Source of the DNA: Bacteroidales bacterium
GTDB lineage: Bacteria > Bacteroidota > Bacteroidia > Bacteroidales > Prolixibacteraceae
NCBI GenBank assembly: GCA_012729335.1
Contig: JAAYDJ010000038.1
Span: 11,887 to 75,886 of the forward strand
DNA length: 64,000 nt
Direction: 5' to 3'
The position numbers were made by a program, and so were the translations under genes. Numbering within the stretch: position 1 is the stretch's first letter; every line of letters starts with the position of its first letter. Shown piece by piece: positions 1-64,000 of the stretch. The notes under the pieces were generated by a model. The model saw only the letters and a list, made by a program, of their open reading frames with translations. It was not told the origin of the DNA and ran no database searches.

Positions 1-1239
1 CCGAAAACCTCTTCTTCACTCTGGAATCCCCCTGGAACCTCTTCTTCACCCCGTGACTCCCTGGGAACCATCTTTTCATCCCACGACTCCCTGGGCAAGA
101 CCCCACTAGAAGTGCTGACCGCCGACGAGGCGGTGCGCTTCGCCCTGGAACACCACCCCGGCGTGCAGGCCGCCGCCCTGAAAGTCCGCCAGGCCTCCCT
201 GATGGTCCCCGCAGGATTCAATCCTGAGAAAACGGCCCTGTTCTACAACTATGACCAAAACAACATCGCCGAAAACGGCCTGCCTATAAAAGTATGGGGC
301 CTCCGCCAAAACTTCAGCTTCCCCACCGTGTACACCTCCCGGACTAAACTCCTCAAAACGGTGACAGGCGTCGAGGAAGCCCGCTACCAACTGGTGGTCA
401 GGGAAACCGAAAGAAACGTCCGCCAGAAATACGACGAGGTACTCATCCTTTCCAGGAAAGTGACGCTCCTTCGTGAAATCGACAGCCTCTATCAGGCTAC
501 TGCCACCAGGTCTGATCTGAAATTCAGGGCGGGGGAGAGTAACCACCTCGAAAAACTGATGGCTGACAGCCGGCTGATCAAAGCACACCAGGCTCTGACG
601 GCTGCCGAAAATGACCTTTCCTCTGCCCGCGAGGAAATCTTTGCCCTTATGAATACCCCTGGCGGCTTCTCATTCCCCGGTGAGCTGCCCCATATGGCCT
701 CCCCCCGGGAGAGCCCCTCCGATCTTTCCCCCACAGAAAAACTCTTCGACAGGGAAGACCAGATGGCCAGGGCACAGCTCCAACTCGAAAGGAATAGCCT
801 CCTTCCCGATTTCGAACTGGAATATTTCCAGGGAACCAACCATGCCCCCGGATCCGACATCTACAGGGGCTTCACGGCTGGCTTGACCCTTCCCCTCTGG
901 TTCGGAGAACAAAAAGCCAAAATCCGCAGCGCTTCCCTCGACACCGAACTCAACCAACTGAACCGCAAAAACTGGACTCTGGCCCATGAGACCAGAGTGG
1001 CGCAGCTAAGACGGAACCTGACCCTCCTCGCGTCCAGTCTCAGCCAATACCTGGCAAAAGGCAGAGAAACTGCCTACGAACTCCGAAAAGCTGCCTCCCT
1101 CAGCCTCTCCCACGGCGAGATCGACTTCTTCCAGTACCTCATGGCCATCGAAAACGCCTCCGATCTGGAAAACGACTACCTCGACAAACTGCTCCAACAT
1201 AACCAGATGGTTTATGACCTAAATAGTCTTATCCCTTAA
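1..1239 (+). CDS. TolC-family outer membrane efflux protein (5' partial, or GTG start at 112)
   Basis: Frame 1 is open from the window edge to TAA 1237-1239. LTADEAVRFALEHHPGVQAA matches the usual start of the mature TolC/CzcC domain. A periplasmic adaptor gene follows directly. No signal peptide is visible within the window. Confidence 0.75.
   Translation, partial: PKTSSSLWNPPGTSSSPRDSLGTIFSSHDSLGKTPLEVLTADEAVRFALEHHPGVQAAALKVRQASLMVPAGFNPEKTALFYNYDQNNIAENGLPIKVWGLRQNFSFPTVYTSRTKLLKTVTGVEEARYQLVVRETERNVRQKYDEVLILSRKVTLLREIDSLYQATATRSDLKFRAGESNHLEKLMADSRLIKAHQALTAAENDLSSAREEIFALMNTPGGFSFPGELPHMASPRESPSDLSPTEKLFDREDQMARAQLQLERNSLLPDFELEYFQGTNHAPGSDIYRGFTAGLTLPLWFGEQKAKIRSASLDTELNQLNRKNWTLAHETRVAQLRRNLTLLASSLSQYLAKGRETAYELRKAASLSLSHGEIDFFQYLMAIENASDLENDYLDKLLQHNQMVYDLNSLIP
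3..93. repeat. 30-bp tandem repeat, about 3 copies, at the window edge
   Basis: Read directly: gaaaacctcttcttcactctggaatccccct / ggaacctcttcttcaccccgtgactccctg (34-63) / ggaaccatcttttcatcccacgactccctg (64-93). It may continue upstream of the window. Confidence 0.8.
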
Positions 1240-1255
1240 GAAACATAGATGTAAT

Positions 1256-2431
1256 ATGATAACTATATCCACCGGAATGAAAACTTCAACTAAAAAACGA
1301 CTCGCCCCTCTGATCATTGCTCTCCTCCCACTCGGGATGATGGTCCTGTCAGGATGCCACTCCCGCCAGGGGGAAGTGAAAACAGCCGAAAGCCAGCCCG
1401 AAGGCATGGAAATGCTTCAGCTCACACCTGACCAGATCGCTGCAAACGGCCTCGTTCTGGGTGAACCGTTTTTGCATACCTTTTCGGGAGTGGTGGAAGC
1501 TTCCGGACAACTGGAAGCCCTTCCACGAAACCGCGCAGCCGTTAACGCCGTCACCGGAGGAGTGATCCGCGACCTGACCCTCCTCCCGGGCGACCGCGTC
1601 AGCCGCGGTCAAACCCTCTTCAGAATCGAAAACCAGGAGCTGCTTCAACTTCAGGAAGATTACCTTACCGCTTTGGCTTCCCTGGCCTTCCTCAAAGATG
1701 ACTACGAACGCCAGAAACTCCTGGCTGAAGAAAATATCTCCGCACGTAAGCAGTTCCTCAAGGCCGAAAGCGACTACCTCTCCACCCAGGCCCGCATCAC
1801 CGCCCTCGAAGCCCGCCTGAACCTCCTTCGTATCGACAGGGAAGTCCTCCGCCAGGGACGACTCACCGCTGCCGTTCCCGTTATTTCACCGATCAGCGGT
1901 TTTGTGGCCTCCGTCTCAGAGAATAATGGCGTCTTCGTCTCCCCCGAAAACCCCGTGCTGGAAATCGTAGAAACTTCCCCCCTGATGGTTACTCTCCAGG
2001 TTTTCGAAAAGGATATCCCTCAGATCAACACCGGTCAGCTGGTCCGCTTCAGAGTTCCCGAAGTCTCTGCCGATACCCTGGAAGCTTCCGTAGTGACCTC
2101 AGGAAAAGCCCTCAGCGATCTCCGGACGGTCACAGTACACGCCCTGTTCACTCCAGGGAAAAACTCTTCCTACCTTCCCGGAATGTTCGTCAAAGCCGAG
2201 ATCATCACCGGCAGCCACCAGGCCTTGGCCCTCCCCCTTGAAGCCCTTATCTCCGGGGAAGAGGGCGAATTTGTCCTGGTCAGAAGCGATCCCCGGAACG
2301 ACCTCTGGATCCTTAAAAAGGTGAAGGTAATCTCCGGTATGAAACAGGGTAACCTGGTGGAAATCCTTTCCCCGGGCATCACCCCGGGCGATCAGGTAGT
2401 CGTCAATGGTGCCTTCAGCGTGGCCCAGTAA
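1256..2431 (+). CDS. Efflux RND/HlyD-family periplasmic adaptor subunit (lipoprotein)
   Basis: Signal peptide with lipobox MMVLSGC. A coiled-coil segment (QLQEDYLTALASLAFLKDDYERQK) lies between beta-barrel-like segments, as is typical of membrane fusion proteins. It sits 17 nt after the TolC-like stop. Alternative start ATG 1277. Confidence 0.85.
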   Translation: MITISTGMKTSTKKRLAPLIIALLPLGMMVLSGCHSRQGEVKTAESQPEGMEMLQLTPDQIAANGLVLGEPFLHTFSGVVEASGQLEALPRNRAAVNAVTGGVIRDLTLLPGDRVSRGQTLFRIENQELLQLQEDYLTALASLAFLKDDYERQKLLAEENISARKQFLKAESDYLSTQARITALEARLNLLRIDREVLRQGRLTAAVPVISPISGFVASVSENNGVFVSPENPVLEIVETSPLMVTLQVFEKDIPQINTGQLVRFRVPEVSADTLEASVVTSGKALSDLRTVTVHALFTPGKNSSYLPGMFVKAEIITGSHQALALPLEALISGEEGEFVLVRSDPRNDLWILKKVKVISGMKQGNLVEILSPGITPGDQVVVNGAFSVAQ

Positions 2432-2529
2432 AATGCCCCCTGACATCAAAGCGTTTACAAAAGACGTATTCATGAGCATTACAGATGCAATGAACAATAA
2501 CACGGCACACCCCAAATCGCTGTAATCGT

Positions 2530-2537
2530 TATTTTTG
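2530..2537 (+). promoter_or_regulatory. TAnnTTTG -7 promoter element upstream of ung
   Basis: tatttttg read directly. Its final G lies only 7 nt before ATG 2544, implying a leaderless or very short-leader mRNA. Confidence 0.4.
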
Positions 2538-2543
2538 TCCACT

Positions 2544-3206
2544 ATGGATGTCAGAATTGAAACCTCATGGAAACAACGCCTGGAGGAGGAGTTTGAAAAA
2601 CCCTATTTCGGGGAGCTGATCCGTTTTGTCAGGCAGGAGTACGCCACCCATACGGTCTTTCCTCCCGGAAAACTGATTTTCAATGCTTTTGACCATTGTC
2701 CCTTTGATCAGGTGAAAGTGGTTATACTGGGACAGGATCCCTACCATGGGCCCGGACAGGCCCACGGGCTCTGCTTTTCGGTGCCCGATGGGGTACCCTT
2801 TCCTCCTTCACTCCAGAATATCTTCACAGAAATCGATAAGGACCTGGGAGTGCCTGTGCCTGCCAGCGGCAACCTGGAACGGTGGGCCAACCAGGGAGTC
2901 TTCCTCCTCAACGCCACCCTGACCGTCAGGGCCCACCAGGCCGGATCACACCAGAATAAGGGATGGGAACGCTTCACCGACAGCGTCATCCACCTCCTGG
3001 CCGAAAACCGGGAACACCTGGTGTTCATGCTCTGGGGAAGCTATGCCCAGCAAAAAGGGAGATTCATTGATGCCTCGCGCCACCTCGTCCTCCAGTCGGT
3101 CCACCCGTCACCCCTCTCGGCCTACCGCGGCTTCTTTGGTAACCGCCACTTCAGCCAGGCCAACGCTTACCTGGCCACCCACGGACTGGAGCCCATCCAC
3201 TGGTAA
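2544..3206 (+). CDS. ung: Uracil-DNA glycosylase, family 1
   Basis: Motifs [18 protein letters not shown] and HPSPLSA are present. The length is about 220 aa. The first ATG in the ORF is at 2544; the ORF track starts at a TTG at 2535. Confidence 0.95.
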
Positions 3207-3218
3207 GCCCTGCACGGA

Positions 3219-4430
3219 CTATCCACGTTTCATCCTGCGGGTGACCACCTGCACGAGAAGTATCATGGCCAGGGTGCATCCGGCCAGCAAGAGGGGAAAA
3301 TAACCGATGCCGGCACGCTCTGAAAGCACTCCGGTAATGTAGTTCAGCAGGGTGTTCCCGGTAAGGGCCATAATGATGACGATGCTGAAGGCCGTTCCCG
3401 AAAGGGTAGGGTACCGCTCGGCTGTGAAACCCAGGACCACCGGAAACCCGGCGGCAAAACCCGCCCCGAAGAGCACCATGGCCACCACCACCACGGCAAA
3501 AGACCGGGCATAAAACAATACCATCGAAGCAGCCAGGATCAGTGCCAAACCAATAAACAACACCCTGGCCGCCGGAATCCTTTTCAACAGCCGGCTGAGG
3601 AGCAACCGCGCCACAACCAGGGCCGCAATCTGCACCGAAAGGGCCACCAGCGCCCTCTCCACCGCAATCTCCCGGTTCTCCAGAAAGGTGGTGGTCCAGT
3701 TGCTGACCATTCCTTCCACCCCGCTCTCAAAGAAGAGGATCGCTCCCAGCAGCCACAACAGGGGATGCCTGAGTAGCGCCATCCCCTCTCGCAGTGGAAA
3801 ACCCTGCCGCTGCTTGGGCTCCGGAAAAGTGAGCTGTAAAAAGAATAGGAGAGGAAGAATGAGAAAAAAGCCAATGGCCGAGAGAATGGTGCGGTAATCC
3901 CAGATCTGGCTGAGAGCACCGATAAGCAGGGGCATCCCCAACGCCCCTAAGCCGAAGAACACCCCCAGCAGGCTTAACCCGGCTCCCTTGCTGTCGGCTG
4001 TCACATCGGCCGCCAACGCGTTGGTGGCCCCGTTTAGGGTGCCGCCACCCAGCCCGATCCCAAAAAAACTGAGCTGTAAAACCAGCAACGATGGAGCATA
4101 GGCTATGGCCTGCAGCGCCACCAATATCACCAGGGTGGCCCCCGCCAGCAAATACTTGTACCCGTACCGGTCGGCCACCGGACCGAAAACCACCGATCCG
4201 GCCAGCATCCCAAATGGGAGTGACGACGCCAGAGAGGCCGCCTCCACCGTAGTCAGCCCAAACCTGGACTGGATAAAGGTCGATATGGTCCCCAGCGACA
4301 AAAATGCAATCCCAAAAAGCAGCATCCCCGCACAGGCGGCTGCAAATACCCGTCCTGGGTGGTAAGCCCTCTTCCCTGAGGCACGGAAATAAGCTGCCCC
4401 CGATAACGTGGCGGTTGGTTTGTCGTTCAT
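3219..4430 (-). CDS. MFS transporter
   Basis: About 12 hydrophobic helices. MFS-like loop GPVADRYGYKYLL follows TM2. Start chosen at MNDKPT (ATG 4430), which is preceded by a promoter motif. The longer ORF to 4583 has a non-membrane, unlikely N-terminus. Confidence 0.8.
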   Translation of the reverse strand: MNDKPTATLSGAAYFRASGKRAYHPGRVFAAACAGMLLFGIAFLSLGTISTFIQSRFGLTTVEAASLASSLPFGMLAGSVVFGPVADRYGYKYLLAGATLVILVALQAIAYAPSLLVLQLSFFGIGLGGGTLNGATNALAADVTADSKGAGLSLLGVFFGLGALGMPLLIGALSQIWDYRTILSAIGFFLILPLLFFLQLTFPEPKQRQGFPLREGMALLRHPLLWLLGAILFFESGVEGMVSNWTTTFLENREIAVERALVALSVQIAALVVARLLLSRLLKRIPAARVLFIGLALILAASMVLFYARSFAVVVVAMVLFGAGFAAGFPVVLGFTAERYPTLSGTAFSIVIIMALTGNTLLNYITGVLSERAGIGYFPLLLAGCTLAMILLVQVVTRRMKRG

Positions 4431-4450
4431 ATGCCTGGCTTGTTTAATGA

Positions 4451-4458
4451 CAAATATA
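4451..4458 (-). promoter_or_regulatory. TAnnTTTG -7 promoter element upstream of the MFS transporter gene
   Basis: The minus strand reads tatatttg, 21 nt upstream of ATG 4430. Confidence 0.45.
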
Positions 4459-4757
4459 CCACTCTTTACCTTATGAAAGCCGCATGGTGCACCGACCTCA
4501 TAATGACATGCGTATTTGCCCCATGCGAAACGAAGTTCGGCGGAGCACCGCGGAGCCAATTCCATGGGCGTGAAGCACATCAACTGGCTTCAAAACGGCA
4601 GATAACTGAAGAGCAAGTCATTAACAAACAACCATACTAATGAAAAACCGATGCAAAACACTTGTTTATTATAGGATTTAGTCTTAACTTTCATACATTG
4701 AAAATGACTGCGGCATATTTGTCGGCCAGTTAAACAGAAAACAAAAGATCTGAAATT

Positions 4758-5240
4758 ATGAGAAGTTTAATGAAGGTTATGATTCTGGGGGTGGGATTCC
4801 TCCTGCCTTTCGCCGGAAACGCACAACAGGTGGTGGCCTCCGCAGGCAGCCACGGCACCGGTACCAATGTGCAGCTCTCCTGGACGGTTGGTGAAACGGT
4901 CATCGAAACCTTTACCGGCAGCTCCGCCATCCTGACTCAGGGTTTCCACCAAAGCAAACTGCTGGTTACCGCCCTGGATCCCCTTCTGCTTCCCGGACTT
5001 ACCCTTACCGTTTACCCCAACCCCGTCTCCGAAACCCTCCTGCTCGACTTCCAGGGAGAGATTCCCCAGGGGATATCCTATCACCTCTACGACATCGGGG
5101 GAAAAGTAATCCGCTCGGGCGTGGTGAATCAATTCCCGGGGAAAATAGGAATGGAGCAGTGCACTCCCGGAACTTACCTCCTGAAGGTGCTCAAAAATGA
5201 GCAAACCCCACTGAAAACCTTCCGGATCGTTAAAAACTGA
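4758..5240 (+). CDS. Small secreted protein with T9SS C-terminal sorting domain
   Basis: N-terminal signal peptide (ILGVGFLLPFAGNAQQ). C-terminal LTVYPNPVSETLLLDF...PGTYLLKVLKNEQTPLKTFRIVKN matches the T9SS type A sorting domain pattern. Confidence 0.8.
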   Translation: MRSLMKVMILGVGFLLPFAGNAQQVVASAGSHGTGTNVQLSWTVGETVIETFTGSSAILTQGFHQSKLLVTALDPLLLPGLTLTVYPNPVSETLLLDFQGEIPQGISYHLYDIGGKVIRSGVVNQFPGKIGMEQCTPGTYLLKVLKNEQTPLKTFRIVKN

Positions 5241-5254
5241 TCCCTCTCTGAGGT

Positions 5255-6580
5255 CTATTCAAAAATGATCCTGGCTCCGGGATCGCCCAGACGGGACTTG
5301 ATCCACGCCCTGACCTTTTCCTTTTCCGCTTCCGGCAATCCGTTTTCCTTTAATGTGAAAAGCACAAGTGAAGTCTTCACTGGCTCGCCGGGTTTTCCGG
5401 TTTCATAGAGCCATGAATCAAAATAGGTGCATCCATCGACCTGCGGAAACAAGGCCTCCGCTTCCTTCAGCAACGCCTCTCCAATCATCTCCTTGCGCCG
5501 CAGACTGTCAATCACAAGCTCCTTCTCCTTGAGCGCCTGGTTCAGCATAATCAGCTCCTCCCTTAACCTGAGCAACTCCTGATTCTGGGTCCCCTTGCTG
5601 TCAAAGGAAAGCCCCTGCTTAACCGTCACCACGGCTTTATGGAGGTTGAAATCGCTTTTCCGGCTGATAATGGTCTGCTTCTGCCCCTCCGAAAGATCCA
5701 TCCCTCCATACACCAGGGCAATCTCCTTCCGGTCGGGATTGATATCACTGGTAAGCAAATAATTGCCTTCAAACATGCTGATGTTGGCAATGTACTTCCC
5801 CGCATTTTCATTGAAACGCTCCTTCTGCACCAGACCGTATCCAAAATAGATACTGGGAATGAGCACCAGGGCAATCACCAGGGAGATCCACTGGTTGACC
5901 CGCTTCTTCTGCCCGGGGGAAATCAAGGTGCGTATGGGGAATTTCAGAAACTGGGAGACCGCCACGGAGGCCAGGGCAATAAACACCGTGTTGATGGTAA
6001 ACAGATAAATCGCCCCGAAGAAAAAATCAAACTGCGCGGTCGCCAAACCATACCCCGCGGTACATAAAGGCGGCATCAGCGCCGTGGCTATGGCCACCCC
6101 GGGAATCACATTCCCCTTCTGCTTGCTGCTGATGGCCACAATCCCCGCCAACCCGCCAAAAAGGGCAATCAATACATCATAAATCGTGGGACTCGTACGG
6201 GCCAGCAATTCAGAATGGGCGGTCGATATCGGACTCAACGCAAAATAGGTCGTGCTGGCCACCAGACTCGTGCCTACCGCAAAAGTGAAATTCTTGACCG
6301 ACTGCTTGAAGAGTTCAAAATTGTAAGTGGCGATGCTGTAACCCATCCCGTTGATGGGGCCCATCAGCGGAGAAATTAACATAGCCCCGATGATCACCGC
6401 TGTGGAATTCATGTTGAGACCTACAGATGCCACAATGATGGCAAAACCCAAAATCCAGAGATTCGTACCCTTGAAAACAATCCCTTTCAGGATCTCCTCA
6501 TGCACGACATCGTTATCCTCCAGCTCCGACTCCAGATCGAAGTACCGGAGAATATTCCTGATTCGCTCAATCGGTCTCAT
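5255..6580 (-). CDS. DUF389-family integral membrane protein
   Basis: LWILGFAIIVASVGLNMNSTAVIIGAMLISPLMGPINGMG and the repeated hydrophobic block match my recollection of DUF389/TIGR00341 proteins. Start chosen at MRPIERIR (ATG 6580). Confidence 0.7.
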   Translation of the reverse strand: MRPIERIRNILRYFDLESELEDNDVVHEEILKGIVFKGTNLWILGFAIIVASVGLNMNSTAVIIGAMLISPLMGPINGMGYSIATYNFELFKQSVKNFTFAVGTSLVASTTYFALSPISTAHSELLARTSPTIYDVLIALFGGLAGIVAISSKQKGNVIPGVAIATALMPPLCTAGYGLATAQFDFFFGAIYLFTINTVFIALASVAVSQFLKFPIRTLISPGQKKRVNQWISLVIALVLIPSIYFGYGLVQKERFNENAGKYIANISMFEGNYLLTSDINPDRKEIALVYGGMDLSEGQKQTIISRKSDFNLHKAVVTVKQGLSFDSKGTQNQELLRLREELIMLNQALKEKELVIDSLRRKEMIGEALLKEAEALFPQVDGCTYFDSWLYETGKPGEPVKTSLVLFTLKENGLPEAEKEKVRAWIKSRLGDPGARIIFE

Positions 6581-6587
6581 ATCACGG

Positions 6588-7094
6588 TTATAAATTTCCC
6601 AGATAATAGTTGAATCCCACCCCAAACCTTTCAAACTTGCCGGCCTGGAACTGTATGCCATACCTGTCATTTAGACGGTAGTCCAAGATGATCCCCACAT
6701 TCAGATAGTTCCGCTCATTGTACAGATAAAAGGTGGGTTTCGGCTCAGGGGTTTGCCAGATGTCAAATGTCCAGCCTACTCCCACCTTGGGAATGATATT
6801 GAAACGGCTGAACCTGATGATATACCCCGCATTCACCACTCCCGCACGCTGATAGTCCAGCAAATGGGTACTGCTGTTGCTCCTCAGCTGGGAACGACCT
6901 TCCCCCCTGGCAAAATTCGACGACATGTCAAAATGAAAACGGGAAGCCTGTACCGAAAAACCGGCCCCAAAAGCCGACTTGTCCAGATCAAAATAATTCA
7001 CATGCATCCCAACCCTGACGGGTGTTCCTTTTGCCGCCATTTCCATCGCCGGAAACAACAAACCCACCCATATCAGTAACTTTAAATACTTCAT
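6588..7094 (-). CDS. Small outer membrane beta-barrel (porin-family) protein
   Basis: Signal peptide MKYLKLLIWVGLLFPAMEMAA. Alternating hydrophobic beta-strand pattern. Aromatic-rich C-terminus GVGFNYYLGNL. Confidence 0.65.
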   Translation of the reverse strand: MKYLKLLIWVGLLFPAMEMAAKGTPVRVGMHVNYFDLDKSAFGAGFSVQASRFHFDMSSNFARGEGRSQLRSNSSTHLLDYQRAGVVNAGYIIRFSRFNIIPKVGVGWTFDIWQTPEPKPTFYLYNERNYLNVGIILDYRLNDRYGIQFQAGKFERFGVGFNYYLGNL

Positions 7095-7251
7095 TAAAAA
7101 ACATTTACTGGGGTTAACCCCGATTATCCATGCGCTGAATCTACCTCTTTTAAAGCTGACCAGCCTCCCTTCCAAAAGGGCCTAAAATTAACGCTTGTTT
7201 TTTATCTGTAAAAGTCAAAACGCTGTTTTACAAAAAATATTTGGCTCTCCA

Positions 7252-7259
7252 TATTTTTG
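7252..7259 (+). promoter_or_regulatory. TAnnTTTG element upstream of small ORF 7298-7441
   Basis: tatttttg read directly, 39 nt upstream of ATG 7298. Confidence 0.3.
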
Positions 7260-7297
7260 TTGCTCCCGGGGCACCACATAATGCTATCATAATCAAT

Positions 7298-7441
7298 ATG
7301 GACTATCGGAAAATTCTTGGATCGGCCGCGTTTTCGCTGCTCTTCACGGGTATTCTTCAGGCGGGGGAGAAGGGGTACTACCGCTTTCCGGCCCTGCAGG
7401 ATCCTCTTTACTTTCCGATACAGAAGTTCTTGAAGATATAA
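7298..7441 (+). CDS. 47-aa ORF with signal-peptide-like N-terminus; possible remnant of a larger gene
   Basis: MDYRKILGSAAFSLLFTGILQAGEKGYYRFPAL... then no recognisable fold. The ORF overlaps the convergent mnmE 3' end by 34 nt. See findings. Confidence 0.2.
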   Translation: MDYRKILGSAAFSLLFTGILQAGEKGYYRFPALQDPLYFPIQKFLKI

Positions 7442-8802
7442 CCGAGAACTTCATCCTCGGAAATATCACCGGTGATACTCCCCAGATACCAGAGGCACTC
7501 CCTGATGTCCTGGGCCAGCAAATCGCCGGGGATCTGCTGCTCCAGCCCCTCCTGCACACGCAGGATGGCCTCCCGGGCGTGCACTAGCGCCTCGTAATGG
7601 CGGAGATTGCTCACGATGACCTCGTGGGCGCCCACCTTATTGGCGGACAGGGTTTCCTGCATCCGCACGATCAGCTCCCCCAGGTTTTCCCGGCTTTTGG
7701 CCGACAGGAAAACCAGATCTTCATTCTCCCGCAGGGGCAGGGCTTTCAGGGCCGCCGCGGTCTCCGCCAGCTGCCTGTCGGCTTTGTTCGCCGTGATGAT
7801 CAGATGCTGCCGGTCGATATGCCCCCTGATCTGTTCGATCAGCTTCAATACCGCCGTCCATGAACTGGTCAGATCCACTACCAGCAATACAATCTCGGCC
7901 TGCCGTAACTTGCTGAAAGTACGCTCAATCCCCATGGTTTCTATGGCATCATGGGTCTCCCTGATGCCGGCGGTGTCGAAAAACCGGAAAGCCGTCCCAT
8001 GAATGTTGACCACATCCTCGATGACATCGCGCGTGGTCCCGTGAATATCGCTCACGATGGCTTTCTCCTCGTTGAGCAGGGCATTCAGCAGGGTTGACTT
8101 GCCCACATTGGTCTCCCCGGCGATCACCACCGGAATCCCGTTTTTGATAGCGTTCCCCAGGCGGAAGGAGCCCGCCAGCCTGGAAAGCAGGGCTTCTATT
8201 TCAACGGTCAGCGCCTTGAGGGCAACCCGGTCGGCAAACTCGACATCCTCCTCGCTGAAATCAAGTTCCAGTTCCACCAGGGCCGTAAAACGCAGCAACT
8301 GCTCCCTGAGGTGGCGGATCTCGGCCGAGAAGCCGCCCCGCATCTGATGGAGGGCAATCCGGTGGGCCGCCTCGTTCGTCGAGGCAATCAGGTCGGCCAC
8401 GGCTTCCGCCTGGCTCAGGTCCATCCGCCCGTTGAGAAAGGCCCGCTGCGTAAACTCCCCCGGGGCAGCTATCCGCGCCCCACGACTGATCAGTAACTCC
8501 AGTATCCGTTGCTGGATATAGAGACTTCCATGACAAGATATCTCCACCACATCCTCACCCGTATAACTGTGGGGCCCCCTGAACAGAGCCACCACCACCT
8601 CGTCGATCTCCCGGCTGCCATCGGTTATCCACCCCACATGAAGCGTCCGCGCCGGCTCCCCGCTTAAGGAAACCCCGCGGGCATGGCTCCTGAAAACAGA
8701 CTCCGCCACAGGCAAAGCCTCCGGACCCGACAGCCTGATCACCGCCATACCCCCACTCCCCGGGGGCGTCGATATGGCACATATGGTGGACGCATCTCTC
8801 AT
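7408..8802 (-). CDS. mnmE: tRNA uridine-5-carboxymethylaminomethyl modification GTPase MnmE
   Basis: N-terminal ICAISTPPGSGGMAVIRLSG, G1 motif GETNVGKSTLLNAL, and the invariant C-terminal FCIGK. First ATG at 8802. Confidence 0.95.
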   Translation of the reverse strand: MRDASTICAISTPPGSGGMAVIRLSGPEALPVAESVFRSHARGVSLSGEPARTLHVGWITDGSREIDEVVVALFRGPHSYTGEDVVEISCHGSLYIQQRILELLISRGARIAAPGEFTQRAFLNGRMDLSQAEAVADLIASTNEAAHRIALHQMRGGFSAEIRHLREQLLRFTALVELELDFSEEDVEFADRVALKALTVEIEALLSRLAGSFRLGNAIKNGIPVVIAGETNVGKSTLLNALLNEEKAIVSDIHGTTRDVIEDVVNIHGTAFRFFDTAGIRETHDAIETMGIERTFSKLRQAEIVLLVVDLTSSWTAVLKLIEQIRGHIDRQHLIITANKADRQLAETAAALKALPLRENEDLVFLSAKSRENLGELIVRMQETLSANKVGAHEVIVSNLRHYEALVHAREAILRVQEGLEQQIPGDLLAQDIRECLWYLGSITGDISEDEVLGYIFKNFCIGK

Positions 8803-8881
8803 GACTTCTCCTTTTTTCTTCAAAATTACCCATTCACTCCATCATAGAAAATAAAAATCGCTACTGTTTCCAAAACAATAT

Positions 8882-8889
8882 TATTTTTG
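8882..8889 (+). promoter_or_regulatory. TAnnTTTG -7 promoter element upstream of the sirtuin gene
   Basis: tatttttg, 24 nt upstream of ATG 8913. Confidence 0.45.
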
Positions 8890-8912
8890 TTAATCACCGA
8901 ACCGGAATATCT

Positions 8913-9656
8913 ATGGAAAACAACATCGGGCTGGCAGCCCGCGTACTCAGACAATCCTCCTTCAATATGGCCTTTACGGGAGCTGGCATCAGTGTCGAAA
9001 GCGGCATCCCCCCCTTCAGAGGCGAAAACGGCCTCTGGAACCGCTATGACCCCGAGGTCCTGGATATCAACTATTTCATGGAACACGGCGCCGAATGTTG
9101 GAAAACCATCAGAGAAATTTTCTACGACTATTTCGGAAAGGCACAACCCAATTCAGGCCATCTGGCCCTGGCCGAAATGGAAAGGAAAGGATGGCTACAG
9201 GCCATCGTCACCCAGAACATCGACGGCCTCCACCAAAAGGCCGGAAACCACAAAGTCTTTGAATTCCACGGAGGCTCCGGAATCCTGGTCTGCCCCAAAT
9301 GCGCCTCCACCTGGACCGCCGATGAATCGGACCTTGAAAATCTGCCCCCGCGCTGCAAATACGACGGCCAGATCCTCAAACCTAACTTCGTTTTCTTCGG
9401 AGAGGGCATCCCCACCGACGCCTGGAACCTCTCCTTCGACAGCGCCGCCCAATGCGAGGTGTGCCTGATCGTGGGATCCACGGGTGAGGTCGTCCCTGCC
9501 TCCTTCGTTCCCAGGAAAGCCCGCGACCGCGGCGCTTACATCATCGAAATCAACCCCGAACGCTCCCAGTTCACCGACCAACTGACCGACCTCTGGCTCA
9601 GAGGAAATGCCGGCGACATCCTTCCCCAGCTCCTTCTTGAAATGGGGAAAATCTAA
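8913..9656 (+). CDS. cobB: NAD-dependent protein deacylase (Sir2 family)
   Basis: GAGISVESGIPPFRG, QNIDGLH, a zinc-ribbon Cys pair CPKC, and FFGE. A compact 247-aa stand-alone sirtuin. Confidence 0.85.
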   Translation: MENNIGLAARVLRQSSFNMAFTGAGISVESGIPPFRGENGLWNRYDPEVLDINYFMEHGAECWKTIREIFYDYFGKAQPNSGHLALAEMERKGWLQAIVTQNIDGLHQKAGNHKVFEFHGGSGILVCPKCASTWTADESDLENLPPRCKYDGQILKPNFVFFGEGIPTDAWNLSFDSAAQCEVCLIVGSTGEVVPASFVPRKARDRGAYIIEINPERSQFTDQLTDLWLRGNAGDILPQLLLEMGKI

Positions 9657-9773
9657 CCCCTCCCTGACAATCCCTGATTTTAACGTCATCTCCTTTCCTG
9701 CACACGTGCCTTACCGGTTTGCGGCTCTCAGAGGCCTCCACATACGGGCCGTCGCTTTGTATCACATTTTATT

Positions 9774-9781
9774 TACCTTTG
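9774..9781 (+). promoter_or_regulatory. TAnnTTTG -7 promoter element upstream of fabG
   Basis: tacctttg, 23 nt upstream of ATG 9804. Confidence 0.45.
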
Positions 9782-9803
9782 CAAAATAAAAAGAGTTATT
9801 AGT

Positions 9804-10550
9804 ATGCTATTACTGGAAGGAAAAACAGCCATTGTGACCGGGGCTTCCCGAGGAATCGGAAAAGCCATCGCCCTGAAGTTTGCCGCCCAGGGGTGCCAGG
9901 TCGCCTTTACCGACCTGTTCAGGGATGAGAATATGATCCAAACCGAGAATGAGCTCCTGGCATTGGGCGTCAAAGCCAAGGGCTATGCCTCGAATGCCGC
10001 CGATTTCGGCGATACCGACCGGGTCGTCGCGGAAATCGTGGCCGACTTCGGCGCCGCCGATATCCTGGTCAACAATGCGGGTATCACCAAAGACACCCTG
10101 CTGATGCGGATGACCGAAGAGCAGTGGGATGCTGTGATCAATGTAAACCTCAAGTCGGTGTTCAACTTCACCAAGGCGGTGCAGAAAACCATGCTTAAAC
10201 AGCGCGCCGGCTCCATCATTAACATGAGTTCCGTGGTAGGGGTCAGCGGTAATGCCGGACAGGCCAACTATTCTGCCTCGAAGGCGGGCATCATCGGATT
10301 TACCAAATCGGTGGCCCGCGAATTGGGCTCCCGCGGTATCCGCTCCAACGCCATCGCACCCGGCTTTATCATCACCGAAATGACGGCGAAAATCCCTGAA
10401 GAGGCCCGTAAAGCCTGGGAAGAATCCATTCCTATGAAAAGAGGGGGTACCCCTGAAGAGGTGGCCAATGTGGCCCTTTTCCTGGCTTCCGACCTCTCTT
10501 CCTATGTCAGCGGACAGGTGCTCAGCGTTTGCGGAGCCATGAAAACCTGA
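9804..10550 (+). CDS. fabG: 3-oxoacyl-[acyl-carrier-protein] reductase
   Basis: SDR motifs TGASRGIGKAIA, NNAG and YSASKAG. 248 aa with end-to-end FabG-like sequence. Confidence 0.9.
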   Translation: MLLLEGKTAIVTGASRGIGKAIALKFAAQGCQVAFTDLFRDENMIQTENELLALGVKAKGYASNAADFGDTDRVVAEIVADFGAADILVNNAGITKDTLLMRMTEEQWDAVINVNLKSVFNFTKAVQKTMLKQRAGSIINMSSVVGVSGNAGQANYSASKAGIIGFTKSVARELGSRGIRSNAIAPGFIITEMTAKIPEEARKAWEESIPMKRGGTPEEVANVALFLASDLSSYVSGQVLSVCGAMKT

Positions 10551-10634
10551 CCCCTGGCCGAAAAAAGCCGGTCACATAGAGAGCCATCCGGAAAAAAAGT
10601 GTAAATTAGGATTAATTTAAATCCTGACTTCCAC

Positions 10635-12536
10635 ATGTCAAACAAGCCGCTGGCATACCGGTTAGGGTTGTATATCTCTGCAGCCGTGCTCTTTGTCTAT
10701 TCCCTGTTCATCATCTGGGCATACCAGTACAATTTCATGCTGGCGGAAAGGGATGCAGCCCATAATGCCAGGGCAATCATCAATGATATTGTAGATGTGG
10801 TCAGGGAAAAGGTGATCTCCACCCAGGAGGTGGCAGCCAACATGGCTGTGCAGTTTCCCTTCTACCACCAGCACGGAGCTACCGGGGAATTCCTGCAGGG
10901 CATCCTTCGGAAGTATCCCCACATCTGGTCCATCAGGATCAGAATGACCCCCTACGGCGATCCCGGGAAGCAGTTTTACCTCATGTCATCACGTGACGAT
11001 ACCACTGCAGCCTTTACCCAGTGCCAGGAATGCCCGGGGGTGTGCATCGATGACAAAATTGCCGCTGAGAACATACTCTCCAAAGGAATACCTTTCTGGT
11101 CGGAACCTTTCCGCTGTGCCCAAAACCAGCTGATCCTCTCCGTATACCGGTTCCCTTTTGTCCATACCAGCGATTCCGGAGATACCCTGCTGACCGGTGT
11201 GGTCGCCTGCCAGGTCTCCCTCGACTTCCTACAGGATCTCATCGAATCTGTCCCCAAAATTGGGGAGGGATTTGCTTTTCTGATCTCCGCCAAAGGCATG
11301 TTCATCACCCACCCCTTTAGAGAATATGAACTGACCCGGTCCATATACCGGCTGCCTAAAGAAATCTATCCCTATGATTCGGCCACCATTGCCCGTGATT
11401 TCGTACAAAACCAACAACCCATCACGGTATTCCCTCATCCATTGGATTATAAGAAATCATGGGCCTATCCAACGCTTATCCCTGAAAACAACTGGATCAT
11501 TGCCTTTGTAATGCCCTATTCCGTGTTCTACAGGGACCTCAATTGGCTTCTTCTGCGTATGATTCTGGTTTCCACAGTAGTCGCCGCGCTGATCTTTTTC
11601 CTGGTCTTTGCCATTTCCAGGAGACTCATGCAACCGATTTCCAAAATCAGCAGGGAGCTCCACAATTTCAGCATCGAAAAACTGGATCTCGGGCCAGGCG
11701 TGAATAATGAAACCGTCATGCTCCAGGAAAGTCTGGTACGCCTCCAGAAACAGTACGAAAGAAACCTTCAGAGCGAAAAAGAACTGAGCCTGCGTCGGGC
11801 ACGCCTCCGGGCCGACATTCAGCTGGCTTCCGAAATCCAGAGAAGCTTCATCCCTCCCGCTGGAAACCACTACCTGCATGATGCCGGCCTCGCCATCCAT
11901 GCCGTGTATAAACCCCTTCTGACTGTCAGCGGCGACCTCTTCGACTTCTTTATGATCAGCGACCATAAAATGCTGGTAACCATTGGCGATGTCTCCGGTG
12001 GAGGTATCCCTGCCGCACTGTTCATGGGTATAGCCCATACCTTTATCAAGAGCAACGCTTTTGCCGGAGATGCCAAAGATATTGTGGATCAGGTAAATAA
12101 ACTGCTGTGTAAAAACAATGCCAACCAGTTCTTCCTCTCCCTTTTTCTGGGAATCCTCGACATGGAAACCGATACCCTCAACTACTGTAATGCCGGGCAT
12201 ACTCCTTCCTTCCTGGTCCACTCTTCAAGACACGTCAGGGAACTGGGCGACCCCCACGGCCTGCCCCTGGGGCTTTTCCCCGACCGTACATACAAAGACA
12301 ACCATACCAGGTTCTCAAAAGGTGACCTGCTGATCATGTATACCGACGGGGTTTCCGAACAGCTCAATGAAAATGGGGAATTCTTCGGCGTAGACAATTT
12401 CTACAAAGTCTTTGATAAAATCAAAAACCAAACCTCGGAAGAGGTGGCCGGTATTCTCCTCGACGAATTAAGCCAATATGCAGGAGAAACCCCCCAGGGC
12501 GACGACCTCTGCCTGCTGGTCCTCAAGTACGAATAG
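10635..12536 (+). CDS. Membrane-anchored sensor with C-terminal SpoIIE/PP2C-type serine phosphatase domain
   Basis: N-terminal TM helix, a periplasmic-looking sensor region of about 270 aa, a second TM helix and a HAMP-like linker. The PP2C region shows GDVSGGGIPAALFMG, YTDGVSE and DDLCLLVLKY. Confidence 0.8.
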   Translation: MSNKPLAYRLGLYISAAVLFVYSLFIIWAYQYNFMLAERDAAHNARAIINDIVDVVREKVISTQEVAANMAVQFPFYHQHGATGEFLQGILRKYPHIWSIRIRMTPYGDPGKQFYLMSSRDDTTAAFTQCQECPGVCIDDKIAAENILSKGIPFWSEPFRCAQNQLILSVYRFPFVHTSDSGDTLLTGVVACQVSLDFLQDLIESVPKIGEGFAFLISAKGMFITHPFREYELTRSIYRLPKEIYPYDSATIARDFVQNQQPITVFPHPLDYKKSWAYPTLIPENNWIIAFVMPYSVFYRDLNWLLLRMILVSTVVAALIFFLVFAISRRLMQPISKISRELHNFSIEKLDLGPGVNNETVMLQESLVRLQKQYERNLQSEKELSLRRARLRADIQLASEIQRSFIPPAGNHYLHDAGLAIHAVYKPLLTVSGDLFDFFMISDHKMLVTIGDVSGGGIPAALFMGIAHTFIKSNAFAGDAKDIVDQVNKLLCKNNANQFFLSLFLGILDMETDTLNYCNAGHTPSFLVHSSRHVRELGDPHGLPLGLFPDRTYKDNHTRFSKGDLLIMYTDGVSEQLNENGEFFGVDNFYKVFDKIKNQTSEEVAGILLDELSQYAGETPQGDDLCLLVLKYE

Positions 12537-12568
12537 GGGAGGGCGCATCAGGCGAAACTCCCACCTGG

Positions 12569-15100
12569 TCAGGCCTGGTCTTCCACCTTACTCTCCGCAG
12601 GCACCACCCTGAATTGTAACTTGTCGTTCGCACTGTCCAGTTCCACGGAAATGGCATCTCCCGCATGAACCGTCGACTTGATGATGATCTCGGCCAACTC
12701 ATCCTCGAGATATTTCTGGATGGCCCTCTTCAGCGGCCGTGCTCCAAACTGCGGATCATAACCCTTGTCGGCGATGAAATCCTTGGCTTCCTCTGAAAGT
12801 ACCAGCTTGTAATTCAACGACTCCACACGCTTGTACAAATCGCCGATCTCCAGATCGATAATCTGATGGATATGCCCTTTGTCCAAAGCATTGAACATGA
12901 TCACATCATCGATGCGGTTCAGAAATTCCGGGGCAAATGCCTTCTTAAGGGCTTTCTGAATGATGTACTTGGCATTTTCATTCTCATCGGCCGAACTCTT
13001 GCCTGTGTTAAAGCCAACTCCCCGGCCGAAATCCTTCAGATCACGGCTGCCGATGTTGGAGGTCATGATGATAATGGTATTCCTGAAGTCCACTACCCGC
13101 CCCAGACTGTCGGTCAGGCGCCCTTCGTCGAGCATCTGCAACAACAGGTGGAATACATCGGGATGGGCTTTCTCAATCTCGTCGAGCAACACCACCGAAT
13201 AGGGCTTGCGTCTCACCTTCTCGGTGAGCTGGCCCCCTTCCTCATACCCCACATACCCGGGAGGAGCCCCCACCAGACGGGAAACACTGAACTTCTCAAT
13301 GTATTCGCTCATGTCGATGCGTACCAATGCATCGATGCTGTCAAATAAATAGGTGGCCAGCACTTTGGCCAACTGGGTTTTACCTACACCTGTGGGCCCC
13401 AGGAAAATGAAAGAGCCGATGGGCCGGTTGGGATCCTTCAGTCCGGCACGGTTCCGCTGGATCGCCTTCACAACCTTGGCAATGGCTTCGTCCTGACCAA
13501 TCACCTTTCCCCTCAGATCCGCATCCATCACGGCCAGCCGCCGCCCTTCAGCCTGCGCAATCCGCTGTACCGGAACCCCCGACATCAGGGCCACCACCTC
13601 AGCTACCTTCTGCTCATCCACAATCTCACGGTGATTGATCAGCTCCTTTTCCCAGGCTTCCTTCTCCTGATCAAGCAACATGAGCAAATTCTTCTCCTTG
13701 TCGCGGAAATTCGCCGCCAGCTCAAAATTCTGACTCTTCACGGCCGCGATCTTCTCCTCACGCGTTGTTTCTATTTTCTGTTCCAGTTTGACGATTTTCT
13801 CCGGAACATTGATGTTCGAAATGTGCACCCTCGACCCTGCCTCATCCAAGGCATCAATGGCCTTGTCGGGAAGATACCTGTCGGTAATGTACCGGGCTGT
13901 CAGCTTCACACAGGCCTCAATGGCATCGGGTGTATAGAGCACATTGTGGTGATCTTCGTAACGTGACTTGATGTTGTTGAGTATCTCAATGGTCTCCTCC
14001 ACCGAGGTGGGATCCACCATGATCTTCTGAAACCGGCGCTCCAGGGCCCCGTCCTTTTCAATATGCTGGCGGTACTCGTCGAGCGTGGTGGCCCCGATGC
14101 ACTGGATCTCCCCCCGCGCCAAAGCCGGCTTCAGCATATTGGCCGCATCCAGCGAACCCGTCGCCCCCCCGGCCCCTACAATCGTGTGAATCTCATCTAT
14201 GAACAGGATCACATTGGTGACCTTCGATAACTCGTTGAGAATCGCCTTCATACGCTCCTCAAACTGCCCCCGGTACTTGGTGCCCGCCACGATCGAGGCA
14301 ATATCCAGACTGATCACCCGCTTGTCAAAAAGCAGGCGCGACACCTTCTTCTGCACAATGCGCAAGGCCAACCCTTCGGCAATCGCCGATTTGCCAACCC
14401 CCGGTTCCCCGATCAGAATGGGATTGTTCTTCTTGCGGCGACTCAGAATCTGCGCCAACCGCTCGATCTCCTTCTCACGGCCTACAATCGGATCCAGACT
14501 ATTCTCCTCTGCCAGCCGCGTGATGTCTATCCCGAAATTGTCAAGCACCGGGGTGTCGGTCTTGGGATTCGAAGGCTTCTTCTGTCCCCCCGACGCCCCC
14601 TGCTTCTTCCCAAAGGGATCTTCGGAATCGTCATCTTCATTCTCCGGATATTCCGACTTCGCCTTGGGCTGCTTGTAATCCTGTATCTGCGCCCTCACCA
14701 GATAATAATTCACCCCGGCATCCCCCAACAGGTTGGATACCAAATTGTCGATGTCCTTAAGCAGGGCCAGTAACAAATGGCCGCTGTTGGCCAGCTGGCT
14801 CTTAAATGACCTCGCTTCCAGGGAAATGACCTTCAGCGCCTTCTCCGCAGGCTTCGACATGGCCACCTGGGCATCCAGATCAATCTTCCGGTTCGACCTG
14901 ATCTTTGTCTCAATCTGCTTCTTGATGTCGCCCAGATCTACCCCCAGGTTCTGAAGGATCTCCGTAGCCATCCCTTCACCGTCACGCAATATCCCTAAAA
15001 AAAGATGCTCCGGCCCGATGTAATCATTCCCCAGCCTGATGGCTTCCTCCCGGCTGTAAGCAATGATGTCTTTTATCCTTGGTGAAAACTGTGATTCCAT
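12569..15100 (-). CDS. clpC: ATP-dependent Clp protease ATP-binding subunit ClpC
   Basis: Clp N-domain repeats. Walker A motifs [13 protein letters not shown] and [15 protein letters not shown]-like segment [16 protein letters not shown]. 843 aa. Confidence 0.9.
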
Positions 15101-15157
15101 ACCTTCTTATTAAACTGACTTCTATCCCCAACAAAAATTGTTCCTAAAAGTTTTAAT

Positions 15158-15165
15158 CAAAAATA
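15158..15165 (-). promoter_or_regulatory. TAnnTTTG -7 promoter element upstream of clpC
   Basis: The minus strand reads tatttttg, 58 nt upstream of ATG 15100. Confidence 0.4.
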
Positions 15166-15319
15166 GTAAAAAAAAAGGGCATCAGGGCCCGACAACCTGT
15201 CAAGTTTATCCCCAACATTACCGGAGAGAGGTACCCCTTAGGATGAAAAATGTTAATATTTTATTCCCTTCAAGGGAGGAAGTGGAACCCTAAAATGCCT
15301 TTTTGGCAGGGATTTTTAC

Positions 15320-15327
15320 TACTTTTG
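15320..15327 (+). promoter_or_regulatory. TAnnTTTG -7 promoter element upstream of gyrA
   Basis: tacttttg, 47 nt upstream of ATG 15374. A small hairpin ccggcaaaatgccgg follows in the leader. Confidence 0.45.
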
Positions 15328-15373
15328 CGAGTCCGGCAAAATGCCGGGCATTTAATTAAAATTAATCCGTTAA

Positions 15374-17872
15374 ATGGCTGACAGCGAAAAAATTATCAGG
15401 GTAAATATTGAAGAGCAGATGAAATCTGCCTATATCGATTACTCCATGTCGGTGATCGTATCCCGTGCCCTGCCCGATGTGCGTGACGGTCTCAAACCGG
15501 TTCACCGCAGGGTGCTCTTCGGAATGAATGAACTGGGAACCCTTTCCAACAAACCTTATAAAAAATCAGCGAGAATCGTGGGGGAGGTCATGGGTAAGTT
15601 CCATCCCCACGGCGATTCATCGGTCTACCTCACCATGGTGAGGATGGCCCAGGAGTGGTCGCTGCGTTACCCCCTGGTCGACGGTCAGGGAAACTTCGGA
15701 TCGGTCGACGGCGACAGTCCGGCCGCCATGCGTTATACCGAAGCCCGCCTTTCGCGGATCGCCGAGGAAACCCTGGCTGACCTCGAAAAGAATACGGTGG
15801 ACTTCCAGCCCAACTTCGACGAATCGATGCAGGAACCCACCGTGCTGCCTACCCGCCTGCCCAACCTGCTGGTCAACGGCACCTCCGGCATCGCCGTGGG
15901 GATGGCCACCAACATGCCCCCCCATAACCTCAGCGATACCGTCGACGCGATCGTGGCCTACATCGCCAACCCCGAAATCCCCGTCGAAGAACTCATAAAA
16001 ATCATCAAAGCCCCCGATTTCCCCACAGGAGGAACCATCTATGGCTATCAGGGAGTCAGGGAAGCCTACGAAACCGGCAGGGGCAGAATCGTGATCCGCG
16101 GTAAGGCCCATATCGAAAACGAGGGCGGCCGTGAGAAAATTATCGTCACCGAGATCCCCTACATGGTCAACCGTGCCGAGATGATCCAGAAAACCGCCGA
16201 CCTGATCAACGAAAAGAAAATCGAAGGCATTTCCAATGTCAACGATGAGTCTGACCGCGAAGGGATGAGGGTGGTCTACGACCTGAAAAAGGACGCCATG
16301 AGCAACGTGGTGCTTAACAGCCTTTATAAATACACCCAGTTGCAGACCTCCTTCAATGTCAACAACATCACGCTGGTACACGGCCGGCCGCGTACCCTGA
16401 ACCTGAAGGAACTCATCCGCTATTTCGTGGAACACCGCCATGACGTGGTCACCCGCCGTACCCGCTACGAACTGGAACAGGCCGAAAAAAGGGCCCATAT
16501 CCTCGAAGGCCTCATCATCGCCAGCGATCACATCGACGAGGTCATCGCCATCATCCGCAGTTCCAAAACCCCCGACGAAGCCAGGGAAAGACTTATCGAA
16601 CGTTTCACGCTCTCCGAAATCCAGGCCCGCGCCATCGTCGAAATGAGGCTCCGCCAGCTGACAGGCCTCGAACAGGAAAAACTACATGCCGAATACGAAG
16701 CCCTTCTGAAACAGATCGAATACTACAAGGAAGTCCTTGCCAATGACCACCTGCTGATGGGGATCATCCGCGAGGAGCTCCTGGAACTTAAAGCCAAATT
16801 CGGCGATGGACGCCGTACCGATATCGAGTATGACGCCGAAGATTTTAACCCCGAGGATTTCTACGCCGACGAGGATATGATCATCACCATTTCCCACCTC
16901 GGCTATATCAAGCGCACACCGCTCACCGAATTCAAAACCCAGGGGAGGGGAGGGGTCGGTTCCCGCGGAGGAGCTACCCGGGAAGAAGACTTTATCGAAC
17001 ATATGTTCGTGGCTTCCATGCATAGCACGCTGTTGCTTTTCACAAAGAACGGGCGTTGCTATTGGCTGAAAGTATACCAGATTCCGGAAGGTAGCCGCAC
17101 AAGCAAGGGGCGTGCTATTCAGAACATACTGAATATCAGCGCAGAGGACAGTATTCTCGCTTATATCAGGGTCAAAACCCTGGAAGACCGCGACTTCATC
17201 AACAACAACTACATTATTCTGGCCACCAGAAAGGGGGTCATCAAGAAGACGACCCTCGAAGCTTACAGCCGGCCGCGCCTGAACGGGGTAAACGCCATCA
17301 CCATCAGGGAGGGGGATGCGTTGCTGGAAGCCCGCCGCACCAGTGGAAACCACGAAATCATGATGGCCATCCGCAGCGGTAAAGCCATCCGTTTCAACGA
17401 GTCGATTGTACGGCCCATCGGGCGCACCGCCTCGGGAGTCAAAGGCGTAACCCTTGCTAATGAAGCAGATGAGGTTATTGGCATGATTTGTGTAAATGAT
17501 CCTGAAGACGACGTTCTGGTGTTATCGGAGAACGGCTTCGGAAAGCGATCGAGCCTGGCCGACTATCCGATCACCAACAGAGGGGGAAAAGGCGTGAAGA
17601 CCATCCACATCACGGAAAAGACCGGCAAGCTGATTGCCATCAAGAACGTGAGCGATGATAACGACCTGATGATCATTACCCAGAACGGACTGACCATACG
17701 GGTGGCCGTAAAAACCATCCGTGTCATGGGAAGGGCCGCACAGGGAGTCAAGATCATCAACCTGAAGGACAACGACAGGATCGCTTCGGTGGCCAAGGTG
17801 AGAAGTTACGAGAGTGAAGAGCCTGCAAAGGAGGAAACAACCGAAACCGAAAACCCGCCACAGGAGCAATAA
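15374..17872 (+). CDS. gyrA: DNA gyrase subunit A
   Basis: DGLKPVHRR, the catalytic-Tyr motif [10 protein letters not shown], and C-terminal beta-pinwheel repeats. 832 aa. Confidence 0.97.
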
Positions 17873-17910
17873 ATTGAATTATAAATTATTGTAAGGAATG
17901 AGAAATCCTC

Positions 17911-17918
17911 TATTTTTG
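17911..17918 (+). promoter_or_regulatory. TAnnTTTG -7 promoter element upstream of the TPR protein gene
   Basis: tatttttg, 28 nt upstream of ATG 17946. Confidence 0.45.
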
Positions 17919-17945
17919 TGTCAAACTATAATTAAAACATCTGAA

Positions 17946-19118
17946 ATGAAAAAATCATTGATTCTGCTCACCTTCGTTTTCTTAACAAGTGTAGCTTTCG
18001 CCCAGAAAGGGGTTTCCGGAGCGCTTTCGGCCAAGGAACAGGGGAAACTGGACAAGGCACTGGAAGCCATCGAAGCGGTGATCAATAGCACCAATCCAAA
18101 GGATGCCAAAACCATCAACAATCCGCGTACCTGGGAAGTCCGGGGAGAAATCCTTCAGGCCATCGCCCAGTCCAAGGATGCCAATGTGAAGAAACTCGCG
18201 GCCGACCCGCTGGCTGAAGCCCTTAAATCTTACAAGAAAGCGCTCGAACTTGACACCAAAGGCCGCAATGCCAACAGCGTCAAGATCAAGTTGACCCTCA
18301 TGGAAAACGACTTCATGAACCAGGCCGTCGAAGCTTTCAATAACGAGGACTATAACAAAGCCATGCTTTCCTTCGAGCAGATGCTGGATATGAAACAGCT
18401 GCCCGTCATCAGGAAAGACAATCCCAACGCCATCGATACGGTGATCATTTTCAATGCCGGTCTCGCCGCCTTCAATGCAAAGAATTATGAGAAAGCCATC
18501 CAGTATTACAAGGAAGCCGCAAAATATGGCTACAACGGCGGCCGTACCTATTCGCTGCTCTCCAAAGCCCACCTTGAGAACAAGGACACCCTGACCGCCA
18601 TCACGGCCCTCAACGAAGCCTTTGAGAAATATCCGACCGACAACAGCGTCCTGGTGGAGATGATCAACGTGTACATCAGCACCAAGAAAACCGATGAGGC
18701 CATGAAATACCTCTCCCTGGCCATCGAACAGGACCCGACCAACCCGTCATACTATTTCGCACAGGGATCGCTCCTCGACGGAATGGGACAACAGGATGAC
18801 GCCGTTAAAAGCTACGAAAAAGCCATCGAACTCAACAAGGAGTTCTACGATGCCTACTATAACCTCGGCGCCCTCTATTATAACAACGGCGTAAAACAGA
18901 TCGAAGTGGCCAACAAGGTGCCCGCCAACGATAACAAAAAATATGAAGAGGAACTGGCCAAATCAGACATTTGGTTCGCCAAAGCGCTGCCTTTCATGGA
19001 GAAATGCCAGGAACTCAAACCGGGTGACCCGTACTCGCTCGAATCACTCAAAAATCTCTACTACAGGCTTAAACAACTCGACAAATACGAAGAAGTCCTT
19101 AAAAAGCTGGGACAGTAG
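17946..19118 (+). CDS. Secreted tetratricopeptide-repeat protein
   Basis: Signal peptide MKKSLILLTFVFLTSVAFAQ. Repeated TPR-like 34-aa units (for example YEKAIQYYKEAAKYGY and AVKSYEKAIELNKEFYDAYYNLGALYYN). Confidence 0.8.
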   Translation: MKKSLILLTFVFLTSVAFAQKGVSGALSAKEQGKLDKALEAIEAVINSTNPKDAKTINNPRTWEVRGEILQAIAQSKDANVKKLAADPLAEALKSYKKALELDTKGRNANSVKIKLTLMENDFMNQAVEAFNNEDYNKAMLSFEQMLDMKQLPVIRKDNPNAIDTVIIFNAGLAAFNAKNYEKAIQYYKEAAKYGYNGGRTYSLLSKAHLENKDTLTAITALNEAFEKYPTDNSVLVEMINVYISTKKTDEAMKYLSLAIEQDPTNPSYYFAQGSLLDGMGQQDDAVKSYEKAIELNKEFYDAYYNLGALYYNNGVKQIEVANKVPANDNKKYEEELAKSDIWFAKALPFMEKCQELKPGDPYSLESLKNLYYRLKQLDKYEEVLKKLGQ

Positions 19119-19122
19119 CTAT

Positions 19123-19155
19123 AAAAGGGGAGACCAAAAATCTCCCTTTTCTTTC
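19123..19155 (+). terminator. Rho-independent terminator after the TPR gene
   Basis: aaaaggggaga-ccaaaaa-tctccctttt stem-loop (one bulged g) followed by a T-rich ctttc run. Confidence 0.6.
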
Positions 19156-19230
19156 ACCCTATTCATTTAACATAATATCAATTATAGGACAAAAGGGGTA
19201 TTCCTTCCGCAAGCCGCTCCAGTACCCTTT

Positions 19231-19328
19231 ATTCAGGTATTTGCATCCGATACAACTGTCAGGCGCCATTATTCAGGTTTTGCGTCAGGTACAACTGTCA
19301 GGCGCCATTATTCAGGTTTTGCGTCAGG
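19231..19328. repeat. 39-40 bp tandem repeat (2.5 copies) spanning the stop codon of the TonB-C-like gene
   Basis: Copies at 19231-19270, 19271-19309, and a partial one at 19310-19328. The partial copy is the genuine 3' end of CDS 19308-19856. Confidence 0.85.
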
Positions 19329-19856
19329 CGCAGCGCTCCGGCCGATCGTAATCGTATAACCATATCCCTGACCCTTATTCTTTCCGGCGTCTCCCGGAAT
19401 CTCTCCGGATATTTTCGATTCTCCGGGCTGCAAAGTTTTGCGGCTTTTCTCCGGAACCATTTCCTGACGTTCTGCCGGCTTGTAATTGTACACCACTGTA
19501 CGCTGCTCTTCAGGAAGCGTTTCCTTTGCTTTCTTCCGTAGATAGCCGTTCAGATCAAAATGAATTCTCAAACGATGTCTGACCTTGAGCCGGAGCCCAC
19601 GGTTGTTTACCCCGCCATAACGGAGACCAGAAACCAGCCTGACGGCCTCTTCATCGCAACCATGCCCCAATCCTTTCTCCACCACCACCTCCGAGACCAA
19701 TCCGTTGTCATTGATCACGGCTGATAACCAAACCGTTCCGGATATCTTCTCCCGGAGGGCTTCCTCCGGATATATCAGATTATCAGATATATACCTCTTT
19801 AACTCATCTTTTCCGCCGGGGTATTCCGGATAATGGAGAAAATTCTTCCTTTTCAC
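19308..19856 (-). CDS. TonB C-terminal-domain protein, no visible signal peptide or anchor
   Basis: YPEYPGGKDELKRYISDNLIYPEEALREKISGTVWLSAVINDNGLVSEVVVEKGLGHGCDEEAVRLV matches the TonB_C fold pattern. The only available start is GTG, directly after an in-frame stop. The tail is low-complexity and K/E/P-rich. Confidence 0.6.
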   Translation of the reverse strand: MKRKNFLHYPEYPGGKDELKRYISDNLIYPEEALREKISGTVWLSAVINDNGLVSEVVVEKGLGHGCDEEAVRLVSGLRYGGVNNRGLRLKVRHRLRIHFDLNGYLRKKAKETLPEEQRTVVYNYKPAERQEMVPEKSRKTLQPGESKISGEIPGDAGKNKGQGYGYTITIGRSAAPDAKPE

Positions 19857-19892
19857 TCAGGCAGTATCTAAATTACTTTGCACTTATCAGTA

Positions 19893-19900
19893 CAAATATA
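19893..19900 (-). promoter_or_regulatory. TAnnTTTG -7 promoter element upstream of the TonB-C-like gene
   Basis: The minus strand reads tatatttg, 37 nt upstream of GTG 19856. Confidence 0.4.
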
Positions 19901-20006
19901 CACATTTCCTGCTGATTCCACATGGAATTGGAAGGAACTATTGTGTTGTACGTCAGTAAAATAGATCAGAAATGACGGTTTAGTACACCGTATTCGTGAC
20001 GCCTGA

Positions 20007-20480
20007 TTATTGGAGTTCCACTTCCCGTTTGATGTATCCCGAGTAATCCTTGATCAATGGCTGGTAGTTCTCGTGGAAAAGCGATGAGGAGACGATATAG
20101 TCGGCTGTGGATCTGTTGGAAGCCGTGGGAATGTTGTAGAGCACAGCGATACGGAGCAGGGCCTTGACATCTACGTCGTGGGGCTGTGGCTGCATCGGGT
20201 CCCAGAAGAAAATCAGCATGTCGATCATTCCCTCTGCAATCTGGGCGCCTAGCTGCTGATCGCCGCCCAGGGGCCCCGATTTGAGACAGACCACTTCCGG
20301 GGGAACCATGTTGTACTCGGTACATTTCTGTACCAGGGTCTCCTCCACCAGCTTGCCCGTAGTGCCGGTGCATACCAGCCGGTGCGGCAGCAACTCCTGC
20401 CAGTTATAATTTACCCATTCGATAATATCTTTCTTACGGTTATCGTGCGATACGATACCAATCGTTTTTTTCTTTTTCAT
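20007..20480 (-). CDS. mgsA: Methylglyoxal synthase
   Basis: IGIVSHDNRKKD, LVCTGTTG, GPLGGDQQLGA and DPMQPQPHDVDVKALLR. 157 aa. Confidence 0.92.
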   Translation of the reverse strand: MKKKKTIGIVSHDNRKKDIIEWVNYNWQELLPHRLVCTGTTGKLVEETLVQKCTEYNMVPPEVVCLKSGPLGGDQQLGAQIAEGMIDMLIFFWDPMQPQPHDVDVKALLRIAVLYNIPTASNRSTADYIVSSSLFHENYQPLIKDYSGYIKREVELQ

Positions 20481-20578
20481 TTTCTGATGATTTTGTGCCC
20501 CGTCATGTCGACAGGTGATAGCCTCCGGACGGGGCCGTTGTTCTGTTTCTGTTCTGAAGGTTGTTTTCTTTAACGCTG

Positions 20579-20586
20579 CAAAGATA
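20579..20586 (-). promoter_or_regulatory. TAnnTTTG -7 promoter element upstream of mgsA (long leader)
   Basis: The minus strand reads tatctttg, 99 nt upstream of ATG 20480. The leader contains an 8-bp stem gccccgtc...gacggggc. Confidence 0.35.
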
Positions 20587-20591
20587 GGGTG

Positions 20592-20632
20592 AAATAAAAT
20601 CAGAAAGGCCGGTTATGGTGGACCGGCCTTTC
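20592..20632 (-). terminator. Rho-independent terminator after fldA
   Basis: Perfect 10-bp stem gaaaggccgg / ccggcctttc with a 10-nt loop, followed on the minus strand by tgattttattt. Confidence 0.75.
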
Positions 20633-20652
20633 AATGAATACGAAAAATTAAT

Positions 20653-21156
20653 CTACATGGAGGTTTTTAACGTTTCCAGCCATTTCTTTATACGCCCTTC
20701 GGTGAGCCTTCCCTGGTTCTCCTGGTCGAGGATAAGTCCCAGGAAGTGACCGTTTTCCACAGCCCTGGAGGATTCGTAGGTGTAGCCCTCGGTGGAGGTC
20801 TCCCCCACTATCACGGCTCCCCTGCTCCTGAGCAGCCGCGCCATCAGCCCTACGGCATCCCCGAAATTCTCAGGGTATCCGACCTGGTCGGCCAACCCGT
20901 AGATGGCTACCTTTTTCCCGGTCAGGTCCAGCTCTTCCAGAGCGGGCACAAACTCATCCCAGTAATTGGGCAGTTCGCCGTCGAACCACGTGGGAACCCC
21001 CAGGATCAGCCGCTCATACTGCATGAACTGCTCCTCGGTAACCGTTTCCGCATTGAGGGACGCGGAGGCCCCTTCACCGAGCATCTCAGCGATCATCTCG
21101 CCTATCTTTTTGGTTTTATGTGAGTTAAAACTGTAAAACAATCCGATCTTTGACAT
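20653..21156 (-). CDS. fldA: Flavodoxin (long-chain)
   Basis: 167 aa. N-terminal KIGLFYSFNSHKTKKIG phosphate-binding-type loop. VPTWFDGELPNYWDEF is equivalent to the FMN-binding loop region of FldA. Confidence 0.85.
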   Translation of the reverse strand: MSKIGLFYSFNSHKTKKIGEMIAEMLGEGASASLNAETVTEEQFMQYERLILGVPTWFDGELPNYWDEFVPALEELDLTGKKVAIYGLADQVGYPENFGDAVGLMARLLRSRGAVIVGETSTEGYTYESSRAVENGHFLGLILDQENQGRLTEGRIKKWLETLKTSM

Positions 21157-21183
21157 TTTTATGTGGATTAAAAGGTTATGGGA

Positions 21184-23232
21184 CTAATAGATTAATAGTT
21201 CTTTTGCTGCGGCATAAATCTTGTCGGTATTGGGCAGAATAGCTTTCTCCAGTTCCCTGTGGAAGCCCACGGGGGTAAAGGTGGAGCCCACCCTGCGTAC
21301 CGGGGCGTCGAGCCATTCAAAGGCCTCTTCCATCAGTATGGAAGCCACCTCCCCGCCGAACCCGCCATGAACCTTGTCCTCATGGACCACCAGCACCCGG
21401 TTGGTTTTCTTCACCGAAGCGATGAGCGTCTCCTTGTCAAGAGGCACCAGCGACCGCAGGTCGATCACCTCTACACTGAATCCTTCCCCGGCCAGTTGCT
21501 CTGCCGCATCCAGCGACATGTGGGTGGTATTTCCGTAGGTGATCAGAGTAAGATCGCTTCCTTCCCTCCTGATGCGTGCCTTTCCAAAGGGGACCTCAAA
21601 ATCATCGGGAATCACGGTGGCTGCCCGCGGATCCTGATACAATGCCTTGGGCTCCATGAACATGGTCATGCCCCGCGACCGCATGGCCGTACGAAGCAGT
21701 CCCGCTGCATCATCGGCAAATGAGGGGTAGACAATACGCACCCCCGGAATCGATGCCAGCGACCCCTCGATGTTCTGCGAATGGTAAAGTCCCCCGCCAA
21801 TGTACCCCCCTGACGCCAGACGGATGGTCACATTGGGCGTGAACTTCCCGTTGGAACGCCAGTAATCATGACTCGAATCCACATACTGCTCCATGGCTGG
21901 CCAGAAATAGTCGGCAAACTCGGCACCCTCAATGACAATCCTGATCTTCTCACTGTATCGCGACATCCCGTTGGCGGTGCCCACGATGAAATCCTCGGCA
22001 ATCGGCGCATTGAACACCCGCTTCTTGCCAAACTCCTTCTGCAACCCTTTCGAGACATTGAAAACACCCCCCTTCTCCTTGTTGGCCATGTCCTGCCCCC
22101 AAATGAATGTGTCGGGATTGTGACGGAATTCAGCCTTCAAAGTCTCATTCAGAGCCGTGATCAGCTTTTTCTTCTCCCCGCTTTCCTGATGGGTTCCGTC
22201 GGGATACTTCTCAGGCTGATGGGGTTCGGGTACCACGAAATCGTGGATGGTGGCCGGATCAGGATCCGGAGCCTTCATGGCCGCCTTGTGGGCCTGCTTG
22301 ATCTCCAGAGCCGCCGCGTCGTCCATCTCCCTGATCTCCTCCTCCGTAAACCGGTTGTAACGGATCAACAGCCGCCGGAACTTGGCAAAGGGATCATACT
22401 CCTGCACATAGTTCCGTTCATTCTCATTCCGGTATAGCTCATGTTTATCAGAATTGCTGTGAGAATGGATACGCACGCAATTGGCCTGTACAATCACCGG
22501 ATGCCCTTCCTCCAGAGCCACCCTCCTGGCTTCTGCCATGGCATTCATCGAATCAAAAACATCCTTGCCGTTACAATGGATAATGGACAGGTTCTTGAAA
22601 CCCGAAAAATTGTTGGCCACCTTCCGGTTGGCGGTCTGGTCCTTCTTGGGTACCGAAATCCCATACCCGTTGTCCTGAAATACGAAAATCACCGGCAGCT
22701 TCTCCCGCGTGGCCCCGTTGATGGCCTCGTACACATACCCTTCACTCACCGACGATTCCCCCTGGCTGCTGATGGATACCGCCTTCTCACCATAATACTT
22801 GATGGCTCGTGCCACCCCAACGGCATGAAGCGTGTGGTTCCCGGTCAGGGAGGACACATTGTGAATGTTCCACTCGGGCTTCGAAAAGTGGTTCGACATA
22901 TGCCGCCCCCCCGTGCCCGGATCCGTGGCCTTCGAGATCCCGTTCAGAATCAGCTCCTCAGCCGTCATCCCCGCCGATAGGGCACTCAGCATATCACGGT
23001 AATACAAAAACAAATGGTCTTTGCTCTTCTCGAAAGACTGGCCAATGGCCAGCTGAATCCCGTCATGACCGGCATAGGGCCCATGGTACGACCAGCCAAT
23101 GGCCTGCTTCAGATAATTGGGCGCCTTCTCATCTATGGTCCTGCCCACCGCCATCAACCGGTACCAGTGCGCAAGCGTCTCCTTGGGGGTCTTCTTGATC
23201 GAATAAATCTCGGGTATTTCTGTATTTTTCAT
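21184..23232 (-). CDS. 2-oxoacid dehydrogenase E1 component, fused alpha/beta subunits
   Basis: The N-terminal half has the TPP-binding E1-alpha pattern (SQGESSVSEGYVYEAINGATREKLPVIFVFQDNGYGISVP). The C-terminal half has the E1-beta transketolase-like pattern. It lies directly downstream of the E2 gene. Confidence 0.85.
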   Translation of the reverse strand: MKNTEIPEIYSIKKTPKETLAHWYRLMAVGRTIDEKAPNYLKQAIGWSYHGPYAGHDGIQLAIGQSFEKSKDHLFLYYRDMLSALSAGMTAEELILNGISKATDPGTGGRHMSNHFSKPEWNIHNVSSLTGNHTLHAVGVARAIKYYGEKAVSISSQGESSVSEGYVYEAINGATREKLPVIFVFQDNGYGISVPKKDQTANRKVANNFSGFKNLSIIHCNGKDVFDSMNAMAEARRVALEEGHPVIVQANCVRIHSHSNSDKHELYRNENERNYVQEYDPFAKFRRLLIRYNRFTEEEIREMDDAAALEIKQAHKAAMKAPDPDPATIHDFVVPEPHQPEKYPDGTHQESGEKKKLITALNETLKAEFRHNPDTFIWGQDMANKEKGGVFNVSKGLQKEFGKKRVFNAPIAEDFIVGTANGMSRYSEKIRIVIEGAEFADYFWPAMEQYVDSSHDYWRSNGKFTPNVTIRLASGGYIGGGLYHSQNIEGSLASIPGVRIVYPSFADDAAGLLRTAMRSRGMTMFMEPKALYQDPRAATVIPDDFEVPFGKARIRREGSDLTLITYGNTTHMSLDAAEQLAGEGFSVEVIDLRSLVPLDKETLIASVKKTNRVLVVHEDKVHGGFGGEVASILMEEAFEWLDAPVRRVGSTFTPVGFHRELEKAILPNTDKIYAAAKELLIY

Positions 23233-23307
23233 TGTGTTAATTTCTCTTGCTTCCCTTTACGGAAATTTTTACTTGTTGGACTGTTTCACGCTTAAAGTTG
23301 TTCCTCA

Positions 23308-24753
23308 TTACACGGGACGGTTGATATCGAACGCCTCAAGAAGGTCGGCGATCCTCCGCAGGAAGGCTCCCCCCAGGGCGCCGTCTACAATGCGATGATC
23401 ATACGACAGGCTCAAAAACATCTTGTGCCTGATGGCAATCACGTCTCCCTCAGGAAGTTCCAGCACCGCAGGCTTCTTTTCAATGCTTCCTGTGGCCAGT
23501 ATGGCTACCTGCGGCTGGTTAATGATAGGAGTTCCGATCAAATTCCGGAAGGATCCGAAGTTAGTTATGCTAAATGAGCCTCCCTGGATGTCGTCGGGTG
23601 AAAGCTTGTTCTTGCGGGCGGCATCGGCCAGCGTGTTGAGACTCTTGGTGAGCCCCACCAGGTTTTTCTCCTCCGCATTCCGGATAACCGGTACGATCAG
23701 GTTGCCGTCGGGTTTGGCCACCGCTATACCTATATTAATATGTTTGCGCAGGATGATCCGGTTGCCGTCAACTGAAGCGTTGACCATGGGAAACTCCGTC
23801 AGGGCCCTGGCGGTGGCCTCTATAAAGGCCGGCATGTAGGTGAGCTTCTCACCGTACCTGGACTGGAACTGCTCCTTGACCTTATTCCGCCAGAGCACCA
23901 AGGAGGTTACATCGGCTTCTACCACCGAAGTGACATGAGGCGATACCTGCTTCGACATGACCATGTGGTCGGCGATCAGCTTGCGCACCCGGTCCATTTC
24001 AATGATCTGATCCTCAGCACCTATGGATACTGATACCTTGGGTTTGGCAGCGCCCTGCACCGCACCATCTCCGGCTTCCGGCGCCACTGCCGCAGCTTTC
24101 TCCGGGGTGGTAGCAGCCGTGGCAGCAGATGCCGTTACAGCGGATGCCGGGGCATCTTCCCTGCGAAGTACCGCTCCTTCTGCACCAGCCTGTGGCCGGT
24201 CACTCCCTGCACCTGCTGTCGTTCGGCCGGAGAGGAATGCCAGAAGATCACGCTTCTGCACCCTGCCCCCAACGCCACTCCCCTGGATACTCTCCAGCTC
24301 TCGTAGCGTAACCTTCTCTTCTTCTGCTATTTTACGCACCAGAGGAGAATAAAAACGGTTGCTCAGCTCACGAAGCGAACCCGAAGTCACCGTCTCCTCC
24401 ACAGCAAATGCCTCCGTGCCCTGACCACCGTCAGCCACATGAGCCTCCACTCCGGAAGCAGCCAACTCAGACTTCCCTTCCACATCTCCCGATGCATCTT
24501 CTTCCTCGTCATCTGTCATGCGAATTAACGCAATGACCTCTCCTACAGGCAGAAGAGTGCTTTCAGGATACAGAATCTTCACTACCGTACCCTCCACAGG
24601 AGAGGGTATCTCGGAATCTACCTTATCGGTCGCCACCTCCAGAAGGAGATCATCTTCCACTATCTTATCCCCCTCCTTAATAAACCATTTCGTGATCGTG
24701 GCTTCCTGAATGCTTTCGCCCAATTTGGGCATGATTACTTTAAACTCAGCCAT
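23308..24753 (-). CDS. Dihydrolipoamide acyltransferase (E2) of a 2-oxoacid dehydrogenase complex
   Basis: Lipoyl domain with VATDKVDSEIPSP, a peripheral subunit-binding segment (SPLVRKIAEEEKVTL), a long Ala-rich linker, and the catalytic motif SYDHRIVDGA. Confidence 0.9.
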   Translation of the reverse strand: MAEFKVIMPKLGESIQEATITKWFIKEGDKIVEDDLLLEVATDKVDSEIPSPVEGTVVKILYPESTLLPVGEVIALIRMTDDEEEDASGDVEGKSELAASGVEAHVADGGQGTEAFAVEETVTSGSLRELSNRFYSPLVRKIAEEEKVTLRELESIQGSGVGGRVQKRDLLAFLSGRTTAGAGSDRPQAGAEGAVLRREDAPASAVTASAATAATTPEKAAAVAPEAGDGAVQGAAKPKVSVSIGAEDQIIEMDRVRKLIADHMVMSKQVSPHVTSVVEADVTSLVLWRNKVKEQFQSRYGEKLTYMPAFIEATARALTEFPMVNASVDGNRIILRKHINIGIAVAKPDGNLIVPVIRNAEEKNLVGLTKSLNTLADAARKNKLSPDDIQGGSFSITNFGSFRNLIGTPIINQPQVAILATGSIEKKPAVLELPEGDVIAIRHKMFLSLSYDHRIVDGALGGAFLRRIADLLEAFDINRPV

Positions 24754-24980
24754 TACTCCAATCAATTAATTTTGCAATATTCACTTGTAGAAACAAAGCA
24801 GAAATTGAAATGTTCACATTGCAAATGTTTTTTTTCGGTTGCCCTTCCTGCAAACCGCGCAACCTCCCCCAAGCGTTCCTTATCCCCAGGACTCTTCACT
24901 CCCAGTGAGAGGTGTGGTGAGTATGTCGTATGATCACATATGTAAATCCATGCGGATTACATATCTACATTGATGGTGTG

Positions 24981-25892
24981 TTACATTTGTAATTTTCCGG
25001 TGAGTTCCCGGACAGAGGAGAAGTGGTGTTTTTCGAGGTAGTTTTGGATACCCGCGGTAATTTTAAGAGGGGCGAAGGGGTCTTTGAAGAGGGCTGTGCC
25101 CACCTGGAGGGCCGAAGCGCCGGCCAGAAGGAACTCCACGGCATCGGTGGCATCCATAATACCCCCCAGACCGATCACGGGTATCCTGACGGCCTGGTAG
25201 ACCTGCCAGACCATTCTGAGGGCAATGGGTTTGATGGCCGGACCGCTGAGACCGCCTGTGACGGTGGAAAGCCGCGGGCGACGATGCTCCGCATCGATGG
25301 CCATGCCCAGAAAGGTGTTCACCAAAGATACGGCATCGGCCCCTTCGGCTTCAACAGCCCTGGCAATCTCCGTGATGTCGGTGACATTGGGGGAAAGCTT
25401 AACGATCAGTGTTTTGGGATAAGCCTTACGCACTTCGCGGGTGACCGCGGCCGCACCCGGACAGCTGACTCCGAAGGCCATGCCGCCCTCCTTGACATTC
25501 GGACAGGAGATATTGAGTTCCATGGCGGCAATCCGGTCCAGACCTGCAATCTTCTCTGTGACTTCGACATATTCTTCCACTGTCGACCCGTTCACATTCA
25601 CAATCAGCGCCGTATCGTAATCCTTGATACGGGGATAGATCTCCCCGATAAAATAATCCACTCCCTTGTTTTGCAATCCCACCGCATTCAGCATCCCTGA
25701 GGCGGTTTCGGCCATTCGCGGATAAGGGTTGCCATCGCGGTGGCGGGGGGTGATCCCTTTCAGTAACAAGGCTCCCAGCAGCGAGGGGTCGTAGAAATCT
25801 GCCAGCTCCGTCCCAAAACCCGAACAACCGGAAGCGGTCATGACCGGATTCTTCAGGTGCAATCCTTTTATGTCGACAGCGAGATTTACCAT
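24981..25892 (-). CDS. pyrD: Dihydroorotate dehydrogenase, class 1B catalytic subunit
   Basis: [23 protein letters not shown] and [16 protein letters not shown]. The ATG overlaps the pyrK stop (ATGGTAA). Confidence 0.92.
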
Positions 25893-26656
25893 TTCAGATC
25901 GTTTATATTGAAGACGGGACCTTCGGTGCAAACACACAGATTTCCATGAACTGTTGGTTCAATACAGCACAGGCAAACGCCAAATCCACAAGCCATTAAG
26001 TTTTCAAGAGATACTTCACAGAAGCGTCCTGCCGCGGTGGCACGGGCAGCCACTGCCTTCATCATGGGCAGCGGTCCGCAGGTGTATACCCGCGAGAACT
26101 CCTCCAGGCGGTCGAAAAGGGGATGATCGGTCACCATTCCCCTGGTGCCCAGGGAACCATCCTCGGTGGTGCAGGAAAGGGTGGCATAGCGGGAATACGC
26201 TTCCGTGGGAATATGATCGCCGGCACTTCTGGCTCCCAGGATCACCTGCATCCTTCCTGGTGGGAGTCCGGCCCTGCGGGCCAGAAACAACAGGGGGGCC
26301 ACACCGCTGCCTCCGCCGACCGCCAGCACCCGCTCCTCACTTCCCGGCAGCGTGTATCCCCGCCCAAGGGGGTAGACCACACTTACCTTCTGACCAGGTT
26401 GCACCCCGCACAACGTCCGCGATCCACGCCCCAAAACCTTCACCAGCAGCGACAACTCCCCACGCTCCGGATCGGCATCGAAAACCGAAAAGGGACGCCG
26501 CAGGAAGACCTCACTGCTCCCCGGAATCTCCACATTCACGAACTGCCCCGGGGCCACCGCCAACAGGGACTCCTCCGCCCGCATCCGCAGCAAATGGTTG
26601 CTCTCATTGAGCGCAAGGTTACTCACCACGGTAAAATCCAGGACCACTTTTTGCAT
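25886..26656 (-). CDS. pyrK: Dihydroorotate dehydrogenase electron transfer subunit
   Basis: FAD-binding RRPFSV, NAD-type GGGSGVAPL, and the C-terminal 2Fe-2S cluster CGFGVCLCC...C. Start chosen at MQKVV (ATG 26656). Confidence 0.9.
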
Positions 26657-26734
26657 AGACCGCTGTTTTGGCGTAAAGATAGTCAAGTTTTGGAATCCCG
26701 CTACCACAGCCTCCCTGGATGGCTTACCACCCGA

Positions 26735-27283
26735 TTACCGCGGGAAATACTCCGTGAAGGTGCGGTCTGAATGGAAAATAATGATCTTCTGTGCTGTGCC
26801 GGCAGGATCCGGGGGAGGTAATACCGGAGTACCAGGGGATTCCCCGGGAAGTTTTTGGGACTCAGCGAAAGGTAATCCGGGCTCAGCAGGGGGAATATGC
26901 AAACCGGATGGGGGAATAATGGAACCTGCAGGAGGCACCCGGGGATGCACGGACGGAATACCGGTATCTACAGGAGGCACAAGGGATTTCACGGGTGGAA
27001 CAGCAGGTTCGACGGGAGGCAGACCGCGGTGTGCGGAAGTTTCCCTGGTGTCGGAGAAACCGGCCGGTTGCTGCCTTAAAAGCATGGCCCCACGGCCTGT
27101 CAACAGCCAGTTGGCATCCAGGTCCGGGAAAGCGTCCAGGAGCTTCTCCAGAAACTGGGCCCCGGGGTTGTTCCGCCCATTCAGAATATGGGACACGTTA
27201 GACCGTTGCACACCGATCCGGTCAGCCAGATCGGCCGACGTTAACTTCTTGAATACCATGAACTCCTTTAACCGTTCCTTCAT
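26735..27283 (-). CDS. XRE-type helix-turn-helix protein with proline-rich repetitive tail
   Basis: LTSADLADRIGVQRSNVSHILNGRNNPGAQFLEKLL forms the HTH. The C-terminal 90 aa are degenerate P-rich repeats (PPVEPAVPPVKSLVPPVDTGIPSVHPRVPPAG...). Confidence 0.75.
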   Translation of the reverse strand: MKERLKEFMVFKKLTSADLADRIGVQRSNVSHILNGRNNPGAQFLEKLLDAFPDLDANWLLTGRGAMLLRQQPAGFSDTRETSAHRGLPPVEPAVPPVKSLVPPVDTGIPSVHPRVPPAGSIIPPSGLHIPPAEPGLPFAESQKLPGESPGTPVLPPPDPAGTAQKIIIFHSDRTFTEYFPR

Positions 27284-27313
27284 GTTGCAAGGCCATTTTA
27301 TCTCAGCCGGTAA

Positions 27314-27321
27314 CAAATGTA
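27314..27321 (-). promoter_or_regulatory. TAnnTTTG -7 promoter element upstream of the HTH gene
   Basis: The minus strand reads tacatttg, 31 nt upstream of ATG 27283. Confidence 0.45.
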
Positions 27322-27370
27322 TCACTTTCTCCCGAGATCCCCAAATGACTGTGATCCTCCGCTCACTTAC

Positions 27371-27640
27371 CTTTATATTATTTTAAATGCTGTAATACAA
27401 TTATATAAGAAACTTAATTAGATGTAATTTTAATGTTTAATTAAAATAATATATAATACTGGATTACAGCTATATAATATATCGTTAACAAGGAAAATTT
27501 ACTTAAACTACCCCGATTTATACGTTAAATATTAATGTATAAATTTATTTAAAATTATTTATATTGCTGATTATGTGAACGATATATATATCTATTAACT
27601 CCTTGGAACACTTCGTATAAAAAATCACTTTAGTAAACAG
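27371..27640. other. Extremely AT-rich non-coding island
   Basis: Hand count gives 33 G/C in the 180 nt from 27421 to 27600 (about 18% GC), inside an otherwise GC-rich window. No ORF, no regular repeat and no DnaA-box consensus were seen. Confidence 0.8.
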
Positions 27641-27838
27641 GTCCTGGCCGTATTTGTCGTCGTGCAGGTTTTATATGTGTATTACCCGGATGCCGCATGG
27701 TGTATATATGTAACTTTAACGTCTTTTATGCCATGTTATAAATGTAAATCGGGCGTCCCCCTCCCCTCCCCTTTGACCCTGTTTCTTTTTTCACGATATT
27801 TGCTTCTGACGGTCCGCTCTCAGGCCGCTACAGGTGTT

Positions 27839-29038
27839 ATGAAAACGCTCTCCACTGACATGGTCATGGTTTTGCTGATCGCAAACGGGCTCCTGACCCT
27901 CGGGGCCTGGATAGGTTGGAAGCCGCTGTGGTCAGGACGCTCCCCTGCACTTCGCAGGTGGTGGGCTGCGCTTTGTTGGGTGGAAGTGAGCCTTATGAGT
28001 ATGGGGATCCTCTGGTTGTACCTCTGGCAGCCCCATCTTCCGGCCCCATGGCTCTACCGGTTTTATTTCCTCTTTAATGGAATTCTGATGGCTGGCATGA
28101 GCTGTAAATTGCCCGCCATGGGTGCTCTGTTGCTGATGCCTCTCTTCCGGAAGAAACCTGTGCAGAAGAGACTGGCAACCATGTCCCTGATCCTGTCAGC
28201 GGGAGTGCTGGGGGTCTTTCTGTGGGGAGCGGGCCCCGGGGCAGCGATTCCCCTCACCCGGGAAATCACCCTCTTCCACGAAACCCTGCCTCCTGCCTTT
28301 GACGGCTTTCGTATAGTCCAGGTCGCCGATCTGCACCTGGGCAGTTACCATGCTCCCTCCGTGGTGCAGCGCATGGCCCGCCGTGCGATCCGTTTTGACC
28401 CCGATGCCGTGGTTCTCACCGGGGACCTCGTCAATGAACACTCCCCCCCAAAAACAGCCGCCCTCCTCCGTCTTTTTCACGGCAGGGATGCCTCTCTGGC
28501 CATTAGCGGCAACCACGATTACGGCGATTATACCGAATGGCCCTCCGCCGAAGCACGAAACGCCAACCTCCAAATAATCAGAAAAGCCTTTTCCGACGGG
28601 GGATTTCTATTGCTTGAGAACGACCACCTACTCCTTGTTCGCGGCCCCGATACCCTGGCATTTGCAGGTGTGGGCAACTACGGGGAAGCCCCCTTGCCCC
28701 GGCACGATGACCTGGAAAAAGCCACACGGGGTCTCCCCCCTGCAGTTTTCACCATTCTGCTGAGCCATGACCCCCAGCACTGGGAGAAAGAGATCCGCCA
28801 CGATCCCCGCTTTCCCCTGACCCTGGCGGGTCACACCCACGGCCTCCAATGGGGTGTCACCCTGGCCGGCATCCCCTTTAGCATGGCCTCTGGGGTCAGA
28901 AAACAGTGGGCCGGATTGTACAGGGAGGAAAACCGTTACCTTTACGTGAACCGGGGAACCGGGGTCATCGGCATGCCCTTCCGGATCGATATGCCCCCGG
29001 AACTCACCCTGATCACCCTGCGCAGGCCAGCCCCCTGA
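27839..29038 (+). CDS. Membrane-anchored metallophosphoesterase
   Basis: N-terminal half has about 5 TM helices. C-terminal calcineurin-like motifs are VQVADLHLG, TGDLV, GNHD and GHTHG. Start chosen at MKTLS (ATG 27839). Confidence 0.8.
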   Translation: MKTLSTDMVMVLLIANGLLTLGAWIGWKPLWSGRSPALRRWWAALCWVEVSLMSMGILWLYLWQPHLPAPWLYRFYFLFNGILMAGMSCKLPAMGALLLMPLFRKKPVQKRLATMSLILSAGVLGVFLWGAGPGAAIPLTREITLFHETLPPAFDGFRIVQVADLHLGSYHAPSVVQRMARRAIRFDPDAVVLTGDLVNEHSPPKTAALLRLFHGRDASLAISGNHDYGDYTEWPSAEARNANLQIIRKAFSDGGFLLLENDHLLLVRGPDTLAFAGVGNYGEAPLPRHDDLEKATRGLPPAVFTILLSHDPQHWEKEIRHDPRFPLTLAGHTHGLQWGVTLAGIPFSMASGVRKQWAGLYREENRYLYVNRGTGVIGMPFRIDMPPELTLITLRRPAP

Positions 29039-29102
29039 TAGGTCAGAATGAGGTGAGATCACCCTGCGCAGGCCAGCCCCCTGATGGGTCAGAATGAGGT
29101 GA
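29011..29102. repeat. 46-bp perfect-type tandem duplication (2 copies, 1 mismatch) across a convergent gene junction
   Basis: gatcaccctgcgcaggccagccccctgat(a/g)ggtcagaatgaggtga occurs at 29011-29056 and 29057-29102. Each copy contains both the plus-gene stop (tga) and the minus-gene stop (tca). Confidence 0.9.
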
Positions 29103-31968
29103 AATCAACCGAGAAGAGGAGTTCCATGCGCAGGTCTGCGGCTTCAGGGAGCCAGGCGGCCCGGATCCCTGCCGATACCGGAGCGTAAAAACGAAGCAAA
29201 TTTCCGTCGGCGATCAACTCCATGCCGGCCGAACTGAGGGTTTTGGCATACTGGCCGGTGACCACCCCCTCCCGGGTGAGATCTCCCACCAGCCGGGCCC
29301 GGTCATAGAAAAAAGCGCTTCTCACCCTTCTGATGTATACCCACTTGGAGAGCCGCCAATCGGGCAGGAAAAGGGGCATGACATACCTGGCGGAGCCGCT
29401 GGCCAGGGTGCGGCTCTGCATTGCCGGCCACCCCCACGGAAGCGCGACCACATCACCATAACTGTACTCCCCAGGCTGGCGTTCCTGCCATCCTCCTCTC
29501 AGACTAAACCCGTGACCGGCAGCCACCCCCGGGAAATATCCCTTCACCTGGAGCGCTGTCATGGGGCCCATCGAGGGTGCACTCCCCGGCGAATGCCTGT
29601 AGCTGATATCGGCCGCCCAACCCCACCTGGACTGAATATCCCTGACGGATGTGCGCATGAGCTGATGGGCATAAAGACGATAGGCCACCGACTGCAGGGT
29701 GCCGCTGATAAAATTGGCGGGAGTCGAGGATTCATGTGTGTAACGGGTGGCGGTGTAGAGCAACTCAGGCTGCAGCGTGCGGTACCAGGGCCCCCGTGTC
29801 AGCTGTAGCGGCACACGCACGTCCAGCTCCCCTCTCATCTCCCGCCAGGTATACCGCCTGAATAACGTATCCCTGAAAAGAACTTCTCCCCCGGGATCAC
29901 GGTACTCGGTGATCTCCCCGTAGCGGGAGGACCTGCGGCCCGACGTGACTTCCGCACTCACCACCGGATACCAGCCCCGGTATTCAAAACGCAGATAATA
30001 TTGCCCGGTCCGTTCGCTGGTGTTCCATTTGTAACCTGCCGTGGTTTCCGCCGTCCCCAGCACATTCTGCGAGGAGAGACTTATCCCCGGCGCCACCTCC
30101 ATGTCCCTGGCATCCAGTGCAACAGGGGCCCAGCTGTGAAGATTGAACAAATGAAGTCCTTTCCTGTATGGTTTAGAAATGTAACCCGATGTGTCTACAT
30201 TTGTAAAATCCACTACACCTGGTTCCTGGTCCGCCATGCGGGCTGCCAGGGGGTATGCTTCCCGGGGAACCGTTTCACCCGGCTCCCGCCCCGGAAGGAG
30301 GGGCCTGACCAACCGGTACCCATCGGCCGTATAATCACTGACTACCACCGCACTGCCATCGGCAGCGACCGCCGGACAGTCCATTCCGAAGCGGGCACGG
30401 GATTCCCTGCCCCACGCCCCTGTCTCCAAATCGGCCGACCATAGCTCGTTACGCCCACTCTGACCGCTGATGAACCACAACTTCCTCCCTGACAGCGTCA
30501 TCTGCCGGTACTCCCCGGGAGGTAAAAATCCCAGTTCCTCCACCTCCCCCCTGTAAGGATCTATCCGCACCAGCTGCTTCCCCTCCCCGGTCAGCCAAAA
30601 CGCCAACACCCGGCGCCCATCCTCCCAAACCGGATTAAACAGGTAGCGGTTTCCCGGTATCGGATACCGCACCACCAACCCTCCACCATCAGCCTGGTAT
30701 ACCGAGAGGTGGTAACGGTTCGAAAAATCGGTCTCTACGACGGCTACATTATGTTTATCTGGAGAAATGGAAGGCGCAAAGCATTTATATTCAGGCTTTA
30801 TCGTTGTAAGCTTCATTTCCTTTATGTTGTAGACCCTGAGAAACGACTGACCACTATGGCTCCACCTTGGGTCGGGGATGTATTCCGACCATACCAGCAA
30901 CTCGTCACGGTACCCCACCGACTCATCAAAAAGCTGTCCGGGTACCACCACCGTCTGCTCCTCGCCGGAGGGGGTGATTTTTACGAATCGGGGAATCTGG
31001 TTGTAGCTCTCCTTGAGGGTGAGGATCTCCCCACCGGGCAGGAAATGGTTGTAGCGGTAGCTGGTGAAGACTTTCCCCGGGCGGGTCAGTGGTTCCGGAT
31101 GGTGATCAAAAGATTCATCCTCCAAAGTCCATTGCCGTTGAAGGGAGTCAAAAACCTGGTTATAGAGCTGCTCCTGATTGAACCCGGTGAGCAGGCCCAC
31201 CATTTTATTGACGGGACGGAGTGAAAGGGGAAATTTGGAGAGCTGGTTGATGGCATGGTTCCAGAGGTCGCTGCCATAGCGGGCCCTGGTGCCTGCGACC
31301 AGGTACCACCCCAGTTTGTAATGGTCGGGGACATAATCACGGAACGAGCCGTTGAAGGCTTTGTCGAAGGTGAAAATCCCCTTTTCGATGACCTGCGCCC
31401 GGTGCTCCATCAGAAAAGAGGGGTAGCGGCCGCGGCCGGCGTGGCTCAGGGCCGTCTCCGACACGACGGCATCTCCTTCGATGAACCAGAAGGGAAGGTA
31501 CATTCCGGTGATCAGTGCGGCTCCCTGTTCTCCCAGCAGAGCCCTGATAAGGCCGGGCATCTGGCTCTGGATCTTGTCGACCTGCACCACGTGCCTGAAT
31601 TCATGCAGGACCAGTTGCTGAAGCCACTCCTGGGCATAGATGTCCTGGTGGGGCGGCGTAAACAGTTCCATCCGCCGGGGAGCCCATCCCACCAGGCCGT
31701 TGCTGCGAACCGTCCGCGTATGAAAAATCACCGAAACCGGACGGGGACGGTGATGAAGGGTGGCTCCCCCAACGTCATATACCTTCGTGAAGAACGCCGC
31801 CATCTCGCGTGCTTTGGCCTCGAAATCTGCGGGATAGATGAGCTGGAAATCGGGCGTTACAATCTGCCTCCATCGCAGTGACGCGGGATCCTCCCCCGTG
31901 TTGAAATATTGACAACTTCCCCCGAAACCGGCAAAAAGCCACACCATCACCAGAAAAACTCTTCTCAT
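29089..31968 (-). CDS. Large secreted protein: HExxH-motif N-domain, beta-propeller-like middle, beta-barrel-like C-terminus
   Basis: Signal peptide MRRVFLVMVWLFAGFGGSC. Motif LVLHEFRHVVQ. The central region has WD40/TolB-like repeats by eye. The C-terminal ~300 aa alternate hydrophobic residues and end in FSVDFTSF, a terminal Phe typical of OM barrels. No family is recognised with certainty. Confidence 0.6.
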   Translation of the reverse strand: MRRVFLVMVWLFAGFGGSCQYFNTGEDPASLRWRQIVTPDFQLIYPADFEAKAREMAAFFTKVYDVGGATLHHRPRPVSVIFHTRTVRSNGLVGWAPRRMELFTPPHQDIYAQEWLQQLVLHEFRHVVQVDKIQSQMPGLIRALLGEQGAALITGMYLPFWFIEGDAVVSETALSHAGRGRYPSFLMEHRAQVIEKGIFTFDKAFNGSFRDYVPDHYKLGWYLVAGTRARYGSDLWNHAINQLSKFPLSLRPVNKMVGLLTGFNQEQLYNQVFDSLQRQWTLEDESFDHHPEPLTRPGKVFTSYRYNHFLPGGEILTLKESYNQIPRFVKITPSGEEQTVVVPGQLFDESVGYRDELLVWSEYIPDPRWSHSGQSFLRVYNIKEMKLTTIKPEYKCFAPSISPDKHNVAVVETDFSNRYHLSVYQADGGGLVVRYPIPGNRYLFNPVWEDGRRVLAFWLTGEGKQLVRIDPYRGEVEELGFLPPGEYRQMTLSGRKLWFISGQSGRNELWSADLETGAWGRESRARFGMDCPAVAADGSAVVVSDYTADGYRLVRPLLPGREPGETVPREAYPLAARMADQEPGVVDFTNVDTSGYISKPYRKGLHLFNLHSWAPVALDARDMEVAPGISLSSQNVLGTAETTAGYKWNTSERTGQYYLRFEYRGWYPVVSAEVTSGRRSSRYGEITEYRDPGGEVLFRDTLFRRYTWREMRGELDVRVPLQLTRGPWYRTLQPELLYTATRYTHESSTPANFISGTLQSVAYRLYAHQLMRTSVRDIQSRWGWAADISYRHSPGSAPSMGPMTALQVKGYFPGVAAGHGFSLRGGWQERQPGEYSYGDVVALPWGWPAMQSRTLASGSARYVMPLFLPDWRLSKWVYIRRVRSAFFYDRARLVGDLTREGVVTGQYAKTLSSAGMELIADGNLLRFYAPVSAGIRAAWLPEAADLRMELLFSVDFTSF

Positions 31969-32142
31969 GCAGATTCACCAAAGAGCAATGGGCCCTCCTT
32001 CACTACGAAGAAACTAAAAATTACCGGATATTCCATCTCCGAAGGAGCATCTCCACACGGGCATGGACTCTGCGTCAATACCTCACCGGTGAGGATTACC
32101 GGGCCACTGCATCTCCCTGCCACCGGGGGCACCCGGGGAGGG

Positions 32143-33936
32143 TTACAATTGGATGATCAGCACCTTATGTTCGCCGTTCCGCAGTACATCAACCGAAATG
32201 GTCTGTCCCGCCGAGAACTCCTTCAGCCTGTTCATGTAGTCGTAGATGTTTCCCACGGGTTTACCGTCGATGGCGGTGATGATATCGCCTTTGTGCATTC
32301 CTCCCAGGTCTGCTGGTTTTCCGCCGGTGACTGCATCGACCCGCAAGCCGTTTTTCTCGAGTCCCGCAAAGTCGGGCATCACCCCCAAAGTCACTTTAAA
32401 CCGGCCATGACGGCTCCGCTTCACCTTGGCTCCAGCTTCCCGGAAAGCAAGCATCTCCTCCCGGTTGGCCACCTCACTGATGACCTGCCAGGCATATTGC
32501 GCCACGCTGCTTATTCCGGCAGAGTTGATCTTATCAAAGCTGTCGGCGGGGGTGTGATAATCGGCATGGGCCCCCGTTGAAAAGAAGAAAACGGGGATAT
32601 CAAGCATATAAAAGGAGGCATGGTCAGAAGGTCCGAAGCCTTCACCCGAGAAGGCCAGGTCAAAGCCTGTGTTGAGACGACGGAGCATCTCCTCCGATTC
32701 GGTGGCTGTCTGTGTGCCACTGATGCTCAGCGCTTTGGTGAGTGTGTCGAGGCGTCCCACCATGTCGAAGTTGAACATGGCGGTGGTTTTTTTCAGGTCT
32801 ATAGGTGGGTTTTCAGTAAAGGTTCTGGAACCTACCAGGCCCATCTCCTCGGCGCCGAAGGCAGCGAAGACCACGCTCCTGCGAGGGGGCTTTCCGGAGG
32901 CGGCCAGACGGGCAATTTCCAGAACCGCGGCCACTCCCGAGGCATTGTCATCGGCGCCATAATGCACGGCGGACGTGTCGGGGGTGCGGCTTCCGGAGCC
33001 GGCACCTCCCCAACCCAAATGGTCATAATGGGCACCCACTACAATATATTCCTCCCTGAGCCGCTCATCACTTCCGGGGAGAAGGGCCGCCACATTACGG
33101 GTGACCACTGTGGCCGGATGCACATCGGCACGGGCCGTCACCCGGCCCCCGGTGACCAGCGACACTGGCCTCCGCGTATGGTTCAACTCCTCCTCCAGGG
33201 CCGCCACTCCCTTTCCCGAAGAAGCCAGCATCACCTCAGCCACGGCACGTGTGACCTGAAATACCGGCACCGGATAACTGCTGCTGTTCTTGTCATAATA
33301 GAGATCCTGCAACTGGTCCTGCTCATTGTAGGCCGGTCCACCCGTGAACAACACCCCCGCAGCCCCGTGGTCCATGGCCGTCAGCACCTTGGCACGCTCT
33401 CCGCTGTATGCCTCAAAGATACTCTCCGATTGGTCCGCCTCTGGATCCCCTTTCAGCAACAAAACCCACTTCCCCCTGACATCCACCCCGGCATAATCAT
33501 TCCAGGTCAGGCTGTCGTGCCTGATGTCAAATCCATACCCCGCAAAAACCACCTCCCCGGAGAAGGGCACCAGGGAAGAAAAGGAATAAGGGAGGAAATC
33601 AGTGGAAGCCTTCAGCTCTTTACCGTTGACCGTCATTAGATTACTGTCGCCCAGGGTCACCGACGAAACCAGTGTAAAGGGCTGGAATCCCTCCCCGTAA
33701 AGCAGGCGCAGTCCCGCAGCCTGCATCTTGTCACGGATGTATTGCGCTGCCAGGGAATCGCCCCGTGTACCCGGGAATCTCCCCTCCAGGGCAGCAGCAG
33801 AGAGATACGCCACATCGGCGGCAGGGGACGCTGTTTTTGCAGCAGGAAATTGTTTTGGCGTACAGGCGCCCAGGACCATGCCCAGGACCACGACCAGGGC
33901 CAAAACCAGATATCGGGTGGTACGTCTCATCATCAT
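32143..33936 (-). CDS. M28-family metallopeptidase lipoprotein with PA and C-terminal PDZ domains
   Basis: Lipobox VLGAC. M28 motifs HYGADDNASGVAAVLEIAR and FAAFGAEEMGLVGS. The C-terminal PDZ-like segment is GMHKGDIITAIDGKPVGNIYDYM. Confidence 0.85.
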   Translation of the reverse strand: MMMRRTTRYLVLALVVVLGMVLGACTPKQFPAAKTASPAADVAYLSAAALEGRFPGTRGDSLAAQYIRDKMQAAGLRLLYGEGFQPFTLVSSVTLGDSNLMTVNGKELKASTDFLPYSFSSLVPFSGEVVFAGYGFDIRHDSLTWNDYAGVDVRGKWVLLLKGDPEADQSESIFEAYSGERAKVLTAMDHGAAGVLFTGGPAYNEQDQLQDLYYDKNSSSYPVPVFQVTRAVAEVMLASSGKGVAALEEELNHTRRPVSLVTGGRVTARADVHPATVVTRNVAALLPGSDERLREEYIVVGAHYDHLGWGGAGSGSRTPDTSAVHYGADDNASGVAAVLEIARLAASGKPPRRSVVFAAFGAEEMGLVGSRTFTENPPIDLKKTTAMFNFDMVGRLDTLTKALSISGTQTATESEEMLRRLNTGFDLAFSGEGFGPSDHASFYMLDIPVFFFSTGAHADYHTPADSFDKINSAGISSVAQYAWQVISEVANREEMLAFREAGAKVKRSRHGRFKVTLGVMPDFAGLEKNGLRVDAVTGGKPADLGGMHKGDIITAIDGKPVGNIYDYMNRLKEFSAGQTISVDVLRNGEHKVLIIQL

Positions 33937-34023
33937 ACACTTTTAATTCCTGCAATAATAACCCGAAATCTTTAATTTCGGGCGTAGTTTGTTAATTTTA
34001 CCGGCCACAACAACAGGATTATC

Positions 34024-36114
34024 GTGGAAATCGCATTCGGAGAGAAGCTATGGGGCGTAATACTTGCGGGAAGTCTTTTCCTGGCCGCGGGGATTACCCT
34101 GTTGATGTATTACAGGCTGCGGAGCAGGGACATGCTCACTGGTCCCCGCCTGCGGATCCTGATGTTACTGCGTTTCCTTTCTGTTTTCCTGGTGACTTTT
34201 TTGCTGGCCTCACCGCTGGTAAAGAGCCTGCGGAAGATAACCCGGCCTCCGCAGCTCCTTATGGCCGTCGACCACTCCCGGTCAATGAACGGACTGGAGG
34301 AGAATATGGCCCGCAGGGATGCATTGCTGAAGCTGGCCCAAGGGTTGCAGGAGGAACTGAACGACCGGTTCGAGGTGATCCCCTATTCCTTTGGCGCCGG
34401 GGTCACACCGGGACTGCCCACGGATTTCACCGACAAAAGATCGGACTACAGCCGGATGTTACAAACCGTCTATGACAACCATTTCAACGAAAACATCGGA
34501 GCTTTGGTCATCATTGGCGACGGTACCCATAACCAGGGGGAGAATCCGTTGCAACAGGCAGAAAGGCTCCCCTTTCCCGTCTACACCCTGGCTACCGGTG
34601 ATACCACTCCCGTCACGGATGCCCGGATTGTCGACCTGAGGGTCAACAGGACGGCTTTCGCCGGAAACCTCTTTCCCCTGGAGGCAGACCTCCGTGTCAC
34701 CGGGACCACTCCCCGCAGCCTGCTCTTTTCGGTCAGCAAGGGCGGCCGGCAGGTTTTCTCCCAAATGGTCAACACCCGGGAGAACGCCTGGTTTACCACC
34801 CTGGAATTTACCCTTCCTGCCGACGGGAAGGGTCTCCAGTACTACACAGCCACCATCGAAAGCCTCCCCGGTGAACAAAATCTGAACAATAACAGCTGGC
34901 CGTTTGTTATCAACATCCTGGAAAACAAACAGAAGATATTGATTCTTTCTGCGGGAGCGCACCCTGATGCGGGCGCCCTGAAAAACGCCCTGGAACAGCA
35001 GGTCAACTATGAGGTGACGCTGGTGACCGGAGATCCCTATCCTTCCAACTTTAACGATTACAACCTGATCGCACTCAACCAGATGCCCACGGCTGCCCAC
35101 TCCCTGCGGGAATTGCTGGAGGATGGAGGTCGCACTCCGGTTCCCCTGCTGGTGATCCTGGGTGCCGCCACACATTTGTCCCAGCTCAATGCCATGGGGC
35201 TGGGAATAACCATCACCCCCCGTGCCGGAGACGCCGAAGAAGCCCAGATGAGTCCCGCCGAGGGCTATACCCCCTTCACCCTCAGTGACGACCTGCGTGA
35301 AAACCTGAACAGGTACCCTCCCCTTAAAGTACCCTTTGCGGCGTGGGAAATCGATCCCTCCTACCAGGTCCTGGGATTCCAGAGGATCAGGAACCTGGTC
35401 ACCTCAAGGCCCCTGATCGCCACTGGCTCCGCCAGGGGCCGGAAAACAGGCCTGATCGCCGGAGAGGGCCTCTGGCGCTGGAGACTCTACGATTACACCC
35501 TGGGCGCCACCCACGATCACTTCAACGAACTGTGCGACAAACTGGTCCAGTACCTCGCCCTCCGCGACAATGAAGACAGGTTCATCGTCTCCTTCAAACC
35601 TGTCTATGCCGAAACCGACCCCGTAGAGATGACCGCGGAAGTTTACAACGAGGCGTATGAACTGATCAACTCTCCGGAAGTGACCATCCAAATGACCGAC
35701 TCCACAGGAAGGGAGTTCAGTTATATCTTCGACCGCAGCCAGCTCTTTTACCGCCTTGATGCGGGAGTCCTTCCCCCCGGAAGGTACGCCTTCACAGCCA
35801 CAACCACCACAGAACGGGAGACCCGCACGGAAACCGGCGAGTTCGCCGTCATCCCCGTCAATGTGGAACTCGCCGACCTGCGCGCCGACCACGGCATGCT
35901 CTACCGCCTCTCCTTTGAAACCGGAGGTAAGTTCTTCACCGAGAAAGAGGCTCCCCGCCTCGCCGAGGTAATCCTTCACAACAGCGCCATCCAGACCACC
36001 TCCTATTTCCAGTCCACCCTGTACGAATTGCTCAACCTGCGCATTCTCTTTTTTCTGTTTCTGTTTTTGCTCAGTACGGAATGGTTTTTGCGGAAGTTCT
36101 GGGGAATATACTAG
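34024..36114 (+). CDS. Membrane protein with N-terminal double-TM segment, vWA-like domain and C-terminal TM anchor
   Basis: GTG start. Two N-terminal TM helices. AVDHSRSMNG is a DxSxS MIDAS-like motif. The C-terminal helix is ILFFLFLFLLSTEWFL. The architecture recalls BatA/BatB-type aerotolerance-related proteins (recollection). Confidence 0.6.
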   Translation: MEIAFGEKLWGVILAGSLFLAAGITLLMYYRLRSRDMLTGPRLRILMLLRFLSVFLVTFLLASPLVKSLRKITRPPQLLMAVDHSRSMNGLEENMARRDALLKLAQGLQEELNDRFEVIPYSFGAGVTPGLPTDFTDKRSDYSRMLQTVYDNHFNENIGALVIIGDGTHNQGENPLQQAERLPFPVYTLATGDTTPVTDARIVDLRVNRTAFAGNLFPLEADLRVTGTTPRSLLFSVSKGGRQVFSQMVNTRENAWFTTLEFTLPADGKGLQYYTATIESLPGEQNLNNNSWPFVINILENKQKILILSAGAHPDAGALKNALEQQVNYEVTLVTGDPYPSNFNDYNLIALNQMPTAAHSLRELLEDGGRTPVPLLVILGAATHLSQLNAMGLGITITPRAGDAEEAQMSPAEGYTPFTLSDDLRENLNRYPPLKVPFAAWEIDPSYQVLGFQRIRNLVTSRPLIATGSARGRKTGLIAGEGLWRWRLYDYTLGATHDHFNELCDKLVQYLALRDNEDRFIVSFKPVYAETDPVEMTAEVYNEAYELINSPEVTIQMTDSTGREFSYIFDRSQLFYRLDAGVLPPGRYAFTATTTTERETRTETGEFAVIPVNVELADLRADHGMLYRLSFETGGKFFTEKEAPRLAEVILHNSAIQTTSYFQSTLYELLNLRILFFLFLFLLSTEWFLRKFWGIY

Positions 36115-36133
36115 ACCATTACATCATCGTTCC

Positions 36134-37171
36134 ATGAAGCAGGCCTTCTATTCATTCATAATTCTTATGGCCATCCTCCTGGGGGGATGCCGCTCTTTTT
36201 CCCTACTCACCATCGACCTTTCTTACCCGCCACGTGAAGGGCTGAACGACTCCATCCAGAGTCTGCTCCTCCTTAACAGGGCCGCAGACCGCCGCTTTAC
36301 CGACGATCACGCCGATACCATTCAGCTCCGGTTCTTCGAGAAGCAGTTTAACCTCGACACCGTGATTTATGATCTCCACGCTTCCGACACCCTGCTTCGA
36401 GTGCTGGGAGACCTCCTTTTTGAATCGGGAAGGTATGACGTCGTCATTCCCGTCGAACGCTTTCCCAAGAGAGATACCCTCAATGTGTACTCCGATCCCA
36501 TGACCTGGGAGGAGGCTGAACAACTGACCTCTCTTTTCAAAACCGACGCCGTGCTCTCCCTCGATTACCACAAAACAGACGTCATGGCCCGTTATCAACG
36601 GCAATCATACATGGATCCGGAAACGGGCGAAGTGGCCGATGTATACGGTGCCGACATGCTGGTGGCCTATATCGCGCAGTTCCGGATCTTTTATCCGGCG
36701 TACCGTGAGGAGATCCCCAGTTTTTTTCTGGTTGACACCCTGATGTGGAGCGATCTGGACTATGATCTCAAGGAGCTTTTCAGGCGGTTTACGTACGTAA
36801 AGCCAGCCCTGGCCGAATCGGGGATTGCCGCGGCCCTGTCGCTTTCCGGAAAGATCGCCCCCCGATGGGTGGCCACCCCCAGGGCTGTTTTCCTTTCAGG
36901 GCATCCCTTACTGCGCAATACAGCTCCCCTGGTCAGGGACCACCGCTGGAACGAAGCCTCCGGAATCTGGGAAGACGCCCTTCCCCGGGCCCGTTCCAAA
37001 TCCCTTCAAAGCAAACTGCTTTTTAATCTGGCCCTGGCCCGCGAAATGGAAGGCAATCTCCAGGAGGCCATCCGCACGGGCATCCGCTCTTATGAAACCC
37101 AGTACCGTAAGGTCACCGAGGCGTACCTGAGGACCCTCGACGAACGCAGAAAGCTCCTTAACCTAAAGTAA
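36134..37171 (+). CDS. Hypothetical lipoprotein (paralogue A)
   Basis: Lipobox LLGGC. The C-terminal TPR-like segment RWNEASGIWEDA...LLFNLALAREMEGNLQEAI is shared with the next gene. Confidence 0.6.
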   Translation: MKQAFYSFIILMAILLGGCRSFSLLTIDLSYPPREGLNDSIQSLLLLNRAADRRFTDDHADTIQLRFFEKQFNLDTVIYDLHASDTLLRVLGDLLFESGRYDVVIPVERFPKRDTLNVYSDPMTWEEAEQLTSLFKTDAVLSLDYHKTDVMARYQRQSYMDPETGEVADVYGADMLVAYIAQFRIFYPAYREEIPSFFLVDTLMWSDLDYDLKELFRRFTYVKPALAESGIAAALSLSGKIAPRWVATPRAVFLSGHPLLRNTAPLVRDHRWNEASGIWEDALPRARSKSLQSKLLFNLALAREMEGNLQEAIRTGIRSYETQYRKVTEAYLRTLDERRKLLNLK

Positions 37172-38214
37172 TGACAATTAGGAAGTTATTGACGAATTTT
37201 TGCCTCCCGTGGCTGGGAGGTATGCTTCTCTGGAGTTCTTGCACCGTTTTTCATACGATGCCCCTGGAGGTGCTTCGCACCGGGGAAGCCCGTCTCCGTC
37301 CTGAAACCGGAAAGGTGGCCTGGCTTTACCGCCATTTCAAATACACGGGGGACACCCTGCAGCATTATTACCGTGACGGGGAGACGCTGCGCAAGGGGAA
37401 GGAGACAGTCACCCTTGACAGCCTCCTGGCGGAGCATTGTCTTACGGCTGCTGCCCGCGCCTTGCAGCAGAATGGGGTGGCCGTGGAATCGGTTTTCTTT
37501 CCGTTTGACATGATGCCCCGGGTGACGGGCGATCAGCTGACGCCCCTGCCGCCTTCACTGGTGCAAAAGATGGCCCGTCCTGCCGGTGCCGACCTGCTGA
37601 TGGTCCTGGAGACTTTCTCCTGGTTTTATTCCCGGTTTCCGGGTGAAAGCCTTTCCCATGACGCCGGGGAGGTGGCTCTGGCCGGGATCTGGGCCATCTA
37701 TGACGGCCACTCGGGGAAAATCACCGAAACCCGCTCTATGGTGGACACCCTATATTGGACGGGCGATCACGGCGCCTCCGGTGGGGAAGCCCTAAAACTC
37801 CCCCCGCGCCTCCCGGCGCTCGAAATGGCAGCCGCCACCTTCGGAGAAAATTATGCCCGCCGCTTTTATCCCGGATGGATGACCGTTGACAGGCTCCTGG
37901 TGATCCCTCCGACGGAAGAATTCCGGCAGGCCGCCGAATATGCCGTCAACCAGGAATGGGACAAAGCCACTGCCATCTGGCAGCGCTACAGCGCCGACCG
38001 CTTCGGACGAATGGCTGTATCGGCACGCTATAACCTGGCACTGGCCGCCGAAACCCAGGACCAGCTCGATAACGCCCTCCACTGGATCACACGCGCCGAT
38101 GATCTCGCACGCCTCTACCGCAATAAGAAGGAGACCACCATGACCGGCCAATACCGGCAAATCCTGGAATCACGCCTTCAGGAAATCAGAAAAATGGAAT
38201 CCTGGGAGAAATAA
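37171..38214 (+). CDS. Hypothetical lipoprotein (paralogue B)
   Basis: Lipobox LLWSSC. The C-terminal segment EWDKATAIWQRY...ARYNLALAAETQDQLDNAL parallels paralogue A. The start overlaps the previous stop (TAATG). Confidence 0.6.
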   Translation: MTIRKLLTNFCLPWLGGMLLWSSCTVFHTMPLEVLRTGEARLRPETGKVAWLYRHFKYTGDTLQHYYRDGETLRKGKETVTLDSLLAEHCLTAAARALQQNGVAVESVFFPFDMMPRVTGDQLTPLPPSLVQKMARPAGADLLMVLETFSWFYSRFPGESLSHDAGEVALAGIWAIYDGHSGKITETRSMVDTLYWTGDHGASGGEALKLPPRLPALEMAAATFGENYARRFYPGWMTVDRLLVIPPTEEFRQAAEYAVNQEWDKATAIWQRYSADRFGRMAVSARYNLALAAETQDQLDNALHWITRADDLARLYRNKKETTMTGQYRQILESRLQEIRKMESWEK

Positions 38215-39030
38215 CTACTTGTTTTTGAACGCCACCTCTGGCTTGGTCACTGCCCGGTATACCAGGAAGATTCCTGCCAGCACAAAGGGAATGCTCAGCC
38301 ATTGGCCCATATTGAGGGTCATCGCCGCCTCAAAGGCCTCCTGGTCCTCCTTGATGAATTCAATGAAAAAGCGGGAGAGGAAAATCAGGATGAAGAAAAG
38401 CCCCAACAGCAGTCCGGGCCTGTTTTTGGCCGAACTCTTCCGGTACACCCACATGAGGAGCACAAACGACAGGGCGTAGCATAGCGCTTCATAGAGTTGC
38501 GTGGGGTGCTTGGGGAGGGTTTCCCCGTTGCGCTCAAATATAAACCCCCACGGCAGGGAGGTTTCGTGGCCATAGATCTCGGAGTTCATCAGGTTGCCCA
38601 GGCGGATGAATGCCCCCACCAGGGCGGTGGGGACCACAATACGGTCAAGCGACCAGAGCATGGTTCGTTTGGTGACCAGCCGGCTGTGTATCCACAGGGC
38701 AATCAGAATCCCCGCTGCTCCTCCGTGACTGGCCAGCCCTCCGTGCCATACCTTCAGAATCTCCCCCGGATGCTGTGAATAATACTCCCAGCCGTAGAAA
38801 AATACATGCCCCAGCCGCGCACCTATAATGGTCGCAATGATAATGTAGAAAAAAAGCGAGTCAATCCATGCCTGAGGAACCCCCTCCGACTTGAGCATCT
38901 TCTCTCCGATATAATAGCCGATCAGAAAGCCCGAAGCAAACAGGAGCCCGTACCAGCGGACGGCTAAAAACCCGATTCGGAAAATCTCAGGGTCGGCATT
39001 CCAGTGAATGTAAGAGAGCATTGTAACCAT
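38215..39030 (-). CDS. lgt: Prolipoprotein diacylglyceryl transferase
   Basis: RWYGLLFASGFLIG, GARLGHVFFY, GGLASHGGAAG and TQLYEAL. Start at ATG 39030 or 39021. Confidence 0.92.
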   Translation of the reverse strand: MVTMLSYIHWNADPEIFRIGFLAVRWYGLLFASGFLIGYYIGEKMLKSEGVPQAWIDSLFFYIIIATIIGARLGHVFFYGWEYYSQHPGEILKVWHGGLASHGGAAGILIALWIHSRLVTKRTMLWSLDRIVVPTALVGAFIRLGNLMNSEIYGHETSLPWGFIFERNGETLPKHPTQLYEALCYALSFVLLMWVYRKSSAKNRPGLLLGLFFILIFLSRFFIEFIKEDQEAFEAAMTLNMGQWLSIPFVLAGIFLVYRAVTKPEVAFKNK

Positions 39031-39219
39031 GACTAGTCGTAATTCAGTATATAAAATCAATTATTCAAATATCAGACTTATCGCACTTTCCATCCACCAC
39101 TTTCAACCTTTGGTTGAACTCCCTGGCTGCACTATTTGGGATGATCTCCTCAGAGGTGAATGGGTGCAGCAGGGAAATGCTCTTTTTTTGACGGCCGGTA
39201 CGGCTTCTGATGTCTCAGG

Positions 39220-42200
39220 TCAGAGCATACCCTGGCCGTGGCAGTGTTTGAACTTCTTGCCGCTGCCGCAGGGGCATGGGTCATTACGGCCCACTTTCTT
39301 CTCCACCCGCACGGGTTCCGGACGGGCTTTCTCCTGGGTCTGTGTCTGGGCCCCCTCCATCGGGTTCGACGCCCCCGGCAAATCGCTCTTCTGGGTACGG
39401 TACCGGCTCATGTCGGTCCTTTTTACCACCGCAGCCTCTTTCACCTGCTCGGGATTCTGAATCGGAATGTGCCCCTTCATCAGCGTCGATACAATATCCT
39501 TGTTCACCTTGGTCACCATCACCTTGAAGAGGTTGAACGACTCAAACTTATAGATCAGCAAGGGATCTTTCTGCTCGTAGGAGGCGTTCTGCACCGACTG
39601 TTTCAGGTCGTCCATCTCCCTGAGCTGTTCCTTCCAGGCTTCATCAAAGGTATTGAGAATGATCTGTTTCTGGTAAGACTTCACCAGTTCCTTTCCTTTG
39701 TTCTGGTAGGCTTTCTCGAGGTTGCAGATGATCTGGAACAACCGTCGCCCATCGGTGATGGGCACCACAATATTCTGGTAAATATGTGATTTCTTCTCGT
39801 AGACCTCCTTAATGACCGGAAAGGCTTGTTTGGCGATGCCCTGGACTTTCCGGTTATAGCTATCGATCATCACCTGATAGATACGCTGGATCACGGCATC
39901 GGCGCTGAGACGCTTGAACTCCTCCTCATTCACAGGCGATTCAATGGAGAGCAGGCGCATCAGCTCCAGATTGAAATCTTCGAACTGGTCGCTGCCGTAG
40001 TACTCGTTGACCAGGGCTTCAACCGAATCGTACATCATGTTGAGGATGTCGACATCGAGGCGTTCCCCGTAAAGGGCATGACGCCTTTTCTTGTAGACCA
40101 CCTCGCGCTGGGAGTTCATGACGTCGTCGTATTCAAGCAGCCGTTTGCGGATGCCGAAGTTGTTCTCCTCCACTTTTTTCTGGGCCCGTTCTATGGACTT
40201 GGAGATCATGGAATGCTGGATCACCTCTCCATCCTTGAGACCGAGGCGGTCCATGATGCCTGCGATACGGTCGGAGCCGAAGAGGCGCATGAGGTCGTCT
40301 TCGAGGGAAACGAAGAACTGGGAGGAACCGGGGTCTCCCTGGCGGCCGGCGCGGCCCCTGAGCTGACGGTCGACGCGGCGTGACTCATGCCGCTCGGTGC
40401 CGATGATGGCCAGACCGCCGGCGGCCTTCACCTCGGCTGTCAGCTTGATGTCGGTACCACGACCCGCCATGTTGGTGGCAATGGTGACCATTCCCGTGCG
40501 CCCCGCTTCAGCCACAATCTCCGCCTCACGGGCATGCAATTTGGCATTCAGTACGTTATGATGAATACCCTTCATCTTGAGCATCCTACTCAGCAACTCG
40601 GAAATCTCCACGGAGGTGGTCCCCACCAGTACCGGCCGCCCTGCCTTAAACAGGTTCTCAATTTCACCGATCACCGCATTGTACTTCTCCCGTTTGGTCT
40701 TGTATACCAGATCCTCCTCGTCCTTACGCACCACCGGCTTGTTGGTGGGAATCACCACCACCTCCAGCTTGTAAATGTCCCACAACTCTCCCGCCTCCGT
40801 TTCAGCGGTCCCCGTCATACCGGCCAGCTTGTGGTACATCCTGAAATAGTTCTGCAGGGTGATGGTCGCAAAAGTCTGCGTGGCAGCTTCTACCTTGACG
40901 CGTTCCTTGGCCTCAATGGCCTGGTGCAACCCGTCAGAATAACGACGCCCCTCCAGGATACGCCCCGTCTGCTCATCCACAATCTTTACCTTGTTGTCCA
41001 ATACCACATACTCCACATCCTTCTCAAACATGGTGTAGGCCTTTAACAACTGGTTGATGGTATGTACACGCTCCGACTTCACCGCATAATCCTGCAGCAG
41101 CTTGTCTTTCTTCTCCAGAAGCTCCTCCGAAGTCAGCTTCTGGTTCTGCAGATCGGCAATCTCGGCCCCCATGTCGGGAAGAATGAAAAACGTGGGATCT
41201 TCAAAACCGGCTGAGATCAGGTCAATCCCCTTTTCGGTGAGCTCCACCGAATTCTGCTTCTCCTCGATGATGAAGAAAAGGGGATCGGTGACCAGATGCA
41301 TGTTCTTGTTGTTGTCCTGCATATAGAAGTTCTCGGTCTTGAGCAGGATCTGCTTCATCCCCTCTTCACTGAGGAACTTGATCAGGGTTTTGTTCTTGGG
41401 CAATCCCTTGTGGGCCCGCAGGAGGAGCAATCCGCCCTCCTTTTTCTCGTCGTCGGTGGCATTATCCTTGGTGAGCAGCCTTTTGGCTTCGGCAAAAACC
41501 GTGGTGAAAAAGTCGCGTTGTGCCTTGTACAGCTTCTCCACATAAGGTTTGAGTTCTTCGAACTGCTGGTTTTCCCCCTTGGGTACCGGCCCGGAGATGA
41601 TCAGGGGGGTACGTGCATCGTCGATCAGCACCGAGTCTACTTCGTCGACGATGGCGTAATGGTGTTTCCGCTGCACCAGGTCCTGGGGGTTGATGGCCAT
41701 GTTGTCGCGGAGGTAGTCGAAACCGAATTCGTTGTTGGTGCCGTAGGTGATGTCGGCGTTGTAAGCTTTGCGGCGGGCTTCCGAATTGGGTTGGTGTTTG
41801 TCGATGCAATCGACCGACAGGCCGTGGAATTCAAAGATGGGGCCCATCCACTCCGAGTCACGCTTGGAAAGGTAATCGTTGACGGTAACGATGTGTACGC
41901 CCCGGCCGGCCAACGCATTCAGGAATACCGGAAGCGTCGCCACCAGTGTCTTGCCTTCCCCTGTGGCCATCTCAGATATTTTTCCCTGGTGCAGGACCAC
42001 CCCGCCGATGAGCTGTACATCGTAATGGACCATGTCCCAGGTAATCTCATTACCCCCCGCCATCCATTTGTTGAACCAGATGGCCTTGTCTCCCTCCACA
42101 ACGATGCTGTTGCGCTGGGCTGCCAGGTCCCGGTCGTAATCCAGAGCCGTCACCTCCACCCGCTCATGGGTGAAAAAACGGTTGGCCGTTTCCTTCACCA

Positions 42201-42540
42201 GGGCAAACGCCGTAGGCAGGATCTCGTTCAGGGTCTCCTCTATCCTGGTGATGATGGCCTCCTCCAATTTGTCGATCTGCTCATAGAGCTTCTCACTGTC
42301 CTGGATCTCCACCTCTTCGGCTTTCTCCCTGAGGGCGGCCATCTCCTCCTCCTCCTCCCGGATACGCTCCCTGATCAGTGCCTTCAAACGCCGGCTCTCC
42401 TCCCGGAGCTGATCATTGGTAAAGGAAAGGATCCTTTCGTACTCCTTTTTAATGGTTGAAACCAGGGGGGATATTTCTGTAATATCGCGTTCCGATTTGT
42501 TTCCCAGGATTTTACCCAGGATCTTCGTAATGAATGCCAT
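39220..42540 (-). CDS. secA: Preprotein translocase ATPase SecA
   Basis: [14 protein letters not shown] (Walker A), [29 protein letters not shown], and the C-terminal zinc finger [14 protein letters not shown]. Start at MAFITKILG (ATG 42540). Confidence 0.97.
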
Positions 42541-42570
42541 AGTCTCTAATCCGTAATTCCTATTAAGATG

Positions 42571-42578
42571 CAAATGTA
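42571..42578 (-). promoter_or_regulatory. TAnnTTTG -7 promoter element upstream of secA
   Basis: The minus strand reads tacatttg, 31 nt upstream of ATG 42540. Confidence 0.45.
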
Positions 42579-42609
42579 GTTATTGTGCCGGGGCTTTGAA
42601 AGCTTTCTA

Positions 42610-42642
42610 CAAAAAAAGCCTGATGCACGGGGCAACAGGCTT
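42610..42642 (-). terminator. Rho-independent terminator after the ferredoxin gene
   Basis: The minus strand reads agcctg-ttgccccgtgcat-caggct followed by ttttttt. Confidence 0.7.
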
Positions 42643-42666
42643 GATTTTTCTATGTTCTCAGGATTC

Positions 42667-42912
<246 letters not shown>

Positions 42913-43068
42913 CTATTTTATAGGATGAGCGAAAAAAATCGACCTGGGCGGCATGGAAGGCTCTCTACAGACTTTTTTCACTGATTTTCCAGAAGAATTG
43001 TGTTATTTTTACCCAGCCTGGCGGCCATTTCAGCTGGCCGCCACACGCCTTACTTAATGCCTTTATTT

Positions 43069-43893
43069 ATGGAATCGGGAAATGTGGTCACCGCCTTGCT
43101 GCTGACGCTGATTGCCGGACTCAGTACCGGGATTGGGAGTGCCATCGCCTTCGTGGCCAAACGCACCAACACCAAGTTGTTGTCGCTGGCCCTGGGATTC
43201 TCTGCCGGGGTGATGATCTACATCTCTTTTGTGGAAATCTTTCCCGACGCCAGGGAAAGCTTCATTCTCCAGTACGGCCGCTTTAACGGTACCCTTTTCA
43301 CGCTGCTCGCCTTTTTCGGGGGGATGCTTCTGATCGGACTGATCGACAAATTCATTCCATCTGCGGAAAATCCCCATGAGATGAGGGGCGTCGAATCCAT
43401 GGAAAACGAAAAAGAAGCCCGTAACTTCCGAAAACTGTATAAAATGGGGCTGATGACCTCTCTGGCGGTGGGCATCCACAACTTTCCCGAGGGCATTGCC
43501 ACCTTTATGTCGGCATTGAAAGATCCCACCCTGGGGATTGCCATCACGGTAGCCATTGCCATCCACAACATCCCTGAGGGGATCGCCGTGTCGGTACCGG
43601 TCTATTACGCCACCGGAAACCGCAAAAAAGCTTTTCTCCTCTCGTTTCTGTCGGGTTTTTCAGAATTCGTGGGGGCGCTTCTGGCATACCTGGTGCTGCT
43701 GCCCTTTCTCACCAGCGCCCATTTCGACCTCATCTTCGCTGCCACGATGGCGGGGATTGCCGGGATCATGGTCTTCATTTCCCTCGATGAACTTCTCCCT
43801 TCGGCCGAAGAGTACGGGGAACACCACCTGGCCATATACGGACTGACAGGTGGCATGGGGGTGATGGCCCTAAGTCTGCTCCTTATTGGTTAA
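43069..43893 (+). CDS. zupT: ZIP-family zinc transporter ZupT
   Basis: HNFPEGIA and HNIPEGIAV metal-binding motifs. About 8 TM helices. The N-terminus aligns with ZupT from ATG 43069. Confidence 0.88.
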   Translation: MESGNVVTALLLTLIAGLSTGIGSAIAFVAKRTNTKLLSLALGFSAGVMIYISFVEIFPDARESFILQYGRFNGTLFTLLAFFGGMLLIGLIDKFIPSAENPHEMRGVESMENEKEARNFRKLYKMGLMTSLAVGIHNFPEGIATFMSALKDPTLGIAITVAIAIHNIPEGIAVSVPVYYATGNRKKAFLLSFLSGFSEFVGALLAYLVLLPFLTSAHFDLIFAATMAGIAGIMVFISLDELLPSAEEYGEHHLAIYGLTGGMGVMALSLLLIG

Positions 43894-44078
43894 CGGTTAG
43901 CATGGGGGTAAAAGTCTTTAGCCTGCTCCTTATTGGTTAACGGTTAGCATGGGGGCAAAAGTCTTAAGCCTGCTCCTTATAGGATAACGGGGCGTATGAG
44001 GATGAAAGCCCGGATCTGCTCCTTAACAGCTGACGGTCAGCATGGGGGTGATGGCCCTAAGCCTGTTCTTTACCGGCC
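43853..44078. repeat. 47-bp tandem repeat, about 4.8 decaying copies, bridging the zupT and nth 3' ends
   Basis: Copies start at 43853, 43900, 43947, about 43992 (degenerate) and 44040. Copy 1 holds the zupT stop. Copy 5 (gcatgggggtgatggccctaagcctg...) holds the nth stop on the other strand. Confidence 0.85.
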
Positions 44079-44719
44079 GAGATATGGTAATAGTGGCATA
44101 AATCCCTCAATCCGCAATGGGCACAGTCGGGTTTGCGCGCCCGGCAGACGTACCTGCCGTGAAGGATCAGCCAGTGGTGTGCCCTGGCCACCAGCTCTTC
44201 AGGCAGGTATTCAACCAGCTGCCGTTCCGTTTCCAGGGGCGTGCGGGCTCCCGTGGTCAGTCCCAAACGCGCCGATACCCTGAAGACATGTGTATCTACA
44301 GCCATCGCCGGCTTATTGAAAACCACCGACGCCACCACGTTGGCCGTCTTCCGCCCTACACCCGGCAACTTCTGCAACGCCTCCACATCCCCGGGAACCT
44401 CCCCCCCGAACATCTCCAGAAGCTTCCGCGACATCCCCGACAAATGACGCGCCTTGTTGTTGGGATAAGAACAACTTCCGATGTACGCCAGAATCTCCTC
44501 CGTGGTCGCCCCCGCCATCGCCCGCGCATCAGGAAACCGCTCCAGTAACGCCGGCGTAATCTGGTTCACCCGCTTGTCGGTGCATTGCGCCGACAAAATC
44601 ACCGCCACCAGCAATTGAAACGGATCCTTGTAATGCAACTCCGTCTCCGCCATCGGCCGGTTCTCCATGAACCAGGCGATCACCTTGTCATACAACTCTT
44701 TCTTCGCTTTCTTTTCCAT
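44057..44719 (-). CDS. nth: Endonuclease III
   Basis: HhH-GPD motif LPGVGRKTANVV, catalytic region VDTHVFRV, and the 4Fe-4S cluster CRARKPDCAHCGLRDLC. Confidence 0.93.
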   Translation of the reverse strand: MEKKAKKELYDKVIAWFMENRPMAETELHYKDPFQLLVAVILSAQCTDKRVNQITPALLERFPDARAMAGATTEEILAYIGSCSYPNNKARHLSGMSRKLLEMFGGEVPGDVEALQKLPGVGRKTANVVASVVFNKPAMAVDTHVFRVSARLGLTTGARTPLETERQLVEYLPEELVARAHHWLILHGRYVCRARKPDCAHCGLRDLCHYYHISAGKEQA

Positions 44720-44880
44720 ACGTCGCCTCTTCTCCTGACATGATTTCGAACGAAACTATAAATAATTCAAAAAAAAATGCTTTTTAAGTGTAACTATTCC
44801 CACCTTTGATGGTCATATAGGCAGAGATAGTTTTAAGTAATCATTTCACTCCTCATAGAAATGGTTTAAACTAGAAATTA

Positions 44881-44915
44881 AACAAAGAAAAGCCGGTATT
44901 GACCGGCTTTTTTTA
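44881..44915 (-). terminator. Bidirectional-looking rho-independent terminator after pepP
   Basis: agccggt-attg-accggct stem-loop flanked by an A-run and a T-run (aaagaaa...ttttttt). Confidence 0.65.
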
Positions 44916-44961
44916 TGCCGTTTCTTTTGTGGGGTTTAAGGCCGGAGGTCTGCAGGATGGC

Positions 44962-46746
44962 TCAGGGGAGTTCCCGGGTGAGTTCATCCAGGAAGGGGAT
45001 CAGTCGCGTAGGCATTTGGGGGGCGAGTTCGTTCCTGACGCGGCGGTGGTAGAGGTTCAGCCACTCCTTTTCCATGGGAGTCAGGAGGTTTTCCTCCACC
45101 AGGCGGGTGTCGATGGGGCAAAGTGTCAGGGTTTCGAAGCCCAGGAAACGCCCGAAGGGGGTGGTTTCCTTTTCTACGCAGACCATCATATTTTCGGTAC
45201 GAATGCCATATTCGCCGGTCCGGTAAATTCCCGGTTCGTTGGAAAAGACCATTCCCGGGGTGATTTCGTGGGGGTTCCATTCCCTGCGGATGGCTGCGGG
45301 GCCTTCGTGAACGCTCAGGTAATGGCCGACGCCGTGGCCGGTTCCGTGGCCGTAATCCAGGCCATGCTGCCACATGGCCGTACGGGCCAGCACATCAAGG
45401 TGGATGCCGCGGGTACCCTGTGGAAAAACCACCGTCGTGAGATGAATAACGCCCTTGAGGACCAGTGTGAAATCCAGTTTCTGGCGGGGTGTGACGGCCC
45501 CCAGGGCTACCGTCCGTGTGATGTCGGTGGTTCCAGTCAGATATTGACCCCCCGAATCAAAGAGCAGGACTCCTTCCCGGGCCAAAGGCAGGGCGTTCTC
45601 CGGACCTACCGAGAGATGGACGATGGCCCCGTGCTCCCGGTAGCCGATGATGGGCCGAAAGCTCTCACCCATGAATCCCGGCTGACCCGCGCGGAATGCC
45701 GCAAGCTGGCGGCCCGCTGTGAATTCCGTGACCCCCGGATCTCCGGCATGCTCCCTCAGCCAGTCCAGGAACTGCACCAGGGCCACCCCGTCGCGGCGCA
45801 TACTCTCCCTGAAGCCTTCCAGTTCCGTCTTATTTTTGACGGCTTTCAGCATTTCGGCGGGCGAGGGTGCCTCCACCACCCTGCAGTGGTCGCGCAAGGC
45901 GAGGTAAACCCCGCAACTGGCCGAGGAGGGATCGACCAGTACCGACAAGCCCCGCAGTTCCCTCAGAAAGGAAAAGAACGTCTCATACGGGGCCGTCACA
46001 ATCCCCTCCTGCCTTAATTTCTCCTCCAGAAGGGGATCCAGGGCTCCCGGCCGTGTAAAGAGGTGGTTGTAATCCCTGCCGATGATTCCGTAGCCGAGAA
46101 AAACGGGATTGTAAGGGATATCCCTGCCGCGGAGGTTAAAGCTCCAGGCCAGGTCGCTGAGGGAGGTAAGCAGGGTCATGTCGGCCTGGTGGGCGGCAAG
46201 GGCTTCGGTGATCCGGGCGTGTTTGGCAGCGCGGTTCTCCCCGCTAAGAGATTCGTCGTGTTCCGTCACGGGGTGGCCGGGCAGGGGGGGCCGGTCATGC
46301 CAGAGTTCCTCCGGAATACCGGGGACTGCGGTAAGAAGGATGCCCCTCGGATCCAGGACTTCCCGGAAGCGGCGGTAGCTCCCAAGGGGTAGCGTCAATG
46401 GGTCAAAACCTACCCGTGCCCCTATGGCCAGGTGGGTGGCCAGCCACTGCTCCGGTGGCACCGCCCCGGCCACCCGCAAGGGCAACATCCTGAAGCCTGT
46501 TCCGGCCAACTCCGCCTCCGCCTGCAGAAAATAGCGCGAATCGGTCCACAACACCGCATCATACGCTGTGACCACCACCTCCCCGAAAGAACCTGTGAAT
46601 CCAGAAATCCATCGCCTCACCTGCCAGTGGTCACAGAGATATTCACTCATGTGGGGATCGGTTCCCGAAAAATAGAGGGCATCGAGGCCATGATCTTGCA
46701 GGGCTCTCCGCAGGGAGGCCAGCACCTTATCTCTTTTTTCCTGCAT
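44962..46746 (-). CDS. pepP: Xaa-Pro aminopeptidase (M24B, aminopeptidase P family)
   Basis: Two creatinase-like N-domains, then the M24 motif HGTGHGVGHYLSVHEGP and NEPGIY. Start at MQEKRDK (ATG 46746), overlapping the Nudix gene end by 20 nt. Confidence 0.85.
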   Translation of the reverse strand: MQEKRDKVLASLRRALQDHGLDALYFSGTDPHMSEYLCDHWQVRRWISGFTGSFGEVVVTAYDAVLWTDSRYFLQAEAELAGTGFRMLPLRVAGAVPPEQWLATHLAIGARVGFDPLTLPLGSYRRFREVLDPRGILLTAVPGIPEELWHDRPPLPGHPVTEHDESLSGENRAAKHARITEALAAHQADMTLLTSLSDLAWSFNLRGRDIPYNPVFLGYGIIGRDYNHLFTRPGALDPLLEEKLRQEGIVTAPYETFFSFLRELRGLSVLVDPSSASCGVYLALRDHCRVVEAPSPAEMLKAVKNKTELEGFRESMRRDGVALVQFLDWLREHAGDPGVTEFTAGRQLAAFRAGQPGFMGESFRPIIGYREHGAIVHLSVGPENALPLAREGVLLFDSGGQYLTGTTDITRTVALGAVTPRQKLDFTLVLKGVIHLTTVVFPQGTRGIHLDVLARTAMWQHGLDYGHGTGHGVGHYLSVHEGPAAIRREWNPHEITPGMVFSNEPGIYRTGEYGIRTENMMVCVEKETTPFGRFLGFETLTLCPIDTRLVEENLLTPMEKEWLNLYHRRVRNELAPQMPTRLIPFLDELTRELP

Positions 46747-47266
46747 GGTGTGCAATTTCTTTGATAAAATAGCGGATCGAAGGGGCGGGAATCTCCCCGG
46801 GATCCACCTCTGCGGGAAATACCCATTCAAAACCGCTGATATCATCTGAGGCTTTCATTTCCACGGGAATGTCGGTGTCGACCAGGAAAGCCAGGTCGGT
46901 GGTAAAGACGGTCAATCCCGAGTAAAGGTACCTGTTGGGAGCGGAAGCCAGGTATCGGATTGCCCGGGGTTCCAATCCCAGCTCTTCGGCCAGTTCACGC
47001 CTGACCGCCTCTTCGGCGCTTTCCCCGGGGTCGATGAACCCCCCGGGAAGGTCCAGTTTTCCCTTGTCGGGATCGATGGCCCTGCGGGTGACCAAAAGGC
47101 GCCCGTGGCTGTCAAAGATGAGGGCCGCCACAGCCGCCGCCGAATTGACAAAGAAATGAAAACCGCAGGTACCACACCGGAAGGAGCGTTCGCTGACGGC
47201 TGGAAAACGGCCGGATCCGCAGTGCGGACAAAAGCGGAAAAAACTGGTGGGATGGGTCGTGTTCAC
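46727..47266 (-). CDS. Nudix hydrolase with N-terminal zinc ribbon
   Basis: CPHCG...CGTCG zinc ribbon. Nudix box GGFIDPGESAEEAVRRELAEELGL. GTG start at 47266 was chosen because the longer ORF would overlap the upstream esterase gene. Confidence 0.8.
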   Translation of the reverse strand: MNTTHPTSFFRFCPHCGSGRFPAVSERSFRCGTCGFHFFVNSAAAVAALIFDSHGRLLVTRRAIDPDKGKLDLPGGFIDPGESAEEAVRRELAEELGLEPRAIRYLASAPNRYLYSGLTVFTTDLAFLVDTDIPVEMKASDDISGFEWVFPAEVDPGEIPAPSIRYFIKEIAHHAGKKR

Positions 47267-47276
47267 ATGGGAAAAT

Positions 47277-48176
47277 TCAGGGGATGAACCGGCCCTGTCT
47301 GAGCCAGGCCAGGAAAAGCTCAGGCCACTGGTCGGCGGGAAGATTGTTTTTACGCATACCGAAGCCGTGACCTCCCCGCGAGAAAATATGCATCTCTGCA
47401 GGGACGCCGTTCTTCTTAAGGGCGGTGTAGAACTCCGTCGAATTGCGGGGGACCACACCCTTGTCGTCATCGGCCAGCACCAGGAAGGTGGGCGGTGTGT
47501 CGGGAGTGACGTGTAACTCGTTGGAATAAAAAGATATAAGCTCAGGGTCAGGGTTTTTTCCCAGCAGGTTAGAACGTGATCCCCGGTGGGTGAATTCCCC
47601 GTTCATGGTGATCACCGGGTAAAGGAGCAGCAGGAAGTCGGGGCGGCAACTCATGTGGGCCACCGGGTCGGCGGCACCTGGAATGCCCCTGTCAAAGCGG
47701 GTGCCCGCCGTGGCGGCCAGATGACCTCCCGCAGAAGATCCGGCCAGGCCCACCTTCGCCGGGTCGATACCCCACTCCGCCGCATGAAAACGCACGAGAC
47801 GCAGCGCCTGCCGGGCGTCACCCGAGGGAATGGCATGATGCCCGTAAGGAAGCCTGTACTTCAGCACCACCCCGGCCACACCCCGGTCGGCCAGCCACCG
47901 CGCCAGGTCATACCCTTCATGGTCCATGGCCTCCATGGCATACCCGCCACCGGGACAAATCACCACAGCTGCACCACTCCGTATTTCTGCCGGTGGGAGA
48001 AACAGCGTCATCTCCGCTTCGGAGACATTGCGCACCCTCACTCCGTCGAACTTCTCCTCTGGGAGGGTCATCCCGTTGTGGTCAGGAGCCCCTCCCGGCC
48101 ATACCTTCAAAACCTTCTCCTGGGCTCCTGCCGTCGTAAAGACGGCCAGCAGCATGACCATACACATCCCTCTCAT
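47277..48176 (-). CDS. Secreted alpha/beta hydrolase (esterase)
   Basis: Signal peptide MVMLLAVFTTAGAQ. Oxyanion-type VICPGGGY and nucleophile elbow GSSAGGHLA. Confidence 0.8.
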   Translation of the reverse strand: MRGMCMVMLLAVFTTAGAQEKVLKVWPGGAPDHNGMTLPEEKFDGVRVRNVSEAEMTLFLPPAEIRSGAAVVICPGGGYAMEAMDHEGYDLARWLADRGVAGVVLKYRLPYGHHAIPSGDARQALRLVRFHAAEWGIDPAKVGLAGSSAGGHLAATAGTRFDRGIPGAADPVAHMSCRPDFLLLLYPVITMNGEFTHRGSRSNLLGKNPDPELISFYSNELHVTPDTPPTFLVLADDDKGVVPRNSTEFYTALKKNGVPAEMHIFSRGGHGFGMRKNNLPADQWPELFLAWLRQGRFIP

Positions 48177-48177
48177 G

Positions 48178-48714
48178 CTATTCCGTTTTGGCTCCTACAA
48201 AATAATCTTCCTTCCCGGCAAACAAAACGTTGAACGTGGTCAGCGTCCCATATATGCGGGTGATGTACTGCTGCAGGTTGACCTTCTCCTCGTCGGTGAG
48301 CACGCCATGGGCGTTGATATTCTGCTCCAGAACACGAAGACGGTCACGGAGCATGACAATCTTATGGAAAAAAGTCTCCACGGGAATTTCCTTGGGTTGC
48401 AGCGAGGGATTTCCCGGCTTCAGGATCAGGGATCCCCCTTTCCATTTATCGCCCAGGACTACCGGCGCAGTTATCCCGTTGAACCGCTCCAGAAGTCCGG
48501 CCAAAACATCTTCCACCTCCGCCAAGGTGAGCATATTCCGGGGACGGGTCTCCTCCCTGAGTTCCACCACAGCCAAATCGGGATTTCTTTTGGTGATCTC
48601 CACCTTTCCCCCTTTCTCAAAATAGACTTCGTAGGCGGCCAGGTTTACCCGTGCGATAATACCCTGCCCGTAGCGGGGGTGTTCTACCCTGCTGCCAACA
48701 GTAAGCTCTTCCAT
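48178..48714 (-). CDS. Hypothetical protein
   Basis: 178 aa (ATG 48714). The N-terminal VGSRVEHPRYGQGIIARV resembles a small SH3/Tudor-like beta domain. No family is recognised. It is tightly packed (1-nt gap) with the esterase gene. Confidence 0.5.
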   Translation of the reverse strand: MEELTVGSRVEHPRYGQGIIARVNLAAYEVYFEKGGKVEITKRNPDLAVVELREETRPRNMLTLAEVEDVLAGLLERFNGITAPVVLGDKWKGGSLILKPGNPSLQPKEIPVETFFHKIVMLRDRLRVLEQNINAHGVLTDEEKVNLQQYITRIYGTLTTFNVLFAGKEDYFVGAKTE

Positions 48715-48778
48715 CTGTTTTCCTTGTTTTAAGTGAAAACACAAAGATAAAAAGAGCGCCGGAAATTCAAAAAAGGAG

Positions 48779-49201
48779 TCAGGCCTGGCCTGTGCTGAAC
48801 AGATCGTTCAGGGATTCGGTTGCTTCGGATCCACAGGTAGGACAGACGGGCTGCTCCTCCCCCTGGTGACGGAACCGGTTTTTGCAGCTTCCGCAGGAAA
48901 ACCACTCTTCTTCGAAGACCACCTTGCCGCCCTTGACGACAATATCGCGCCCTTCGACAAAGGAGGCGGCGACTTTACGGCGGGCTTCCTCGTAAATGCG
49001 GGTGAGCGTCGGTCGCGACACCTGCATCAGCACGGCGGCCTGTTCCTGGTTGAGCATCTGGTAATCGAGGAGCCGGATGGTTTCATATTCTTCCAGCAGC
49101 AAAAATACCTGGTTGGATTTTCTGCCGCGGACACCAGTCACCGACATTCCTTTAATTGCTGGGGGCATCAGCATCTTTCTTTCTCTCTTTTTTCTGGGCA
49201 T
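48779..49201 (-). CDS. DUF134 (UPF0251) family protein with C-terminal zinc ribbon
   Basis: MPRKKRERK..., [44 protein letters not shown] (a sigma-70 region-4-like HTH typical of DUF134), then CGSC...CPTCG. Confidence 0.75.
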
Positions 49202-50279
49202 TTTCAGTTCTTATATAAAGGTTTTGCATCAAAAAGTGATCAGCGAGAACGAGTGCGGCCATGGCTTCCACGATGGGTACAGCCCGGGGCAGCACGCAGG
49301 GGTCATGTCTTCCTTCGGGGTGAATGGTGATGGGTTGGTTGTCGTCGTCGACGGTGGGCTGTTCGCGCAGAAGAGTGGCCACGGGTTTAAAAGCCACCCT
49401 GAAATAAATATCCTCTCCGTTGGAAATACCGCCCTGGATACCTCCTGAGTGGTTGGTCAGTGTGCGTGTTCCGGTTTCTCCGGGAATGAAAATGTCGTTA
49501 TGTTCAGAGCCGTGGAGCCGGGTTCCTGTGAATCCGGAGCCATATTCGAAGCCTTTTACGGCGTTGATGCCGAGCATGGCGAATCCCAGGTCGGCGTGCA
49601 GTTTATTGAAGACGGGTTCTCCCCATCCCGGGGGTACACCGGTGACCACACCGGTGATGACACCTCCCACGGTATCATGTTGGCGGGCGGCCTCCTCGAT
49701 GACAGCCACCATACGGGCGGAAGTTTCCGGGTCGGGACACCTCACCAGGCTGGCATCGGTAAGCGAAAGGTCCAGCTCCTTATATGAGCGGGGGGTTTCC
49801 ACTGTATGAACCTGAGAGACATAAGCCTGCACGGAGACCCCCGTTTTGCGCAGCAGCAACCGGGCCACAGCCCCCGCTACCACCCGGGCAATCGTTTCCC
49901 GTGCCGAAGAGCGGCCCCCACCCCGGTGGTCCCTGACCCCGAACTTTTGCTGCCAAGTGTAATCGGCATGCGAAGGCCTGTACACATGCCGCAGCGTATC
50001 ATAATCGCCCGACCGGTGATCCTGGTTGTGGACCACAAAGGCAATGGGCGTTCCCAGGGTCTTTCCCTCGAAAATGCCAGAGAGGAACTCCACACGGTCG
50101 CCTTCCCTGCGCTGGGTGGTGAGCCGGGATTGACCAGGCCGGCGGCGGTCCAGTTCACCCTGTATGAAATCCAGGTCTATCTCAATTCCGGGCGGACACC
50201 CATCGATGATCCCTCCGATGCCCCGCCCGTGTGATTCGCCAAACGAGGTTAATCTGAAGATCCTTCCGAAGGTGTTCAT
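49152..50279 (-). CDS. aroC: Chorismate synthase
   Basis: [31 protein letters not shown] and GRHDPCV. Its last 50 nt overlap the DUF134 gene start. Confidence 0.95.
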
Positions 50280-50306
50280 GGCCCTTTCTGATATATTGAT
50301 TCAAAG

Positions 50307-50879
50307 TCAGCAACCGCAACCCGATCCGCAGCCCGAACCACAGCCGTCGCTGTCGTCGCCGCCGCAACATCCCGAACTGCAACCTCCGCCGCAGCCTCCC
50401 GAGAAAGCTTCCACCACCTCCTGATCGGTGGCTTCCCTGACTTCCACCACCTGCCCACGGAAGAAAAGATCCTCCCCGGCCAGAGGATGGTTAAAATCCA
50501 TCCGCACACTGGCGTCATTCACCTCCAGAACAATGCCGTTCAACCGCTGACCGTCACCGCTCATCATGGGTATGGAATTCCCGACCTTCACAAAATCGGG
50601 ATCAAAACTCCCGTTTACCAGAAAAATATCTTTGGGCAAATCCACAATGGCATCCTCATTGACCGCACCATAGGCGTCAAGATGATTCAGCTTTATCTCA
50701 AATCCATCGCCGGTCGTGAGACCCGACAATCCCTCCTCAAATTTGGGCAGCATCATACCCGCCCCGTACAGGAACTTCAACGGACGTTCGGCAGTGGCCT
50801 GCTCTATCATTTCTCCTTCATGATCATCGATCATCAGATCATAAGTGACCGTGACCATTTTATTTTTTGCTACTTCCAT
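50307..50879 (-). CDS. slyD: FKBP-type peptidyl-prolyl isomerase SlyD with Cys/Gly-rich C-terminal tail
   Basis: MEVAKNKMVTVTYDLMIDD..., the IF-domain insert, and FNHPLAGEDLFF. The tail is GGCGGGCSSGCCGGDDSDGCGSGCGSGCGC. Confidence 0.85.
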   Translation of the reverse strand: MEVAKNKMVTVTYDLMIDDHEGEMIEQATAERPLKFLYGAGMMLPKFEEGLSGLTTGDGFEIKLNHLDAYGAVNEDAIVDLPKDIFLVNGSFDPDFVKVGNSIPMMSGDGQRLNGIVLEVNDASVRMDFNHPLAGEDLFFRGQVVEVREATDQEVVEAFSGGCGGGCSSGCCGGDDSDGCGSGCGSGCGC

Positions 50880-51074
50880 TCTTTTTTTATTTATCCATGC
50901 AATATAAACCATCTTTTTTCCCGGAGTATTCTCCGTGCTACGCACTGATTTCATTGATAACGCAGATTTAACAATCGTTTGCATTAAATCGGGCGATATT
51001 TTTAAAGAGTGGCGCCAAACGGCTCATTCAGGCCGGAATAGATGGGAGACGGACAGTAAATTATATGACAAATA

Positions 51075-52055
51075 TCATCGTTTTCCCACCCGGACCATTT
51101 TGATCAGGTGATGGTTTTCGCCCAGGGTATAACGAAGTATGGCGACGCCTGGGGAGAGGTCTGCCGCAGGGGTGACAAGGGTTTTGTTTCCGATGGAAGT
51201 GGTGCGCACGGGTATAGAGCGGCCAGAGGCTTCCGTCAGGGTCACCGCTTTGGGGCGTTCTCCAGAATTACCGGGATGGTCAATGTAAAAATGGGTGGTG
51301 AAGGGATTGGGATAGATGGCGGGCACATCGGACTTCCGGGGAATGTGAAGGGCCACCTGCCGGTCGTTGATCTGGTCGAGGCAGAAATAGCCCGGGGTGT
51401 TCATGCCGTATGGTCCTGTGTCGGAGGATTCGAGGGCGAACCGCAGATGGGCCACCTCACCCAGGGAAGTCAGGTCCACCCATTTCCACTCCTTCAGGAT
51501 AAAGTCTTCCCGGGAGTCTTCCGCGCGGAAATCGGCCAGGTAAAAAAGAATGGTGCCCGTGGTGTCGCCTCCGGCACCAATGCCGGTGATCCTGACCCTG
51601 AAATAGTCGGGATCCGTCCCCGTCGACCCCCCGAATTTTTTGGCATAGGCATCGCCATCGCGCATGGACAGGTATGCATACGTAGTGTTGGTCAGATGCA
51701 TGCCCTCAAAACGAAGGGGCTGTTCAGGGGTGATCCTGATGTTTCCAAAGTCAAAGGCCACGGCGAAATTGCCCGAACCGCCATACCCTCCTCCGGCTAT
51801 GGAACTATACTGGTTGGCGAAACCCCGCGTAAGGGTATCCTTATGGTTGGTACAGGCAAAACCGTTCCAGCTGCTCCACTCGGCATTGTAACTGTTGTGG
51901 AAGGTCATTCCACCGCTGCGGAAAAAACCACTCTGATCGGAACCGTTCCACACCCCCGATGCGGGAAGGATCACATCCTCAAAATGAACGGGAGACTGAG
52001 CCAACAGGCTGCTGCTCACCATCACAAGTAACATTGAAAAGTAAAATCTAATCAT
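51075..52055 (-). CDS. DUF4465-like secreted protein with T9SS C-terminal sorting domain
   Basis: Signal peptide present. WNGSDQSGFF...WSSWNGFACTNHKD...NQYSSIAGGGYGGSGNFAV...FYLADFR...GMNTPGYFCLD matches my recollection of DUF4465. The C-terminal IYPNPFTTHFYID...ILRYTLGENHHLIKMVRVGKR is a T9SS CTD. Confidence 0.7.
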   Translation of the reverse strand: MIRFYFSMLLVMVSSSLLAQSPVHFEDVILPASGVWNGSDQSGFFRSGGMTFHNSYNAEWSSWNGFACTNHKDTLTRGFANQYSSIAGGGYGGSGNFAVAFDFGNIRITPEQPLRFEGMHLTNTTYAYLSMRDGDAYAKKFGGSTGTDPDYFRVRITGIGAGGDTTGTILFYLADFRAEDSREDFILKEWKWVDLTSLGEVAHLRFALESSDTGPYGMNTPGYFCLDQINDRQVALHIPRKSDVPAIYPNPFTTHFYIDHPGNSGERPKAVTLTEASGRSIPVRTTSIGNKTLVTPAADLSPGVAILRYTLGENHHLIKMVRVGKR

Positions 52056-52115
52056 TTCTCAATTATTTAAATTAAACATGAATGCGTTCGTTCTGAAATG
52101 AAGGTCAGTCTGAAA

Positions 52116-53267
52116 TCAACGAAACAGGAAATCCCCGGGGTTGATACCTACCCTGAAGCTGTCGGCAGGGGTTCCTCCGGGCGAGAAGCGGTAAACCATG
52201 CCGTTCTGGGCATAGTCGATGGCATCGGCCAGGTAGATTTCCCCTGTGCGGGGGTCGATACCGGCGTTATAATAGGTCCGGTGGCCACCGCGGATATGCG
52301 GCAATAAGGGGAATTTCCTGTCGAGGACCGACATTTTATAGAGGTCGCCGGCCAGGATATAGAGGGAGTCGCCCGCGGGTGAGAGATGGAGGTCACCGGG
52401 TTTATCACTGCCGGCGTTCCAGCGAAAGATCTGCTCCACGGTGCGTGTGGTGGGGTCAATGCGCACCAATGCGGGTTCCTCAGCTCCTCCTTCTGCGCCG
52501 CCATAACTGCCCCCGGTGAGCACCCACAGGCGCGAACGGCCGTCGGCGACGATTCGCCCCGGCTGGGCCGGTACCGTCAGCGAATCCACGACAGTGGCCG
52601 TCACCGCATCCAATACCATTACTTTATTGTCGTAAGACCAACAGGTCACAAAAATGTCGTTTCCCACATGGGCAAACTGCTCGGTAGGATGGCCGGCTGC
52701 TCCTGCAGGCCCCCCGGGTAAGGGAATAAATCCCTTCTTCCTGAGGCTGCCGGGATGAAACACAGTGATCCCACCGGCATGCAGATCGCTGACCCATAGC
52801 GTTGTATCGTCAACCTGATGAAGGTACCGTGGCGAGGTGAGGCCCGTCACGGCTCCCTTGAAAGCCAGGCTCTCCGGATCCAGGGCCACCACCTTTCCTG
52901 AATTATTGACCACGATAAAAAGGCTCTTACCATCGCAGAATAGCGATTGGGGAACATCCCCCAGGGGGGCATGGTTCCGGGCGAAGAAGAGCTGATTGTA
53001 TACCTCTCCCTTCTCGCGGTCGTAAAATGACAGCGATCCGTTGCCATACATGTAGTTGCCCTCACAGGATATGAAAACGCCGCTGGCCCCTTCCAGGGAA
53101 CGGTAGACCACCTCTACGGGAAGCTCTTCGCACCCCGGGAGAAGTATTCCCGGCAGACAAGGGACCAGTAACCACAGAGCGGCCTTGAAGAGTCTGCGCA
53201 GGTCCCTTTTCCCGGAAGGAAACCACCCTTTTCGGCACATAGTTGTTATATAGCTGCAGTCATTCAT
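52116..53267 (-). CDS. Beta-propeller surface lipoprotein (YncE/DUF5074-like)
   Basis: Possible lipobox ILLPGC. Repeated propeller blades (LFIVVNNSGKVVALD, LWVSDLHAGGITVF, IFVTCWSYDNKVMVLD, LWVLTGG, LYILAGDLYKM, IYLADAIDY). ATG 53267 overlaps the receptor stop (ATGA). Alternative start 53240. Confidence 0.7.
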   Translation of the reverse strand: MNDCSYITTMCRKGWFPSGKRDLRRLFKAALWLLVPCLPGILLPGCEELPVEVVYRSLEGASGVFISCEGNYMYGNGSLSFYDREKGEVYNQLFFARNHAPLGDVPQSLFCDGKSLFIVVNNSGKVVALDPESLAFKGAVTGLTSPRYLHQVDDTTLWVSDLHAGGITVFHPGSLRKKGFIPLPGGPAGAAGHPTEQFAHVGNDIFVTCWSYDNKVMVLDAVTATVVDSLTVPAQPGRIVADGRSRLWVLTGGSYGGAEGGAEEPALVRIDPTTRTVEQIFRWNAGSDKPGDLHLSPAGDSLYILAGDLYKMSVLDRKFPLLPHIRGGHRTYYNAGIDPRTGEIYLADAIDYAQNGMVYRFSPGGTPADSFRVGINPGDFLFR

Positions 53268-55456
53268 GGTTTCAAGGCTGCTGAAAGGGTAACCGAATAA
53301 TGGCGGCCCGGCATGGGGCGCCAAAGGATTTGCTGGTAGCGCACACCGGCAATATTTTCAACTTTTACTTTCACTCCGAAATGGTGATGTGCAGTATCAA
53401 AATGTTTTATCAACGAAAGGTCAAGCAACCAAAAGGGGTTGAGGCGGCTTTCGAACCAGCTCCATTCGTTGGAGGAGCGGGTGTATCGCCGGCCGGTGTA
53501 ACCCAGGTCAGACTGTAGGCTCCACCCCTGGCGGGAGAGCGTGCCATGGAGGTTACCCGCATGCAGCGGTATATAAATAAGCTGTTTTCCGCGCGATTGA
53601 TCGACCGAGCTGACCGCATTCTGGTTGGTCGTGCGAGTCAGGGCATAATTACCTGAAAGAATGAAGTTCCAGGGTTCGTAATTCAAGGAAAAGGTGAAGT
53701 CATATTCCACGCCGCGGGAAAGGACATCTCTCAGGTTGGAGGCTTCCCAATACCAGGCGCCGTTGGCCGCCGGCTGCCAGATGATCCAGTTATGGATATC
53801 GGAAAGGAAGAAGGAGGCTTCGTGCCGGAAGGCCCACTTCTTCCGGTGGTAGGCCGATGCCCAGGAGAGCTCTCCGGAGAGGCCTTTTTCAGGTTGAAGG
53901 TCGGGGTTGCCTCCGGGAATCCAATACAGGTCGTTCATGGAAGGTTTGTGGAAGTTGCCGCTGAGGTTGGCTTTCAGCCAGGCCTGCCGGCGGGGAGTCA
54001 CCTGCCATTCGGCTCCCAACGCGGGAATAACGGGAATCCAACGATGGTCATAGATCTCTGAACGGGTGAGCACAAAAAAACCGGTTCGGGGGGTGGGCTT
54101 GTACCATACATGCACTAAAAGTCCCACTTCATTTCTGGCTTTCCGGTACCCCTCATCCCGTGCCTGATTGGAAGCCTCCACCTGGTGCCGGGTGGCGTCC
54201 AGGCTCCCCGAGAGGGTGAGCCCTGATGCCAATTCCCGGGTGATATTCAAGCTGTTGTGCCAGCTCAACTCCTGGTTATGGGCATCATCGATGACCCAAC
54301 CGGTATCCATGGCCTTGCGGAAGTAGCGCATGACCGACCCGTTAAGGCCACTGCGGAAGGTCAGTCGGGTCCCCGGCCCATACCGCTTCAACTCCAACTG
54401 GAGCCGCCACTGGTTATCTATCTGATTTTCCTCTCTTTCTCCCCCCTCGTATGACATCAACTGGGGCAGGTCGCGTTCTCCCTGCTGGAACCAGCCCCGC
54501 AGGGCGGCCGTCATCTCCCCCGGGGTGCGAAGGTAGATTTCCTGCAGGAGGCCGCTACGGTGGTAGCCCCCATTGCGGAGGGTGTCCTTTCTGAAGGGGA
54601 TGACGCCGACATTGTAAAAGGGGAAATCGTTATGGGAGGCGTCGTAGAAGAGTCGGGTGACCGACTGCCAGCGGAAGGCCGGCGTCGCGGGCTCCGGGAC
54701 AGGAGCGTTTGCGGGGGTCATGGCGGAATCCCTGGTGGCGGCAGGGATAACGGAAGATTCTGAGGTAGCAGGGGTGGCATGGTCTGCAGAAGATCCGGAG
54801 GAGGCAGGCGTGGCATGGTCTGCAAAAGATCCGGAGGTGGCAGGGGTGGCATGGTCTGCGAAAGATCCGGAGGTGGCAGGGGTGGTATGGTTCGCGGAGG
54901 AGCGGGTTGCAGGCCGGGAGCCTGTTCTGAGTCCGGCCATGAGTCGCCACGAGCCGAAGGAGCCTCTTTCGGTGATGGCGGTCAACTGCGAGGTCTCCTC
55001 CCATTGGGGTTTGTTCTCAAGGTGAATGGCTCCTCCCAGTGCACCGGAGCCCTCGCTCAGGGAGCTGCCGCCATGCAGGAGGGTCACCTCGTCGGTGAAG
55101 AATACAGGCAGCAGCGAAAGGTCGGCGATCCCGGCCATGGGGCTGTTCAGGGTCATGCCGTTCCAGAGGATCTGGGTATGGGAGGCCGCTGTGCCGCGGA
55201 AACTGGCCGTCGCCTGGGAACCGCGGCCGTAACTTTTTATGAAGACCGGGGAGTGAAGGGCCAGCAGGTCGGCCAGGGAAGTGGTCAGCCGGGCGGCCAT
55301 GGCCAGGCTGTCGGGGCGCGAAACCTTCATGCCGGTCTCCCCGGAGCGCCGACGCCCGAAAACCTCCACCTCCGCGATATGCAGGGTATCCCCCAGCGTC
55401 TGGGCAGGAAGAAGTTCAGGCAGCCACAACAGACTCAAAAGCAACCAAAACCTCAT
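53264..55456 (-). CDS. btuB: TonB-dependent receptor, BtuB-like by context
   Basis: Signal peptide. Plug domain (VEVFGRR..., SFRGTAASHTQILWNGMTLNSP). The 22-strand-type barrel ends YSVTLSAALKP. It is under a cobalamin riboswitch. The ATG overlaps the upstream gene's stop (ATGA). Confidence 0.8.
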   Translation of the reverse strand: MRFWLLLSLLWLPELLPAQTLGDTLHIAEVEVFGRRRSGETGMKVSRPDSLAMAARLTTSLADLLALHSPVFIKSYGRGSQATASFRGTAASHTQILWNGMTLNSPMAGIADLSLLPVFFTDEVTLLHGGSSLSEGSGALGGAIHLENKPQWEETSQLTAITERGSFGSWRLMAGLRTGSRPATRSSANHTTPATSGSFADHATPATSGSFADHATPASSGSSADHATPATSESSVIPAATRDSAMTPANAPVPEPATPAFRWQSVTRLFYDASHNDFPFYNVGVIPFRKDTLRNGGYHRSGLLQEIYLRTPGEMTAALRGWFQQGERDLPQLMSYEGGEREENQIDNQWRLQLELKRYGPGTRLTFRSGLNGSVMRYFRKAMDTGWVIDDAHNQELSWHNSLNITRELASGLTLSGSLDATRHQVEASNQARDEGYRKARNEVGLLVHVWYKPTPRTGFFVLTRSEIYDHRWIPVIPALGAEWQVTPRRQAWLKANLSGNFHKPSMNDLYWIPGGNPDLQPEKGLSGELSWASAYHRKKWAFRHEASFFLSDIHNWIIWQPAANGAWYWEASNLRDVLSRGVEYDFTFSLNYEPWNFILSGNYALTRTTNQNAVSSVDQSRGKQLIYIPLHAGNLHGTLSRQGWSLQSDLGYTGRRYTRSSNEWSWFESRLNPFWLLDLSLIKHFDTAHHHFGVKVKVENIAGVRYQQILWRPMPGRHYSVTLSAALKP
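54768..54911. repeat. 36-bp in-frame tandem repeat (4 copies) inside the TonB-dependent receptor gene
   Basis: Units at 54768-54803, 54804-54839, 54840-54875 and 54876-54911 (degenerate). They encode ADHATPATSGSF-type repeats. Confidence 0.9.
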
Positions 55457-57828
55457 TTCTTCACGAGTTTTGTCCGCAGAAAACTCTGGGTTCCCAGGAC
55501 TTCTACCACATAGGTTCCCGCAGGCAGATCCCCTGCCGGAACCAGGGTCTCAGGGCCTTCGCAAATCTGTTCCCGCAGGGTCCTCCCCCACAGATCACAA
55601 ACCCTCACCCTGCAGGGTTCTCCCGTCCGGGAGTGCACCCGGAAAGCCGAAGGGAACGGATTGGGCCAGACCCGCAAAACCTCAGAAGAGGTGATTTCTG
55701 CCGGGGTAACGGCGGCCGGTGTGATGAGCACCGCATTCAATCCCGACCAGAGCACAAGCGGCGGCATGGTGGGGACCACCACCCGGGTTTTCCCCTGCAG
55801 ATCGGTGAAGGCCACGCTTTTTCCCAGCTCCCTGAAGGCTACCGCCTGATTGGAAAGTGCCCTCCGCTCGCCTTCCGAAATCTCTCCCGAGGCTTCAGAC
55901 ACACATCTTACTTCTGTGGCCGTGACCTCCAGTTCGTCTCCCGTTTTGGCTACTGAAGGCATTGAATTGAGAATAGACAACCACCATTCCTCCTGAATAT
56001 TATCGACATGGTACAAGATAAGGGTGTCGCCATCCGCGACATTCCGGAGGTGCCAGTTGTCCAAATAATGGGAGTTATTTTTGCGGAAGATCCAGGCGCG
56101 GGCGAAAGGCAGAGGATCTATTTTGCCGCCCCATCCGTAGGTAAAGAGGCCCTCCTTTTCGACGGAATAGAGGTAGAGTCCCTGTGCGTTGTCGGGTTCT
56201 TCCCGGAAAAGGAAAGGGGTTCCGGCGCGGGTAAGGATAGCGGAGGCGGCCTGTGCCAGGGTAATGAAAGCCGGCTGGCTGTAATCGCCCTTCCGGTTTT
56301 CCACGTGGTCGTTGACAGAATGGGCGGGGATGGTGATCCACTGGGCAGGGAAAAGGTTCTCATCGGAGGATTGGGCCGAGGCAAAGACTCTGACGGCCGC
56401 AGGGGCTTTTGTCACCGACAGGGTGAAGGAGCGGCTGAAGCCGGCAAAACGGGCTGAAGTGAGGAGCAGGCTTGTCTCCCCGGGTACCAGGGGGGTCAGC
56501 TCAAAGCCTTCCCCAGCGGGGTTCACGGCCGCCACCCCGGGATCCTCCACGGTGACCCGCCAGGCGGTACCTGTGATTTCGTCTCCGAATTGGTCAAGGA
56601 GTTCTGGATAGAAAAGACATTTTTCACCAGCGGTCAGCTGGGGATTAAAATCCCGGAGGTGCAGGTCACGGGGTTCCCTGACGGTAACCAGGGTACGGGC
56701 TACACAGGAGGCTGTCACCGCAGGCCGGGCTTCCACGGTGATCTCTCCCCCCCGGAGGGCCCGAAAGAGACCCCCGGGGGTCACCCATCCCTCTCCGGAA
56801 CCCTCTGCCACCGTAAAAGAGACCTCCTCCGGGGAAATCCTTCCCCGCACAAAATGGGCGGCATAAAGAAAGAGGCTGTCGCCCTGCAGCAATGCCTCCC
56901 GGTGGGGATGGATCACCGTCACCTGGTCGGGACCGCTCTTCCCTGTGGGGGCAGTGGCCACCACCCCGCCAATCTCGGGACTGATTTCCCCCAGGAGGGA
57001 GGTCACTGCCAGTACGCCGGTCACCACCCTGATAAAATCGATCTGGTCCAGGTCCACATATTTTCCCTCCGGGTCAATGGCCCAGGAGATGTCGAAGGGG
57101 TCTCCTCCGGCTCCTTCCATGATATCCGGGGTATAGGGGTTGTCGGGGTCGGTGAGGTCACCGGTGCGGTTCCAGGCGCGGTTGTCGGCATAGCCGAAGC
57201 CTGCGGAGGGAATCCTGATCAGACCGTGTGATTCTGATGGCATTAAGGGAATAAGTGTCCCCTCGAGGGTCACCGAATCAATGGGGTAATCCGGGAAGAT
57301 CTCAGGCTGCGGATAATATGGCTGGCTATGGAAGCTGTTCTGCCGGAGGAGTCCCGAGGAGAGTCCGTCGCTCCAACGCACCGATCCATCGCCGAGAGGC
57401 GCCCAGGTGATCCGGTAGCCACGTATCACTTCCGGATGAAAGGAGGAACTCCCCGCCAGTTCATACCAGGTATCGTCGGGAAGTCCATTGCCGTTGCTGT
57501 CTTTCATGACCCACACCACACCGGGCTCCGAAGATCCGTCGAAGGCATTCCCGTAGAGGGTAAAATCGATGCCGTAGGGATTCCGGGGATCATTGACCAC
57601 CGGTTTTTCAAAACCTAAAATGAGAGATCCGCCAAAGGAACCCAGGGAGACCAGATGGCCGTCACCAGTGGTGATGCGCTGCGCGGCTTCAGGGGTACCC
57701 AGAAGGTCGTTGTTGATGAATTGGCCGGGCGCCGGGTGATAACCCAAAACCCTGACCGCCCTGTTCTGTGGCACCGCCTGAAAATGACAGATCCACAAGA
57801 ACGCTACTAAAGACAATACTTTTTTCAT
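55453..57828 (-). CDS. Large uncharacterised surface protein with T9SS C-terminal sorting domain; first gene of the riboswitch-controlled operon
   Basis: Signal peptide MKKVLSLVAFLWICHFQA. The central region looks like Ig-like (Big_2-type) beta domains. C-terminal VWPNPFPSAFRV...GTYVVEVLGTQSFLRTKLVKK is a T9SS CTD. Confidence 0.75.
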   Translation of the reverse strand: MKKVLSLVAFLWICHFQAVPQNRAVRVLGYHPAPGQFINNDLLGTPEAAQRITTGDGHLVSLGSFGGSLILGFEKPVVNDPRNPYGIDFTLYGNAFDGSSEPGVVWVMKDSNGNGLPDDTWYELAGSSSFHPEVIRGYRITWAPLGDGSVRWSDGLSSGLLRQNSFHSQPYYPQPEIFPDYPIDSVTLEGTLIPLMPSESHGLIRIPSAGFGYADNRAWNRTGDLTDPDNPYTPDIMEGAGGDPFDISWAIDPEGKYVDLDQIDFIRVVTGVLAVTSLLGEISPEIGGVVATAPTGKSGPDQVTVIHPHREALLQGDSLFLYAAHFVRGRISPEEVSFTVAEGSGEGWVTPGGLFRALRGGEITVEARPAVTASCVARTLVTVREPRDLHLRDFNPQLTAGEKCLFYPELLDQFGDEITGTAWRVTVEDPGVAAVNPAGEGFELTPLVPGETSLLLTSARFAGFSRSFTLSVTKAPAAVRVFASAQSSDENLFPAQWITIPAHSVNDHVENRKGDYSQPAFITLAQAASAILTRAGTPFLFREEPDNAQGLYLYSVEKEGLFTYGWGGKIDPLPFARAWIFRKNNSHYLDNWHLRNVADGDTLILYHVDNIQEEWWLSILNSMPSVAKTGDELEVTATEVRCVSEASGEISEGERRALSNQAVAFRELGKSVAFTDLQGKTRVVVPTMPPLVLWSGLNAVLITPAAVTPAEITSSEVLRVWPNPFPSAFRVHSRTGEPCRVRVCDLWGRTLREQICEGPETLVPAGDLPAGTYVVEVLGTQSFLRTKLVKK

Positions 57829-57911
57829 TCCCCTTTTGTTAAGGCACAAGTCGGGGAAATAAAACGCAGGCTGGATAACCTTCGCTTTTATTCCCGAAAG
57901 CATAATTACAA

Positions 57912-58046
57912 AACGGCAGGTCTTCTGGCTTACCCCGGCTCTCTGCGCCTTCCCGCTCCGGTGGCCCGGAACAGTGGCATCATGCAGCGCCTTAAGGGGA
58001 TTACAGCTGCGGGTACAGCTCCGGATTCACACCGGATTCCCTATTA
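57912..58046 (-). promoter_or_regulatory. Cobalamin (B12) riboswitch aptamer
   Basis: The minus strand reads aauagGGAAUCCGGUGUGAAUCCGGAGCUGUACCCGCAGCUGUAA...GCCACUG...GUAAGCCAGAAGACCUGCCG. This matches the conserved core and B12 box of the cobalamin riboswitch. An expression-platform hairpin follows at about 57853-57896 (gggaauaaaagc / gcguuuuauuuccc). Confidence 0.9.
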
Positions 58047-58076
58047 CTCATCAATGAAATGAACCAGTTTCTGAGG

Positions 58077-58084
58077 CAAAGGTA
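58077..58084 (-). promoter_or_regulatory. TAnnTTTG -7 promoter element upstream of the riboswitch
   Basis: The minus strand reads tacctttg, about 31 nt upstream of the aptamer 5' end. Confidence 0.45.
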
Positions 58085-58131
58085 ACACTAACCCCTGAGC
58101 TTCCCAAACAATGGCAGCCCCTGATCGAAAA

Positions 58132-58139
58132 TATATTTG
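58132..58139 (+). promoter_or_regulatory. TAnnTTTG -7 promoter element upstream of ORF 58213
   Basis: tatatttg, 74 nt upstream of ATG 58213. Confidence 0.35.
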
Positions 58140-58212
58140 GCATATTTGCCGTTTCCCTGTAATTTCGTGGATATTTGAAAACACCAACCACCTTTAATTT
58201 TTTGATGAATCT

Positions 58213-58992
58213 ATGAAAACAATATGGATGCTCACCCTGACCATGCTGGCACTTGGGGCAGCCGGTCAGAACTGGGACGACCAGCGGTCGGCCCTGGAAC
58301 GGAAAATGAACAAGCTCACGGGCAGCGAAGCCATGGTGGCCCCCTCCTATTACCAGGACGCCTCCGTACAGCTCACCCGCTACTCCCACTCCCGGATTGC
58401 CACCATCCAGACATTCGACAACCGCTATGAGGGTACCAAGGGGAGCCCTTACCTCAGTGAGGAGTGGCTCAAAGGCGCCGTGATGGTCTCCGGCGTAGAG
58501 GAACCCCAGGTAGCCCTTCTGAACTACGACTGCCTCAACGACGAGCTCCTGGTCAGATTGGCCGACGGCAATCCCGCCGCCCTCCCCCATGAAAATGTGG
58601 CCTCCTTCCTCCTCTATGATGAACAGAGCCCTGACAAATACCGGTATTTCGTGCCCATCACCCCCCAAAAGGGAGATCCCTATTTCTGCGAAGTGCTATA
58701 CAGCGGGCGCAACATCCTGCTGGTCCACCCCCGGAAAACCTTCAGGAAAGCCGACTACCAGCGGGCCTACAGTCCCGACCGGAAATACGACGAGTACCTC
58801 GATGAAAGCGTTTATTACCTGAAGAGCGAAAACGGAAAGGATTTTGCCAAACTCCGGCTTCAAAAGAAACAGGTCCTGGAGGCGCTTCCCCTTCACCGGC
58901 AAGCCCTGGAGCAATTTGCGGCTGACCGCAACCTGAAGCTGAATACCCCCGGGGAAGTGGTGCAGTTGCTGGCCTGGTACGACTCGTTATAA
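58213..58992 (+). CDS. Hypothetical secreted protein
   Basis: Signal peptide MKTIWMLTLTMLALGAAGQ. 259 aa. No family recognised. Confidence 0.55.
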   Translation: MKTIWMLTLTMLALGAAGQNWDDQRSALERKMNKLTGSEAMVAPSYYQDASVQLTRYSHSRIATIQTFDNRYEGTKGSPYLSEEWLKGAVMVSGVEEPQVALLNYDCLNDELLVRLADGNPAALPHENVASFLLYDEQSPDKYRYFVPITPQKGDPYFCEVLYSGRNILLVHPRKTFRKADYQRAYSPDRKYDEYLDESVYYLKSENGKDFAKLRLQKKQVLEALPLHRQALEQFAADRNLKLNTPGEVVQLLAWYDSL

Positions 58993-58998
58993 CCCTGA

Positions 58999-61065
<2,067 letters not shown>

Positions 61066-61094
61066 AGCCACCATCCAACCTGTCATTCTTTTAT

Positions 61095-61102
61095 TAATTT
61101 TG
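61095..61102 (+). promoter_or_regulatory. TAnnTTTG -7 promoter element upstream of ORF 61111/dapA
   Basis: taattttg, with its G only 9 nt before ATG 61111 (very short leader). Confidence 0.4.
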
Positions 61103-61110
61103 CCCGCCTG

Positions 61111-61611
61111 ATGAAATTGTTGGAAACAATCAGCCGGCGGCAACTGGCCAGAAAAGTTGCCGCGATTGACCGCCAGGTCAGGATCATCCCCCTTGACCAG
61201 GTGAAAAAGGTGGGTATTCTCTGGCATGAAAACGACCAGAGAGCCTTTACTTACCTCCAGGAGCAGTTCAGGAGCCGCTCTACCATTGTCAGAAACCTCT
61301 GTTACGCTGACAGCGGAAACAACCCCGATTCCAACCTGATCACCAAAAAAGATTTCAACTGGCTCGGGTTTCCTGTGAGCGGAACCATCAGCACCTTCAT
61401 TTCCACGGAATTCGAAATGCTGGTCAACCTCACCGTTCAGCCCTGTTATCCCCTGGAGGTGATCACGGCCCTCTCGGTGGCTTCCTTCCGGATTGGCTGG
61501 GACCATGAAAAAACGGGATACTATGACATGGATATTAACGTGGCCGGGCAACCCGATTCCCTCTATCTGGCTGAACAAACCATCATATATTTACAGAAAT
61601 TTGCCAAATGA
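61111..61611 (+). CDS. Hypothetical protein, translationally coupled to dapA
   Basis: 166 aa. No motif recognised. The stop overlaps the dapA start (ATGA). Confidence 0.55.
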   Translation: MKLLETISRRQLARKVAAIDRQVRIIPLDQVKKVGILWHENDQRAFTYLQEQFRSRSTIVRNLCYADSGNNPDSNLITKKDFNWLGFPVSGTISTFISTEFEMLVNLTVQPCYPLEVITALSVASFRIGWDHEKTGYYDMDINVAGQPDSLYLAEQTIIYLQKFAK

Positions 61612-62495
61612 AGACGAATTTTGATTTTACCGGCGCCGGAGTGGCGTTGGTCACTCCTTTTAAAGAAGATTTCACCATTGATGAGAAGGCCCTGGGGGCC
61701 ATCGTCGAGCGACAGATTGCCGGGGGCATGGATTTCCTGGTGGCGCTGGGAACCACTGCAGAGACCTCAACCCTGACCGAAGAGGAGAAACGGGAGGTGG
61801 TCAGTCTGGTGCTGGCGCAGGCCGGGGGCCGGGTACCGGTGGTGGTAGGCATGGGTGGCAACGACACGGCGGCCATGATCCGGAAAATGGAGCATTTTGA
61901 CCCCACCGGGGTGAGTGCATTTCTGGTGGTCACGCCCTTTTACAACAAACCCAATCAGGAGGGGCTTTTCCGCCACTACCGGGAGCTGGCGCGTCATTCG
62001 CCCCTGCCGCTCATCCTGTACAATGTTCCCACGCGCACGGGGGTGAACCTGGAAGCCGAAACGGTGGTCAGACTGGCCGAAGCCAGTGAAAACATCGTGG
62101 CCATCAAGGAGGCCAGCGGCATTCTCTCTCAAATCACGCGCATCATCAGATACACACCGCCCCGTTTCAAGCTTATTTCGGGTGACGACGTGCTGGCCCT
62201 GCCCATTCTTTCCATCGGCGGGGAGGGTATAATCTCAGTGATCGCCAACGCCCTGCCCCATAAGGTGAGCGCGCTGATCCACCACGCCCTGGCCGGCAGA
62301 TACCTGGAAGCCCGTCAACTCCACTTCGAACTCATCGAGCTCTTCAGGCTGCAATTCGACGACGGCAACCCCGCCGGCGTCAAAACCATGCTTCACCATT
62401 TCGGGATGAGTGCCAATGTCCTGAGATTGCCGCTGGTCCCGGCCAACCCCGTCGTGGCGGCCAAAATAGTGGCTGAACTTCAAAAACTGAACTGA
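61608..62495 (+). CDS. dapA: 4-hydroxy-tetrahydrodipicolinate synthase
   Basis: ALGTTAETSTLTEEEK, YNVPTRTG and IVAIKEASG (Schiff-base Lys region). 295 aa. Confidence 0.93.
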   Translation: MKTNFDFTGAGVALVTPFKEDFTIDEKALGAIVERQIAGGMDFLVALGTTAETSTLTEEEKREVVSLVLAQAGGRVPVVVGMGGNDTAAMIRKMEHFDPTGVSAFLVVTPFYNKPNQEGLFRHYRELARHSPLPLILYNVPTRTGVNLEAETVVRLAEASENIVAIKEASGILSQITRIIRYTPPRFKLISGDDVLALPILSIGGEGIISVIANALPHKVSALIHHALAGRYLEARQLHFELIELFRLQFDDGNPAGVKTMLHHFGMSANVLRLPLVPANPVVAAKIVAELQKLN

Positions 62496-63637
62496 TGGAC
62501 GACCGCTTCCGGGAGGCACCCTCCCCCTGTTTTGTCATAGAAGAGGAAAAACTGCGGAATAACCTGGCTCTGATCAGCCGGGTGATGAAGGAAGCCGGGG
62601 TGGAGATCATTCCCGCCTTCAAGGGGTTTTCCATGTGGAGTGTTTTTCCGGTTCTGCGGGAATTCGTCACCGGAGCTTCGGCCAGTTCCCTGAATGAAGC
62701 CCGGCTCTGCTATGAGGAGATGAAGGTGCACGCCCACACCTATGCGCCGGCCTATACACCCGCCGATTTCCCGGAAATCCTCCGTTACAGCAGCCACATT
62801 GTCTTCAACTCGATGGCCCAGTTGGAACGCCATATCGGAGAAGTCAGGGCGTATCCCCGGAAAATCTCTGTGGGCTTGCGCGTGAATCCCGAGTTTTCGG
62901 AAGTGCAACCCCTCATTTACAATGCCTGTTCTCCGGGGTCCCGCCTGGGAATCCTCGCCGCGGACCTGCCCGACCAGCTGCCCCCGGAAGTCGAAGGCCT
63001 TCACTTCCACACCCTGTGCGAGTCGGGTGCCACCGACCTCGAAAAAACCCTGGAAGCCTTTGAAAACCGCTTCGGGCGCTATATCCCGCAGGTGAAGTGG
63101 ATCAACATGGGTGGAGGTCACCTGATGACGCGCCAGGGCTACGAGGTGGAGAAACTGATCGGCCTGCTCAGAAAATTCAGGGAGCGGTACGGGAAACACG
63201 TCATCCTGGAACCCGGCTCTGCTTTTGCATGGCAAACGGGTGTTCTGGTGTCGACGCTCCTTGACATTGTGGAAAACCAGGGTATCCGCACCGCCATGCT
63301 CGACGTCTCCTTTGCAGCACACATGCCCGACTGCCTCGAAATGCCCTACCAGCCCGCCATCACCGGTGCCAGCCAAATCCCCCTGCCAGGGAAACCCGCC
63401 TACCGCATGGGAGGTAACTCCTGCCTCAGCGGTGATTTCTACGGAACCTGGTCATTCGACAGGGAACTGAAAGTAGGTGACCGGATTATTTTCGAAGATA
63501 TGATCCACTATACCATGGTCAAAACCAACTTTTTCAACGGGGTGAACCACCCCTCCATCGCGATCCTTCACCGTGACGGCCGCATGGAACTGGTCCGCCG
63601 CTTCGGCTATGCCGACTACAAGGGAAAACTCTCATGA
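62495..63637 (+). CDS. nspC: Carboxynorspermidine decarboxylase
   Basis: N-terminal PCFVIEEEKLRNNL, then FHTLCE and INMGGGH. At 380 aa, the overall pattern matches NspC-type PLP decarboxylases (recollection). The start overlaps the dapA stop. Confidence 0.8.
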   Translation: MDDRFREAPSPCFVIEEEKLRNNLALISRVMKEAGVEIIPAFKGFSMWSVFPVLREFVTGASASSLNEARLCYEEMKVHAHTYAPAYTPADFPEILRYSSHIVFNSMAQLERHIGEVRAYPRKISVGLRVNPEFSEVQPLIYNACSPGSRLGILAADLPDQLPPEVEGLHFHTLCESGATDLEKTLEAFENRFGRYIPQVKWINMGGGHLMTRQGYEVEKLIGLLRKFRERYGKHVILEPGSAFAWQTGVLVSTLLDIVENQGIRTAMLDVSFAAHMPDCLEMPYQPAITGASQIPLPGKPAYRMGGNSCLSGDFYGTWSFDRELKVGDRIIFEDMIHYTMVKTNFFNGVNHPSIAILHRDGRMELVRRFGYADYKGKLS

Positions 63638-63668
63638 CGCGAAGCCGTTGGGGTGAATGTAAGCAGCT

Positions 63669-64000
63669 TCAGAAGATTTTAATGCCCGCGGAGATCAGAA
63701 AAACCTTGTTGCGGGCCGAGAAATCACTGGTGTAGTATACACTGTTACGGCTGTTCTCGATACGGGCGTCGAGGGTCACAAACCAGAGGTCCACCCCCAC
63801 CCCATATTGCCATCCATAAAAATGATCGCGGAAATAGCCGGCATCGGGCCGTGGGCTGCCTTCCACCTCACCCGAGGTGATGAACCCAAAAACAGGGCCT
63901 CCCATGGCACGGAGGTTAAAAAAATCACCTTTCACCAGTTTTATACCCGCCAGAAGGGGCACATCCACGCTGGTGAAGTCGAAATTCTGAACGGTGGAAA
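63669..64000 (-). CDS. Outer membrane beta-barrel (porin-family) protein, 5' partial at window edge
   Basis: The frame is open to position 64000. It shows an alternating beta-strand pattern and the C-terminal LISAGIKIF ends in Phe. Confidence 0.55.
   Translation of the reverse strand, partial: STVQNFDFTSVDVPLLAGIKLVKGDFFNLRAMGGPVFGFITSGEVEGSPRPDAGYFRDHFYGWQYGVGVDLWFVTLDARIENSRNSVYYTSDFSARNKVFLISAGIKIF

Follow-up and report, generated by a model that had tools for sequence, protein, structure and literature searches.

A predicted outer-membrane corrinoid capture operon with a cobalamin riboswitch and type IX sorting domains on its accessory proteins

How do Bacteroidota outside the gut hold vitamin B12 at the cell surface before importing it? 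The current model for the phylum, a "lipoprotein-assisted relay", is built wholly on gut Bacteroides, and B12 is both limiting and traded as a cofactor in the sediments, soils and marine particles where the carriers of the locus described here live. This locus lies in a stretch of 64,000 nucleotides (hereafter the window) from a Prolixibacteraceae genome (contig JAAYDJ010000038.1 of assembly GCA_012729335.1). A sequence-only reading had proposed that a cobalamin riboswitch controls an outer-membrane gene set there, and that the capture layer is attached through type IX secretion (T9SS) instead of lipidation. The analysis presented here makes it likely that the locus is a self-contained operon for outer-membrane corrinoid capture and import, repressed by cobalamin through its 5' riboswitch and equipped with T9SS-exported capture proteins. 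Each element of that interpretation that was open to computational testing was borne out.

As anticipated, four co-directional genes are read on the minus strand downstream of the riboswitch. Gene 1 (55453..57828) encodes a BtuH-like secreted multidomain protein of 791 aa; gene 2 (53264..55456), a Bacteroides-type BtuB, or TonB-dependent transporter, of 730 aa; gene 3 (52116..53267), a BtuG seven-bladed propeller surface lipoprotein of 383 aa; and gene 4 (51075..52055), a predicted B12-binding protein of the BtuJ family (DUF4465) of 326 aa. Direct reading confirms the two ATGA overlaps that had been noticed, between genes 1 and 2 at 55453-55456 (AAG AAA TGA / ATG AGG) and between genes 2 and 3 at 53264-53267 (CCA TGA / ATG AAT). 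Genes for an FKBP, chorismate synthase, a DUF134 protein and a hydrolase lie downstream of the operon. The window indeed lacks a btuFCD-type transporter, the ABC ATPase signature being found in none of its ORFs. In related loci, the signature occurs within 10 kb in 5 of 84 and never inside the operon.

The promoter box expected at 58077-58084 is present on the minus strand, where TACCTTTG fits TAnnTTTG, the Bacteroidota -7 type. Of 56 related loci, 50 carry such a box at the riboswitch's 5' edge; the background frequency in 65-nt windows is 3%. A TTTG is found at 58105-58108, 20 nt upstream of the -7 box; a conserved -33 TTG was sought upstream of this box and is present in 6 of the 50 loci, so the claim is restricted to the -7 box. 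The cobalamin aptamer, previously placed at 57912-58046, sits within a full-model match to RF00174 on the minus strand (57898..58083, model positions 1-189). The Rfam score is 114.3 bits for a gathering threshold of 31.5 (E 6.7e-28), and our own covariance model gives 163 bits on the same aptamer. The core, GCCACUG and the B12 box quoted earlier can all be read, and the B12 box (AAGCCAGAAGACCTGCC, 57915-57931) is invariant among 26 aligned relatives. More distant loci escaped a strict regular expression of the aptamer, and the covariance model was used instead; when its calls were spot-checked with Rfam, 8 of 8 were reproduced.

The hairpin reported after the aptamer is located at 57884..57901 on the minus strand (GCUUU-CGGGAAU-AAAGC). 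It is P13-like, predicted by RNAalifold, and invariant in 16 of 16 orthologous leaders. Its CGGG loop is complementary to a CCCG within the aptamer loop GCUGUACCCGCAGC, which suggests a kissing-loop contact between the platform hairpin and the aptamer. Further along, a start-codon sequestering helix (57822..57864, minus strand) pairs UUUUAUUUCCCC (57853-57864) with GGGGAAUGAAAA (57822-57833), the second block containing the gene 1 AUG (57826-57828). This helix is seen both in the RNAalifold consensus, as 10 essentially invariant pairs, and in the single-sequence MFE fold. Helix and hairpin are invariant across 16 leaders whose proteins share only 35-60% identity. Because its key blocks do not vary, the platform shows no covariation, and the switching model draws on invariant sequence in which no compensatory changes are present to probe the pairing. 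The two best alternative folds (-24.5 vs -23.0 kcal/mol) both keep a CCCC:GGGG helix, and therefore a clean ON state is not reproduced thermodynamically. Full anti-sequestor pairing of CGGGAAUAAAA with UUUUAUUUCCCCG was rejected as the ON state, since this helix persisted throughout suboptimal folding within 6 kcal/mol. The variable middle hairpin of the leader apparently retains its stem with differing sequences; its alignment register shifts, and it was therefore left out of the covariation count.

A model of control at the start codon can be proposed from these elements. Transcription would begin just 3' of the TAnnTTTG box. At high intracellular cobalamin, the aptamer would bind its ligand, and the post-aptamer hairpin would probably dock onto it by the CGGG:CCCG loop-loop contact. 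The UUUUAUUUCCCC block would then pair with GGGGAAUGAAAA, burying the start codon of gene 1. Since genes 1-3 are linked by ATGA overlaps, blocked translation of gene 1 should also reduce BtuB and BtuG. During cobalamin scarcity, all four proteins would be produced.

The first protein had been given 816 aa, and this must be corrected to 791. The ATG of the longer ORF falls inside the conserved expression platform and is missing in some orthologues, and the invariance of GGGGAATGAAAAAA among orthologues supports the start at 57828. The protein opens with a signal peptide, an SPase-I type leader ending in ...AQ, with no conserved cysteine and no lipobox. Residues 26-286 (nt 56971-57753, minus strand) form a BtuH-type B12-binding domain, which had gone unnamed in the earlier reading. 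By sequence, this domain matches BtuH2 (PDB 7biz_A, chain residues 223-485, E 1.9e-37) and the C-terminal extension of BtuG1 (8blw_B, E 3.6e-30), and Foldseek returns the same structures (8blw_B at 8e-14, 7biz at 1.6e-12). There is no Pfam model for it: a Pfam search of protein 1 up to E 10 yields no family besides a weak sorting domain, and the BtuH domain was detected solely via PDB sequences. The BtuH family has been shown experimentally to bind B12, and of the eight contact residues described for BtuH2, those on the phosphate side are the conserved part of the pocket (PMC8941943). Five of the eight are kept in protein 1 (Q333, N399, F401, H476 and L578 of BtuH2 correspond to Q36, N94, F96, H167 and L279), phosphate-side residues among them, while the corrin contacts Y510, W511 and W577 become L, I and L in a low-confidence region of the model. 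Protein 1 is a candidate B12 binder.

The remaining domains follow on the minus strand: two Ig-like domains (aa ~300-475, nt 56404-56931), a central domain (aa 476-625, nt 55954-56403), a third Ig-like domain (aa 626-715), and a T9SS type A sorting domain (aa 716-791, nt 55456-55683). The central domain is predicted to fold like the transcobalamin beta domain. Its model has a pLDDT of 80, and the top 16 Foldseek matches are transcobalamin, haptocorrin or DUF4430 (best E 3e-3, probability 0.87-1.0), with TM-scores of 0.52-0.60 on three isolated-domain targets (5np4, 5no0 and 3u7z). Pfam recognition of DUF4430 (PF14478) is marginal, at E 0.024 in 2 of 14 family members. A profile search of the domain against PDB sequences gave no match, and the transcobalamin lead comes from the fold search alone.

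Genes 2 and 3 encode the TonB-dependent receptor and the beta-propeller lipoprotein that had been recognized. The receptor matches 8p98_A/8p97_A (E 4e-80) and 8bmx_C (E 2e-77), carries a plug domain (PF07715, 48.8 bits), and has a tandem-repeat insert at 54754-54891. It does not reach the E. coli-type TIGR01779 and NF007926 equivalogs (83.2 vs 599.7 and 56.8 vs 836 bits), and by these scores it belongs to the Bacteroidota branch of BtuB, not to the enterobacterial one. The propeller is BtuG, matching 8p97_B over 338 residues (E 6.6e-76) and PF16819 (59.2 bits, cut-off 27.2). It starts at the ATGA-overlapping ATG, and its lipobox LLPGC is followed by an acidic EELPVE. The 8p97_B alignment begins at the lipobox GC, and the cysteine aligns with that of the 8p97_B lipobox. 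These alignments make BtuG and BtuB close homologues of the B. thetaiotaomicron proteins whose structures are solved.

The assignment of the last protein to DUF4465, a jellyroll domain, also stands, with PF14717 at 192.4 bits (threshold 25) over aa 59-229 (nt 51369-51881, minus strand) and a match to PDB 9hmu_A at E 5.4e-28. The sequence-only reading was unaware that DUF4465 is the characterized BtuJ family, shown experimentally to bind B12 (PMC13398666). Protein 4, a candidate binder, keeps the NTPGYF loop motif (HI-loop NTPxY), a YAY motif and the DE-loop tyrosine. Its leader, MIRFYFSMLLVMVSSSLLAQ/S (...LLAQ/S), is a signal peptide without cysteine whose AQ does not vary among relatives. A T9SS type A sorting domain occupies aa 247-326 (nt 51078-51317, minus strand).

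Relatives of the locus were confirmed by tblastn in at least 579 genomic stretches, of which the best 80 (species-level loci) were examined. The question whether riboswitch and sorting domain co-occur elsewhere was taken up on these best 80: the riboswitch lies upstream in 77 and the BtuH-like protein bears a sorting domain in 70. BtuB is present in 72 of the same 80 and BtuG in 65, and where DUF4465 proteins occur among them, 24 of 27 have the sorting domain. An exact-sequence search with protein 4 gave no match. The nearest relatives are Logan contig SRR21606536 (97% identical) and the MAG GCA_964567485.1 (59%, with the same flanking genes). The variant is found in many environmental Bacteroidota, including Prolixibacteraceae, other Marinilabiliales-like lineages and some Cytophagales. 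Experiments are feasible, since some carriers are in culture (Mariniphaga anaerophila DSM 26910, Maribellus maritimus, Tangfeifania diversioriginum DSM 27063 and Dawidia cretensis).

The sorting domains of the first and last proteins had been called "clear". They are present according to homologues, lineage profile and model, but both proteins fall below the curated cut-offs: protein 1 scores 21.0 bits with TIGR04183 and 15.3 with PF18962, and protein 4 scores 18.0 and 19.3, for cut-offs of 23 and 27 respectively. Protein 4 has GVA where G-x-Y is usual, together with a degenerate terminal K-x-x-K region. Such scores would suit decayed remnants on what are really periplasmic, BtuF-like shuttles, and non-lipoprotein DUF4465 members have been described with periplasmic targeting signals (PMC13398666). 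We nevertheless regard decay as very improbable, because the C-terminal segment is kept, colinear and motif-bearing in relatives down to ~30% identity, and a profile built solely from C-termini of this lineage recognizes solved T9SS sorting domains (5jvk at E 1e-11, 8glk_D at 6e-5, 8glj_D at 5e-4, and mirolase 8qb1 at 3e-3). The model of protein 1 likewise argues against decay, as it ends in a confident seven-stranded sandwich with strands across aa 718-790 (block-mean pLDDT 74-89 across aa 711-791). A custom sorting-domain HMM gives E 6e-13 and 3e-8. Of the 120 best homologues each of proteins 1 and 4, 116 and 111 respectively carry PF18962, and 9 of 10 single-domain relatives of protein 4 have a hit to it. 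No T9SS machinery gene was recognized within the 64-kb window; a third cargo-type protein in the window (4758-5240) passes the PF18962 cut-off with 35 bits. Taking the sorting domains as functional, proteins 1 and 4 would cross the inner membrane by Sec and the outer membrane by the type IX secretion system. The sorting domain would then be cleaved off, and the proteins most likely joined to the cell surface via the new C-terminus. There they would catch corrinoids and pass them for import to BtuG-BtuB, with BtuG as the surface lipoprotein capping BtuB and BtuB as the TonB-dependent gate. The idea of a capture layer mounted by T9SS instead of lipidation is supported in silico for the BtuH-like and BtuJ-like proteins, which have sorting domains and no lipobox, but not for BtuG, which keeps its lipobox. 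The layer therefore appears to be a hybrid, a BtuG lipoprotein beside two predicted T9SS cargo proteins.

Some type A cargo in other organisms is released instead of anchored, and the two fates are indistinguishable from sequence alone. The same operon and export route could then supply soluble "corrinophores" to the medium or to vesicles, from where they would return B12 to BtuG-BtuB. In B. thetaiotaomicron, BtuH2 occurs in supernatant as well as membrane fractions (PMC8941943) and BtuJ acts on extracellular vesicles, and in protein 4 the binding domain and the sorting domain are almost contiguous. Protein 1 points the other way: its BtuH domain sits at the opposite end to the sorting domain, with ~430 residues in between that form Ig-like and other modules, as a surface tether would need, and this spacing resembles the stalk of lipid-anchored BtuH2. 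A freed high-affinity binder would also need a docking partner, and none is evident. Release is on balance an unlikely alternative to surface attachment, though one to be taken seriously. Control of the operon invites a comparable doubt, since the riboswitch might act mainly on transcription (by premature termination, Rho or mRNA decay) and not by masking the start codon. Such control would fit a hairpin of variable sequence in the leader, after which UUUUAUUU comes, and a ligand-free ON structure that folding leaves unclear. On the other hand, no intrinsic terminator is predicted on the minus strand in 57800-57900, between the aptamer and the start codon, and the U-run itself belongs to the conserved pairing with the start-codon region. 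A September 2026 review moreover reports that a B. thetaiotaomicron btu riboswitch represses at translation. We thus find a mainly transcriptional switch improbable, and prefer sequestration of the start codon.

The sequence-only reading knew of no characterization of this arrangement, and none is described in the B12 literature searched, which extends to the September 2026 review, deals in lipoprotein relays only and leaves T9SS unmentioned; nor did the B12 papers and full-text literature searched describe a link between T9SS and B12, cobalamin or BtuG. For T9SS, the locus suggests vitamin acquisition as a physiological role that is new and testable, with the same binding modules re-mounted on another surface-display system. 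It offers a functional label for hundreds of proteins annotated solely as "T9SS type A sorting domain-containing protein", recasts the ~30% of DUF4465 proteins that are filed in the literature as "periplasmic", and points to a possible bacterial transcobalamin-like module. More tentatively, and short of an even expectation, B12 acquisition in a large block of environmental Bacteroidota might depend on T9SS, with a two-headed BtuH plus transcobalamin-beta-like binder as the main cargo. If so, T9SS would bring the layer that captures corrinoids to the cell surface, the beta-like domain would be an extracellular bacterial equivalent of the fold that carries B12 in animals, and T9SS mutants of the carriers would be B12-starved at low cobalamin.

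Comparison with known systems shows which parts are shared. The beta domain of mammalian transcobalamin, haptocorrin and intrinsic factor (DUF4430) is the best fold match to aa 476-625 of protein 1, which in contrast has no alpha domain and only marginal sequence similarity. As in E. coli btuB, a cobalamin aptamer precedes a TonB-dependent receptor for B12, a regulatory hairpin follows the aptamer, and control (here predicted) is at the ribosome-binding region; unlike in E. coli, the first regulated gene is a capture protein and not btuB, and there are three extra surface proteins. Btu loci 1-3 of B. thetaiotaomicron share cobalamin riboswitch control, BtuB-BtuG homologues, a BtuG lipoprotein whose cysteine is followed by an acidic stretch, and accessory proteins using the same BtuH and DUF4465 B12-binding folds. 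Here, however, the four genes make up one compact, translationally coupled unit, btuFCD, BtuK and BtuL genes are not linked, and protein 1 has the transcobalamin-beta-like domain in addition to what is found in BtuH. In gut Bacteroides, which to our knowledge have no T9SS, BtuH and BtuJ are N-terminally lipidated and the BtuH domain is C-terminal, after the Ig-like domains. In the present locus, their two counterparts lack a lipobox and each carry a T9SS sorting domain at the C-terminus, and the BtuH domain is N-terminal, followed by the Ig-like and sorting domains. Anchor end and domain order are thus both reversed relative to gut Bacteroides BtuH, the order being flipped in a way that suits a C-terminal anchor. 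Known T9SS type A cargo includes the gingipains and HBP35 (haem acquisition) of Porphyromonas gingivalis, the KLIKK proteases of Tannerella forsythia, and cargo of Flavobacterium johnsoniae. Proteins 1 and 4 resemble these in their N-terminal Sec signal, functional domains, predicted C-terminal beta-sandwich of ~75 residues with PNP and G-x-Y motifs, and predicted role in nutrient acquisition at the surface; they differ in bearing vitamin-binding modules, in being under riboswitch control, and in sharing an operon with their own TonB-dependent transporter.

The operon is headed by a cobalamin riboswitch that matches the whole RF00174 model at 57898-58083 on the minus strand (114.3 bits against a gathering threshold of 31.5; E 6.7e-28), and RF00174 is the sole Rfam family detected across the 64 kb. 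The core, the GCCACUG motif and the B12 box (57915-57931, minus strand, from direct reading) named in the sequence-only reading are all present. The promoter element it proposed, TACCTTTG (TAnnTTTG), lies at the 5' edge of the aptamer (58077-58084, minus strand). The same box occupies this site in 50 of 56 related loci, as against 3% of random 65-nt windows, and is thus conserved as a promoter element rather than present by chance. No conserved -33 element was found upstream of the box in the related loci. Divergent from this promoter, a secreted 259-aa protein with no Pfam match is encoded at 58213-58992 on the plus strand. It is present in a 97%-identical relative (Logan contig SRR21606536), and a 51-aa ORF stands in its place in a 59%-identical one (MAG GCA_964567485.1).

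Downstream of the riboswitch, four ORFs follow in one direction, encoding a BtuH-like multidomain protein (protein 1, 55453-57828), BtuB (protein 2, 53264-55456), BtuG (protein 3, 52116-53267) and a DUF4465/BtuJ-like protein (protein 4, 51075-52055). Reading the sequence directly bears out this layout and both of the ATGA stop/start overlaps first described; the third and fourth genes are separated by 60 bases. No ABC transporter signature was found in any ORF of the window, in agreement with the earlier statement that it holds no btuFCD-type transporter. Throughout the window's own lineage the operon is flanked by ligA and FKBP/aroC. In the window itself, FKBP, chorismate synthase, a DUF134 protein and a hydrolase are encoded downstream. 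The FKBP/SlyD-like gene (50307-50984, minus strand) follows the DUF4465 gene in the same orientation after a gap of 90 nt, in which no obvious promoter box or terminator was seen; its product has a tail rich in cysteine (CCGGDDSDGCGSGCGSGCGC). The gene has the same position in both close relatives (loci L081 and L084), and may share a transcript with the B12 operon. Elsewhere in the window, 36134-38214 (plus strand) encodes tandem paralogous DUF6340 proteins of 345 and 347 aa, the first at least with a lipoprotein-like leader (...LLGGC).

Protein 1 had been given 816 aa, a length that does not stand. The ATG that opens this longer ORF lies inside the expression platform of the riboswitch and is missing from some orthologous leaders, while GGGGAATGAAAAAA is invariant in them and places the true start at 57828 (minus strand), giving 791 aa. 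Public annotation of the 97%-identical relative has the same false start (816 aa; window 57828-57903, minus strand; position 10001 in L084), and database homologues may carry the same false 25-residue extension. Apart from the weak sorting-domain match, protein 1 has no Pfam domain. Against PDB sequences, residues 26-286 align with 7biz_A, the BtuH2 domain that binds B12 (E 1.9e-37), and with 8blw_B, a BtuH-like extension carried by BtuG1 (E 3.6e-30). These two structures also rank first when a model built with 14 homologues (mean pLDDT 76.8) is searched with Foldseek (8blw_B 8e-14; 7biz 1.6e-12). With the BtuH2 chain numbering anchored on Q233, N299 and F301, the ligand contacts published for BtuH2 are kept at five of eight positions (Q36, N94, F96, H167 and L279); the three corrin-side aromatics are not conserved. 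Residues 476-625, modeled separately (pLDDT 80, pTM 0.81), retrieve from the PDB a Foldseek top 16 made up entirely of transcobalamin or haptocorrin beta domains and the DUF4430 protein 3u7z (best E 3e-3; probabilities 0.87-1.0). Pfam DUF4430 weakly matches two of 14 family members, and a profile of this region found no match among PDB sequences. The model makes the segment no more than a lead for a second possible B12-binding module, transcobalamin-like in fold.

The three other products belong to known families. Protein 2 matches the solved BtuB2/BtuB3 of B. thetaiotaomicron (E 4e-80), has a plug domain, and falls below the E. coli-type BtuB equivalog cut-offs. Its gene contains a 36-nt unit repeated 3.8 times (54754-54891, minus strand; 90% matches) that codes for (ATPATSGSFADH)n, an insert of ~70 low-complexity residues (aa ~190-262) between plug and barrel. 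Related loci all align around this insert; it is absent from the 651-aa BtuB of the 59%-identical relative, while BtuB of the 97%-identical one is again of the 730-aa form. Protein 3 matches solved BtuG (E 6.6e-76) and PF16819, and a BtuG alignment that starts at the lipobox cysteine (LLPGC, then EELPVE) marks it as a BtuG lipoprotein. Protein 4 had been called DUF4465-like, and rightly so: DUF4465 is matched at 192 bits, the top PDB match is 9hmu (E 5.4e-28), and the NTPGYF motif and helix tyrosine of the family are retained. B12 is bound by the B. thetaiotaomicron proteins BtuJ1 and BtuJ2 and by six distantly related DUF4465 proteins (PMC13398666; bioRxiv 10.1101/2025.07.01.662609), through a jellyroll in which the NTPxY loop is conserved. 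PMC13398666 reports B12 binding by Fluviicola taffensis F2I9N3.

What sets proteins 1 and 4 apart is their C-termini, described from the outset as clear T9SS sorting domains. Judged by score alone they are less than clear: protein 1 reaches 21.0 bits and protein 4 18.0 against the TIGR04183 cut-off of 23, and 15.3 and 19.3 against the PF18962 cut-off of 27. The assignment is supported by homologues, a lineage profile and a model. PF18962 is found in 116/120 of the best protein 1 homologues, in 111/120 of those of protein 4 and in nine of ten single-domain relatives of the latter, and many homologues, from Mariniphaga, Maribellus, Tangfeifania and Prolixibacteraceae, have a T9SS type A sorting domain in their annotation. 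The C-termini are colinear in alignment, with PNP and G-x-Y motifs. A profile from seven lineage C-termini alone matches 5jvk (1e-11), mirolase (3e-3) and the cargo domains 8glk_D (6e-5) and 8glj_D (5e-4), the last deposited as a Por secretion system sorting domain. In the protein 1 model, seven confident strands span aa 718-790. Both leaders end in ...AQ and are without a conserved cysteine. A 160-aa protein at 4758-5240 (plus strand), consisting of a signal peptide, ~60 residues and a sorting domain whose PF18962 score of 35 bits is above the Pfam cut-off, is a predicted T9SS cargo of very small size. This third protein argues from its sequence that the source organism uses T9SS; no T9SS machinery gene was found within the 64-kb window.

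The arrangement is widespread. A one-genome-per-species scan returned at least 600 pattern matches and at least 579 confirmed relatives; the best 80 of 579 loci, which were examined, are chiefly from Prolixibacteraceae and other Bacteroidales-labelled MAGs, and also include Dawidia, Fulvivirga, one Chlorobiota MAG and one Firmicute. The orthologous operon occurs in cultured species such as Mariniphaga anaerophila DSM 26910 (L022) and Maribellus maritimus (L009). Riboswitches were located with a covariance model trained on 26 of them, and Rfam reproduced 8/8 sampled matches. Of these 80 loci, 77 have a same-strand upstream cobalamin riboswitch (≤400 nt from the protein 1 homologue in 58), and 70 a sorting domain at the end of that homologue. 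Of the remaining ten, one is the Firmicute, and several are frame-interrupted or at contig ends. BtuB comes next in 72/80 and BtuG in 65/80; DUF4465 genes are present in 27/80, with a sorting domain in 24 of the 27, and ABC transporter linkage is almost absent among related loci. Prolixibacteraceae-type loci have a second cobalamin riboswitch between btuG and the next gene (L006 9330-9519; L009 15369-15580; L011 15362-15550; L021 15295-15486; and others), a layout reminiscent of operon 1 of B. thetaiotaomicron, which has two riboswitches. The gene that follows encodes 634-643 aa: a tandem pair of DUF4465 domains, then a spacer and a T9SS sorting domain. Loci L053-L079 have a short BtuH-domain protein of 445-490 aa with a sorting domain (e.g., L059 9323-11035; L065 3511-5277), often with a DUF4465 sorting-domain gene 5' of it that the riboswitch then precedes. 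The Firmicute locus (L057 10001-11245; Clostridiales bacterium SIT11/Ndiopella massiliensis) encodes a homologue of the BtuH-domain protein that is 39% identical over 396 residues and has no sorting domain, consistent with an earlier report of BtuH homologues in a few Firmicutes; weak cobalamin-riboswitch-like matches occur elsewhere in this locus.

In the orthologous leader alignment, three blocks are invariant among species whose proteins are merely 35-60% identical: a hairpin immediately 3' of the aptamer (GCUUU-CGGGAAU-AAAGC), UUUUAUUUCCCC, and GGGGAAUGAAAA, which contains the start codon. RNAalifold pairs UUUUAUUUCCCC with GGGGAAUGAAAA, enclosing the AUG, and CGGG in the loop of the hairpin complements an invariant CCCG of the aptamer loop. 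A loop-loop contact of the same geometry is known in other cobalamin riboswitches. No covariation is found in the leader pairing, its key blocks being invariant, and alternative folds lie within 1.5 kcal/mol of each other, both keeping the CCCC:GGGG helix, with no clean ligand-free structure emerging from them. Because the AUG is enclosed, the two loops are complementary and no terminator is predicted in the leader, translational repression of gene 1 is favored as the probable mode of switching. Repression would then be transmitted to BtuB and BtuG by the ATGA couplings.

Proteins 1 and 4, once made, would pass through Sec and then T9SS, capture corrinoids and hand them to BtuG-BtuB, much as BtuJ, BtuH and BtuG are proposed to capture and feed in B. 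thetaiotaomicron (PMC13616437). Once exported, they would most probably be tethered at the surface; release as soluble scavengers is a live alternative. The domain order of protein 1 bears on this choice. Lipid-anchored BtuH2 (PMC8941943) has an N-terminal anchor, an Ig-like stalk and a C-terminal binding domain, and protein 1 has exactly the reverse order, with the sorting domain C-terminal. This mirror image supports, by analogy, a surface tether.

Neither the riboswitch nor any of the four protein families is new, and since the architecture is common in databases, where it is auto-annotated, this is not a new kind of system. In the BtuH/BtuJ literature the accessory binders are lipoproteins, non-lipoprotein members being given "periplasmic targeting signals". 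T9SS is absent from the BtuH paper (PMC8941943), the BtuJ/DUF4465 papers (PMC13398666; bioRxiv 10.1101/2025.07.01.662609) and a September 2026 review. A full-text search for work joining T9SS to B12 uptake returned nothing relevant, in line with the initial impression that the arrangement is uncharacterized. Against the literature searched, the new elements are the apparent use of T9SS sorting domains to mount BtuH- and BtuJ-type binders, the reversed domain architecture of protein 1 with its possible transcobalamin-like module, as modeled, and a compact, unlinked operon for outer-membrane components only. T9SS-mounted B12 binders would be a logical yet unreported extension of the known systems, and one that cultured carriers make directly testable.
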